The position numbers and the translations under genes were made by a program. A stretch of 64,000 nt of DNA, from the NCBI GenBank assembly GCA_958009085.1, contig OY253681.1:496001-560000 (forward strand), read 5' to 3'. Numbering within the stretch: the first letter of the stretch is position 1; each line of letters opens with the position of its first letter. Below are positions 1 to 64,000 of the stretch, piece by piece. A model generated the notes under the pieces. That model was not told where the DNA came from. It did no database searches and saw nothing but the letters and a program-made list of their open reading frames with translations. The DNA is from Protoeuglena noctilucae (lineage: Eukaryota).

Positions 1-1293
1 GCCCGCGCCGCCACAGAGCACCGAGCCACCATCTCCCTCTCCTCCTGCATTGCCACAGACGGGACGACCTAGCGTCAATAGTACCTCAGCAACCCATTTG
101 TCACTATCCAGCACGCCCACGCGAACGAGCCTCGCCTTCGTTGCCGGCGTCTCATCCCCCGCCGCACGCTTGGGCCCGAACCACAGCACCCCATTCACGC
201 CCAGCACCGTGTCCACTCCCAGCCCGGGAATCTCCGTCACGTGCTCCGTCAATCGCTTGACTAGTGTGTGTGGCACGGATATGGACTGGCCCTCCCTGCG
301 CAGCATGAAGGAAAGCAGCTCTGGGTGAGATCCGTCACCGTGCACAGCGAAGCTTTCCCTGCCAGCTGATACCCCCTCCCTCCGTTACTGACTCGCCTAA
401 GCTTCCCAAACTTCTTCCGGACCTGCAAGTTGATGCCCCCGTGCCCCTTCTGCATGTGCACCTCTGCTGAGAGCAAGTCGCCCTCCTGGAACGTGGCCCG
501 CATGATCAGCTCGTCCGCGGCCGTTTGTCGCCGTTGATCGCCCTTGCCCACTGCGGTCACCAACGCATGTCCACTCGCGCATGCCGGCCCTGTCGACACG
601 AGAGCACGCAGATGCATGGCCCAGCCCCTCTCATGTCACCTGACGCCAGCATGAGAACCGCCTCCTGAACGCCGTCGATGTCCACAATCCACCGCCCACC
701 CTGGATCTCTGTGACTCGGCCGACGACCACCTCACCCCCATCTGCCTTGAAGCGACCACGCACTGCGTTGCGGCAACGGCGGCCATTCATGTCACATGCG
801 GCGCACCTGGCTGAAGCCTAGCGAGTGCATCGGAGGCAGCGCCGTCCATGCACACGTACCAGCGCGCACGCGCACGTAGGCGTTTGCTCTTTCCACCGTT
901 CCGCACAGAGACGCCATAAGCTTGTCGCCCTGCTGCCTCGTCCCGTGCCCCCTGCGTGCATGATGGGCGGCTGAGCATAGCTTCTGCAGACAGGGTCAGA
1001 AACATGTCAGGAAAACGGCGCGAAGGACGCTCAGCGCTCACATGATGAGCCCCGAGCGCCCAGACGTGTCGAGCTGGTCCCCTGGCACCGCGATGATGTT
1101 CCCCGCCGTCTCCGCAGATGGGAACGCGCTCTCATCGAACCCATCTCCTGCGCGCAGACGCGAACACGCCACCGCGTTGCTCGCAGGGCCCAGGCTCGCC
1201 CCCAGCACGTCCCCAGGAAGGACTCTGCCCTCCGCATTCGCTCGACGGGCTCGCACCTAGGGGAGACGGGTCGATGGGCCCAACATCTATCAT
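1..1293 (-). CDS. RRP4: Exosome complex component RRP4 (EXOSC2), multi-exon, 3' end runs off the window
   Basis: Spliced translation MIDVGPIDPSPLG..IAVPGDQL..GHGTRQQGDKLMASLCGTVERAN..GEVVVGRVTEIQGGRWIVDI..RRQTAADELIMRATFQEGDLLSAEV..KFGKLREGQSISVPHTLVKR..GVDTVLGVNGVLW matches the S1/KH architecture of Rrp4. ATG at 1293. Confidence 0.88.
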
Positions 1294-1581
1294 GAGCAGT
1301 ACCGCCTCGCCGCGCCCACAGCCCCTGCCGTTTTTGTGCCCGCTGGAGTTAAGACGCCGCGATGGGATTCTGCAATGCCGTCTGTAGGCCGTCTGAAAGC
1401 ATACCATGCAGCAACCGATGGCGCACAATGTGTCTGGCCACACCAGAGGCCGGCACGGTACTTCTGTCCAAACCCTTCCTGACGTTTCATTGGCCTCTTG
1501 TTCTGGGGCGCCGCGAGCCAAAACTCACACGCTGTTGCTTCAAGACGTGCATAACACGCGTACAGGGAGACGGTGCAGCCC

Positions 1582-4103
1582 ATGTCGTCCTCCGAGGACT
1601 CGATGTCCGTCACGGCAAGTTGCGCCGAGCCGCCGGCCCTGGCATCCCGCGCACTGCGCATTCCCGGCCAGTGTGAACGGCTGAATGTTAAGAGCTCAAA
1701 GATACGACAGTAGGCCTTGCGATGGAGCACATTCAAATACAAGAGGAGTGTTAAACCGGCCTTCTCTATTTCTGCTGCCACTGCAGGACGTGGGGGGCGA
1801 GGGCGCGCAGGACGAGGCCTGGAGCGACTGGGAAGAAGAGCAGGGAAACGAGAAGACGCGATCGTTGTTCTCGGGTGCGCTCCCCGGGGGCGTTTCTGCT
1901 GGCCAAACGCTGCTGCGTGTCGCGTTCGACACACAGCTGCGGCCCCACGTTCGCTCCATGCAGATGTGGTGCTGGACTCTGCGGAGGCCGCGATGTCGCA
2001 CGACGCCGAACACTTTGGCTTCGACCTGAGGTGACTGGCCGTATGCCCAGGCCCGCTTGTGCCGGCACGTTCCACTGTGTTCCAGCCCTAACCCTAGCGT
2101 GACGACGATGTGGCGTTCGCAGGGCACTCGTGCGGGAGTTGGGACTGGGCGAGTACGACGTCATCAAGGTGGTGACCTTCGTGCGGCGTAGCGTGGCGGG
2201 GGGCAAGGGGCCCGCGGAGGTGGTGGCGGCCATCCGGCGGCGGGAGGAGTGGGACAGGGACGAGAATCTCATCCCCGTGGACCCTGAGGACCCGATGCTG
2301 TTCGTGGACGTCGGGACGGCCGACTTTGAGCGGGGTGCCCCCGAGCGTGGGTTGGAGTCGCTGTCGTTGGAAGATCGGTGCGCGATGCTCGCTGATGAGA
2401 ACGAGGCGCTGCGGGAGGCCTTGAGGGCCATGGCGGCCGCGTCGGACGACATCCGGGCCGCGAGGGATGGGGCAGGGCCCTCCCAGGAAGACAGGCGAGG
2501 ATGGGGTCGGCAGCTGCTCCACGCCAGGGCGAGCCCACACGCCAAGCTGTGGCCTCCCGTGCTTTGGCGGGTGACAGCGTTGCTTGGCGCTGCTTGCAGA
2601 GAGGGGGGCCAGGCGGGGGCGGCAGCCCAGGCGGCCCGGCGGGTGGAGAACGCCTACTTCGGCTCGTATGCCGCGTCCAACATCCACCGGGAGATGCTGT
2701 CGGACAAGATTCGCACCGATGCGTACCGGCAGGCGCTGGAGGATAACCCGTCGCTCATGAAGGGAGCCCGAGTCCTGGGTGCGTGTCTGACAGAGGCTGA
2801 CATTCGACCAGAAACGTGCAGTTGACATGGATGCCTGGATGAGCTGGCGTCGGCCTTGCAACCGCTCGAGCAAGAACCCTCGTTGCCTGCAGATGTTGGG
2901 TGCGGGACGGGGATCCTCTCGCTTTTTGCAGCCCGGGGCGGGGCGTCGGTGGTCGTGGGGGTGGAGGGGGCGGCGAACATGGCGGGGCTTGCGAGGCAGA
3001 ACATCGCGGCGAATAAGATGGAGGGGAAAGTGCACGTGGTGCAGGGCAAAGTGGAGGAGCTGTGCGGCCAGGATGGGGGGGCGGCAGCCTCCTCGCGCGA
3101 TGGTGGGGCGGGGGCTGGTGGATCTGAGTTGGTCGCTGGGGTGGCCCAGGTCGATTTGCTGGTGTCGGAGTGGATGGGTTACGCTTTGCTCTTCGAGACG
3201 ATGCTCCCCAGCGTGCTCACGGCACGGGACCGGTGGCTGAGGCCCGGAGGGGCCATGCTGCCGGACCGCGCCCGCATCTTTGTCGCACTCGGGGCCCGGT
3301 CTTCCCTCGGAATGGACTTCTGGGACGACGGTGAGTATGTGTCTGTTTCACATGTGCCTTGTGTGGCGTTCTGTGCAATGCGCTTTCCGACGAGCCTCGT
3401 GTCGCTTGGCGGCCGCAGTGTACGGCTTCAACATGGCTCCCATGGCGGACGCGACGCTCCGAGAGGTGATCAAGTCGGGCCTCGTGCGTGAGGTCGCTAG
3501 CCGGGATCTGCTCTCAGAGCCGTGCGTGGTTAAGGACTTCGATTTGACGACCGTGCATGCCCGCGAGCTGGACTTCACCGCTTCGTATTCCCTGACCCTC
3601 ACGTGAGTGCGGGGCTTCCGTAAGGACAGCTGGCTGTCACGTGGCAGTGCGTGTTATGACAGCGTGACGTGGCACGTTGCAGGCCTGGGTCAGAGGAGGC
3701 GGAGGTGCACGCGCTGGTGTTGTGGTTCGACACGGAATTCTCCGATCGGTTCTGCAAGGAGAAGCCCGTGCTGCTGACGACCAGCCCCCACGAGGGGCAG
3801 ACGCACTGGGCGCAGACGGGTGCGTTGGGTGCCGTGAGCGACGCGAGCCAGCGCGTCTGCGGTGTGCAATTGCCGTAACCACGAGCGCAACGACGGGGCC
3901 CGCCTTCACTGCATGCAGTAATACCGTGCAGCCCGGCGTTCCGCGTGCGGGGCGGCGCTGCCGTGAAGGGCGTCGTCAGCTTTGCCAGGTCCAAGGAGCA
4001 CCGCGCCCTGGACATCAGCGTGACGTGCGAGCTCGAGAACGCGGGGCATGGGGCGCCCGCTCTGGTCAGCACCAACACCGTCACCATGTCGGTCGTTGGC
4101 TGA
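1582..4103 (+). CDS. PRMT3: Protein arginine N-methyltransferase, PRMT3-like, multi-exon
   Basis: Acidic N-terminus (EAWSDWEEE) and an HFGFDL..LGLGEYDVIKVVTFVR segment typical of PRMT3. Catalytic motifs: YFGSYA..IHREMLSDKIRTDAYR, DVGCGTGILSLFAA, VDLLVSEWMGYALLFETML, and the THW loop (TTSPHEGQTHWAQT). The stop position is less certain. Confidence 0.88.
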
Positions 4104-4195
4104 CGGGCTGCAGGTACTCGGCGCAGGCGCAGTCCCGTATCTCATATCTCAGGCCTTTCAATCCGTGTGCGACCCTCACAAGCAGCGCGTCGCTG

Positions 4196-5978
4196 TCATG
4201 TGTTGGGCTTTTTCTCAACGCGCGCTCTGTGTGCCACGGCCGCAAGCTCCCCCCGCTCCGCCATCGCCTTGAGGAGGTTGAAGATGAGCGGCACGTAGTT
4301 GTGGCGCCGCCGCACGTTCTCGTCGTGCCACCGCCGCCGCTTGTCCTCCTCCACCGCCAGCATGTCCTGCAGTCAGGTCTCCACGGGTGGCCTGTCCATG
4401 CGCATACGCGGTAGTACACCCTCGCCTCGCGTCAAACAGGGTCGTGACGCGACAAACACCCAAGAGTCAAAGCGGCTCGGGTGGCTCTGATAAGCTCAAG
4501 CCCGGCCTCGCGCCCTTAGGGCTCACTTTGAGTTGCACGACCTGCGACAAGCCCATCTCCACCTCCTCGTCCCTGCCCGCCGCCCCCGCCGCGTCCGGTG
4601 CACTGGTCGCGGTCGACGCCCCGCCCTCTCGCGGTCCCTGCGGGTGCGGGGATTTAAGAGACACGCGTCAACTGCATGTCATGCGCTACGACCTGACTTG
4701 GCTGGGTTGATGCCGAGGGCGGGCGGAACTACATCACAAAACACGCACACATCCAGTCTCATGCAGTTCCAGTCAGGACCAGTTCTTGCACCCACATCAC
4801 GCTCTCATGCGCTTCACCTGCAGTTCCCGCACGCGCCCCTCCAATGCTTCGATCTTCTCCCGCAGCGTCACCCGCGTGTCCTTCACCACGGCCATGAGGT
4901 TGAAACGTATCTCCTTCTCGCTGTAACGCGCCATGCGCTCCTGCGAGAGAGAGCCGCACGAGAGTGGCCATGCCAGCTGCCCCGTCCTGGTCATGCCGCC
5001 GTGGCAAGTGAGACCTCGGCCTCCTACCTGCACAATGGGCCCGATCTTGTCGAGCCAGTCGTCCTCCCCGGACCCCACGCTGCACAGCTTGATGGGCCCC
5101 GGCTTGAGGCCATCGAGCTCGTAGAGCGCCCCCTTGAACGGCACGTAGCTGCGTGGACGACCCAGGTGCTGCCATCGTCGCGTGCCCATCGCACCACCTG
5201 CGCGGCAAGCGTCACATTTCCCTCGCAAGGAAGGACGCCACGCACCTGATGAAATGGAAGGCCTCTCCCTTCTTGTCCTTTTCGTCGTCCTCAGGAACGA
5301 AAGGGTCGGGCCGCTGGAAGGAGTTGTGGGCCTGGCGGATCGCCTCCGCGTTGCTGATGGCCAGCCCCTTCATCTCCGGCGTGAAACCCGCCGTGAAGTC
5401 CTGCGAGCGCAAAGCGAGAGCCACGGCTGATGGGCAGCCTGCAGCCGGGCAGCTGCACCAGCGTGCGCGCTTTGCCCGGGCGCGCCTTGAGATCCTGCAG
5501 GTGGTTGCCGAGGTCGAGGCCCGGAGCGTTGAAGACGACCGATAGGATGGCCTGCGTGGCACAGGCGTTCGTTATTACTTGCTGGGCGAAGAACAGGTCT
5601 GCGTCGGAGCTCTCCTCCACCGGCCGGGGGTCCTCCTCCCGCTGCCACTGCGCGTGAGAGAGCGATAGATATGCTCAAGTTGGCTCTCACAGAGAGATTC
5701 GCGTTTCATCGCGGATCCGCGCTGCCACGCACCTTGAAGAGGAAGACGACGCCATAGACGGGCGCCAATTGGGAGAGGGACTCCTTGTCCAGCGACCACA
5801 GCTCCTCAACCTGCGCAAGAGGCCTCCAAGGTCAAGGCGGGGGCGCTCCGCAGAGAATCGGTCGATGTGCAAGCGCTTTTCGGAAACCGAAGCAGACCTG
5901 GAGTCCCTGCGCCCCCATCGCCTCGAGAAGGGCGGTAAACACGCCGGGATCCGACTCTATCAGCGTCCACTCCGACAT
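4196..5978 (-). CDS. UCHL5: Ubiquitin C-terminal hydrolase UCH37/UCHL5-like, multi-exon
   Basis: [33 protein letters not shown] (catalytic Cys), EAFHFI (His), [12 protein letters not shown] (Asp), [10 protein letters not shown] and the C-terminal [24 protein letters not shown] at 4198-4196. Confidence 0.93.
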
Positions 5979-6311
5979 GTCCGCCCACAAGACGGCCTGG
6001 AAACGCGAGAGGTAAAGGAGGCGTCGCTGCAGCGCTGCCCTGGTTGCCGTCGCCAGCCAACGCGTCCTCCGCGTGCTGCTGAAACGTCGGGATCGCAAGC
6101 TCATGAGCGTGGACTGCAGCTCCTTGCTTACGGAGCACTGCACGGCGCCGACACTGGCGCGCACATGCCAGAGCGCTGGAGCTTTGCAATGTGCGCCTAA
6201 CCCTGCCTTGTTCTGCACTCCTATCGACTGCCAACTGCTGGGCCATCCTTGGGCTGCTCAGTAAAATCGCTCGACGAGCGCCCACTCCCCTAGCAGCAGT
6301 GCCTCGTCGCG

Positions 6312-8075
6312 ATGTCTCGCCGCGTAGCGCTGTCCGAGCGGGAGCAGCTGGAGCTGGCTTTGCTCCTGTCCAAAATTGAGTTCGAGGAGGAGGCACAGGA
6401 CAGGGAAACACGTCGCGCGGCGAGCTCACCACGCGGTCAACCAGGTATTGTGCTCTTTGTCCGCGCCCGCCGCTGGTGACAACGAAGGGCCGTAAAAATA
6501 CGGGTTACTGATACGAAGCATCACGATCGTGCTCTCCAGGCGGGCAAGCGGGACCCAGTGCGGCTCCCCGGCCGGGAGGCAGCGCTGCACCCCGAGCGGA
6601 GCCCAGTGCCGCTCCCCGAGCGGAGCCAAGCGCTGCTTCCCCAGCGGGGGCTAATGCTGCTCCTCGAGCGGGGCCCAGTGCCGCTCCTCGGGCCGACCCG
6701 CCGGCGGACCCCTGCGCTATCTGCAAGCAAGACCTCGGGAACGTGGGTTATGTCTTGCACCCAACGACCAAGCTCAAAATTCACAACCATTGCTTCCGTT
6801 GCCACGTCTGCAAGAGACCCATTGGTTGCAACTTCTCGAGGTCCCCTGATAATGACAGCCTTTTCCCGGTAAGGTTGGAGTGGGGGGCATTGTGAGCATG
6901 GCGTGTGCTCACAGGACTGCGCTCCCAGGACTGCGCTCCCATAAAACGTCCGCACCCCCACTCGGACCCTCGCAGCACCCTGAATGCAAGCCGGAGACTC
7001 GCCCCCAAAAGAAAGCATCGGAGCACGTCTGCCGTGTCTGCGGCGACAAGACGCACTACTTCTACGGTAAGCTGCCCCAGTAGCTCAGCAGTAACCAGCG
7101 CATTGTCCGGCTGAGGTGTTTGGGCAGATGGTCAGTCTTCAGCCTCGTGCACGTACTCGCAGTGAGTCACTTCTGGAAGGACGAGTACTGCGTGCGCCAC
7201 GGCAGCGACGGCACCCCCCAATGCGACTCCTGTGGGCGCATGCGGGCAAAGGGGGCGCCAGACTTCCTCCCGGTCGACGATAACCGCGCCATCTGCCACC
7301 CCTGCACCGCCACCGTCCTCATGGACACGCTGGAAGCCAGGCCGCTGTACAACCAGGTGCTAGAATTTTTCAAGAGCAAGGGCATGGCACTGGTGAGAGG
7401 GCATCGACCTGGCCAGCATGCCAATATAACAGCACCGAGTCGCCGTCCGCGGAGTGGCGCATGACGTCCTGGCCCGTGACCCGCAGAGCGTGGCACCGTC
7501 GATGGGGCTGGTGGGCAGGACGGCTCTGAACGAAGCCAGGGCCAAATCGAAAGGTTGCTCGTTCACCTGCGGAATGACGTTCAGCGAGCGGACATGGAGG
7601 GCCGGCGGGCCAGTCGAGGTCTTCGTGAGTCGCAAGCCGTGGCCGTACGCGGCATGGCTAGGCCGCAGAGATTGATTCTTCTGCAGCCACGAACGGCCGA
7701 CTCTCGTCAGCGTGCCTGCAGGTGACGGGCATCCTTGTACTCAAAGGATACACTCGCCTTCGGACGGGTGCCATCATGGCCCACGAGTGCATGCATGCGT
7801 GGCTGCGCTATGAGCACATCGACGGCATGGCCAGGGACGACGAGGAAGGCATGTGCGAGCTGATGGGGTTTCTGTGGTTGGAATCGCAGTGCCACGCAGG
7901 CGCCTCGTCGTCGCGTGCCTCGGATGACGGGATGCGCGACTACCTCAAGCAGCGTTTGGAGGAGAACACGGACCCCGTGTACGGAGGCGGCCTGCGGAAG
8001 GCTCTCCGGGCCTACCGGGCGTTCGGGTTGCAGCGGCTCGTCAATCACGTGCGTGGAGCGAAGGCACTCCCTTAG
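6312..8075 (+). CDS. DA1-like ubiquitin-activated zinc peptidase, copy 1 (UIM + LIM + LIM-like + DA1 peptidase domain)
   Basis: Exon 1 MSRRVALSEREQLELALLLSKIE is UIM-like. LIM: CAICKQDL..IHNHCFRCHVCKRPI. LIM-like: HPEC..CRVC..HFWKDEYCVRH..PQCDSCGRM..ICHPC. Peptidase: TGAIMAHECMHAWLR and EEGMCELM, then DPVYGGGLR. Confidence 0.88.
6554..6697 (+). repeat. Six degenerate 24-bp coding tandem repeats (PSAAPRAE-like octapeptide)
   Basis: Units such as CCCAGTGCCGCTCCCCGAGCGGAG / CCCAGTGCCGCTCCTCGGGCCGAC translate as PSAAPRPG GSAAPRAE PSAAPRAE PSAASPAG ANAAPRAG PSAAPRAD. Confidence 0.85.
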
Positions 8076-8333
8076 TGCTGCTGAGGAGCCATCATGTGTC
8101 CTGTCCAGTCGGACCGTCCTTAGTCGGACTAAGACTCCGGGAATCCGGGACTTTGGAGGCGGGACGAGCTGCTCATCTAGTTGATTCAGGCAGGCAAACC
8201 ACAAGTCCTGATTCAATGATTGAATGCCATCACCAATGGACCCAGAACACTCACGTCATGCGCGTGATAGACCGACAGAGTGCACTGAGACGTCTGCTGT
8301 GCACGAGAGAGGCCGGTATTGCGTCCCCAACAC

Positions 8334-10284
8334 ATGCATCGGACTGCATTGACCGAGGAGGAGGAGCTGGAACTCGCGCTGGCGCTCTCCTCCGCCGAAG
8401 TCGCTCAGCACGAAAGGAAGGCATGGGCAGCTCCTCCCCCTGGGCGGTCAAACCCAGCCAGGAGCGCGCCGCGGGCCCAACAAGGTGGGGTGGGGCGTGG
8501 CTGTTCCCTCCGCGTCGCGAAGGTGAAATGACTTCGCTCGCGTGACTTCATCCTGGCAAAGAATGACTCTCGCAGCATCCGCGCGGAATGCCGCGGGGTC
8601 CGCGGCAAGCCCCAAGGGGAGCGGTCACCCGGTGCGCCCCCCTGGCCTCCTGGATCGCGTAGCGGATGCTGTCCAGTCCAAGTCGGGGTCCGCCTCGGGG
8701 TCCTCGACGCCGGCCACGAGGAGCAACAGCGCGCCGCTGTCGAAGCACGCCAGCATCGGCAACGACGACGCCCCGGCCACAGCGACCCATGAGCGTGGTT
8801 CGAAGAGCCGGCTCTCCCCAGGCCACGCCGCGAGCCACGCCGGCTACGCCTCCTCGTGCCCCATCTGCGGGCTGCCCCTCGGAGCAGGGACGCACGTGCG
8901 GCAGCCGACCACGGGCGCGCCCATCCACATGGCCTGCTTCAAGTGCGGGTTGTGCGGGGAGCCCATCACCGAGCAGTTCACCATCTCCCATGAGAACAAC
9001 ACGATACCCCTGGTAACCAGGTCATGGGTGTGCGAGACCTCGCACGCGTGGCCTGATACCTACCGCGTGCGACCTTGTGTGGCTCGCCTGCCCCCGCAGC
9101 ATCCCAAGTGCGCCGAGCAGATGTACCTGCCGCAATGCCGGGTGTCAGGCGCGCTCATGAACAAGTTCAGCAGTGAGTGGATGCCGCTGCGGCCGCGTAG
9201 GGGCGGTTGACCCCCGCAGCCTCGCGTGACGCGTGACGTGACGAGCAGCATGCCCCGCGTCCCGCAGCCCACCCGTTCTGGCAGGACACCTACTGCCCCA
9301 AGCACCACACGGACGGCACCCCCCGTTGCGACTCCTGCGAGCGGATGCACGCCAAGGACGCGCCGTCCTACCATCGCGTAGACGAGGCCCGTGTCGTTTG
9401 CGACCAGTGCATTAACACTGTGCTGCTGGAGACGGCGGACGCGCAGCCGCTGTACCGGGAGGTATTGGCTTTCTTCGCAAGCCAAGTGATGGCTTTGGTG
9501 AGGATGCGTGCACGTAGCAAGGCGTGGTGGTGCGATGGCTGGGGTTGCCAAGCGAGGACAATTCATGTCGACTGCGCCCAGGATGCCATGCCGCCCCTGG
9601 GGCTGGTCGAGGAGTCGGCGCTGAATGCCTCCGCGAGGGACCCCAAGGCCCGACACGCCGGGCACCAGCGCCAGTGTCGGGGAATGACGTTCGCTGAAAT
9701 GCACCAGCGCATGGTCAGGCGGGGTTTGGGTCCTGCGGTGCCGGACGGGCCACCCGTGGTGGAGGTGAAAACCAGTGCGGGACACGCTGGCACGACCCGA
9801 CAGGGCCTGGGTCACGGTGCGCGATACCAGGCCTACGATGCCCGCAGGTCAATGCCATTTTCGCCCTGAAAGGCTTCCCACGCCTGACCACGGGCGTCAT
9901 CACGGCACACGAGGTCATGCACGCGTATTTGAAGTGCCAGGGGCTCGTCAACTTGCGTCCCGAGGTCGAGGAGGGGTTGTGCGAGTTGATGGGTGAGCGA
10001 GATGACCCGAGCTCGCAACGCCCTCAGCATCGCCCCGGTGTTGTAAGGCAATCCGCACATCGCGTTCCGCGCCCTCAGGACGCCTGTGGCTGGAGGCGCA
10101 GCCCCAGGCCTCCAATGCCAGCCCCTTCGAGGGCAAGATGCGTGAGTTCTTGCTATGGCATCAGGAGCACAACCAGGACTCCGTGTACGGAGGGGGCTTC
10201 CGGAGCGTACTGAGGGCATACCGCAAGCACGGGCTGAGGAAGGTCCTTGACCACGTGCGGAGGACTAAGGCCCTCCCGACATGA
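8334..10284 (+). CDS. DA1-like ubiquitin-activated zinc peptidase, copy 2
   Basis: MHRTALTEEEELELALALSSAE (UIM). LIM: CPICGLPL..IHMACFKCGLCGEPI. Then HPKC..QCRVSG, HPFWQDTYCPKHHTDGTPRCDSCERM, TGVITAHEVMHAYLK, VEEGLCELM and DSVYGGGFRSVL. Shares intron positions with copy 1 (e.g. after MAL|). Confidence 0.88.
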
Positions 10285-10354
10285 GCGACATGCACCGCTT
10301 GCAGTTCGCGTGTTGCTGTGCCTTATCGCGCTATCTGTTTCAAGCCTCCCTACC

Positions 10355-11673
10355 CTAGCTCTTGGCGGCTGGGTTGGTTCGGACGCGCGTCTGCGACAAG
10401 CTCATGCCCCCTCTCGGCCTCAGCCCCGGGATCTGCCCCGCGGTGGGCCGGTGCATCGTCTTGACCTGCCTGTCCGTGTAGCCCCACGGCTCTCCCCCAT
10501 GCCAGTGCAGGTCGTAGTGCGACTCGTACCGAATCTTCTGCGTCTGCTCCGACATGGCGCGCCGCGAGTGCCGGAAGGTCTCGTTCTCCACGCGGGGCGG
10601 CTCCACGGCGCGCCGCGTGCGCGAGAGGGCCTCGGGAGGGAAGGCCGGGTCCTGGCACAGAAGCGCGGGGACGCCCGCCACCTCCCGGCCCTTGCTCACG
10701 GGCCGCTTGCCCACCTTCCCCATCTCCTGCGCCACCAGGACGTTGTCCGGCCGGCCGTCCCACAGCAGCGCCTCCTTGTCCACCACCGTCTTGACGGCCG
10801 GCACATCCTCCACCCGGGCCTTGCCCTTGCGGGGGTTGACCTTCATGTGCCCGATCCAGAGATCCCCCAAAGGGTCCTTGGCCCTCGGCGCAGGGCCTCC
10901 CAGTGCCGGCGTGTGCAGCGCCTCCTGCTGAATGACCGGGAAGAGGTCCTTGCGGCCCTGCCTGCGGGAGGAGGGTTTGGGCGCGCTGGTGGACGCCACC
11001 GTCGACGTGCGCGACCCGGCAGCGCCACGTCGCGCGGCCAGACGCCTCACCGCTGCGCCGGGTCCTCGTTGTGTAGGCGTCCCTTGGCCGGATCGATTAG
11101 ACCGTGCCCCAGCCAGCTGTCGTCGGCCGGCTTGCCGGGGTTGCGCTGGTTCACCACGTCGAACAGATCCCTCCGCCCCTTGGGGTCCAGCGGGGCCTCC
11201 ATGTGCCGCCGGCCGACCTTGGGGTCGACCAGGAAGTTGCCCATCCAGCTGTCGGCGCGCGTGTCGGCGTTGGACGCGTGAGCCATCGTGTCGAACATGC
11301 GCGTCGCGTCGTGCCTGGGGTCGCCTTGCCGCGTGTTGAACCCCTTCTTCTGGTCCTGCACAGCACGGCCGGGCACGGGTCAGCCAGCGCCGGCGGGAGC
11401 ACTTGGGACCCCTGCAGGGCTGTGGACCATCCTCTAGGCCGCCCTCGCCTGCATCCAAGGCGGGTTCATGCCGCGCCCGTGGTACTTGTGCCGCTGCTCC
11501 TCCGTGCCATACCGCGTCTCTGCGTAGTCCGCCCCGATGGAGTGCACGTTCTTGTGGTAGATGTCGCCGAACGGGGTCAGGCTCGTGCGGGGGAAGTGCT
11601 GCGGGACGTCCGTGCCGCTCTGGACCGTCGCGAACGACGTCGCCCCGTGCGTCGAGCGATAGCTGTTGAGCAT
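10355..11673 (-). CDS. Probable flagellar microtubule-inner protein, resembling Chlamydomonas FAP129 (recalled similarity, unverified)
   Basis: Three exons with an internal repeat DxW[LMI]Gxxx[IV][DN]PxxG[RK] and GR[RK]DLFxV. The segment DPKGRRDLFDVVNQRNPGKPADDSWLGHGLIDPAKG resembles my recollection of FAP129. Confidence 0.55.
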
Positions 11674-12343
11674 CTCCCCCCAGCTGCGGCGGGGGAGCGC
11701 GAGGCGCGGGACATGGTGCAGCTGTGCATGGCGGCGAGGGTTAGGCAGGCCAGGGCGCATCGTCGAAGCGAGCGCCGCGTCATAGCACACGCAAGTGACT
11801 GACATGAATCGTACGACGTGCACGGGAACGCGCGAGACGCCCTGCGTCGCCAACGCTGCAGAGCTGCCTGTGCACATGCAGCCACCTCCAGCGTCCGGGC
11901 CTTTTACCTCTTCGCGTCGGTGTCCGTCTGAAACACCATGGCCGCTCTCAAGCTTCCAACATCGGCCTCCTCAGCCCCTGCGACGCGGCCGCGCGCACGC
12001 GCTTGCCACCCCAGACCCTCCCCAGGACGTGTCCGAGCTGTCCACGCGCGCAGATGATGCAGGACGACGATTGGCAGGTCCCGACAATATGTTGAGATAA
12101 CTGTGGGGCTGGAGGGCCACAGCCACAGCCTGCTAAGGGCGAAATCCACTTGCCAGAATAGGGTGTGGTCCGTGCGTCCCGGCGATTTCCCCCGCTGAAG
12201 GCGCCGACATTCGCGGCACTTGTTTACTTAACCTAGCGCGGAGGCTGTGGCACGGAGGCTGGCACAGTGGAAGATTTTCGCGGTGCCCGCGCGCCGAACC
12301 GCGCCGGCGGTGATTATTCGCATGCTTTCTTCAGCCGAGGACG

Positions 12344-15300
12344 ATGCCATGGGCGCCTGCGCCACCCCACCCACGAACCCCTAGTCTGTCTCTGCGCGTG
12401 AGTGGCCCGTCGCTCGCCAGGCTCCGCGGTGGTCCCAATCAGGGCGGGGTTGATGGCCGCTATCCCTCCTCGCAGTCGCCCCAGCCCCTTCTACGAGTCA
12501 ATTTTGTAGCTTGTCGTTGCGAGAGGACCAGAGGGGCCCGTGCCTTTGCTACCGGCGGCGCCCCAGCTGGGGAGGCGCCCGCGTCCTCCGGCAACGAGCC
12601 AGGGCGTGCGCGTGGAAAGCGCAGCGCGGGGCATCGTCCGGATCGCTCCCGCCGCGAGATCCGTAAGGGCGTCAACCGGGCCCGGGAGGACCCGCGCGCG
12701 GCGCAGCGCAAGACCCCCAACGCCAACCGGATGGACGAGGGCCTCGCCTCGGCGCTCCTGCGCGCCCCGCCGGGCGGCATGGGCGAGGACGAGCAACTCA
12801 CGGTCGTGTTTGTAGGCGCGGAGTGCGCGCCGTGGTCGAAGGCCGGCGGGCTCGGCGACGTGATGCAGGTGCGTATCGCGCGCCGGCGCGGTGCCTGGCG
12901 CGCGCCGTGCGGCCCGGTGAGACACGTAGGCTTTCCCGAGTATCTCCGCAGGCTCTTCCCGTGGCCCTCGCCGCGCGCGGCCACCGCGTCATCACGGTGA
13001 CGCCGCGATACGCGTTTTACAGCGACGTGCCCTCCACCAACGTCCGTGTGCCTCTGGAGCTGCCCCGCGACGCACAGCGGGACCTCGGCAAGGGCGCTTC
13101 GCACGCGACGCTGTACGCGAGGGTGCAGGGGGGCGTCGCGCGCGTGTTCGTGGGCCACCCCGTCTTCCGAGCTCAGGAGCACCGCGACAGCCACGCCGTG
13201 TACGGGGCCGGCTACAGCGACGCGGGGGACGGTCTCGACCTTATGTACAGCGTCCTGTGCCAGGTGGGTTGCCTTTCAAGCACTCGTGCCCTGCACTGTG
13301 ACCCTGGCTCTTGCTCGCGTAGGTGCACGCCCGTGCGAGTGTTCCCCCATCACCCCCGCCTGCGCTGCGCTCGCAGGCGGCACTGGCCGCGCCGGCCCTC
13401 CTGGAGTCCCGTGCGTGGCAGGCCCTGTGCCCTGACGCGCCCCCTCCGGCCCCGGGCGTCGCCATGGCTGGCCCTGGCGGGGAGCGGCTGGTGTTCGTGC
13501 TGAACGACTGGCCGTCCGCGCCCCTGGCCCTGCGTCTCAAGAAGCACGTGCGCAACGGCGCGATGGCGGCGCGGTACCGCCGGGCGCTCAGCCGCCGCGC
13601 CGACGGCGACAGTCCCGGGGTGGCGGAGGTGGGCATGTCCGGTTCGTCCGACAGCGACACGGACGCCGTGCTGGCCCAGGCCGCCCACAGCTGGGGCCCG
13701 ATGTCCGAGTCGGACCTCCCCCGCCTCCGCGGCGACGCCAACGTGGGGCTCTCCGGCCACCGCCTNNNNNNNNNNNNNNNNNNNNNNNNNNNNNNNNNNN
13801 NNNNNNNNNNNNNNNNNNNNNNNNNNNNNNNNNNNNNNNNNNNNNNNNNNNNNNNNNNNNNNNNNNNNNNNNNNNNNNNNNNNNNNNNNNNNNNNNNNNN
13901 NNNNNNNNNNNNNNNNNNNNNNNNNNNNNNNNNNNNNNNNNNNNNNNNNNNNNNNNNNNNNNNNNGGGTCCTCTGCCGCGGCCGCCCTGTGCCTCTCGCA
14001 GGCCGCCCTGGACGACCTCCTGCAGCTCCCCGACTGGGTGCGGCGCCTCGACGGCGGCGCCGCGGGGCCGCGCTCCCCCGGGCCGCGGCGGCCAGGGCGC
14101 CCGGCGCACCTGCACTCCATGTCGGCCACCACGGGGGTCGCCGCGGGGCCGGGTCCGCGACGCGTGGCTAGCGTGGCGGCGGCGGGGACCCTGACGGGCG
14201 CGGCGGTGGGGAACGGGCACGACCTCGGCCTAGCGCTCAGCGGCGCGTCGGGGCTGGCGGTGGCGGCCGTGGCGGCTCGCGGTGCCGTGCGCGCGGCGGC
14301 GGCGGAGGGTAGGGCGGCGGGTGCGGCGGTCTCTGTGCCCGCGGTGCCCTTCAGCGAGCCGGCGACGCCGACGACGCAGTGGTGCGGGGATTTGGGGAGC
14401 GAGGGGGGCGAGTCCGTCACGGGGGCCCAACAGGGGGACGTTTTGGCGGGGGAGGTTGCAAATGGGGCGCTTGAAAGCCGCGTGTCGGAGCCGCCGGCCT
14501 TGGTGGCGGCGGTGAACGGCGCCGTCGCGGCGGCGGGGGCGCGCGGGGTGAGCGACGGGTGGGCAGGGACTGCCGAGGGGGAGCGGAAGGTGAACGACAA
14601 GCAGCAGGCGGGGGCAGAAACATCTGGGAAGGCGTTGGGGGCTGTGAATGGGGCTCTTGGAGCCAGCGCAGCGAATGGCGCGAAGGATGGTCATTTGGGG
14701 CCTTTGGGTGGTGCGGGAAATGGCGACACCAATGGCGGGGTTGAGGCGGAGAGGGTGCGTGGCAGTGCGGGAGAGAGCAGCCAGGGGGGCGAGGCCGAGC
14801 TGCGAGATGGGGTTCGGGGGAATGGGGTGGAAGCGGCCACGCCGAGCTCGAGCGAGGGTGGCAGGGGCGGAGAGGAGGGGTCTGGGGCGGTGGAGGGGAG
14901 GGCCGGGGCTCTCGAGTCAGGTCTGCGTGGGCTGTGGCGCACGGGGCAGTCGCTGATGGAGCGCGCGATGGGGTGGGCGACGGAGCAGCTGCGGTGGCGC
15001 AACGAGGGGCCGCTGTCGGCTGAGGCGGAGGCGGCCCGCGCCATGGGTCCACGCCGCCTGCCGCCGTCGGCACGGCGGGTGCTCGAGAGCGCGGCCATGC
15101 AGCGGGGGGACGTCAAGGCCAACTGGCTGCAGGCCGCCATTCGCCTCTCGGACATGCGGCTGACCGTGAGCCCCTCGTACGCGGAGGAGGTCCTCACGGG
15201 GGGCTCCACGGGCGCGGGCCTGAGTCAGGTCTTGCAAGATGCGGGAGGGATCCACGGTGAGCTGCCGGCTGCTGCTGCGGTATGCGTGACGGAAGCCGTG

Positions 15301-16926
15301 CCGTGCAACGACTGAGCTTTTGTTGGTGTCGCTCTAATCCCACCCGGCACCGCCCGGCGCGTATGCAGGGATCGTAAACGGCATCGATTTGCGCGAGTGG
15401 GACCCCGCGCGTGACGAGTTCCTGCCGGCGGAGGCGCGCTACTCCGTAGAGACCGTGTCTGCTGGCAAAGCGGCGTGCAAGGCGCTCGTGCAGAGGCGAG
15501 TGGAGCAAGCCGTGGCACCATTACGAGTATAACATATGTGGTGGCTCTCGTGCCGTGTTGCCGACAAAGAGACATCTCGTCGCAGTTGGTTTCACCTTCG
15601 CCATCTCCCCCACCATGTTGCAGGGAGCTGGGCCTGGTGGTTTCGGATCGGGAGCCCCTGGTGGTCTTTGTGGGGCGCCTGGAGAACCAGAAGGGGGTGG
15701 ACATTTTGCTATCGAGTCTGCCCGGCTTCATGGCTCCGAAGCTGCCGGCCATGCCGGGGGGCTTCGCATCCTTTGCCGCAGACGACCCGTTCGTGCAGAC
15801 AGCGCTCGCGGGGCCCGGGGCCATGCCCTACCAGCCCAGCGGCCTGATGCGGAAGGCCATCGAGCTGCTGGCCGAGGTGCAGGCGAGTGACCCGTGGGGC
15901 AGGGCAGGTCTCGCATCGACTAGCGGCGTTGCGGGACCGCATGGGACCCCTCATGGGATGGGGCATGACTCTGGCTCATGGCATGGGCAGCTCTGGTGGT
16001 GCCAGCGAGGGGATGGTTTCACCTCATGCCCCTCTGACGTGGTTGCAGAGGGAGCACCTGGTGATGACGTGCCCGACGCCTCAGTACGGCAAGACGGACG
16101 CAGGGCAAGTGTACACGCACCCGCAGGTGGTGGTGCTGGGGACGGGCAAGGTGAGCGGGGACGCCGGACACGCCGCGACTAGTCTGCGCCTTCACAGCTT
16201 CGTAGGCACGTCTGTGATGGCACATGCCCTTCCTCTCGCTCCCGCAGCAATGGTTAGAGGGGGCGATCCGCGACCTCTCAGCCACGTACCCTGCCCGTGC
16301 CGTTGGGTTGGCCAAGTTCGACATCCGCCTGTCGCACCTCCTCATGGGTGAGGGACGCCTGGGCGATGTGTGGACCTTACCATACCATGTCTGCCATCAC
16401 GCACAATATCAACTCGCTGGCTAAAGGTACCACTGGTACCCTAAACAGACTAGACAGAGCATTTCCTCTAAAATGGCTGCTTCCTTCGCCTCCCCGCAGC
16501 TGCCCATCCAGTCAAATAAAGCAAATCTTCCCTTGCCTCCCCGCAGCTGCCGCGGACTACTGTGTGGTGCCGTCCCGCTTCGAGCCGTGCGGCCTCGTGG
16601 CCCAGTGCGCCATGCGGTACGGGGCGATCCCCATCGTGTCCACCATCGGGGGGATGAAGGACTTCGTGTCTCCCAGTTTGGGGTACCTGATGGGTCCCGT
16701 GGGGAGCACCACGGGCCCGGAGCGCATGCGCGAGAGCGTGGCACTCATGGTGGCGGCCATGCACCAGGCGCTGGCTGACTACAACACCCCGGACTTCTAC
16801 CGGCGGCGGAGGGCGTGCATGATGCAGGACGTCGGCTGGGCCGGCCCCGCGAAGCTCTGGGAGGCGGCCATGCGGGGCCTGGTGGAGCTGGGGCGTAGCG
16901 TGCGAGGGGGCGAAGGCTCGCGATAG
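12344..16926 (+). CDS. Granule-bound starch synthase-like glycosyltransferase (GT5), divergent, with large insertions; spans an assembly gap
   Basis: Transit-peptide-like N-terminus, then VVFVGAECAPWSKAGGLGDV..LAARGHRVITVTPRY, VFVLNDW, ANWLQAAIRLSDMRLTVSPSYAEE, GIVNGIDLREWDP, VFVGRLENQKGVD and VVPSRFEPCGLVAQCAMRYGAIPIVSTIGGMKD. Confidence 0.88.
13766..13965. other. Assembly gap (200 N)
   Basis: Run of exactly 200 n inside the starch synthase gene; the true gap length is unknown. Confidence 1.
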
Positions 16927-17095
16927 AGGGCGGCTGGAGGCGGCGCATCACGCCGCTGCAGTGCCGTAGCATCGTAGCAACATGACGAGCCGTGTCAATT
17001 TCTCGTTAAAAGTAATGACGGCCGATGCGAGCGCGCACGCGACGCGCTGGGCTGCTGCTGCGTGTGGGGCACTGCCCTGGCTACCCGAGTCACGG

Positions 17096-19774
17096 TCACG
17101 TGTATGCGTACCCCCGCTTCTGCGGCGCCACGCCGTCTAACCTCCGCTGGAGGTGCTCGTAGCATCTCCGCTTGACGACGTCGAGGTAGAATGCGCGCCC
17201 AGACTCCATGGCATCACGGTAGGGGGACGAGCCCCGCTTGCTGGGCTCGAAGATGGTCGCCACCAAAGACACGCCCTTCTGCGAAAAGCGAGGCCGGGTG
17301 GGGGTGTTGCCAACATGTGTGGCCCCATGAGGCAGCAGCAGAAGCAACACACGAGGCTCCCGGCGTGGGCGTCGGCAGCGGCGGCAAACTAGAGCTCTCC
17401 ATGCCACCTTGTACACCCACGGGAGCACGATGGCGAGGGCCCAGCTGACGAGCGTCTCGGGGGGCGAGGACACGCGGACGTCCGTGTAGCACGTGAACCG
17501 CACCCGCGTGGACGGGACCACGTCCTTCCTCAGCCGCCCGTCCGCGTCGGCATACGCGGCCCGCAGCTCCTCCAAGGACATCCCGGGCCCCTCCTCGCCC
17601 GCACCCGCGCTCCGCCGCCTCCGCCGCCGCCCCACCCGCGCCCCCTGCCCCGCCTTGTCCCCGCTCGTCAGCGCCCGCGACAGCTCCGCCGCGGAGGTCG
17701 CACCCGGAAGCCCCTCATCGTCCTCGGCGCCACCCGCGCCCCTCGCCCGGTCCCTGAATCGCGCGTAGATCTCCCGCGCCTTGACCGGAACCTCGTGCGG
17801 GAAGACGGGCTCCACGAGGGCCCCCGTCCCCGGCTGGATCGAGGCCAGCACGCGCCCCGCAGGCACGGCCGGCATGGGCGTGGCCGTCGCCTCGAGGGCC
17901 TCCGGCACCGGGCCGTACTGCACGGCGAGGGTGAATGCCCCGATCTCGTCCAGCAGGTCGCCGAGGGCCATCTCGACGTGGGTGTGGCGGTTGCCGAAGG
18001 GAAATGGGAACCACGCGCTGCCGTAGAAGAAGAACTTGGACATGGAGGCGCGGAAGCGGGTGACTGGGTCGAGCATGAAGGGGTTCCACATGCGCATGAG
18101 GTCCCACTGCGGGCAGGGGGGCTGAGGGCGCCTCGCACGGCATCCAAGCAGGTGAGAGGGCGTCGAGGCTGTCGAGCACGCACGCCTCACCTCCCACACC
18201 ATGCAGACGACCTCCCAGGGCGCGGCGGGCACGCTGGCCTCGATGCTCAGCGCGTGCACCATGCCGCCCGGCTCCTTGGGTGGCCGCCACCGGATGGCGT
18301 ACTCGTGCCCCAGCGCCACGTCCGCAAAGACCAGGTACCCGTCTGCGTCCATCGTGACGTTCTGGACTCCCGTGTAGGCGGCCTGGGCGTCCTCGGCGAT
18401 CCACGCCCGCAGCAGGGCGGGCTGTCGGCACATGACCCGCAGGCCCTCGCTCAGGGGGACGTATGGCGCCGATCCCGACACCGAGTAGGTGGGGCCTGAG
18501 GCGCCAAACAGGGACGCCAGGCCTGAGGCACGAGGGCGGGCCGTAGAGCCTGAGGGGGCGGGCACAGGGAGGGGTCGGCGCATGGAGCAGTCGAGTGACA
18601 TGAAACTCAAGAGGTGGCTGCCTGTAGCTTCGAGCGTTCACGCGCCCCACCTGTGGCGCTGGGCCGCGGCGCCGCCAGTCCCGCTCTCACGGCCTCCCGT
18701 GCGCGCCGCAGCAGGTGCTCCTCGGACTCCTGGAGGGCGTCGCGGAGGCGGTCGCGCATGGAGCCCAGGAAGCCCCGGCCCTCGTGGGAATGCGAGTCGG
18801 CAGCGGACGAGGGGACCTGGCCCAGCATCCCATTAACTGCGCCGTTCGTGGCGCTGGGGCGGGCCTTGCGGCTGCGTCGAAAGCCAGGCCAGTTGAGATG
18901 AGGGATGAGACAGTCACGCTTGGTGGCAGGCAGCCTAGCGCGTCGAGGTGCAACTGCGCCCCCCTCACCTGCTGCCAACATGGGCGAGCCAGTGAATCCC
19001 GCCCAGCAGCTGGGCCACGGGGAAGATTACGATGGCGAGCAGAAGTCGAAGGAGGAAAACGAGGAACCCAAACGCCTTTCCAAACAGGGCCTGTGGAGCA
19101 GGAGAGGTCGACACAGGTTGCAACGACCGCTGGGACCCAGGACAGCGAGGCCTGTCCTTGTTGTCCGAACCAAGCAGACGCACCAGTGGCCCTGTCCAGG
19201 TGCGCGTCTTGAGCTTGTGCGCCAGTTTGTCACTGCCGCCGCACTCCAGGTCGAATGCCTGAGCGACGATGGGGCAGATGCGGTCGAAATCGTGGTGTGT
19301 GACGAGGGGAAGAAGGGCATTGGCTTTGACCACTTGTGCCTGGTCGTACAGCCTCAGAATCTCCATGATAATGTCCAGGGAGGAGCAGTGGTGCCATCGG
19401 TTCATGAAGAACTTACTGTGCAAAGTCTCTGCGGCCTCAATCACGGACGCGGGCAGCCCACATGGCCTGCGAAGACGAGGAGCGTGTTCGTGTTGGACAG
19501 GGCCGGCGAATGGCCACGGCAGGCATGGGGCTTGCATGTGGCCCCTGGTCCCTCACTTGTAGAAGCCCTGCTCGAACGGCTCGTCGGTTACCAGCCTCCC
19601 CACGCGGTATCCCGCACGCTTTCGATCATGGCTTCCATGGGGAGACTTCTGGAAAAGAAATAGGCGCTGGACTGGTCGCAACAGCAGCTACCAAGGCAGA
19701 AGTATGCTGCGCGGGAAAATTGCGGTAAAGTGCCTTGCCTTCGAGCCCCAGATCCACCCGCATATATGCTTCAT
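17096..19774 (-). CDS. Hypothetical protein: unknown N-terminal domain + predicted TM helix + START/SRPBCC-like lipid-binding domain; 5' end uncertain
   Basis: Phase-compatible introns (about 19091-19183 and 18872-18968) join SVIEAAETLHSKFF..LYDQ, the hydrophobic ALFGKAFGFLVFLLRLLLAIVIFPVAQLL, and a START-like region HALSIEASVPAAPWEVVCMVWEWDLMRMWNPF..FYGSAWFPFPFGNRHT..PPETLVSWALAIVLP. Confidence 0.55.
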
Positions 19775-20064
19775 TCACGATCACGTCCTGTGAGTAACCG
19801 CAAGCTCTCAGGCCTCTCCTGGCATTGCCCCTGTGCGGCGCGGTTGCTGTAATTTGCTGCGCAGCGTCTTTCCGCGAAACGGGGAACGAGTGTGCGACTT
19901 CAGTCTGTGCACTGTCAAATGCGAAGCATATCGGCCCAGGATTCGTCAAGAATCACCGCTTTCACCACCACCAGCAGTGAAACACCAGAAGATCCGCCCC
20001 GAGCTTCAACGGGAGCCCACGACACCCCCCCCTCCTGACATCCACTCATCCGCAGGAGAGTGAC

Positions 20065-20881
20065 ATGCAAGCGTGTGGTGTGGCATCGGCCCTCAGGCCC
20101 CCATGTCTGGGCCCTGACCGGGCGGGGCATGCGGCTGTAGCGACTCGATGCGCCCCGCGCGGAAGCAGCCGACTTAGCCGCGCCGTCCCGTCGGCGACCC
20201 CTGTGCCTAGCGCGGCGCTGGCAGCACCGGCGGCGGCCAGTTCCGCGGCCCTGACTGCCATCGGCCCCGCATTTGGCTGGGTCGTGACCGTCGTGGGGCT
20301 GAGCGGCGTGATGCTCACGTGGATGGTGATCGGAGTTGCCAAGGCACGCCGAGCGGCAGGCGTGGCGGTGAGGATCGCGTGCTTTGCGTTGCCGCGGGAG
20401 AGGCGCCGGTCCGACGCAGAGACGACCCTCATCCCACACTCTGTCCTGCCCAAAGTATCCCGCCGTTTACGCCGAGGAGGACACGGAAGCGGCGCAGAAG
20501 TTCAACTGTGCCATGCGCACGCACTACAACACGCTGGAGCAGGTGTGGGGCTGATCACGGGCCACGCTGCTCTCACGCTCTCTAATCTCTGCCACTTCCG
20601 ATGTACGTCCGAACCTCCGTCCTTGACCACAGTTCCCCATCTTTTTGGGCACGCTTCTGACCCTCGGGCTCACGCGGCCGCGGGTGGCTGCCGTGGCAGG
20701 CCTGATCTGGCTGGTGGCGAGGGTGCACTACTTCCGGGAGTACAGCAGCGGCGACCCCCAGAGGAGGCATAAGGCCAGCGGGGTGTCCTTCTTGGTCGTC
20801 ATGTTCCTCATCGGCTCGACGGTGGTCATGGGCCTCGGCATGACCGGGGTGGTGCAGGCCCTCCTCCGCCAGCTGCTGTAG
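20065..20881 (+). CDS. MAPEG-family membrane protein (microsomal glutathione S-transferase 3-like) with N-terminal extension
   Basis: FGWVVTVVGLSGVMLTWMVIGVAKARR..YPAVYA..KFNCAMRTHYNTLEQFPIFL..AAVAGLIWLVARVHYFREYSSGDPQRR; two introns. Confidence 0.85.
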
Positions 20882-20943
20882 ACCCTAGACAGCGCAGAGT
20901 TCAGATATGGGAGGCACGGCATGCGTCGACCCGAAATTAACTA

Positions 20944-21795
<852 letters not shown>

Positions 21796-22210
21796 GGCCC
21801 CTCCCTCCGCAGGACAGCGCGCCTTGCACACGTCAGCAAATGCCAAGGTGGCAATTCGTCGCGGGAATCGCGTGTAAGGACGGGGCGGGCTTGCACGCTG
21901 TGTGCGCGTTCCCCGATGGCGACTGAGCTCGCTGCGCGGTGTACGACGGCCTGCCTGTAACACAGTGGTTCCACGATCAAGTACATGCCGGGGAGATGGT
22001 GCACGTCGGCTCAGAGGCGTGGGGAGCAAGCGGGTCTCCCGTCTGACCATGACTCGAGTGTCAGATTTGCAGAAGCTGCTTTCAAAACGCTCGGTCACCC
22101 AGTTGGCCGACAACGTTCGAGCGGACGGGGAGATCGGGCTTTGGAGGCCTGTGCAGCGGCGGGACGCCCGCGGACTGCTCACCCTTACATCTAGGGAGAC
22201 CCGGGGAGCC

Positions 22211-23554
22211 ATGCTGAGGCACGTGGGCGCGAAGGTCTTGCCGGCGTTGGTGGAGGCCGGGACGGTGGGATCCCGGCTCGCGGCATGCAGCATCCACTCG
22301 AGCGCCTCCACCTGTGAGTCCCCGCCACCTGTGCGCTCGTGGATGCAAGCATTTCGCGATAAGATAGTCGGGGAGTCGTATCGGTCGCGGGGATCGCGTG
22401 CCTCCCTCTTGCTGGTGCGGGAACGCTTGCTCGTGCCGCCCCGCGGGGGGAACCGGCCGTGGAGGACATCTATGGGAATATTCCCGGCTGCGCTCCGACG
22501 TGCAATGCGCTAAGAATGGCGGGCACCTCCGCAGTTGGCTTCGCTTGCACGTTCGGCCCCTGCGCGGGGTATGCCGCCCCTTTCCTAGCCCCCTACCCTC
22601 TCCGATAGAGAGTTCGCGTCCCCGTGCTCGCAGCCGGGCGGGCGGGCGACTATTCGTGGCGGCCTTCGGACCGTGACGCCCCGAAGGACTTCGCCGAGGC
22701 CCTCGACCACAACTGGTCCGTGTTCGCGCTCCCGGACTTCTTCCGCGCCATGTCGCTGACGCTCAAGTACTTCTCCGACCGCAAGGTCCGTCGCCGCGTG
22801 CCGGCCGGGCGGTGCGGGCGGTGAACAGGCCGCCCAAGTCGCCTGGCGAGACGTCGACGCTTCCCCCCGCGGGTGCGCACGCAGGTCACGATCAACTACC
22901 CGTTCGAGAAGGCCCCCACGTCGCCACGCTTCCGCGGGGAGCACGTGCTGCGGCGGTACCCCACGGGGGAGGAGCGGTGCATCGCGTGCAAGCTCTGCGA
23001 GGCCGTGTGCCCGGCCCAGGCCATCACCATCGAGGCCGAGGAGCGCGAGGACGGGTCGAGGAGGACGACGCGCTACGACATCGACATGACTAAGTGCATC
23101 TACTGCGGGTTCTGCCAGGTGAGCGCGATGGTCGGGCCAACCGGTTGTGCCAGTTGGACGCGGAGCCGGGGGCAATCAGGCTTCGAGTTTCTTGTTGGGA
23201 TGACGGAGCCATTGTCGCCGGCAGCGTGCGGCGATCGGACCACTCACTCGCCGACCGCCGTGTGGACTTCGCAGGAGGCCTGCCCCGTGGATGCGATCGT
23301 GGAGGGCCCGAACGCCGAGTTTGCGACGGAGACGCGGGAGGAGCTGCTGTACGACAAGCAGAAGCTCCTGGAGAACGGGGACAAGGTGGGAGATGGCATT
23401 TTCTGTGTGCGGGAGTGGGTCTCGGTGACACTTCACATGAGTCTTTGACTGGGTTGGCCGGCTCTGCCGCACACGGAATCTGCGCTGTGTTCGTCTCGCG
23501 CAGTGGGAGATCGAGATCGCCCAGAACCTCAAGACGGAAGCCATGTATCGCTGA
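22211..23554 (+). CDS. NDUFS8: NADH dehydrogenase (complex I) iron-sulfur subunit NDUFS8/TYKY, mitochondrial
   Basis: Presequence-like exon 1 ([34 protein letters not shown], donor GTGAGT at 22314). Then [43 protein letters not shown] and [16 protein letters not shown] (two 4Fe-4S motifs), ending [16 protein letters not shown]. Confidence 0.96.
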
Positions 23555-23988
23555 CGTGGTCCCTGCGTACCTGAGGGGGCTGCCCTGGAGGGATCATCGG
23601 ACGACAGCAGGAGGAGGGGAAGGGTCAGACTTTGCTGCTTTTCAAAATGTCATGCGTGCTAGCGAGACTAAATCAGACTCTGTGGGAACCTGTACGCCTG
23701 CGCACGTTGAATTGTGGGTGCTGAGAAGCTGTGTGTTCAACCTACCCCCGTGGCTGCTCTCTGTGGTGACGCTTGGATGTGAGGAAAGCCAAAATTATCA
23801 AGTTTTCCACGTTTCGACCAGCTGGACCCGCCTGACAACTGGCGCCGGTGTGCCAGGGGAGCTGTGGCGAGGCTGAGGCGACTGTCCACGCACGCAGGTG
23901 GCAAACCCCGAACCAGTTTGGCGCCCCATCCGAAGTGGGTGGCGTGGCGTGGATTTTCGTGACTCCATGGCGGTCTGAGGCGCGGAAG

Positions 23989-26900
23989 ATGTCTGCGGCT
24001 CACTCAGCCCGCACCAGCCCGCAGCGGCAGAGGCCGGGCAGATCGCGCGTGTCCAGCAGGTACGACATGCGGCTCGAGCGCCGTGCCTTGGCTCCCCAGC
24101 GGGGGCCCGGTCTCGGCTGCGCATTCAAACACCTCTGCAGCCTTCTTGAGCCCCGGGGCTTGCCCAGTAAGCCCTTTGCGGCAACCCCCCTCCGCAGGGG
24201 TTTTGGAGTGATCCGCGATCCCGATGCTGAGTCCCACAGGGCGGAGATGGCTGACTTCGCCAGCCCGACGTTCTTGGTGAGTCGCCATGGCGCACCTCGA
24301 GGACCGCGCGGCCTCTTTCGGGAACCCTTTTTCGACGGATTAAGCGCTGCTGGGAACGGATTGCGCATCGTGGCGTTCCATGGCCGGAAAACATCGGGCA
24401 TCCTTGTGGCGTGCCTGCAGAGGCCCCCGGCCGCGCGAGCCGACAGCGCGGAGGAAGATGGATATGTGGTACAGATTGTCCCGGGGATCAGCGCGCGGGT
24501 GGACTTCTCATCCGTGGGGCAGGGGCCCGGGAGGGGCCGCAGCGCCTCTGCCGGACGCGGCGCGAGCAGTCCTGGCCGCGCCGTTCGATCTAAGGGCGAA
24601 TCCTTCCTTCGGTGAGCGACGCTCTATCTCTTGCGCGTGCGGTCCATCGATTCCACCGCGCTTTGGCCGCGTCGGGGCGTCTCCAACCCTTGCCACGGTC
24701 CTACGGTCCTTGCCCCTGACCTGCAGGGACCACCACGCGATGGCACTGGCGCCGGAACGCGCATCCGACCCCGTGTTCGGTCGCCATCCAAGCCGTGGCC
24801 GCCGTGCCGACGAGCCCGCCAGCCCAGGGGTCGACGTCCCCGTGCAGCGTGGCAAGACACCGTGGCGCCCCGCGGGCCGCAGCTCCCTCTACCCGCACGG
24901 CGTCGAGATCTTCCGGCTCGGGAACCCCCGCGCCCCGTCCACGGTGCTCCGGCCGAGCGACTACAATCCCCGCGACGCCGGCCCCGGCGCGCGCCAGCAG
25001 TACGACTACCCTCCCGAGCTCCTGCAGAAGCTCGTCAGGGCGGCGGGGCGCTCGCGGCGCGCGACGCCGACCCGGGAGAAGCCCGCGCGGGGTGGCGTGG
25101 GCGACACGCGCCCCGGGTCGCCCTTTGGGGCCCAGCGGTCGTGGGCCCAGTCTGTGCAGGGGCTGGACCCGGCTGAGGTCCCCGGCTCGCCAGGTGCGTG
25201 GATTCGAGCCTGACACAACCAATATGACCATGTCTTTCGGCCTGGCTGCCGATCCCATCTCGGGTCCAAGCAGCGCCCGACCACTCAGCACGTCGACCCT
25301 CGCAGCGCCCTCGAGCCTCGCCACCCCCCCGTGGGCCACGCCGCCCGAGTCGCTGGCCGTCGATCGCTTCGGGGCCACGGGCCGCTCGAGTCGTCCCTCT
25401 CGCCGATCGGAGACGTCCCGGCACGCCTCTCCCCTGGGCACCTCCAACTCCTTCTACCTGGTGTGTCTAATGCAGAGGCCCTCTCATGCTTAGCAAGCCT
25501 CGCGTCGCCCACAAGCGACCGCTGCACCTGACGTGCGCCGCAGGGGGTGTCGGGATTCGAGAAGTCCTTCAAGAGGTCGACGTCCCGGGACGGCACGCCG
25601 GTCGAGCGACGGACGTCGGCCAGCGCGACGCACAGCATGACCTTCGCAGAGCGCTTCCAGCGCATGTCCGGCATGCTGCGCGCCTACGAGCCCCCGCCCG
25701 ACGCCGCGGGCAAGCCTGCCTTCCGTGCCGGTGAGGCATAACGGCCGTTGGGTCCGGGTGTGCTGTGCACCCTCTCGGGCCGTGCTGGTGTGGACCCGTG
25801 TGGTTGACGTGGCGGGGAGCACGTCACGCATCGCCACATGCAACCGCACCCTCGCTGCACCCCCACAGGCCCGGCTGCCATGACGGAGGAACGCCGTCGG
25901 CTGCTCTCCCTGCGATCGTCCGCGAACGCCCTCAACCGCCTCGAGTTCGCATCGACGTCCGCCGCCGGCCAGACGGCGCTCTCGGAGGCGCCCCGAGGGG
26001 CCCGGGACGGCAGCCCACTCTCGGGGTCCGTGGCCGGCCTCAGCGCCCCGGCCCGCGGCCTCACCCGCACCCTCAGCCCGTCCAGCGCATCCGAATGGGG
26101 CCTCTACACCGACTGGGGCGGCATGAGCATCGCCAGCACGCGCGCGGTGAGGCGCCTCGATGGCTCTCAATGGATGCCCTGTGCCATGTTGCCATCCACC
26201 GGCACCTCACCCTATGCGCTGCCGCTTCCCCGCCCCCCGCAGCCTCCCCCGGAGCCGCTGCTGCACCCCAAGAACGAGGTCTTGGTGGTGGATTCCCCCC
26301 AGACCGGCCGACGCGACCGCTTCTGGTCGCCCTCGCGCCGCAGCCTCGCGGGTGCGGCCGCCCCCGCCGACGCCCCCTCGGCCCTGCGCGCGTCCACCGC
26401 GTCCCTGCACGACCGCCGCATGACCTGGGACCGCACCTCCATGTCCGCCACGTCCCAGCGCTCCCTGGGGTCCTCTCGGGTGTTTGAGGAGGGCGTCTCG
26501 GACTCGATGCACCTCACGGGGGCGTCACGCCCCAGCAGCGCCCGCGGCGACGGGCCCAGCAGCGCCCGCGGTGACCGGCCCGGTGCGCAGGGCGGGGCCG
26601 CGGGGACCAGCCGCGACCGGCCTGGCCCCGCGGCTGGCTCGGTGGCGCGTGAGGCGTCCTCGGGAGCCCTGGAGGGCCTGCCCCTGGCCATCCCGAGCAG
26701 CGTGGAGGAGGAGCCGCTGGCGGAGGGCGCGGAGGCCATGCAGGCGATCCACGAGCAGGAGGCGAGGGTGCGGCGGGAGATGGAGCGGCTGCGGGCGCTG
26801 CTGTCCGTGTCGGGGGCGAAGCCGGGGGCAGAGGGGCCGGCCGGCGGGGAGCGGGATGTGGCGGGGGCCGCTGCGTCTGGCGAAGCGGGGACTGGCGTGG

Positions 26901-29900
26901 GGATGGGCCACGGCAGGGACGCGGGTGGGGCGGAGGGCCGGCCTCGACGTCACCTGCGCCGCGCCAGCAGCAGCCTGGTGCAGCGGTCGTTTGCGATGGG
27001 TCTGTCCGACGACGAGGATCGGAGCAGCGTGGAGGAGGGGGTCGAGGGGAGCGGAGCGGGGCACGTGGCGGGCAACGCGGCAGGCGGTGCGGAGGCGGGC
27101 GAGGGGCGTCCAGGCAGTGTCCCTGCCGCAGGGTGGGGCGTGCGCGGGGACAGCAACGCGGATTCGGCGGCTGAGGTGCTGCGCCCGTCGCTGCGGCTGG
27201 CGGCCGGCCTGTGGTCCGAGGATGGGACCCCAGAGGGCAGCGTGGCGCCCCTCTCCCGGGCAGGCGACAGCAGGGACTTGGGGCTGGACGCAGCACAAGT
27301 GACGCAGGGCGCGGGGGGCGGGCAGGGCACCACCACCCGCACGGCGGACGGCGCCGGTGCGCCACGCGAGGTCGCGTCGGCTTCGAGAGCTCCCTTGGCG
27401 GGCCCGCATGCCTCGCCCCCTGCACCCGCACCTGGGTCACCCCCGGCGGCCCATGCGGCGCCGGGCGGGTCCCCTGCGTCGATGTCGCCGCCCGCGCCTG
27501 CCACGACGACGCAGGAGCGGCTGGCTGCCATGGACGCCCAGATGGCCGCGCTCACCAGGGAGCTGATGCGCACGGGGACGTCGACCAGCTCCAACGCCAG
27601 CGGCAGGGGTGGGTCCGCGGCGGCAGGAAGCGCCAGGACGCCGGGTGCTGGAGCCGGCGACGGGGAGTGGGACGGCGCGGGCGCAGGGTCGAGACAGGCG
27701 GGGCAGGGTGCGATGGCTGGGCCGGCTTCCGTCGCCAGTGGGGAGGGGTCGGGCAGCGAGGGTCCCATGATGGGCGCGGGCTCGCAGGGTGCCGGGCGCG
27801 TGCTGACGTCGACATTCAGCATGAGCAGCTCGCGGCAGGCATCCGTGGGCCGGGAGGTCAGCCGGGGCAGCTCCGCCAAGGACGGCGCGGGGCTCGGGGT
27901 CGCCCACCACGGTGCGGCGGGGAACTCCTTCCTCTCGCCGATCGCGTCCATGGAGGCCGATCCACCGATGGAGGCGGGCGCAGCGGCGATGGTCGCGCAG
28001 TCGGCGTGGGCGCCAGCGGGGTCGAACTCCAAGGCCCGCGAGGGTCCTCGCCACGGGGGCAACGCCTTTCTGACGGAAGAGGAGGACGGGGACGAGGACC
28101 CGGCACCGATCGCGGACTCGACCTCACGGCATGTGCTGCGCGGGTCGGGCGAATGGGGCTCGGCGGCGGGGGCAGAGGCGGCAAGGGCAGAGGGCGGGCG
28201 TGCGGGGGAGCGCATGACGGCCGCCGCCGGCAGCAATCCGTTCGAGGGCTCCAGCGAGGCCAGCTCTCGCGAGCGCAGCGGGCGGTGGGCCTCGGCGGAG
28301 GGCGCGGCCCTGGGCGTTGTTAACGCGTCCGTGGACGTGTCGCTTTCGATGGACCCCGATGCCAAGGCGGGATCCGAGAGAGCGTCTGAGGGTGGGGCTC
28401 TCGAGGAGCTCAACCGCACGTCGGAGCCTGGGAGTGCCATGGGAGAGGGCCCGGCCGAGTACGGGGGGCTGCTCAGCTCGTCGCCGGAGGATGACCTGCG
28501 GCCGGGCGGTGGGGGCAGGGGCTTGGGGCTGCGGTACCAGCAGGACTGGGGTGCGCGGGGGGGCGGAGGCGGGGGCGGAGGCGCGGGTGGAGGCGGGGCT
28601 GCTCAGGGTCTCCGGTACCAGAGCTGGGGTGCGGGGGAGGGCTCCAGTGCGCAGGGGCAGGGTTTTCAGGAGGGCCCCACCCGTTCAGCTTCCGCTGAGC
28701 GTGGTGGGGCCGATGCTCCCGGGGGTGCGGGCGCGGCGGGGGCACCGCATGCGGCAGAGTCGGCGTGCCGTGCATCGGAGTTGGCGCCCCTTTCACCGGG
28801 ATGGGCAAGTGACGGAGAGTCGCTCCCAGGCGCAGCGCATCGGGGAGACTTGGGGGACCAGGTGACGGCGACTGTCGGCGGATATGAAGACGACGGCGCA
28901 GACTTTGATCTGGATGATGCCCAATTGCGTGCTGGGGGAGGGGTGTCGGGCGCGAGGGGCGGCGGCAGTCACACGGGGGACGTGGGGGGCGGTGCCTGGG
29001 GCGCGCCTGCCACGCCCGCGCATACCGTGGACCATGACGACTACGAGGTGTCCGACCTGAGCAGCCCCGCTGCGTTGGGGACGGCTGGGGGCCGGGCGCC
29101 CGCCACAGCGCCTGGCGAGCGGGTCAGGTGGGGGGTGCAGGAAGGGGGGCAGTCGCCGGTGGATGCGACACAGAGCGAGGTCGAGGCGGGTCCAGGGGTG
29201 GGAGACGCTGCGCCGTCAAGGGCCGAGCTGTGCGGCCAGACGCCGACGCGCCTGTTTGCTGGCAGGGAAGGCACGGGCGGGGCGGACGACAGCGCTGCCA
29301 GGGCAGATGAAGGTGTGCGTGCCGGCTCAGTATCGGAGGCGCAGAGTGGCAGAGGTGGCGAGGGAAGGAACGCGGATGAGGCGGGCGGGGAGGGGTCGGT
29401 GCCGGTTCTTGCACGGGTGCTGCGGAGGGCGTCGCATCGCACCGAGAGCATCGTTTCGGAGATCAGTATCCGCGCGGGCGAGGGCATCTACGAGCGCGGC
29501 GCTGGCGTCCAGCGAAGCCGACCCCAGGCACCCGGCAAGCGAGCTGCGGGGCCTGCTTACCCAGCAGACAGGGCGTCTGGGAGGGCAGCTGGGGCAGCAG
29601 GGGCAGCGCGGCGACCTGGCAGCCCCGGCCGCGTTCCGTGGGACTCGACCAAGCGCGTGGTGCCGCCGCCCTTCACGCCCTACACCCTGGCGGCGCCCAT
29701 GCAGGCGCCCATGCCTGGCGCGGCCAAGGGCGCCCAGTTGACAGCCCACGCACCGCCGGCTGCCTCTGCCCGGCCTACCTCGGCGGGGCCCAAGTCGCGC
29801 CCCTCTCCGTCGCTCGGGGGGGCCGCTGCCAAGGCCCCTGCGCGAGACGGCTCACGAGGCAGAGGCGACGACCGTGCCGCAACGAGGCCGGGGTCTGCCG

Positions 29901-32900
29901 GCCGACCAGGAACTGCAACGGGGCCGTCGCAGCGTCCGTCGAGCGCGGACCGAAGGCGGGGATCGGGCAGCGCCGTGAAGGCTCGCGACGGTGCGGTGAG
30001 GGGGGCCACTGAGGTGCACCCGTCGCGTCCGACGGAGGAGAGTGCTGGACTGGCACGACAGCAACGGCGCGGCTCGACCTCGCAGCCCGTTGCGACAGGC
30101 AAGGGAGGGGGCAGCGACTCGGTGGCAACAGAGGCGCGGACGGGGCGCACGGAGGAGTCTGCATGGCTCGTGGAAGCATGGGTTGATGAGAGCGTGGGGC
30201 GTAGGCCAAGCGAGGCTGCCCCTGGCGACGAGGTGGCGAAGCCGGGAGACGATGGGGGAAAAGCGAGCACCGGCCGGGCAGATGCGGAGCTGTCGTGGAA
30301 GCTGGGGAGGGCCAAGGAGGCGCTGGCGGCTGCGGGGGAGGCGGCGCTGCGGCTACGGTCCCGCCGCGGCAGCCATGCGTCTTCCCTCGCGGAGGTATCG
30401 GGGCCGGTCGACGCACCCATGCAAGTCGCGTCCCAGCACGCTCCACAAGCTCAGACATCCACCGACCTTGCCACAGCAACGGGGCGGGCAGGCCAGCCCC
30501 CAGCCGGGCCCGTTCATGGCGCGGGTGGTCCACGCGCGGCAGTCGCCTCCGCAGTCGGAGACGGCGAGGCGACGGGGGCGACCGGCGTGACCCGGCAACA
30601 TGCGCCAGTGGCATCCGGTGCACTGGGCGATTTGCAGCAGCCGAGCCAACCCCGTCCGGAGGAGCCCACGAGCCCCGGTGTCGACGTCCTGCCCTCATAC
30701 ATGACGTCGCCGATCCGCCGGGCCGTCGCCCCTCATCGGCCCGGGAAAGACGACGCCGCAGGAGCGGCGGGGTACGTCCCTGCCGCCAGCCCCAACACGC
30801 TGGGCCGGCGCACGCAGAGCCTCATCGCGGACAAGTACACGCGGATGCTGGTGATGGAGGCGCTGGGGCTGTCCGGGACGGGCGCTGATGGGAGTGGTGC
30901 CGGGGCAGGGTCGGTGCTGGCTGCGATTGAGAACCAGCCTGGGCTGAAGCGAGCCGCCAGCGCCGACAAGCCCAAGGGCAGCCCGCGGGGGCCGGTGGAC
31001 GGCGGGGCACGCGCGATAGCCGGGCGCAAGCGAGAGGGTACGCCCAGCAAGTCCCCCGTGACACGCAAGCGCCTGAGCGTGGGCCCCCCGCCCTCCCCGC
31101 GACGCGACGGCAGCGATGCTTCACCTCTGCCAGGCCCTCTTCGTCGCTACACCACGTGGCTGGAGTCCTCTTTGTCCCCGGAGGCTCTGAGGGCGCCTGA
31201 GTTGGGGCCTGAGTTCGACCCAGCGATGGGGACTGCAACGGGGCCCGAGACGGGTGCGACGGATGGAGATGCCACCCCCGGGCGCGGTGGCCCTGCCGCA
31301 GCGCTGGCGACGTCGGACGCCCAGGTCAGGGCATCGCCGTCGGGCAGGCGGGGTGCAGGGGCAGCGCCTCCCGACGGCCGGCCCATGACGATGGGCAGGT
31401 GGGAGTCGGGATCGGTGTGGGGCACTCCCGAGGGGAGCCGCAGCGAGGCGTTGTCTGAGGCGGCGTGGCCCTCTGCGGACGCCCCCGCTATGCTGCGCGG
31501 GCGGCCCGGGGAGTCCGTGCGTGGTGCCGGCCGCTTGGGACAGCGCGGGTCCCCTGCCGCCCCTTCGCACGCGGTGGCGACCGGGCGCGACGTGGCTCTC
31601 ACCGAGGCGCCGGCGGGAGCAGTGCCGGTGGTCCAGAGTGGCGAGGGTCCTGGTGTGGGCCTGGAGAGGTTCCTCTCTGTGGAGTCCGCCGCCCCAGTCT
31701 GGCGTGGCGCCAGTCTCCCGCCAGCCACCGAGGGCCTCGCAGCGACTGAAGCGGAGACGGGGCACAGCGGCAGGCACGGCGAGAGGGACAGCAAGGGAGC
31801 CCAGGTGGCCGCGCCAAGCACGCACGTCTCGGCCAGTGGTGGACCTCCCACGACACATGACGCGTCAGCCAGCAATGGAGGGGCCGGTGGGGCCGACGAC
31901 GTCGGGGAGATGCCAGGCTCCTCTCATTCTCACGGTGACGTGCCAGGTGCCTCGCTTCGCATGGCGCCCTCGAGTCCCGCCCGCACTCCGCTGCCCTCGA
32001 GCGCGGTCCGCGTCTCCACACCGACCCCCGACTCTGCCGGGAACGCTTCCTTCTTCAGCGCCGGGACCGATCCCGCGCGAGAGGCGCGCCTTGCGGGCGG
32101 CGTGGCGGGCCGCGACGCCTCGGCTACCCGAGCGCGGGCGGCCACGGAATTCCACGAGTGCGTGTCGGTGCAGGGCGGACCTGTGCACGCGTCGGCGCAC
32201 GAGGCGAGGGAGGTAGCGGCGCGTGGGCTCCCGCGGGTGTCCAGCGCCGGGGGCATGGGGGGAGCGGAGGCGATGCCCTCAACCACCGGCCGCCTCCGTG
32301 CTGCCTCCGCTGCTGCTGGGGAGCCACCTGGCGCGAGGAGCGCCTGGCGTGGATCCCACGATGGCGAGGGGGATACCTCTGACTGGCACGGAACTGGGGA
32401 CGCGTCGGTGGAGGCGATCGCAGGCGACGTCGAGCCTGGGGTGGGTATAACCGCCGTGGAGGTGGCAGGCACGTTTGGTGCTTGGAACGCCCGAGACGCT
32501 GGGGACGCTTTGGCTGCTGGTGAGAGCGGCAGAGTTCCGGAGAGATGGGCGGCGGAGACGGGGCAGGCGCCGGGATCTGAGGGAGGGGCGGGCGAGGTGC
32601 CGGGAGGGGGTGGGGCCACAACGGCGGCGTCACCAACAGCGCGTGAAGTCCGATCTACTGCCACGGAAGACGGGCGCGACGATCAAGAAGCCGACCCGGC
32701 CCCGGCGCTGGTACCTGCATTCGAGGAAAGCTCGTCAGTCAGTCCAAAGGATGCAGCCCTCACAGCACCGAGCACAGCGGACCTCGACTTCGCTGCCCGG
32801 CCATTGGGGGCCAAGCGTGGGGCTCCCGAGTCGCCAGGGCTGCTGAGCCCCCGCGAGGGCAGTCGCCGCAAGGAGGAGGAGATGGAATTCGAGGCCACGC

Positions 32901-35900
32901 TGTCACCGGGGCGGCTGTCGTTCGATGCGGCTGGGACGGACGGAGGGGCGCAAGACGGGGCGTCAGGGAGCGGCGCAGAGGGGGAACAGGACGCGGACAG
33001 CCGCGATGCCGGGGCCGCGCGAGCGACGGAGGACGAGGGCGAGGGCCGGGAGGACGCAGCGGAGGCCGCGACTGGGGTCGGGCCTTTCGCGGGTGATGGC
33101 CCATCCGTCGCTGACCCGGCAGCTCCCGTGGGCTCTGTGTTGCATGGCATGCAGCACGCTGCCTTCCCAGAAGCGCCAGGCACCCCCCGCTCGCCGCGCT
33201 CGCCCTCTGCTGCGGACCCCTCGGCCCTCGCGTCGCCCCCGGTGTCGCCAGACAGCCCTCCTGGTCCCATCGCCACCGCCGCCGTCACCACCACCCCGCC
33301 CCCACAGCCCCCTGCCCTTGCCCGGGTTCTGTCCACCCCGCCGCGCTCCGCTGAGCCTGGGAGCCCCTCGTCGACATCCACGCGGTCGCCCATGCCTCTG
33401 CTGGACGCGTTTGACGGGGGCCTGTTCTTCGCGGAGGGGTCGGAGGCAGAGGTGGGGCGCGGCGGGCGAGGGCGGGGGAAGACGCGGGGCCGGGTGCTGG
33501 GGGACTTCGGCAGCCTGGACAAAGTGACCTCCCGACTGCGCGTGGCGTGGGGCACGGACGACGCGCTGGGTGAGGGCGGCGCAATGGACGCTCTTGATAC
33601 AGCAGAGGCGGCCGAGTGGGTGCCCCCAGTGGGCGAGGCAGGGTCAGGGCACGAGGCAGGGGGTCTCGACGAGGGGCCATCCGCAAGGAAGGCTCAGGAG
33701 GGGCTGCCCCCTGTGGTGCCGGGCGATGTTGGCGGTGCGGCCAGCGATGGCGACGGCAACGGCGTCGTCTCCAGTCACGGCGTTGCGAGCAGCGACGGGG
33801 ACGAGTCGGGGAGTGGGTCGGAGTGGGGGGACGAGCGCGTCGCGTCGGGCGTGGCGCGCGCGCGGATGCTGGAGGAGGCGGCGGTGGCGGCGCTGGTGTG
33901 GCTGCGGGAGGGCACGCAGAGGCGGGCCAACTCGCTGCCGAGCCCGACCGTGCTGCAGGCCGTGCTGCGTGGCGAGGTGGACGTGTCGCTGGGCGGGAAC
34001 GCGCCTCTGCTGCCGCGACAGCACTCCGAAGACGGAGAAGGGACCCACGCCCGCGGCCGAGGGGACACAGCCGCGCCATCAGACGGGGCCGGAGTCGCGG
34101 GGAGCCCCGGTGCAAGGGGCGCCGTTGAGTCACTGTCCGGGCCGACCCGCAGCGTCTTCCGCCTCGCAGCGGCGCAGTCCACAGCGGCAGAGGCATCGGG
34201 GTCGGACCCACCACCGCTGCCGAGCCCCCCTGCCCGCGAGAGCCGCTTCTCGCCCGGGCGCTGGGCGGCTGAGCCGGCTCCAGCGTCCGTGGCAGCCCTG
34301 GCCCGGCAGCTCGAGGCGGGCGAGTGGCCATCGCCCGCGCCAATCGCCCGTGCCCCTGCCGACGCCGCCACCCCCTCCGGGCGCGTGCGCGAGCTCACCG
34401 AGCAGCTGCAGTTCCAGTTGCGGAGCCGCAACCTCGACGACCCCTCATCCAATTACGAGTCCGCGCCTGGGGCCCCGACGACCGGGATCAAGCCCACCGC
34501 CGCGCGCCGGCTGCCCCCCGGGGCCGTCGCGACGCCGTTCGCGGCGCAGCGCCTTTCCCAGGGCACGCTGGACTCCCCCGGGCCCACCCCCAAGGCCAGG
34601 CCCGCCACGGCCAACTCCGCGACGTCCCCGTTGGCCGGCCTCTCCGACACGTTTGAGGCTGGGCTGGTCTCTTCGCCCTCGTTCGCCTTCGTCGAGGGGC
34701 AGTCCGCTACCGATGCAGGCTCTCCCAAGACACGCGATGCATCCGTGACTGCGGGCACAGGGGTAGGCCTGTCCCATGCCCTCACCGGAGCATCGCGTGT
34801 GCCTGCCGGGGCACCCGCCTCTGCTCCGTCGCGCACTGCCGCTGCGGCCTCGACCACGACAGACGCAGAGGCATCGGCACCTGCGACCCTGGGCCCCGGC
34901 ACAGAGCCCGCTGCCCCTGGCGAGCGGCCGGCGCCTGCGAAAGCGCCTCCCGCCCCGCCCTTGCCTGCGGCCCTGCGCCAGTCTGCTCCCAAGCCCCGGG
35001 CGCCCTCCGCGGCCCCTCCTGTGCCGGCAGCGCTGTTGCGCAAGGGCTCTGCTCCCGTGCGGTCCGCCTCGCTGGGCCCCATCGTGGTCCCCACGGGCCC
35101 CGCCCCAGTCTCGCCCTCGTCCACCCAGGCCAGCAAGAAGCCCGCGCAGGCCCCGCCCCTTCCCGCGAGCCTCGCGAAGAAGCCCCGCGTGGGGCCCGCG
35201 CCCCCGCTGCCACCGTCCTTGGCGCCCAAGACCAAGCCCCCGCCTGCGCCTGGTCCTGCGCCTGCCGCACCACCCCCGCCATCCCTCGCAAAGGGCAAGG
35301 CGGCCGCTCCCCCCGCGCCAGGGGGCAAGGCCCCGCCCGCCCCCCCCCCTCCCGTGCCGCCCTTGCTGGGCAAGAAGCTGGCCCCGCCGCCCCCTCTGCC
35401 GCCCAAGGCCCCTGCCAAGGCCGCGCCGGCGGCCAAGGAGGGCGCGGCGTCGGAGGAGGGCCCCGCGAGCGCGTCCCGGCTCAAGCTGCGCCTGAAGCCT
35501 CTCCACTGGGAGAAGCTGGTGGCGCGAGCGGGGACGGTGTGGGAGCGATTGTTGTCGCAGGAGGAGGCAGCGGGCGTGGACTGGGCCGAGCTGGAACGAC
35601 TTTTCGCAATCCAGTACTCGGAGGCGGCGCAGCGGCTGGCGGACGCCCAGCGCGCGGGGCGGCCGGCGCGGGGTGGCACCATCCACATCGTCGGGGCAAG
35701 GCGGGCGCACCTGCTGGGCATCGAGCTGTCCGGGGTGCGGCTGGCGCTGGCCGAGGTGTGCGCGGCGGTGCTCTCCTTCGACGCGCAGGCCCTGTCCGGC
35801 GGGCAGCTGGAGGTCCTGGCGCGCGCCGTGCCCACTGCGGACGAGCGCGCCGAGCTGGAGGCGTACGCGCGGGGGGAGCACCCGCGGCACCCGGGCCTCA

Positions 35901-37402
35901 GCGACCCGGGGATGCTGGCGGCGGTCGACCGCTACTTCCTGCAGGTGATGCGGGCGCTGGGTCGGTCGCCTTTGCCCCTCGCTGGTTCAAGCCAGGCGGG
36001 TTGTTCTGGTGCCAACAGTCTCTATTCGTGCCTCGTCCCGCAGATCCTCCCCCTCCCTCGGCTCGAGGGCCGCCTCAAGGCCCTGGAGGTGTGCATGGGG
36101 GGCGGCGTCCGTGCGCAGCAGCTGGGGGCGGCGCTGGCGTCGGTGGTCGAGGCGTGCGAGGCGCTGCGGGCGAGCGCGGCCTTCCAGCGCACGCTGCGGA
36201 GCGTCCTGCAGGTCGGCAACTTCATGAACGACGGCACGGCCCGCGGGGGCGCGGCCGGCTTCCGCCTGGCCTTTCTGCTGTCGCTGGCGGACGTGCGCGC
36301 GTCCACCGACAAGGACACGAGCGTGCTGCACTTCCTGGTCGAGCAGTCGGAGGCCGAGGGGGGCGACGGCGGCATGGTGGCGCTCCCGCGCGAGCTCTCC
36401 GCCGTGACGCGTGCCGCGGCCGTGGACCTCCCGGCCGTGGGGCAGGCCCTGGGGGAGCTGGCGGGGGCGCTGCGCCGCGCTGACGCCGAGGTGGCCGCGG
36501 CCGAGCGCCTGCGGGCGGAGGAGGAGGCGGCGCCTCTCAGCACCGTGGATGCCGCCCTCTGTTCCGCGACGGGGCTCGACCCGCTCACGGTGGCCGCCTC
36601 CCACGCGGCCTTCCTCGGGCGCACGCGCGGGGACCTCTCGGCCCTCGCCGCGACGCTCGCGGGCGTGCGCGCGATGGAGGACCGGGCGCGCGCGTCCCTC
36701 GAGGCCCTGAGCGCCTTCTTTGGGGAGGCCCACTCGGCCGCCCAGCCCACGGCCGTACTGCGCACGGTGGCGGGCTTCCTCCGCGACGTGGACCGGGCCA
36801 TGGCGGACGTGCGGCAGCGGCGCAAGGAGGAGGCGGAGCGCGCGGCCAGGTGGGGCTGGCTCGCGGCGGCTGGGGTGGCGGCCGGGGCTGTTGTGGTATA
36901 TATTGAGTTGAAACGGGTGCCTCGGTGTGTGTCGCCCCGCAGAGCCTTGAGAGGTGCGGTAAGCGCCTCGGGGGTCCCCAGCGGCATGCAGACGCCCAGG
37001 GCAGCGGTGGTCGACGACGCGGCTGGGGGTCCGGGGTTGGACCCCGCGACCCCGGATGCGGCGGTGCTGGCGGCCAAGCTGGCGGGGGTGGTGGAGGAGC
37101 AGGGCGCCGAGGACCACCGGCGCGCGGGCAGCGCTGTCTGGAGCGCCAGGCGAGGGGCAGGGAGGGCGCAGGGGGTAGGTCTGTTGCCGGCATCGGCAGC
37201 CATATGGGAGGAGTCACGGCCACCGCCTGCACCGTGTGCTTGCAGGAGTGGGCAGGGCACGCCCATGCAGTCGACGACGCCGTCCCGGGCCCCCGCCACT
37301 CCCCAGACGTCTCGGAGGTCGTTGATGGCGGACCTCACCCTCCTCAGCGGGGAAGGGCAGACCTCACCTGGCGGTGGCGACGCAGGCCAGCGCAGGACAT
37401 AG
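23989..37402 (+). CDS. Giant formin: very long low-complexity N-terminus + FH1 + FH2; 5' exons uncertain
   Basis: 3854-aa ORF at 25838-37402 with poly-Pro FH1 tracts (about 34920-35420) and FH2 (RLKPLHWEKL..TVWE..RRAHLLGIEL..LQVGNFMNDGTARGGAAGFRL..TSVLHFLV). Upstream exons at 24421-24611 and 24728-25193 are phase-compatible with each other. Confidence 0.85.
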
Positions 37403-37534
37403 GCACGTGCTGCGGATTGCTTCATGTTCCTCTTCACTCTAGGATTGGCCGAAACTGTCTTCTGTATCTTGGTGGTTCAACATTCGTGACACACGGCTGA
37501 CCGGCCGCCCAGTTGTGCGGCCCGCTAGCGTTCC

Positions 37535-38611
37535 TCATCGCCGCCTGAGGAAGTTGCTGGGCGCCCCGCCGTCCCGGTACCGCGGGGACGGCCCTCGCAT
37601 CCCCCCGGCGTCCATCACAGCACCACCCCGGCCTCCCCACGACATCCCCGGCAGGCCCATGGGCGGGGGCCCGCCGACCCCCGGCGGCCCGGGCATGTTG
37701 ACGCCGGGAACCCCCATGTCCGGCGTCAGAATGGCCACGTCCAGGAAATCCCCGATCTGCGCGGGGTGGCTGGAGGCAGGTCTGACCTCTGCAGCGCTGC
37801 GCCCGCGTCTGTGATCCACGGAGCCGCGAGATGACGGCCGAGCGCACCTGGAACTTGAGCGCATGCAGCGTCAGGTCGTCGTCCGGCCCCTTCATCTTGG
37901 AGTGCACCTTGCCCAGGGCCCTGATGTTCAGCCCTCGCTGCACACACGAAGGGAACGGATCCAACCCTCATTGGGAGCGGCCTGCGGAGAGCCACGCGTC
38001 AAAAGCCGCTTGCATATTCGCAACGAGCCCCTACCCTGTCCGGGAAGATGCTTGCGAAGTCCAGGACCGCGTTCGGGTGCCGTGCCAAGGGGTGCACGTC
38101 CTGCAGCAGCTCCGTGATCTCCCTGCGACGGGGCATTGGGAGAGGAGCGACTGTCTGGACACACATCGGCGACGCGCAGCGGTGGAGGCGGGGAGCGCGG
38201 CGCCTGGCCGCTCCCCCCTCTGCAATGGCCCTCCTCCACAGCCAGCGGCCCTCGCCTCAGCGTGGCGTCCATCCACGTGTAAATTTGCACTTCGCTCTTC
38301 GGCTCCTCGCCCCTCCTGCTGAATTCTATGACCTTGTGATGCCCGCCCCTCTGCGAACGCATGCAGTTCCTTCGCCATCGCTGCGCTCCCTCCCTCTCTG
38401 ACCCTCTCCAAGGACCGCAAGTGAGGCATCACAGCCATCGCATTCATAGAGAGAGGTCCAGCGAGCGGCTCGCCTTGGGAAAGACGCGGAGCAGCAGCGG
38501 GCACGTCTTCTCCCGATCGACCTCGTGCCTCGGCTCCGACCCAACAATCTGCCCATTCTCCTCGTTCACAGCGACCACCACCGCCCTCGGCTTGGGGCCG
38601 CGGGAGCTCAT
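37535..38611 (-). CDS. SAP18: Histone deacetylase complex / ASAP complex subunit SAP18
   Basis: VDREKTCPLLLRVFPK|RGGHH, EVQIYTWMDATLR|EITELL and DDLTLHALKFQ|IGDFLDVAIL; four introns. Confidence 0.93.
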
Positions 38612-38919
38612 CACCCCTTCCCTCCCCTTGGACACAGCTGTGTTGCGATCTCACAGGGACAGCACGCGCGATGACACGTCGATGATTCTCTTGTGGTACT
38701 CAGGACAGCGTGGGGGAGAGGATGGCGTGACATCGGCAGAGGTTTGGCAGAAGAGCCACGGCTTCGTAGGTACCCTACCCTGACCGTGTAACTCTTCACT
38801 TTTACTCATTTAACGCCCCAATCCCCCCCACATGGTATACCTCTGGCACCCAGGGACAATCTATCTAGCGAGGTGCCATCCCCACTTTGATTGTGAACTG
38901 CAATCGAGCTGCCCGTGCG

Positions 38920-39791
38920 ATGGGGCCGGCACGCCCGCTCGTCAAGGCATGTCTCTTCGATATGGATGGCCTCCTCCTCGACACGGAGGCGCTCTACACC
39001 AAGGTGCAGGAGCAAATTCTGCAACGGTACGACAAAGCCTTCACCTGGGACTTAAAAGCCAAGATGATGGGGAAGAAAGCGCTAGAGGCCGCCGAGGCGA
39101 GTCACCATCGATCCCAGCGCCCTTCCAGGTTGGATGGATGCCCCGGGCAGTGGCAATCATTGCCTTTTCCGCCTCCAACTCCCCAGGTTCTGGTGGATGA
39201 GCTGGGACTGCAGGGCCAGCTGAGGCCCGCTGACTTCGTGCGGGAAAGGGAGGAGCTGCTCGCCGGCCTCTTTCCCGACGCGCAGCTCATGGCAGGGGCA
39301 GAGGCCTTAGTGCGGCACCTGCACCGGCACGGCGTGCCCATGGCAGTGGCCACGTCATCCCACCGTCGGCACTTTGACCTGAAGACCGCCAAGCACAGAG
39401 ACCTGTTCGCGCTCTTCGACGCCATCGTCACGGGCGACATGGTGACCCGTGGGAAGCCCGATCCAGAGATCTTTTTGGAGGCGGCGGCCCGACTGACCGC
39501 ACGGGGCGTGCAGGACCCGTCCTCGGCGCTCGTCTTTGAGGACGCGCCGGCTGGGGTGGAGGCAGCGTTGCGTGCCGGCATGCCTTGCGTCCTTATCCCG
39601 GACCCCAGCATGCGGCTGGACGTGAGTGGGGTCACGCTGGAGAGTGCGGCATGTTTCGGGAGGCGCACGTGCACACCATGCGCAGACCGGTCTTCTACCC
39701 GCAGGACGTGCCACAGGCAACACAGACGCTCGCGTCGCTTGCGGAATTCAAGCCGGAGGAATGGGGCCTGCCCCCGTTCTCATCATCATGA
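38920..39791 (+). CDS. HAD-superfamily phosphatase, HDHD1/GS1-like (plant GPP-like)
   Basis: ACLFDMDGLLLDTEALY, WDLKAKMMGK, MAVATSSHRRHFDLKT, GKPDPEIFL, LVFEDAPAGV and C-terminal SLAEFKPEEWGLPPF. Confidence 0.9.
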
Positions 39792-39814
39792 TGGCATCGC
39801 CAATCGCTGTGGTC

Positions 39815-41788
39815 TTACTGAGGCGCCCAGTCAGGGGGCACGATAATTCGACAGAGCCTCGGATGCACCTCCACGTAGGTCGGTCCCACGCCGATATCCT
39901 CCCCGTCGAGCGAGATCCACGTCCGCTTGGCATCCCCTCTCCTCTCTGCGGCGGTAGCGCACGCGTGACGTATGGTCTGGCACCGTCGCCGTAGCCAGCC
40001 GAGCGCCGTGCGTGGCTGACCTGGCTTGCGGGGGAGGAGCAGCACCCCCCCGACGTCCTCCTTGCTCACGTAAGGCAGCGAGAGCGTCGTGCCCTTGGCG
40101 GCCTCGTCGAAGAAGTTGACGACTTGCCTGCGCGTAACTCCCTCACCGAGGGAGACCGTGCTGATTGAGCCCGAGCTGAAGGACTGCCCGGGGCAGGCGC
40201 AGACGTCGGAGGTAATCCAAGGCTGGTTGAAGACGCCCCACACAGGGAAGCGCACCTGCGGCACACGGCGCCAACCGTCGGGGAGCGTCGCAGCCCCGTC
40301 TCGGCCCCTCGCCAGCAGCTGCTGGCTCAGGTCCGCCAGCGGCAGCCCATTCTCGGAAGCCCGCTGCGACGCAGCGGCTGCCACAACCGCCCCGACGTCC
40401 GAAAGCCCGCCCGACTCGGGGACAGCCGCTCCCGCCTCGCCCCAGAGGTCCCCGGCTCCTGCCACACGCCGCGAGTGGGTCTGGTACAGGGCCTCCACCT
40501 CGTTCCAATCCGTTCCTTGGAACTGCGTCTCCCGAGCAGCGCGTGGACTGCTGGAGCCTCGCTTGGTGGTGACAAAGACGTCCAGGGGGTACCGCCGCGC
40601 TGCGAGGATGTCCTTGACGGCCCCGACGGTGAAGCGGAGCGGCCCCATCCACCGGAGGCTTTCGCTGCCCAGGTCCGCGGTCGCCACGAGGGCCGTGGTC
40701 AGCGACAGCATGCCGAAGCGCAGGAGACGCGCCTGCACCGCGCCCGTGGGTGACGGCCCGAGGTCGTAGCACGCAAAGACGTCCAGAGGCTCGCTGCGCC
40801 CCTTGATGACCGCGTGCACGGCGGCCACCGGCGATGACACCCCTGACGAGACGCAGGTGCCGTTCCCCGACCCCGTTCCCACGAGCGCGAGCGGCACACG
40901 GCGCGCATCCTGCCAGTCTGGGCGCGCCAGCAGACCCTGCAGCACCTCGTGCAGGGTGCCGTCCCCACCCACCACCACGATGGCCCGCACGCCCCTGCGA
41001 GAGTGGCAGTCATCCTGTCGGTGGAGCACAGCATCACGTCTGGGCCCGCACAACTCACAAGCGGCAACTGCAACTCGCCTGTCATGGAGAGGGAGCTTCT
41101 GCGCAAACTCTGCCGCATCTAATGGCTTGGTGGTGGTGTGCACGTCGCTTGGCACCCCGGCTGCTTTGAGCATGGGGAGGACGGTCTCGCGCAGCACTGT
41201 TAGCCCGCGCCCGCTCCCCGAATGCGGGTTGACGATGAGGTGCAGGGTTCCTTCCCCTGCCACGGCGCGAGTGCGGACTTCCCTCACTGCTCGGGCCGCC
41301 TCGTCCTCGGAGGCAAACAGAAATGTCGTTGTCCGCCGAGCCCATCGTGCGAACCGCCCATGCGAGACGGCGGCACAAATGTGCCCCTCATGTCCCCCAG
41401 CGCGTCGTCTCCCCACCAAGGCGCCGAAGACGTCGAGCCCCGGCATCTGCGTGGTCCGACTCAGTACATCAGACGGAGCCAGCATCGAGCAGGGCACGCA
41501 ACTCGCGGTAAACTACGAGACGCACCTCGCGCAAGGGCAGCGAGGGTTTGCAGCATGAGAGAGTCCTCCCGCCACCCGACGCACTCGTCGACACGAATTC
41601 CACGCCACCGTCCCTGGGGCGATGTCATCGATGGCCCGTTCGCTTGCGCTCGCACTGCCACGCTCCCTGAATGCGCCCCCCCCGTGGCGCCGTCCTAGCG
41701 GCTCCATAACACACCTGCTGATGGTGAGCGTCCCTGTCTTGTTCAAATATCTCACGACGAACTGCACTTCCTCGGGTTTCGACGCCAT
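39815..41788 (-). CDS. Sphingosine / long-chain-base kinase-like (DAGK catalytic family)
   Basis: LIVNPHSGSGRG, IVVVGGDGTLHEVLQGLLARPDW, PLALVGTGSGNG, DLGSESLRWMGPLRFT and WISLDGE. Confidence 0.85.
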
Positions 41789-42896
41789 TGGCCGCTGCCC
41801 GGGTGCGTGCCAGTCGTGGGGGTCCTCCTCGCTAAATGGTGCTCTTTGCACAAAGCGCGCCACGGCCAACACCATCACGAGGCCCGTAGTCGGGATAAAT
41901 GCGGAGATGGCGCGATTTAACGCCAGTTTTTAAAGCCTGACTCGCTGGTGCCAGTCGCTGTCACGCCCTTTCGCGCCCTGGCTGCCCGGGAGGCCAGGCA
42001 TCCTCCCAGGTGACTCAAGACGACCAAGCTAACGAGTCCGCCGACAGGAAAGGTCGTCGGACGCCCCCTGTTGCGGTCGCGTCGCGAAGGTGAGCCTGCA
42101 AGCCCGCTAGCGGCTGTCATGAGCCCGCGATGGGCACCCAGACCTCCTTCTCACATGGGCATGCTGATAGGTGGGCTAGCAGGCCGCGAATATGCTCCGA
42201 CATCCGGTAGCCTAGGGGACGCTCACTCCGACGACATCTCGCTATTTTAAGGCGTTCATTGACTGTATTTAGACGAAATGGTTGTGACGGCTGGTAAATC
42301 AAAGCTTGATTCGCGTCGGTCGAGTCAGGGGAGCCATCTTTCTGAGCACTCCGTATCGTTGTTCGATTCCCTGACCGGGGAGCCCAACTATGCATGATGT
42401 GCTGGTTCTTCCCTTGTGCGAGGTGCCGGGTTGTTCCTCAGGCGCCACAGACACCCGTGCACTTCTGACGTCAGGTTTCCTAGCCGAAGAAACGGGGGGG
42501 CTGCGCCTTTCTGAGCAACAAATGTTAGAGTGACCGAGGCGGAGCTTGCGGCGCCTTCTGGTTTGCAAGGACGCCCCGTTTTCCCCCGCGGGCCGATTTA
42601 GGCACAACGCGCGACGCGCTGTTTTCGCTTCCCCAGGATAGCCAGGTCCACTTTTTCCTCTTCGCTGGCTGCTCGATACTTTGTGCGTGTTGGTCGGGGC
42701 GCGTCGCCACCCTGCGCCCCGCTGAGCTGTCGGCACACTTGATTTGCACTTGCGCCTTGTGTTGGCGCCCATGTATTCGCGCCGGGTGCGTCCGCTTCGC
42801 CTGGTGGCACGCTCCGCAGAATGACGACGTGTGCACGCTTGGAACCGCATCGAAGTGGCCCTCCCGCACCCGCAGGACTACGGACAGGGTGGAAGG

Positions 42897-45800
42897 ATGC
42901 CGGGGTCGACGATGGGGGAGACCACGAGGGAGTCCCTCGCCTCGGTCATCCGCGGGGCCAACGCGTATGGGGGGGGCTTCGACGCCGGCCAGCCAATGAC
43001 ACGACCGCCCTCTGGAGGTGGCGGCCTCGGGGGCTCCTTCGGCAAGGCCCCCACGGGGCGTGGCCTGTTCAACCCCGCGCCCCCCGCCGCTGCCGCGCCC
43101 CCGCCCTCGGACTACGTGTCGACGGGGCGCCGAGCGCGCGTGGCTCCTGCGTCCCTCGGGGCCAGGAACCTGTGGGACGCGGGGACCGTCAACGACCCCC
43201 CCGTCTACAGCCCTGCCAAGGACCCGAGCCCGCGGCCGGTGCCCGCGGCCCGCGTCGTTTCGCGGAAGAAGGCTGACTCCACGTCTGGCGCGGCCGCCGC
43301 CGCGCCCGCGGCGGGGCCCCCGAGCCTTGCGCGGCGCACATTGTCGGCACGCTCTGGCAACGCCAGCGCAGGCGCGCAGGCGTCGCTGCTGCGGTCCCAA
43401 GCCGCGCAGGCCAAGAAGCAGGTCTCGAACCTCAGCGCGGTGAAGGAGGAGGCATCGCCCGTCAAGGCCGCGCCCCCCAGCAAGGTATGTGTGCGTCACG
43501 CAAGGGATGCGGGCGCCGGGGCCGTCGCGCGCCGTTGCGGCAACAGCCCCGTGTCCGTGATGCCCAGGTGGCGCGGAAGCCGTCCCTGGGTCGCCAAGCA
43601 TCCCAGCCGAGCACGGCCGCCAAGCCTGCTGCCTCGGCCGCCGCCAAGCCTGCTGCCTCGGGGACCTCGTCCAAAGTGGAAGCCCCAGCCCCAGCGGGGA
43701 AGCCCAAGCTGAGGTGGAGCGTGGAATCGGACCCCAAGCTGATCACGGCCGTGCACCTGCAGCACTTGGAGGCGAGCGTGCGGCACAGCAAAGGGGGTGG
43801 TGCAGCCCCGGCCAGCAAGGGGCGTCTCGCGTGCGACCCGCCCACCTCCCCCTCTGCTCCAGGAGGAGATCCGCGAGGCGCTCAAGGACAAGAGCACGGT
43901 GTACGAGGACGAGAAGGCGCTGCTGACTTCGTTGTTTGAGCGCACGGATGATGGGGGCGAGGGCCACATGTCGCAGGCGGACCTGGCGCATGTGTGCGAG
44001 GCGCTGTCGGTGACCGTGACGGACGCCGAGTGCGCGGCGCTGTTCCGGAAGCACGGCTTCGAGGACCGCGAGATGCCCTTTGCCTACTTCCGCCAGCTGA
44101 TGCTGAGCAACCCCCTGCGGACGCTGGCCGACAGCGCGCCGGTCCAGGAGGGCGCGTTCCCGCCCGACCGCGTGGCCGACTTCCGCGGCAAGATCATCTA
44201 CCACCCCTGCCGCACCGGCGTCTTCACGCCCTCCGACTTCGCCCCCGAGGCGGCTGCCCGCAGCGCCACGCTCCCCAACGTGCGGCTCTTCCTCGAGTTC
44301 GTCTACGGCTACGACGGGGTGACGGCCACGAGCAAGAACCTCTTCTACACGGGGTCGGGAGAGGTGGCCTACTTCACGGCCGGCGTGGGCGTCGTGCTGT
44401 CACGTGGGGAGCGGGGCCGCCCCGCGACGCAGTCCCAGCGCTTCTTCCTGGGCCACAACGACGACATCTCGTCCATGGCCGTGCTCGAGGCGCCCGTGAC
44501 GGCGCGGGGGGTCGCGTACCCGGCGCGCACCCTCGCCCCCACGGGGCAGGTGACCAACGTGCAGAACGGCCCCACCGTGTTTGTGTGGGACACGCGCACG
44601 GGGTCCCAGGAGGGCGACAACGTGGTCGCCCGCATGGACTTCGCCAAGGACGCCCGCGGCATTCAGGCCCTGGCCTTCAGCGAGGATGGCAAGTATCTGG
44701 TGTGCGTGGCTACTGACAACCGCCACACCGTGTACGTGTACGACTGGGCCCACGAGCGGCTGGTGTGCGAGGGCCCCGGGTACAACGGCGAGCCGCCGCA
44801 GGTGACGGGCGCGGTGTGGGACGCCTACGGCTCCAAGCAGTTCGTCACGTACGGCCGCCGCCACGCCAAGGTCTGGACGCCTTCCGCGGACATGGAGCGG
44901 TGGGAGAGCCGCAGCCTGTCCTTCGGCAAGGCGGCGATGGAGAACATCACGAGCGCCGTGTTCCTGCCGCGGGCGGACCCCCAGGCGCCGGCCGTGCTGG
45001 TCTGCGGCACCGCGGCTGGCCTCCTGTACGTGTTCAAGGACGGCAAGTGCGTACGGGAGGTCAAGGCCCATGCCAAGGGTGAGGAAGCCGCAGGATGGAC
45101 TGGCGGGCCTGTGCTGGGGGCCTGGTCGCGCGTCCTCGTCCCACTCACTCGTGCCCTCTGTCTCCCGGCTGACAGGCCCCAGGCTGACGATGCGCGACGG
45201 GTCCCTGGCGTACATGGGCGTCAGGGCGCTGGCCCTGGCGGAGATGGAGGTCAACGGCGCTCGCAAGCTGGTGCTCGTGTCGGGTGGGGCGGACGGCGTG
45301 CTGCAGCGATGGGACTGCTCGGCCAGCGGTCCCAAGGAGGGCGTCCTCGCCAGTCCGGCCATCAAGCTCGTCAGCCCGGGCACGGGCACCGTGGCCCCCT
45401 GCATCCGAGCCGTGGACGTGTCGCCCGACGGGAAGGCCATTCTGGTCGGCACCAGCGCCTGCAACATGTACGAGGTTTCTGCAGACGCGGCCGGGTGAGG
45501 GGCAACGATGGCTGAGCGTCGAGGCAAACGCGTGAGGCGCCCCGTGTTGCGTTGGCGAGCTGGACCGTCTCTGGCCTCGCATCGCAGGGCGACCCAGGAG
45601 GTCATCATGGACGGGCACGAGGGGGACGTGTGGGGCCTGTGCGCGCACCCGACGGTGCCGGAGCTGTTCGCGACTGCTTGTGACGACACGTCGGCGCACG
45701 TCTGGAACCGCGCCGAGAAGCGCATCGTGCTCTCCTGCACCATGGGCTTCAAGGGCAGGCGAGGCGCCGGGAGGAGTAGTCCGTGTCTTGGCAAGGCCGC

Positions 45801-47245
45801 TGGCTGCACCTGATGACGCACAGACTGACGCAGCCCCCACGTCGCCGACCCGCCCGACCCCTCTCCCCCGCAGATGCTGCGCCTTCTCGCCCGCGCCCTG
45901 CGCCGACGACCCCCACGCCGTGCACCTCGCCATCGGCGGCTCCCAGGGCGAGCTGCTGGTGGTGCGGGTCACGGCGACCGGGCCCCAGCCGGGCCTCCGC
46001 GCCGTCTTCCAGGCCACGGACGCCTCGCGGTCCATCACGTGCCTGCGCTTCAGCCCCGACGGGTCGTGCCTCGCCGTGGGCAACGCCGAGCGCGTGGTGG
46101 ACATCTACTCGACCTCGGGCGAGACCTTCCGCCGCACGGCCAAGTGCGTGGGCCACTCGGGGACCATCACGAGCATGGACTGGAGCGCGGACGGCGGCGT
46201 GCTGCAGACGACGTCGGCGGCGTACGAGATCATCTACTTCGACCCGCAGACGGGCCGCCTGGTGCCGTACCCCCAGATCGACACGGTCTGGCACACCTGG
46301 ACGGCCCTGCTGGGGTTCCCCGTCATGGGCATCTGGCCCCCCGACTCGGACGGCACCGACATCAACGCCCTGCACCGCAGCCACTCGGGCCAGCTGCTCG
46401 TCACGGCGGGGGACGACGGCTTCGTGTCCCTCTTCAACTCCCCCTGCGTCGTGCACGAGGCCGCCTGCCGGTCCTACCGCGGCCAGTCGTCCCACGTCAT
46501 GGGCGTCTCGTTCAACTGCGACGACTCGTACGTCTTCTCCGCCGGCGGCAAGGACCGAAGCATCTTCCAGTTCCGTGTCGGTGAGGGCGCGGGGGGGCAG
46601 GCGCGCTCCAATGCCACCGTTTCCATTCCAAGAGCCGATGTCCACGGCGTGCGTGGCGCCCTGCCCGCAGAGACCGTGCCCCAGGAGCCGGTGTCCGAGG
46701 CCCAAAAGCAAGTGTGGGCGTCCATAGATGGGACGGGGAAGAACTTCGGCTGGGTCAAGCAGCCCGCGGACACGCCCACCCCCGCCCTGGATCTGGCAGT
46801 GGTCGTGCCCGTCCCGGGCCCCGTGGCGGCTATGGTGGTCCCGGACAGCCGCGGCCCCAGCAACCACGCCCGCAGCGCGGTGGCCAGCGTCCCGTCGGCC
46901 TCCGAGGGCGCCCCCGCCCGTGCGAGCGCCGTCTCGAGCCTCCACTCGGTGCAGGAGGACGCGCACGTGGCGCCCGTCCCCCTGGCGTCGAGCGCGGTGG
47001 CCTCCACCGTGCCGTCCGCCCAGGAGGAGCTGCCCCCGCAAGACCAGCACCACGAGTCGGCGGAGGAGGTGCCGGACGACCACGGGGCGGGAGAGGAGGA
47101 CGAGGTGGTGGAGGAGACGGAGGGGGCGGAGGTGCAAGGGGAGAGCAGTTTCGCAGCGGACGTGAGCCGGGTGGAGGGGGCGCACGGCACGCACGGCGGG
47201 GAGCATGGTGGGGACGTGGACGAGACAGACGGTGGGTGGGGCTAA
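42897..47245 (+). CDS. Echinoderm microtubule-associated protein-like (EML): EF-hand-like region + HELP + WD40 repeats; start uncertain
   Basis: HELP-like LFLEFVYGYDG..KNLFYT..EVAYFTAGVGVV, QRFFLGHNDDI, CVGHSGTITSMDWSADG, WTALLGFPVMGIWPPDSDGTDINA, LFNSPC and GGKDRSIFQF. Confidence 0.88.
43617..43661 (+). repeat. 24-bp coding tandem duplication (AAKPAAS)
   Basis: GCCGCCAAGCCTGCTGCCTCG occurs twice at 24-nt spacing. Confidence 0.8.
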
Positions 47246-47799
47246 GGCTCTCGCATTGTCGGTGTCTTTTAAAGACTGATGAGAAGCGGCGACCTTTCCA
47301 CGTGCTGGTCCTGGCTAGTAGTTAGGGACGTGCTCCGTGTTGGAGTTCACGAGTGGTCGCGGCTGGCCACATCTAGCAACGCGGATCTTTGCAGCCTAGT
47401 TCAGCTGGGCCAATGAACGGAGTGTGAGAATCACATCTATCGTGCACACGAATGTGCGCTGACAAGCGCGCCTGAGGCTGCGCCACGTCAGCAACGGCAG
47501 GGTGGAGTCCTTGTAACGAACACAACGACAGAGACCGCCGATTTCCCAAACTCGGAAAATCCGCACATCCCCGAAACTGCTAGTTTTGCGTGGGGGGCAT
47601 GGTCTGGAAACCTTACATTCCCGGCACTGCTCACGCCGGGCGGAAGAGCCCAAAAGATGGGGTAAAGAGCTGGCGCGCCAAAGGACCGCTCGGTCAATCA
47701 GAACACTGATCCCTTGCCACAGAGCTAAGAAACACTCTAAATCTGGGGACCTTGCAGGTACACAGCCGCATATATGCGCTGTGGGCGTGTAGAGCAACA

Positions 47800-49134
47800 T
47801 TACCGGTCACCTGCAGACGGCTTGCCAGCTGCCGCCACGGCAGCACACACCGGGACAAGGGCCCCGCTGGCGGCGTCGCAGAGGGATGCAGACCGGCAGC
47901 GGCGGGCCTCGACTGCCTGGTACATGTCCTTGCAGTCCCGGCTGACCTTCCGCAGTGTGTGCATGGCCTGGTCCTGGGTCAGCTCCCGCGCGACGGCCTC
48001 CATGTTGGCGTAGTCCGTGCGCGGGCACTGGAGGTGCGCATCGACGTCCGCAGACTTGCAGTTGAGGGCCATGATGTCGTGGGCACGCACCGCCGCCGCC
48101 ATGGACGGGAAGCTGCCGAGGTAGAGCTGCTTCCCTTCGTGCCAGAGGTGCCCTTCGTACAGGTGCGTGCGGCGGTGGACGGTCACGCCCTTGAACGCGC
48201 CGCTCGCGGGCGGGTGCAGTGGCTCCGTGCAGTTTGCAAAAACCCGCTGCCAGAAGGCGTCGTAGGCACGGCCCAGGTCCACGCGTCTGGTAGCAGGCCG
48301 CTGTGGCGTCTGCGCAGAGAAAGACGGTAGCATCTGCGACAACCGTCGACCCAAGAGCTGGGCTGCTGCAGGCCCAGGCCGGCATCACACCTCGTCTTTT
48401 TGCGAAGGAGCCCGCGCGCGCTTGACACCTCGGCCCATGCCCTCTGTAGTCCCTCGGGGGCTCTGCATGTCCCTGGGTGAGTCGTTGCGCGTTGCGGGCG
48501 GCGCTTGGCCCCACGCCGGCGGCAGAGGGTCCACGCAAGGGGCCGCGGCCACGCAGAACTTCGAGTCCCACGGTGCCACCAGGAGACCACCCGTGGTGCG
48601 AGGGGAGGCCGACCCCAAGCGCGTGATGGGGTCCCACACATGCGTGGGAGCGGAGTCGAGGTCGAGCGACAGCCCATCGCGGCTGGGGTACTTGCCGAGT
48701 CTCGGAGGCTCCAAAGCGTAGTCGGGAACGCGGCCACGGAGGCGTTCGACCAGCCCAGCGTCGTCGGACTGCGCGCACACTTTGTCGCTCCCTCGTCTCG
48801 CCCCGCGCCTGACGTACCGAATCCCGCCCCTGGAACACCGCGCAATCACGTCTCATGTTGCCAAACTTCTCACCTTCGCAGTAGGGGCGTCTAGGGTGTC
48901 GGTTACGGCGGCCGGGCCACCATCGCTCCATCCCAGCGATTCCAGCCCATAGACGCCAAATTCAGCATCCTCGTCGCCACCGAGGGTCCAATTATCATCG
49001 TACAGCAGGTCGTCGCCGGCCCACTCTCGTCGCTCTGTCGCGGAGGCCGGGCAAGGCGCTGTTACATGCTCTGCTCTGCTTAGCCGGGTCAGGGGACATG
49101 AAGCCTGGCACGCACCTGCTGTGTTTGCATTCAT
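47800..49134 (-). CDS. AP2/ERF-domain transcription factor (single AP2 domain); 5' exons uncertain
   Basis: FKGVTVHRRTHLYEGHLWHEGKQLYLGSFPSMAAAVRAHDIMAL matches the AP2 consensus. Confidence 0.8.
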
Positions 49135-49462
49135 GACGACGTCTTCAAGTCGAAGTGGCCTTCCGGAGAAGGCGCGGCGGAGTAAGTTAGTGTGAAGAAG
49201 GAGGAATCGCGTAACTGGCGTACCGGCAAGTCTTGTCATGCCCCGTAATGAACGGGAGGGTGAGGGGCGAGAGTAAGGCGGTAGCGGCGAATTTCCCTAA
49301 CATGGCATGACCATGACTCCGGGGACTGGCACTTGTCCGTCACTCCCTGCGCGTGTTGGTGCCAGAGGAGTCCGGCGGACCGTGTTTTTGCGATGGTGGT
49401 GCATAGGACGGGCACACGGGACTTTTGGAACCCGTGTGTGCACCTGGCGGTCCCTGAGCTTC

Positions 49463-52400
49463 ATGCCGCCGAAGCGCCAGCGCAACGATGTCGAAGTGGG
49501 CGACAGAATTCTGCCGCGCGACTTCCCGTTCCGCGCCCCCATGCCTAGCTGCATCAACATCGAGGCGCGGGAGGCCGCTTCAGCCCCACCGGACTGGTCC
49601 TCGAGGATTGGCGCGGTGCTCGAGGCGAAGAGGTGAAGGCGTGGCGCCGACTGCACATTGGAATCGCTGCGATAGGCCATACCACTGGAAGCTCAGCCGG
49701 GCCATCGCAGGGAGCGCATGCTTTTTCGCCTCGCGGGCCGCGTGACCATCTCCGTCGCTCTCGCCGACAAGAAGCACCGCAAGGACATCATGAACGATCT
49801 CGCTGCGACCGACACCAGAGCCGCAAAGAGCCAGGGGAACCTGCCTGTCTTTTGGGCCCGCACCGGAGAGCCGCCAGCGCACAACTGTGTGAGTGTGCTG
49901 CGCCTTGCAGATTGGATTGAGAAGGGGAGGCTGGTCATCGGCGGACCCGGCGGCGCAGATGGTGCCCTGCGCGTCCTGTACTCCATGGCGAGCCTGATGG
50001 AGCCGGCGGGGCCGTGGAAGCAGCCGGTGGCCCGGTTTGTGGCCCCGATGCCCACTGCGCTGTCCACCCAGCACGTTGATCTGACGTTCCACGTGTACCT
50101 GGGCCGCCTCGCCTTCGAGCTCATCTCCTTCTCCGCCACCAAGGACCTTTTCTCCGCCATGGAGCCCGTGTCGGTGGTCGTCCCTACCCGCAAGCGCCCC
50201 GAGTATCCGCCCACCTTCCGCTCCCCCCACGGCGAGCCTGAAGGGGCCGCCAGGTTCACCCTCCCGGGCGTCATGCGCATGGCCGAGCACAACGGTTACA
50301 GGTCCGGATGGCTGCATGGCGATGCTGGGCCACTCCCCGCCGTGCTCCCGCCGTCACCACCCTTGCCATCGCCTGCGCCTCGCAGGGAGGACGAGCAGCC
50401 GGCGGGGCTGACTGTGACGATGTTCCCGTTCCAGCGGCAGACGCTGGCCTGGATGAGCGACCAGGAGGCCTGGGACTTGAACCAGCTCATGTGGGAGGAG
50501 CGGCAGTGGCTGGAGGGGGACTGCTTCTTCGTCTTCCCCCTGGGCGGAGAGTGCCGGGTGCACGCCCCGCCGCGCGTCACGGGCGGTCTGCTCAGCGAGG
50601 AGATGGGGCTGGGCAAGACGCTGGAGGTCGTGGCGCTGGTGCTGGCGGATAAGGCCAAGGGGTACCCGGAGCCCAAGGGGGGCCTGGGACGAGGGGGCGG
50701 AGGGGCGCGGGGGCCATCGCGTGGGCGGCGAGGCCGAGGGAAGGAGCAGGGCGTGGCAGCTGCGGAGGTGGAGCATTCGGACGCCGAGGATGACGAGGCG
50801 GATCTCAGAGGCGCGCGGGCCACGCTCGTGGTATGCCCCACCACGCTGATTGGCCAGTGGGACGCGGAGATCGCCAAGGTGGGGAGCCAGCGTTGGCTCA
50901 TGCCGTCAACTTCGCAGCGTCGCTGGTCCCGTAACGCTGCTCACGACGCCCCTTCGCCCGCAGCTGACGATCCCAGGCACCCTGAGGGTCATGACGTATC
51001 CCCCGGAAGAGGCGAACGAGAACGGGAAGCGCAGGGCGACCGCTTCTGGCAGGGCCGACGACAGGCTCGTGGCGTCGATGGAGCGCGCGGACGTGGTTCT
51101 GACGACCTACGCGGCACTGGAGCGAGACGCGATGCGGCCGGGCTTCCGTCCGCTGCACGCGGTCGGGTGGCGGCGGGTGGTTCTGGACGAGTGCCAGGAG
51201 ATCCGGAGCTCCACGACGGCACTGGCGCGGCTCTGCGCAAGCATGCGATCGGTGCACCGGTGGATGGGTGAGAGGCGCAGCACGCTGTGGCTGGGCGTGG
51301 AAGGCCAGCGACGCATGGCTGGACTCGATGGAACTATCGGCTCGTCCCCCAAAATCCACAGTGTCTGGGACCCCTCTATATGAATCGATCGACGATGTCC
51401 ATGGTGAGCTCCACTTCTTGCGGGTGTGGCCGTTCGCACTCCCCGACTCTGAGGACGGCTTCTGGGGCCACTGCGTCTCGCGCCCCTGGTCGGAGCGGGA
51501 CCCCGCGGCGCTGGGCCTCCTGCAGCACCTGCTCCGCGCGGTCATGGTGCGGCACAGCAAGGCGCAGGTCACGCTGGCGGGGGAGCCGCTCCTGTCGCTG
51601 CCGAGCGCGTCGGCCGCCGTCTTGCCCGTGATGGCGGACGGGAGCGATCTGTACATGATGCGCTTCGTGGAGGCGTTTGCGGCAGAAACGGCCGGGCACA
51701 TGACGAGCCGGTGGCGGGAGCGCCAGGGCCAGGGAGGGCTGGGGCCGGATCTCCTGGACCCCTTCGCGCCCGAGGCCGCGGAGGGTGTTACCCGGATCCT
51801 GCAGCACGCGTGCTCGGGGGTGGCGACGCTGCTGCAGGGGATTGAGGTCCGGCGGATCCACGACTTGGTGCGGGCGGTGGTGACGGCGTCGCTGGGGGAT
51901 GCGCGCCAGGTGGGCGTGGAGGTGCCGGCCATGACGGCGAGGCGCGCGCTGGCGGTGCTGATGCGGCCCGAGGCCGTGCAGGACCGCAACTCGGACATGG
52001 TGCGGCACGGGGACGGCAACGTCCGACAGCTGCACGGGGCGACCCGCACGTACGCGGCGCGGACGGTGCTCGAGCAGCTGGAGGAGGCCCGGGGGCGCAT
52101 GGCCCCGCTCCAGGACACGGTGGCGAGGGCGGCGCAGGTGGTGGGCATGCGCTGGCGGTGGGCGGCCGAGACGGTGGCGGCAGGGACGGGGATCGTGTCG
52201 CTGGCTCGCATGTCCCTGCGGCAGGCGCGGCGCCTCTTCGCCGTGCTGCGCGCCATGCGAGAGGTCGAGCGTCTCGAGCAGGCCGCGGCGGAGGCCGCCA
52301 AGGGGGCACAGGAGCCCGCGACCCCGGCTGACAGAGCGGCGCTGTCGCGGGCGCGCGTGGCGCTGGCGGAGGCGCGAGATGCAAGCACGGGCGTGACGGC

Positions 52401-54230
52401 GGCGTTCGTGGTGCGGGGTGGCGCGGGCGGGATGGGCCACGTGCGCCAGAAGAACCGCGTCAAGGACCTCCAATCGAAGATCGCCGAGACAGTGGCGGCG
52501 GTGGCCCAGGCGCGCGTCGACCTGGCGGCTATGGAGCCCCTGGTTGCGAAGCTCGAGGCGGCGCAGCGGGCGGGGGCGGGGGGCCTGGCGTACACGGTGC
52601 TGGAGCGCTCGGGTTTCCAGGCCATCCAGGACCTGATATCGGGCGGCCCGCTGCCCACGTGCGTCATCTGCCACTGCCCGGCACAGGAGCCATGCGTGAC
52701 GCGGTGCGTGCACATGGCCTGCTTCGAGTGCATGACCGGCTGGCTGCGGGCGGCCCCCGTGCTGCAGAACCAGGCGACGCAGTTTGGCAACATCCATGCC
52801 GTCCAGGCCCCCTGCCCCCTGTGCCGCCGGCCCTTCACCGTGTCGCAGCTCATCCGCATCGTGCCCGACGAGGCCGGGGCCGAGGCGGAGGCGGAGGCGG
52901 GGCCGAGCGGGGCAGCGGGGGCGCCCGAGCCGTGCCCGCCCAAGAAGCGCCCGCGTTGGTCGGCGGCCACGCGCAGGGATGAGCTGGACGCAATCCTCCT
53001 GCCACCCGGCGCGCAGCTCAGGCCGGACCCCAGGACGCCCGCCCTGCCGCCCGAGTTCCACGCGCACGCGGCAGCGGGACGGTCGCAGCGCAGCGCCAAG
53101 ATGCGGGCCCTGGTGGACATCCTCCGGGGCCGGCACCCGGCGTTGGTGGGCCGGGGCGAGCTGCGCAAGGTCGTGGTGTTCAGCCAGTTCCCCGCGGCGC
53201 TTCGTGTGGTCCAGCAGGTGTTGGAGGAGGAGGGCATCGGGTGCGCGGCCATCATGGCGGGCATGCGGCTGCCTCTAGACCCCAAGGACCCTACGGGGAC
53301 GGAGCGGCTGACGGTGGAGGAGGCGCGGCGCCAAGCAGTGACGGTTTTCAACGTGGATCCCGCGTGCCGCGCCTTCCTGCTCCACGTGGGCGTCGCAGCG
53401 GCAGGGCTGACGCTCACGGTGCGTCCAGGGTGGGCCAGCGGGCACGAGCGTGGTCGCAGATGCACGGCCAACTGCGACGCCTTGCTCCCCGGCGCCCCCC
53501 GCAGGTCGCCGACACAATGGTGATGCTGGAGCCGCTGGCGAGCGCGGCGGACGAGGCCCAGTGTCGCAACCGCATCCACCGCATCGGGCAGTCGCGTGCC
53601 GTGCGGTGCATCACGCTCTACACAGAGGACAGCGCCGAGGAGCGCCTTCTCGTGTGGCGCGCGCAATTCGACACCCGCCACGCCCAGCGCGGAGGCACGG
53701 CAGGCGGCTCCAAGGGGCGGGGGGTCGCGGGGCCCTTGACTCCCGGCGGCAAGGCGAGGGTCATCCTGGTGTCCGACAGCGACAGCCCCGAGAAGGCAGC
53801 GGGCCCTTCGCGTCCCGCAGCAGGGGGGCCCGTGGTGGTGGTCAGCGACGAAGAGGAGGAGCTGTGCGTGCTGGCTCACGAGGACAGGCATGGGGAGGGC
53901 AGGCGCAGGCGCAAGAGGAGTGGCGGGCTGGGGCGGCTCCGGTTCCTGGCGGGGGTGTCTGAGACGCCAGATCTGCCAGACGCGCCCCATGCAACTGGGT
54001 TGGGCAAGCAAACCGACGCGTCCTCCAGTGAGAGCGAGGACAGCGAGGACGCCGCGGTGGTCGAGAGCGAGGACGACATCGTGGTGGTTGAGAGCGAAGA
54101 CGACTTTGTGCCACGAAGGAGGGGCGCGGGAGCAGGGCGGAGGAGGGCGGGGGCTGGCCGGGGGAGGCGGGGGAGGGGGCCAGGGCGCAGGCGCGCCTCG
54201 TCGTCGTCGGACGACTCGGGTTGGGATTGA
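49463..54230 (+). CDS. SNF2-family helicase with RING finger (Rad5/SHPRH/Ris1-like)
   Basis: MFPFQRQTLAWM, GGLLSEEMGLGKT, ATLVVCPTTLIGQW, WRRVVLDECQEI and WMVSGTP. RING: CVICHCPAQEPCVTRCVHMACFEC..CPLCRRPF. Helicase C: KVVVFSQF, AAAGLTLT and QCRNRIHRIGQ. Confidence 0.9.
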
Positions 54231-54979
54231 GCACACGGACTGCGCTGCGCAAGGCTTGAAAGGCATCGCTAGTCATCGCCCGTCCCAAACATGCCTGCCA
54301 AAGCGCCACTGAGGGGTGCGACCCTGCGCCCCCGAGGCTTCCGAAGGGCCCCTGCCCACGCGCGCAACGGGGCATGCTTCACGGCGCCTTTCCGCGCAAC
54401 CCCTCTCGCAGGCACTGTCTGGCGCAGCGTGGGCGTTGGGCACATGGCCAGCTCCATGGCCATGATGAAGCGATGGGCCGTCGCCGCTCGGTCCGGCGTT
54501 GCTGGGGCATCCGGAAACGGGCCTGGGTGACCGGCTGACCCGTCCCGTACCATTCCCCGTGCCGCCTCGTCCACAACGTACTTGGCGGGCCGGTGGCACC
54601 ACGATGCCGTAGAGCTGTTCCTGCGAATGGCAAGCAGGGCATAGGGGCGCTGTCCCTCCCACTCGTGTCATGAGGGCACACGCAGCCGCGCGTGCGCCCC
54701 TCACGCAAGCACAATGGATGCGACCTTTTGCTGGACGAGCTGGCGCGCGTGCAGCACGCTGGCATCCAGTGCTTGGTGCTGGGTGGGCAGTGGCACAGGG
54801 ACCAGGCCCATCGGGGTGTGCCGCCATTGGTAGCCGGGGGGTGGCTGCACGAGCAGAGGATGGTCAGCACTTGAGGAAAAGAACGGGCTACGGTGCACAA
54901 TTGCAAGGATCGCAAGACCCATTGGCGCTCGCCTGCTTGGTGAAACCCCCCGGTGCCGCGCCCTGCCCGCGTCCCGCCA

Positions 54980-55516
54980 TCAGTCCGCCTTGGGCTTCGG
55001 CTCCCCTTCCCGAAACGCCACAATGACCCACGCCAGCAGAACGAACTGCACGGACGCGATGGCCGCGATGCTCGCAGCCAGGGCCCGGCCTTTGTCCGTG
55101 ACCGTCAAACCTAGCGTGCGGTAGGCCCAGTCCAGGTGCCCCGCGTTCGCCAGGGAGAAGACTACGACTGCACACAGGTAACAGGGTCAGAATCCAGCGC
55201 CCCCAGCGAGCCAGCTGCGATAGCGAGCGAGTGGAAGGGTGGGCGGCGAAGCTCACGAGGCACAAGGAAGATGAGGAGCGTGAAGAGCAAGAGCTTTGGC
55301 GCCACGCGCGAGAGATCCTCCAGTCTTTGCTTGTCCTGCGCGGCGGTGGCTCCCTCCTGAGTCCCCGCGCGGGAGGAAGGGCTGCAACGGAGGAGGAAGC
55401 CCGCATCAGCTCAGCGTGCCGCCAGCGACCCCCGCAGGGCATGCCAGGGTCAATCACGTCATAGTCTTGCTATCGCTTCCGCACCCGGCCGTCTTCCCCT
55501 CGGCAGAAGAGCTCAT
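54980..55516 (-). CDS. VMA21: V-ATPase assembly factor VMA21-like (3 exons; not visible in the ORF track)
   Basis: Spliced product MSSSAEGKTAGPSSRAG..LSRVAPKLLLFTLLIFLVPLVVFSLANAG..GRALAASIAAIASVQFVLLAWVIVAFREGEPKPKAD*: two TM helices and a KxKxx ER-retrieval-type terminus. Confidence 0.8.
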
Positions 55517-55755
55517 CGCAGAGGAAATCCTTGTTGCGTGTTGCGTCCACCCTTGAATCCTGAGACGAGCAATGCCAGTAAGCCCCACAAATGACCCGGC
55601 GCAAACGGGGCAGCAATTGCTGGCCGGGCCCGCAAACCTGTGCTTCGCTGACACGAGGGCTCTTTCAGCGTGGCGCCACTGGCGGAGAATGTGATGCCTG
55701 CCCCCGGCGTCGCACGCCTCGGCACTGGCGCCGCCAGCTTGTCAACGGGGTCACC

Positions 55756-56368
55756 ATGGCCCAGCAGAAACAGAAAGAGCTGGCCCTGGATCTGTCCGGC
55801 TACGTGGACAAGACCATCAAAGCCAAGCTGCACGGGGGTCGCGAGGTCTCCGGGGTGCTGAAGGGCTACGATCAGGTGATTAGCCGAGGAAGCTCAGCAG
55901 GGTATGCATCGTTGGTGGCCCTGTGCGCGTCTTTGATGATGGAACGCTGGGGGAGGCACAGGGTTCTTCCCGGGCCCGCAGATGCTCAACCTCGTCGTGG
56001 ACGAGACAGTCGAGTATCTTAGGGACCCGGAGGACCCGGGACGGACCACCGAGCAAACGCGCCAGGCGGGTGGCCGAGCGTGCTGGCCGCCGCGCGCAAC
56101 TGGGGCGTGCTGGCCGAGCGCGGGATAGATCGCGAACTCCGCACCCCTTGCCGCTTGCAGTTGGGACTCGTCGTCTGCCGGGGCTCTGCTGTCGTCGCCA
56201 TCGCCCCCGCACAAGGCCTGGAGGAGATCGCCAACCCTTTCCTTGTCCAGGAGGTGCCCTGCCGCGCCGCCCTCCCGCAACAGTCGCTGGAGCTCTGCGC
56301 TTGGACCGCATGCTTGAAACGACGATTGCGATGAAGCGGGTTCTTCGCGGCCCACGCAGGATTCCTGA
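55756..56368 (+). CDS. LSM7: Sm-like protein LSM7
   Basis: KELALDLSGYVDKTIKAKLHGGREVSGVLKGYDQ|MLNLVVDETVEYLRDPEDP..TRQ|LGLVVCRGSAVVAIAPAQGLEEIANPF. The stop is at 56368 if the last intron is spliced, otherwise 56334. Confidence 0.93.
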
Positions 56369-56411
56369 GGGTTAGCGGGCGCCCGTGGTGGGCGCCGCTG
56401 CACCGCACAAG

Positions 56412-56917
56412 ATGGCGTCTGGCAGCGGGGTGGACCCCGTGGAGCTTGTGAATGAGCTCACATCCTTCGCCACCACTGTCCCTGACGAGCTGACACAATA
56501 CGTCCTGGGAACGGTGGGCGTGGAGCTTCAGGTGGGTGGGTGGGTCCTCAGCGTGGTCACTCACACCGTGTGCTACTTGGCGCGGTCACTCACACAGTGT
56601 GGGCCAGTGCTGTGAACGTCAGCGCGCACATGCGAGGTCTTCTGACTCTGCCCGCGCAGGACCCGGGATTGGTCCGCCTGGTGTCCCTGGCGGCCCAGCG
56701 GTTCCTCTTCGTGGTCATGAATGACACCCTGCAGCTTTGCAAGAGGCGGGTCAAGGCGGAAGAGCAGCGGGCGGCCAAGGCCAGGAAGCAAGGAGGGCAG
56801 ATGGCGGGGGAGTGGGCGCTGACGACCGAGGACCTGTCCAACGCTCTCAGGGAGCACGGCATCAACTACAAGCTGCCCCCCTACTTCCTCGACCGACAGG
56901 GCTCCGGGATGGTCTGA
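56412..56917 (+). CDS. TAF10: TFIID/SAGA subunit TAF10
   Basis: TTVPDELTQYVL..DPGLVRLVSLAAQRFL..NDTLQLCK..LTTEDLSNALREHGINYKLPPYF. Confidence 0.92.
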
Positions 56918-57196
56918 GGATGCATGGGCCTTCATGGGGGGGCGTGTCAGCCCTTGGAGTTGCTGACGAGGACGCTGATGTGCCGCTGGCCCGTCATAGC
57001 GCCACCTCGGGCCCACCGCCGCCTCATTCCCCGCCCCGCGTGCAAGCGCTGGAGTACAATTTTCGAATTGCGCAAAGAAGCTGGGGCTGCTAGCAAAGAT
57101 ACTTTGGCTTGGGTCAAGCTGCGAGATTCCAGCCCTTGGCCTCGAGGCTCACGCGTCGGCAGACGGCATTAGCCGTTGCCTACCAGAGCAGACGCG

Positions 57197-59982
57197 ATGA
57201 ATTCGCACTCCGGCGCGAGCGCGAGCCCGCTGCCGATCCGAAGTTTGAGCGCGTCGCATACCACGGCGCCCGGAGCGTCTCCCCCGTCGAGGTGGGCATA
57301 AAGCCAGGCGTGAGGTCTATATTGGCGTCGTAAATGAGGAAGGCGCCGCAGCAATTGATCTATATACTTCATAGGAAGTGTGTTTTGGCCTTGTGGTTCA
57401 AGGCGTGCACTTCGCGAGCGCGCAGAGGGGGCTCGCCGCCCACGCCGTGCCAGGGACCGGGGCAGGCGAAGGATGCGAGGTGCACCGAGGCGAAGAAGTT
57501 CTGGTCGAGGCTGCGTTTTGACCCGAATTTGAACGCATCCGACTTCACCGTCGGGTTCGCGGAATCTAGGGAGGAGCACGAGCGGCGTTCGGGAAAGGTG
57601 TGGAACGCGCTCCCGAGCCAGACGAATGAGAGCCGGGGCCGTGGCGGGCGGGCGTGCACGTGTGCGTTCTAATCCGTGGCATTTGACACGGGAGACCCAC
57701 AGGGAAGGCAGACAGCCCATGTTCTGCGGTAACTCCGACGTCTTCGCAGGAAGCGTGGTCGGCGCGGCTGCGGCACGTGGCGCGTGAGCTCCCGTACCAC
57801 GACTTCGCGGCACGATTCCCCGACGCGGTGCCTTTCCATCGGATTCTGTACTTCAAGGAACGCGGCGTGGTGGTATGGGAGCAGAGAGCGTTGCGGCGCG
57901 TGGATCTGCCGCCTGGAGGTGCGCGGAAGGGTCTGTACCTCGCCGGACACGCTGTGGGTGTAGACGAGCAGGCATCGCTGTGAGCCTCTTTGTGTTTCCC
58001 GCAGAGGCTGCATCGCTCGGCGTGTCCCCTCCTGCTTTCGGGTCATCTCCTCTGCACTCCGCCTCCTCCCCGGGGTGGGACGCTGCAAGAGTGTGCATGC
58101 CTGGCTACCTCATTCGGGCAGCGCCTGTGTGACAGCAGGGTGATACCCCCTCCTCCTCGCAGAGCCCCCAAACTCTCCAGCCCTTCTCACGCGTGGCCTC
58201 GCGACCCCGCCAGCTCCAGCTCGACCTGCCAGGACCGCGGCACCCCTCGGTCCCCGCCGGCGCCGGGCGGCCTCTCCTCCGCGTTCGGGGGGCTGTCCCT
58301 CGCGAGGACGCCGCCCTCCCGTGCCTCGTCTACCGTGGCTCATTCGCGGCACGTCTCTCTCCTCACGGACCCCTCCGAGGCGTGGGTAGATGGCCCCTCC
58401 CCGCCCCTCTCGTCAGACGGGGAGCTGTCCGCGGCTGAGGCGGACAAGGCGCCCGCGTGCCCCGAGCTCCCCGACGAGTGCTGGCTGCTGATCATGGAGC
58501 ACGTGGGCGTGCGAGAGCTGTGCGCCCTGGCACGCACATGCCAGGAGCTGCGAAGGCTCAGCGCCGACCGGTGAGTCCACGGGCGTGACTGCTGAGTCGC
58601 CGTCGACGGCTGACGTGGGGCAGTGGCCCTGCCCCTTGCGGCTGACTAAAGGCGGTTCCTCGCGCCCGTACCCAGGAGGCTGTGGCTGCGCTGCCACGAG
58701 CGCGTGACGGGCCAGTCGGGGGATCACATGGACACGCCGGCGCTCAAGCGCGCCTGCCGCAAGTCCGAGCTCCAGGTGGCGCGGTGGAGCGAGGCGCCGC
58801 TGGTGCAGTTCTCGGCGGGGTTCGCGGTCACGTCGGTCCTGCAGGTGGACGGCACGACGTGCGTGTCGGGGGACGGCACGCAGGTGCGGCTGTGGTCGCA
58901 CGCCACGGGGGAGCGCATCGCGACGCTCCCGGGGGGCCACGGGGCGCCCGTGACCAGCTTGACCTTCAACGACCACGTGGTGCTGACGGGCGATGCGGCC
59001 GGCACCGTCAAGCTCTGGACCATGGACGACCTGCGCCTCTGCCGGCAGCTCCGGGGCCACGAGGGCAGCGTCGTCGGGGCGGGCCTGGTGGGCGAGACGC
59101 CAGTGACGGCGTCGCAGGACGGCACGATCCGGTGGTGGGACACGAGCACGGGCCACGCCATCCTGGCCCTGGAGACGCACGGCGCGACCACGGCGATGGC
59201 CACGGACTTGGGCCGCCAGCGCATCGTCACGGCCGGCGACGTGGTCGAGGTCTGGGACGCCGCGGCGGGGGCCAGCGTGACGACGCTCCTCCCTAGTGCC
59301 GGCTCAGCCTCCTGCGTCGCGCTGGACTCCCGGCAGCAGAGCGACTTGCTCGTGGTGGGCGCGCATGGGGCGCTCGAGTTCTTCGACTGCCGCGCGGGGT
59401 CGTCCGTGGCCTCGCTCGCTGTGGGCGGTGGGGGACCCCCCGTGGGCGCCCTGCTGCATGGGTGGCGCCTGATGGCGGTGCCATGTGCCGCGAGCGACGT
59501 GCTCTTGTACGATGTGCGCGCCCTGGCCAGCCGGGGTGCGCCGGACGGGCCCCTCATGTCGCTGCGGGCCGAACATCGCGTGACGGCGTTCGCGCACGCG
59601 GCCAGCACGGTCGTGGCGGCGCACGAGGCCCCGCACCTCTGCACGGTGTGGGAGGTGCAGATGGCCTGGCAGCCGCAGCCCATCAAGCCAGCGGTGGGGC
59701 AGCCGACCTCGTGGAATGGACACCTCTACATTGAAGCTCAGGCCGGGTATGCGGGTTCTAGACCGGCGGGCACAGCGGCGGACGAGGACACGGACGAGGG
59801 CTGGCGGCGCAAGGTGAGGGGCAGGCAGCGCGGCCCCCTGCAGCCGGTGCGACGAGAGCCTCGGTCGCTCGTGTTAGCGGTGCTCAGAGAGCGACCGCTG
59901 GCCGCAGGAGCGCAAGGAGAGGAGGGCCGCGCGGAAAGTGTCCAAGCCTCAGAACAAGTACCCCAAGCGGCATGGGCGCTAG
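57197..59982 (+). CDS. MJ1316-like domain + F-box + WD40-repeat protein (7 exons inferred)
   Basis: The F-box (ELPDECWLLIMEHVGVRELCALARTCQELRRL) and WD40 repeats (GHGAPVTSL..TVKLW, GHEGSV..SQDGTIRWWD) are clear. The upstream exons encode KKFWSRLRFDPNLNASDFTVGF..ELPYHDF..AVPFHRILYFKERGVVVWEQR. All introns are GT-AG and phase-compatible. Confidence 0.78.
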
Positions 59983-60028
59983 AAAGACTAACTGGGAGAC
60001 CCAGCGCTGGCTGCTTGAAGGCGATCCT

Positions 60029-61986
60029 CTAGTCCTTCTCCTTCTTCTCCTTCTTCTCCTTCTTCTGCGAACGACCCGAGGGCGGGCGAGGTGGCGCAGC
60101 TGGCCCACGCAGCCCGGCGTGCGTGCAGGCATTGCATTGCATCACATCGCACCTCCTTCTTCTCCTTCTTTTCCTTCTTCTCCTTCTTGCTCTTCTTCGG
60201 CGTGCCCTCCTCCGACGGCGCCTCGAGCGCCGGGCTCCTCTCCCGCTTGGCAGCTGCCCCGTCGGCCGTCCCCGCCAGGTCCGGCATGGCCCGCAGGTAC
60301 TCCTTCGGCGTGCTGTCGTTCGGCCGGCCGTGCTTGTCCAGCTTGCCCTCCGCCATGAGCGCCTTCTTCTGCTGCGCCATGGGCCCCAGGCCCCACCGGC
60401 GCGGGTACGTGTCCCGGTCCATGATGACGCGCTTAATGCGGGCCACGCAGCCGTGGTCGCACGAGGCCATGCCCGCCGAGTTCATCTCGGCGATAGCCAT
60501 GGCCACGGCCTCCCCCTTGGTGGTGATGAGGACCACCTCGTCCCCCACCTCCACGCCGCTCTCGAAGCGCAGGAGGCCCGGGATCATGAGCTTGGCGCCG
60601 TAGCACAGGGCGTTGACCGTCGAGTCCTTGACGACGAGCCGCTTGAAGTTGGTCAGCAGCATCTCCAGCGGCATGATCACCCGGCGAAGGTAGGACTCGT
60701 CCTTGTAGTTGTCGTACAGCCACATGGCGTCCAGGAGGTCGTGCATCGTCACCATGTTGTCCTGCGCCACGCCGGCAGGGCCGCGTGTCAGGCGCGGGCG
60801 CCGGCCGTCGGGCGCTGCGGCTACTCGCCCCCCGCGGCCCCTCACCTTCTCCCCCATGATGCCCGACCGCACACGCCGCAGCTCCTGCATGTGCCCCCCG
60901 ACGCCGAGCACGAGGCCCAGGTGGACGCACAGCGTCCGGATGTAGGTCCCCGCCTCGCACGACACCCAGAAGACCGCGAGGTGTCGGTCGTCGTCGTACT
61001 CGATGAGCTTTGACTCGTAGATGGTGCGGATGCGGAGCTGGCGCTTGACGGCCGAGATGAGGGGTGGGCGCTGGAAGAGGGCGCCCGTCAGCTGCTGGAG
61101 AGCGCGAGACACCTTGACGGCCCCGCCCTCGACCTTGCCGTGCAGGCGCGCCACGCAGACGTACTCCTTGCCCGCCCCCTGCTGCGCCTTGACCAGGCGC
61201 GTGCCCCGCTCGATGCACACGATGAGGTTCCCCGTGACCTTGGGGTCGAGCGTCCCCGAGTGACCCGTCTTCTCCACGCGCAGCATGCGCTTGATCCACG
61301 CGACGACCTCGTGCGACGAAGGGTTGGCGGGCTTGTCCAGGTTGATGCACCCATACATCATGTGCTCGCGCAGCGGGCGCTTCAACGGCGTAAAGCCCGA
61401 TGCGATCGGAGTATAACGCGCCGTCCGCACGTGCAGCTTGTCATAGTTCTGCGCGGGGTGCGACGGGCCCATCGCGCACGGGCAGGCAGGTGGCTGTGCG
61501 GCGCGCTCGGCGGACCGCTGCGCGAGATGATCTGCATACTGCATGCATCGATCTCACCTTCAGCAGCAGGGGCCATTTGGACGTGTCCAGAGGGGGCGTC
61601 ACGTCCTCGGGCTTGATCACAAGCTCCCCGCCCTGCATGGCGGACAGCGTCGCGAGCACAAGGTCGTGCGGGGAGACGGCAGCGCCCTCAAACACTCCAT
61701 TACTCGCGCGAGCAGGAAAGCGAGGGCGACGGTGGGTACCGGCCTTCCCCCACGCGGGAGCGCGCAAGACGGCCGGCGCAGGGGACAGGCGATGCCCCCG
61801 GGCGGTCAGGGCCCCGCGCCGCAATCCAACGTACACACGAGCATCATGAATGAGAACAGGAGGAACCGGGAGTTGAAAACAGCGCATACGCAGGCCTGGG
61901 TCCGCTCGGAGAAAGAGGGAAGCTGCCCCGCCGATGAGGAAGGCCGCATGCCAGTGCGATTGGCTCACCTCCTTTGATTTCCCCAT
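60029..61986 (-). CDS. CBF5: H/ACA ribonucleoprotein pseudouridine synthase CBF5/dyskerin
   Basis: [66 protein letters not shown], a PUA domain and a KKE-repeat tail. Confidence 0.97.
60032..60200 (-). repeat. (AAGAAGGAG)n coding repeat, KKE tail of CBF5, split by an intron
   Basis: CTCCTTCTT-type units on the + strand at about 60034-60066 and 60152-60198. Confidence 0.85.
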
Positions 61987-62374
61987 GCCGGCACCCCAGA
62001 GGCCCGGCGGGCCAGCCCCGGCAGGGAGACGGGAGGCAGACGGCGCGGATGACCAGAACACGCGAAAGGACGCGCTCAGCGGTAAGACTCGAGCGAAGTG
62101 GTTTGCGTCGCGTGATTTGATGGGTCAAGTCGTCACCAGAATCTCGAAACGGCGCGTGTGCTGCACAGGGTCGGACGGGGTGGCTGCGCGTCGAATCCCT
62201 TCGAGGACACCCGCGATGGACAGACACTCGGGCTCTTTTACGCTCGTGAGCAGCGACGCTGCTGAACTTGCGGCTTGCTATGCCGTCCCACTGGCCGCGA
62301 CATGCACAGCACGCGTGGCTAGTGCGCGGGAAACACAGGACATGCCGAGGCACAGACGGGCTAGATACGGTGCG

Positions 62375-64000
62375 TCATATCCACGGCATCCACCAGATGT
62401 ACATGCCCCCCAGGTTGTCCTTGTCGACGGCTTCCTGGATGAGCCGGTGGACGTGCCCCTCCACGGACAGAGACAGGCTGGGTATGGATGCGACTCCAAT
62501 GAGCGTGCCGTTGATACGGCCCTGGATCTGCCGCAGCGCATCGAGCGCAGCCGGGTTCTCCCCCTCCGCCGCCCTGCGTGCTGCGTCCTCCTCGGGCCGT
62601 GGGGACTTGCTGCTCCTCCAGCTCCAGTCGACGAGCGGGTCGTGGACAAAGCTCTCCGCCACGGACATGACGGTGTCCCGGTTTGCGCGGAGGGCCGCCA
62701 GCGTCATCTCGCACACCTTGCGATACGAGCCCTCCACGCCCGTCACCCCCATCGCGTCCACCACGTTCTGGGTCAGCCGGAACGGCACCAGCTCCGGCTT
62801 CTCGAGCGTCAGGCCCTGCGGCAGTGGGCGTGTTGCGAGCCTGCTCACGGGCCGCCCGCTGCACACCTCTGCACATCTCCGTGCAGCCACCTGCGGCACG
62901 CGTCTCCGGGCACTGTCCCCAGGCTCACCTTGTCGAAGAGACACCCGAAGTCGATCATGACGGCGTCGCCGGAGCTCGCGTCGATGAGGATGTTCTCGCC
63001 GTGGCGGTCCCCCAGTCCCACGACGTGGCCGACCATCGACCACACCGCAGTCGTGCACGTGAAGTTCTTCCGGGCTTGCAGCCACTTGGACGGCTCGAAG
63101 TAGCGGGAAATAAACCACCTGGGTGCAGATGCACAGCGTTCGGTCTCATGAAGAGCCTCGCAAAGCACGGCCGCACCGACGTGCATCTCAGCCACTCACT
63201 TGTGGAGGCGGGGAGGGAACCGGGACAATACCTCGTCCAGAATGTCTGACGACCTTTTCTTCGCTGCAATGCCCTTGTTGTAGATGTCCTGGACCTCCTC
63301 ATTTGTTTTCCTGGAGACGAGGGCAGCACAAGGAACAGCTTGGCGGCCTGCAGCACACATGTCAAGGCACCAGCAGTGCTTGCAGAGTCGGCTTCTCACC
63401 GCCCATCGTACATCCCATCGAGCACGTACACCTCCTGGCAGCAATTGCGGAAGCCGCTCGTCCGCTTCACCCACTCGACCAGCCCCGAGTCCTCGACCAG
63501 CGGCGCCACGTAGTAAGTCCGCATCTTCAGCGAGCGCTGCCTTGCGGCGGGATCTCTGGCAAACACGCGGTTCATGACCGACGCCATCTCCATCATCCTG
63601 TCGCACGGGGACGAGGCAGGAAGGCATATCGCAAGCTGAGAAGGTGTGGGGTTGGAAGAAGAAGAAGGCACGAAGAAGCCAATCATCGCCTCACCGTGTG
63701 TCCTTTCGAAGGTCGTCCTTTGGCTTCGCCAAGAACCAGTATTCCTCCCCGTCCGAGCCTCGCACGCGGATCTTCTTGGGGCGCATGAGCGATGCCAGCA
63801 ACTCAATCGCGTCCTCCACCCCGTGGAAGGACACGCTGACGGGGAAGGCCACGTGCTTGTCGTCCGCGGGAGGAGCGCTGTCGGGCGGGAGGACCAGGTT
63901 CATCGTCTGGCGAATGGGCAGGAGCACGCTGCACGGCAGAGCACGCTCGAACTCGGGGAGGTTGGCTCTGCGGGAAGAGGCGAAGGACTTCTCAGCGCTG
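62375..64000 (-). CDS. ATR: PIKK-family kinase ATR, C-terminal kinase + FATC portion; 5' part outside the window
   Basis: FLAKPKDDLRKDTRMME, GLVEWV, TTAVWSMVGHVVGLGDRHGENIL, IDFGCLFDKGLTLEKPELVPFRLTQN and FATC LSVEGHVHRLIQEAVDKDNLGGMYIWWMPWI*. Confidence 0.95.

Follow-up and report, generated by a model that had tools for sequence, protein, structure and literature searches.

A spliced gene of a green alga that very probably encodes an MJ1316/F-box/WD40 protein, a predicted SCF substrate receptor possibly linked to RNA ends

We analysed a 64,000-nucleotide stretch of Protoeuglena noctilucae DNA (the window) and find that positions 57197–59982 of its plus strand very probably form one spliced gene for a protein of ~708 amino acids that combines an MJ1316 domain, an F-box and WD40 repeats, and that would act as an SCF receptor with a possible link to RNA ends. 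The predicted protein would consist of a short Ser/Pro-rich N-terminus, an MJ1316 domain whose coding sequence is interrupted by an intron, a disordered Ser/Pro linker, then an F-box joined through a helical linker to a seven-bladed WD40 propeller, and a conserved basic tail that ends in YPKR. Chlorophyte green algae share a conserved family of such proteins, of which this one is, judged from its sequence, the most divergent member so far known.

Gene structure and RNA evidence

Joining the exons by script yields 2127 nt, equivalent to 708 codons plus a stop codon, with zero internal stops. All seven exons lie on the plus strand. Exon 1 (57197..57291) opens with the ATG at 57197, encodes the Ser/Pro-rich N-terminus (aa 1–32), in which a Pfam scan matched no family, and ends at the donor AG/GTGGGC (57291/57292); the peptide that spans the exon 1/2 junction agrees with the orthologue consensus GASPPxRGG. 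Exon 2 (57426..57597) contributes the N-terminal half of the MJ1316 domain from about 57490 to 57597, and exon 3 (57750..57918) contributes a family-specific loop and the C-terminal half (HRI...VVWE), the domain part extending to about 57881. The exon 3 junction peptide is found uninterrupted inside single ORF fragments of other genomes. Exon 4 (58005..58074) is provisional: it is a 70-nt Ser/Pro linker exon with both sites of the GT..CGCAG form, and a single intron at 57980–58162 (GTGAGC..CGCAG) would likewise preserve the frame. Exon 5 (58163..58570) holds a Ser/Pro-rich linker and the F-box, which starts at about 58464 and runs past 58570 into exon 6; the exon 5 frame is open from 57984 and has no ATG upstream of the F-box. 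The end of the F-box, the helical linker and the WD40 propeller (about 58806–59663) are encoded by exon 6 (58676..59813), and exon 7 (59908..59982) supplies the conserved basic C-terminal tail ending ..YPKRHGR, followed by the stop codon. GC3 ranges from 0.77 to 0.93 (0.86 in exon 5 and 0.93 in exon 6) with the exception of the short exon 4 (0.65); the source, a marine and probably green alga, is GC-rich (68%).

The first-pass annotation had proposed this seven-exon model, and the model holds as an uninterrupted 708-codon frame; every splice site that it quoted is present in the sequence and the peptides that it quoted are correct. It had also remarked that the ORF track breaks the gene up and, indeed, the database carries exon 6 alone as a prokaryote-style ORF call of 434 aa (P0003). 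Its use of phase compatibility as evidence for the splice path does not survive. Enumeration of in-frame, open GT..AG paths from 57870 to 58470 gave 50 with one intron and 4671 with two, so a match in phase is by itself no more than chance would give, and it does not fix the exact linker exons.

Two of the six introns are confirmed by RNA contigs, which come from four marine metatranscriptome runs belonging to a single study. The joints, both GT..AG and with no differing letters, lie at 57597/57750 (contig X1), the intron that splits the MJ1316 domain, and at 58570/58676 (contig X4). Exon 6 is covered from 58693 to 59778, and contig X3 (57000–57326) remains unspliced for 35 nt past the exon 1 donor. 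Among these contigs there is no RNA joint for introns 57919–58004 and 58075–58162, which alone connect the MJ1316 exons to the F-box exon, and positions 57846–58078 are uncovered, a gap that does not in itself argue against splicing there. Contig X2 (58079–58390, depth 3.8) is collinear with the genome over 84 nt of the 88-nt intron proposed at 58075–58162; if this read-through is translated, the MJ1316 frame stops at the TGA at 58130–58132, 56 nt into the retained intron.

A dyskerin gene converges on the MJ1316/F-box/WD40 gene from the 3' side. Contigs over 59717–60026 are collinear with the genome across the last intron; we rejected them as an argument against that intron because they can be read as dyskerin 3' UTR, and intron 59814–59907 therefore takes its support from orthology alone.

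Domain composition and likeness to known receptors

The MJ1316 domain is recognised in two complementary, collinear halves. Residues 22–51 of exon 2 match positions 4–33 of the 75-position PF04457 profile (17.2 bits, E 0.008) and residues 25–44 of exon 3 match positions 55–74 (23.6 bits, E 8.6e-5); scanned apart, each half falls below the gathering score of 26.3 bits. The orthologue P0162, scanned whole, exceeds that cut-off with 42.4 bits (E 1.2e-10, profile 4–74 of 75). The proposal that the N-terminal segment is a relative of MJ1316 is thus borne out, as is the observation that its central part deviates, since profile positions 34–54 are unmatched in the window's exons. The C-terminal MJ1316 signature, P-x-H-R-I ... 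W-(D/E), is present in exon 3 in the stretch PFHRILYFKERGVVVWE, which matches profile positions 55–74, and across 37 aligned rows its P, H, R, I, K and W hardly vary. The usual central motif of MJ1316 is a segment of the Y-x-D-R-F type. By the ungapped Pfam match coordinates, G-F-A-E-S-R occupies its place in the window and D-R(F) aligns to E-S/T. In contrast to PF04457, the central part of the algal domain is a nearly invariant family-specific loop, E-R-x-S-G-x-E-A-W-S-x-R, that supplants positions 34–54; in the AlphaFold2 model its core, R-x-S-G-x-x-A-W-S-x-R, lies at a beta-hairpin tip where pLDDT is lower. The P0162 N-domain model (pLDDT 84.6) found no convincing structural relative, with a best Foldseek PDB match at E 0.2 and a best VIA-align Z of 4.2 among 48161 chains. 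A profile search of PDB sequences gave 0 matches at E<=10; none of these results bears on fold novelty.

A passage of one paper, citing two computational papers, says that MJ1316 recognises RNA 2'-3' cyclic ends and that it is fused to RNA-repair domains across eukaryotes (PMC6514570). In eukaryotes, the MJ1316/DUF504/UPF0248 proteins of PF04457 include forms fused to RNA-repair domains or to C12orf65-type release factors, whereas the partner in the algal gene is a ubiquitin-ligase adaptor and no RNA-repair enzyme.

The F-box in exon 5 (residues 101–135) passes the cut-offs of both PF00646 (28.2 bits, cut-off 20.5) and PF12937 (25.7 bits, cut-off 24.3), with the F-box Trp that is conserved in orthologues replaced by Glu (W297>E). 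Exon 6 matches 29 WD40/beta-propeller Pfam families, among them PF00400 at 31.4 bits (cut-off 27). The exon 7 tail aligns with the orthologue tail ..KKQTRYPKRNTK, in which K, P, K and R show almost no variation. The domain order given in the first-pass annotation, with MJ1316, Ser/Pro linker, F-box, WD40 and basic tail in one gene, is therefore retained.

The AlphaFold2 model of P0162 presents the same order: an MJ1316 module, a disordered linker, F-box helices (194–237), a helix (247–265), 28 strands (268–610) counted as seven blades, and a disordered tail. The layout of an F-box leading through a helical linker to a closed WD40 propeller is thus found on this orthologue's model, not on one of the window's spliced protein. 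In a Foldseek search with it, F-box/WD40 receptors bound to Skp1 (FBXW11, beta-TrCP and FBXW7) take all of the first 17 places, headed by FBXW11 (6wnx_D, E 8.6e-27) with beta-TrCP next (best structures of the beta-TrCP/FBXW11 group also including 1p22, 6m90 and 6ttu); FBXW7 follows at 4.7e-23, and Cdc4 stands at rank 21 (9.5e-21).

The F-box, linker and propeller part of the protein therefore resembles beta-TrCP/FBXW11, FBXW7 and Cdc4. With beta-TrCP/FBXW11 (FBXW1A/FBXW11), which are SCF substrate receptors, it shares the F-box, the helical linker and the seven-bladed WD40 propeller, and sequence matches reach E 5e-21 to 1e-20; identity in the structural alignment is only 17–19%, however, and these receptors lack MJ1316 and, unlike the algal family, have no extra conserved basic C-terminal tail. 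Among natural PDB sequences, FBXW7 matches the window's propeller best (E 1.2e-26; Cdc4 1e-13), and FBXW7 and yeast Cdc4 have an F-box and WD40 layout like that of the algal protein, whose Tetrabaena orthologue is labelled 'Cell division control protein 4'. Their N-terminal region is unlike the algal one, and the propellers of FBXW7 and Cdc4 have eight blades whereas the 28 strands of the P0162 model count as seven; because the blade registers differ, a sequence alignment of propeller-face residues would be unreliable.

A fusion conserved among chlorophyte algae

A phmmer search with exon 6 led to P0137, a protein of 858 aa with MJ1316 (27.4 bits), an F-box-like stretch, WD40 repeats and the same tail. 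A length-limited search with P0137 then defined a family set of 15 proteins (P0137 and 14 others) from Volvox, Pleodorina, Chlamydomonas, Edaphochlamys, Tetrabaena and transcript assemblies, a C. reinhardtii member not being among the matches listed. Pfam scans find WD40 in 15 of the 15, an F-box or F-box-like domain in 14 and MJ1316 in 12 (at E<=0.01, the best E-value being 4.7e-11); the three orthologues that lack MJ1316 may be truncated gene models. The window's spliced model aligns with P0162 in a single HSP (model 19–705 to 16–673 of 676, E 9e-81) and with P0163 of Chlamydomonas eustigma likewise in a single HSP (model 8–572, E 1e-78). Since orthologues carry both parts and align end to end, sequence comparison indicates that the MJ1316-F-box-WD40 fusion is real, conserved and not unique to this genome.

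The first-pass annotation had known of no F-box-WD40 fusion of this domain; the same architecture is in fact deposited for at least nine named chlorophycean species and several assemblies. Database orthologues include VOLCADRAFT_92304 of Volvox carteri, Vafri_9114 of V. africanus, CEUSTIGMA_g12130 of Chlamydomonas eustigma and HYH02_009582 of C. schloesseri, among others, and they show the order MJ1316, F-box, WD40 and YPKR tail of the window's protein, itself a family member. Labels given to the named orthologues are hypothetical protein, F-box domain-containing protein, MJ1316-domain protein or, in Tetrabaena, Cdc4. Compared with them, the window's protein has the shortest linker, has none of the Gly/Ala-rich insertions that the volvocine proteins carry and is the most divergent, with 31–33% identity over the full-length matches (P0162, P0163) and an end branch of 4.9 against a median of 0.61. 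It nonetheless shares 122 of the 178 positions at which the orthologues reach 90% identity or more, including 33 of 43 in the MJ1316 domain, 10 of 12 in the F-box and 4 of 5 in the tail.

Querying JGI metagenome contigs with exon 6 returned 92 pattern matches that reduce to three loci of 27–33% identity, all unrelated WD40 proteins, and these contigs supplied no orthologous locus for intron comparison. The searchable literature yielded no description of the MJ1316-F-box-WD40 fusion, although a mention in Burroughs and Aravind 2016 or Mazumder et al. 2002 is possible; two orthologue locus tags are not mentioned in the literature searched, which also yielded no experiments on any family member or on RNA binding by MJ1316. 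The architecture is thus already deposited for Volvox, Chlamydomonas and relatives, and is unstudied.

Predicted function and competing readings

Several features suggest that the protein is probably the substrate receptor of an SCF (Skp1-Cullin-F-box) ubiquitin ligase, as its domain matches and the modelled orthologue would have it, with the F-box docking on Skp1 and the top face of the propeller holding the substrate. F-box/WD40 receptors are normally understood to read protein degrons. A more tentative proposal, drawn from the domain assignment, is that the N-terminal MJ1316 domain binds RNA, possibly at 2',3'-cyclic-phosphate ends, and then recruits or gates the ligase: the RNA-bound domain could bring the ligase to proteins on cleaved RNA, or the state of the RNA could gate it. 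The basic tail probably directs the protein to the nucleus or nucleolus, or else contacts nucleic acid. More speculatively still, the family may be a predicted RNA-damage-sensing ubiquitin ligase adaptor whose MJ1316 domain captures 2',3'-cyclic-phosphate ends left by endonucleolytic cleavage. Candidate sources of such ends would be tRNA splicing intermediates, IRE1-type or ribotoxin cuts and U6-type ends, and the SCF would thus be placed to ubiquitylate proteins or ribosomes stuck on broken RNA. The R-x-S-G-x-x-A-W-S-x-R hairpin loop might then be the ligand reader, or a degron-like flap that covers the beta-TrCP-like propeller until RNA binds. A complex prediction of the P0162 propeller (245–615) with its MJ1316 domain (40–141), run without controls, scored 0.00 with a mark of 0.34 and speaks neither way.

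Whether the two halves belong to one product bears on all of these proposals. The MJ1316 exons (57197 to about 58132) could instead form a small stand-alone protein beside a separate F-box/WD40 gene, whether by gene fission or through separate transcripts; contig X2, with its 84 collinear intron positions and its read-through stop at 58130–58132, is what such an arrangement would leave, the joint from exon 3 to exon 5 is absent among the RNA contigs, and one transcriptome contains a 'complete' 112-aa ORF with MJ1316 only (P0272). We consider this improbable. The exon 5 frame lacks an ATG before the F-box yet has a coding-like GC3 (0.86), both parts occur in one protein in 12 of the 15 orthologues, the spliced model is collinear with orthologues through the linker, and a lone metatranscriptome contig of depth 3.8 may represent pre-mRNA or carried-over DNA. 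The same contig, which meets an in-frame stop 56 nt inside the intron it retains, and the same short ORF would also fit regulated retention of the linker intron, so that an MJ1316-only protein of ~187 aa would be made beside the full-length receptor and could compete with it for the same ligand. That both forms are made is rather unlikely, though less so than two separate genes: isoform ratios are not derivable from contigs and here there is one of low depth, a transcript with an early stop is likelier to be degraded, and P0272 may be a partial assembly.

If the preferred single fused protein is accepted, the MJ1316-like domain may still have been repurposed, reading no RNA ends and serving the ligase instead as a module for protein binding, dimerisation or autoregulation. 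FBXW7 and beta-TrCP have an N-terminal D domain for dimerisation, and a repurposed MJ1316 could stand in for it. This reading is possible, if doubtful, and it draws on the unmatched profile positions 34–54 with a nearly invariant family loop at the hairpin tip, on the alignment of the canonical D-R(F) to E-S/T, and on Pfam scans of the window's exons and the 15 orthologues, which find no other RNA-repair domains in the protein. The part matching profile 55–74 (P-x-H-R-I..K..W) and several basic residues are, by contrast, nearly invariant and would thus suit a phosphate or nucleic-acid ligand, and the Pfam match of P0162 spans all but the outermost profile positions (4–74 of 75).

The gene also carries a lesson for annotation, in that ORF-based calls split it and left exon 6 in the database as a 'protein' of 434 aa; truncation may also affect several of the deposited orthologue models. 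If the RNA-end reading of the fused protein is true, a conserved fusion of an F-box/WD40 receptor to a predicted RNA 3'-end reader would be a direct physical link from RNA cleavage or repair to the ubiquitin system. Because Volvox carteri and close relatives of Chlamydomonas reinhardtii have members of the family, the idea is open to genetic and biochemical testing, and such work would give the first experimental handle on the ligands of MJ1316.

Gene model and domain content

The gene model comprises seven exons on the forward strand, read from the sequence at 57197-57291 (with the ATG at 57197), 57426-57597, 57750-57918, 58005-58074 (70 nt), 58163-58570, 58676-59813 and 59908-59982. Every splice site quoted in the first-pass annotation was found by direct reading of the window. 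Spliced in silico by these coordinates, the exons yield 2127 nt, equivalent to 708 codons and a stop, with no internal stops. GC3 in the model frame ranges from 0.77 to 0.93 per exon, exon 4 (0.65) being the exception, in a window whose overall G+C is 68%; intron 1 (57292-57425, 134 nt) has a G+C of about 0.52, and the remaining five introns are 86-152 nt long with a G+C of 0.63-0.73. The frame of exon 5 opens at 57984, has no ATG upstream of the F-box and shows a GC3 of 0.86; a frame that lacks an ATG yet looks coding is sequence evidence with weight for a linked gene.

Pfam scans of single-exon translations bear out the MJ1316 signature that the first-pass annotation had read in the N-terminal part. 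Exon 2 (residues 22-51) matches positions 4-33 of the 75-position MJ1316 profile PF04457 (17.2 bits, E 0.008) and exon 3 matches positions 55-74 (23.6 bits, E 8.6e-5), so that adjacent exons carry complementary, collinear halves of one profile; each match alone is below the cut-off of 26.3 bits, and positions 34-54 are unmatched in the window's exons. The full-length orthologue P0162 (676 aa) matches positions 4-74 at 42.4 bits. Exon 5 contains an F-box (PF00646, 28.2 bits against a cut-off of 20.5; F-box-like PF12937, 25.7 against 24.3), exon 6 matches 29 WD40/beta-propeller families, and no Pfam family was matched by exon 1.

The compatible intron phases cited in the first-pass annotation carry little weight. 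When GT..AG introns of 40-400 nt were enumerated over 57870-58470, 50 one-intron and 4671 two-intron paths kept the frame open from that of exon 3 to that of exon 5, among them a single intron at 57980-58162 whose donor (GTGAGC) is good; the exact linker exons are thus not fixed by phase.

Family members and shared positions

A phmmer search with exon 6 (also present as P0003, a 434-aa ORF-style call) against 1.84 billion representatives, of which the best 150 of 87,569 matches were considered, recovered P0137, a protein of 858 aa with 41% identity beginning just past the F-box. P0137 itself scores 27.4 bits for MJ1316 and also has an F-box-like region, WD40 repeats and a basic tail ending ..RYPKRSTK. 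Searching with P0137 gave 142 proteins at E<=1e-5, the top 15 of which (P0137 and P0153-P0166) form a family, the matches beyond them being bacterial multi-WD40 proteins. The named members come from Volvox africanus, V. reticuliferus and V. carteri (VOLCADRAFT_92304), Pleodorina starrii, Edaphochlamys debaryana, Tetrabaena socialis, Gonium pectorale, Chlamydomonas schloesseri, C. incerta and C. eustigma, and Haematococcus lacustris. When the 15 proteins were scanned with Pfam, MJ1316 matched 12 of them (best E 4.7e-11), the F-box-like family 14, and WD40 all. The annotation's statement that no such fusion was known does not hold for the databases, where the Volvox and Chlamydomonas proteins, for example, already have this architecture, and the UniRef name of the C. 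eustigma protein is taken from its MJ1316 domain.

The three members lacking MJ1316 (Gonium P0160, Haematococcus P0165 and the transcript P0166) align only from the F-box or after it and may be truncated gene models. In Tetrabaena P0164 (577 aa, labelled Cdc4), the third WD40 blade directly abuts the tail. The incomplete look of these four proteins likely reflects annotation errors and not real losses.

The spliced model aligns with P0162 in one HSP (model 19-705, P0162 16-673; E 9e-81) and with the C. eustigma protein P0163 in another (model 8-572; E 1e-78). Within the multiple alignment, the consensus GASPPxRGG spans the exon 1/2 junction and the family motif E-R-x-S-G-x-E-A-W-S the exon 2/3 junction, and the exon 7 peptide agrees with the family tail ..K-x-x-x-(Y/F)-P-K-R. 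Independent support for the exon 2/3 join comes from a profile search with the N-domain, which found 29 short proteins, mostly single-exon ORF fragments of other assemblies, that run uninterrupted from V-G-F/L..E-R-K-S-G-A-E-A-W-S through ..H-R-I-A-Y-F-K..V-W. Of 178 positions with at least 90% identity across the orthologues, the window's protein shares 122 (MJ1316 33/43, F-box 10/12, linker helix and propeller 63/98, tail 4/5). Its branch in a maximum-likelihood tree, 4.9 long where the median is 0.61, exceeds all others by a wide margin, indicating a distant member whose placement is, for the same reason, unreliable. The architecture is conserved across the family, and the orthologues settle the fusion.

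RNA contigs and neighbouring genes

Between 20 and 46% of sampled window words were present in four marine metatranscriptome runs of a single study (X1-X4), and every contig listed (21 of 22) has no letter differing from the window, indicating the same organism or a near-identical strain in those samples. The GT..AG intron that splits the MJ1316 domain is spliced out in one X1 contig (57597 to 57750), and the intron within the F-box in one X4 contig (58570 to 58676). Two contigs count against the model where they lie. One from X2, 312 nt long at a depth of 3.8, is collinear with the window from 58079 to 58390 and so retains 84 nt of the proposed 88-nt intron 58075-58162, read-through of which would end the MJ1316 frame at the TGA at 58130-58132; a short isoform with MJ1316 alone is therefore conceivable. 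One from X3 extends from the upstream gene across exon 1 and ends at 57326, 35 nt beyond the exon 1 donor. An ATG in frame with exon 2 lies at 57334 in a stretch of proposed intron 1 (57334-57425) that is AT-richer than the exons, and could serve as an alternative start omitting the exon 1 peptide if the intron is retained as in this contig. Coverage is zero over 57846-58078. For the linked seven-exon gene, introns 2 and 5 are supported by RNA and orthology, and introns 1 and 6 are supported by orthology; for the putative introns 3 and 4, the only argument is the need to join two domains that are found in one protein everywhere else.

Genes are packed very tightly in this genome. The last exon of the upstream gene, encoding the TFIID subunit TAF10 (PF03540, E 1.9e-14), lies at 56663-56917 (+). 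The RNA contigs that cover its 3' end reach no further than 57158-57170, some 30-40 nt upstream of the ATG, apart from the one that continues to 57326, and transcription may run on into the F-box gene. Downstream, a convergent dyskerin/Cbf5 gene occupies 59988-61553 (-), with DKCLD, TruB_N, TruB_C_2 and PUA domains; its KKE-repeat tail is encoded by CTTCTC-type repeats at about 60030-60066 and 60155-60200, which an intron apparently separates. Contigs with a depth of 15-48 over 59717-60026 suggest that the dyskerin 3' UTR extends, on the opposite strand, over the F-box gene's last intron and exon. These contigs are collinear across the last proposed intron (depth up to 48) and, since they sit in the expected 3' UTR of dyskerin, have no bearing on it.

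Predicted structure and possible function

AlphaFold2 modeling of the N-domain from an alignment of 37 rows, the first being P0162 residues 43-143, gave a pLDDT of 84.6 and a layout of helix, long beta-hairpin, short helix, second hairpin (H-R-I, V-V-W) and final helix. No solved structure was convincingly like this model (best Foldseek E 0.2, best VIA-align Z 4.2), and a PDB profile search returned 0 matches. A loop, R-x-S-G-x-x-A-W-S-x-R (57583-57597 and 57750-57776), is nearly invariant in the 37 rows; it corresponds to residues 38-48 of the P0162 stretch, outside the matched part of PF04457, and forms a less confident hairpin tip. We take its S-G...S spacing to resemble, loosely, beta-TrCP degrons.

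The whole-protein model of P0162 (pLDDT 73.8) has the N-domain at 45-141, a disordered linker at 142-189, F-box helices at 194-237, a linker helix at 247-265, 28 strands at 268-610, counted as seven blades, and a disordered tail. Its 17 best Foldseek matches are all Skp1-bound F-box/WD40 receptors or constructs of them, led by FBXW11 (E 8.6e-27) with beta-TrCP next; FBXW7 follows at 4.7e-23 and Cdc4, ranked 21, at 9.5e-21. By sequence, the best natural PDB match of the window's propeller is FBXW7 (E 1.2e-26). The basic tail (59908-59979), ending (Y/F)-P-K-R-x-T-K, is kept from the window's alga to Volvox with K, P, K and R nearly invariant among orthologues; it falls outside every Pfam family and may direct the protein to the nucleus or nucleolus or contact nucleic acid.

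On the basis of what is established for F-box/WD40 proteins, we infer that the window's protein is probably a substrate receptor of an SCF ubiquitin ligase. More tentatively, the N-domain might bind RNA ends. This reading of MJ1316 comes from Burroughs and Aravind 2019 (PMC6514570), who describe the domain as recognizing RNA 2'-3' cyclic ends and as joined to RNA-repair domains across eukaryotes, citing two computational papers. A ligand that carries phosphate would fit the conserved basic residues (R, H-R, K) and the invariant loop, and the divergent center of the domain leaves room for another ligand or a protein partner. No description of an MJ1316/F-box/WD40 fusion was found in the literature searched, a 2016 survey lying outside it. 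As a database entry the architecture is not new; the protein is an FBXW-type receptor carrying an unusual, conserved N-domain like that of RNA-end readers. The function is wholly inferred, and the hypothesis is clear and testable in relatives of model algae.
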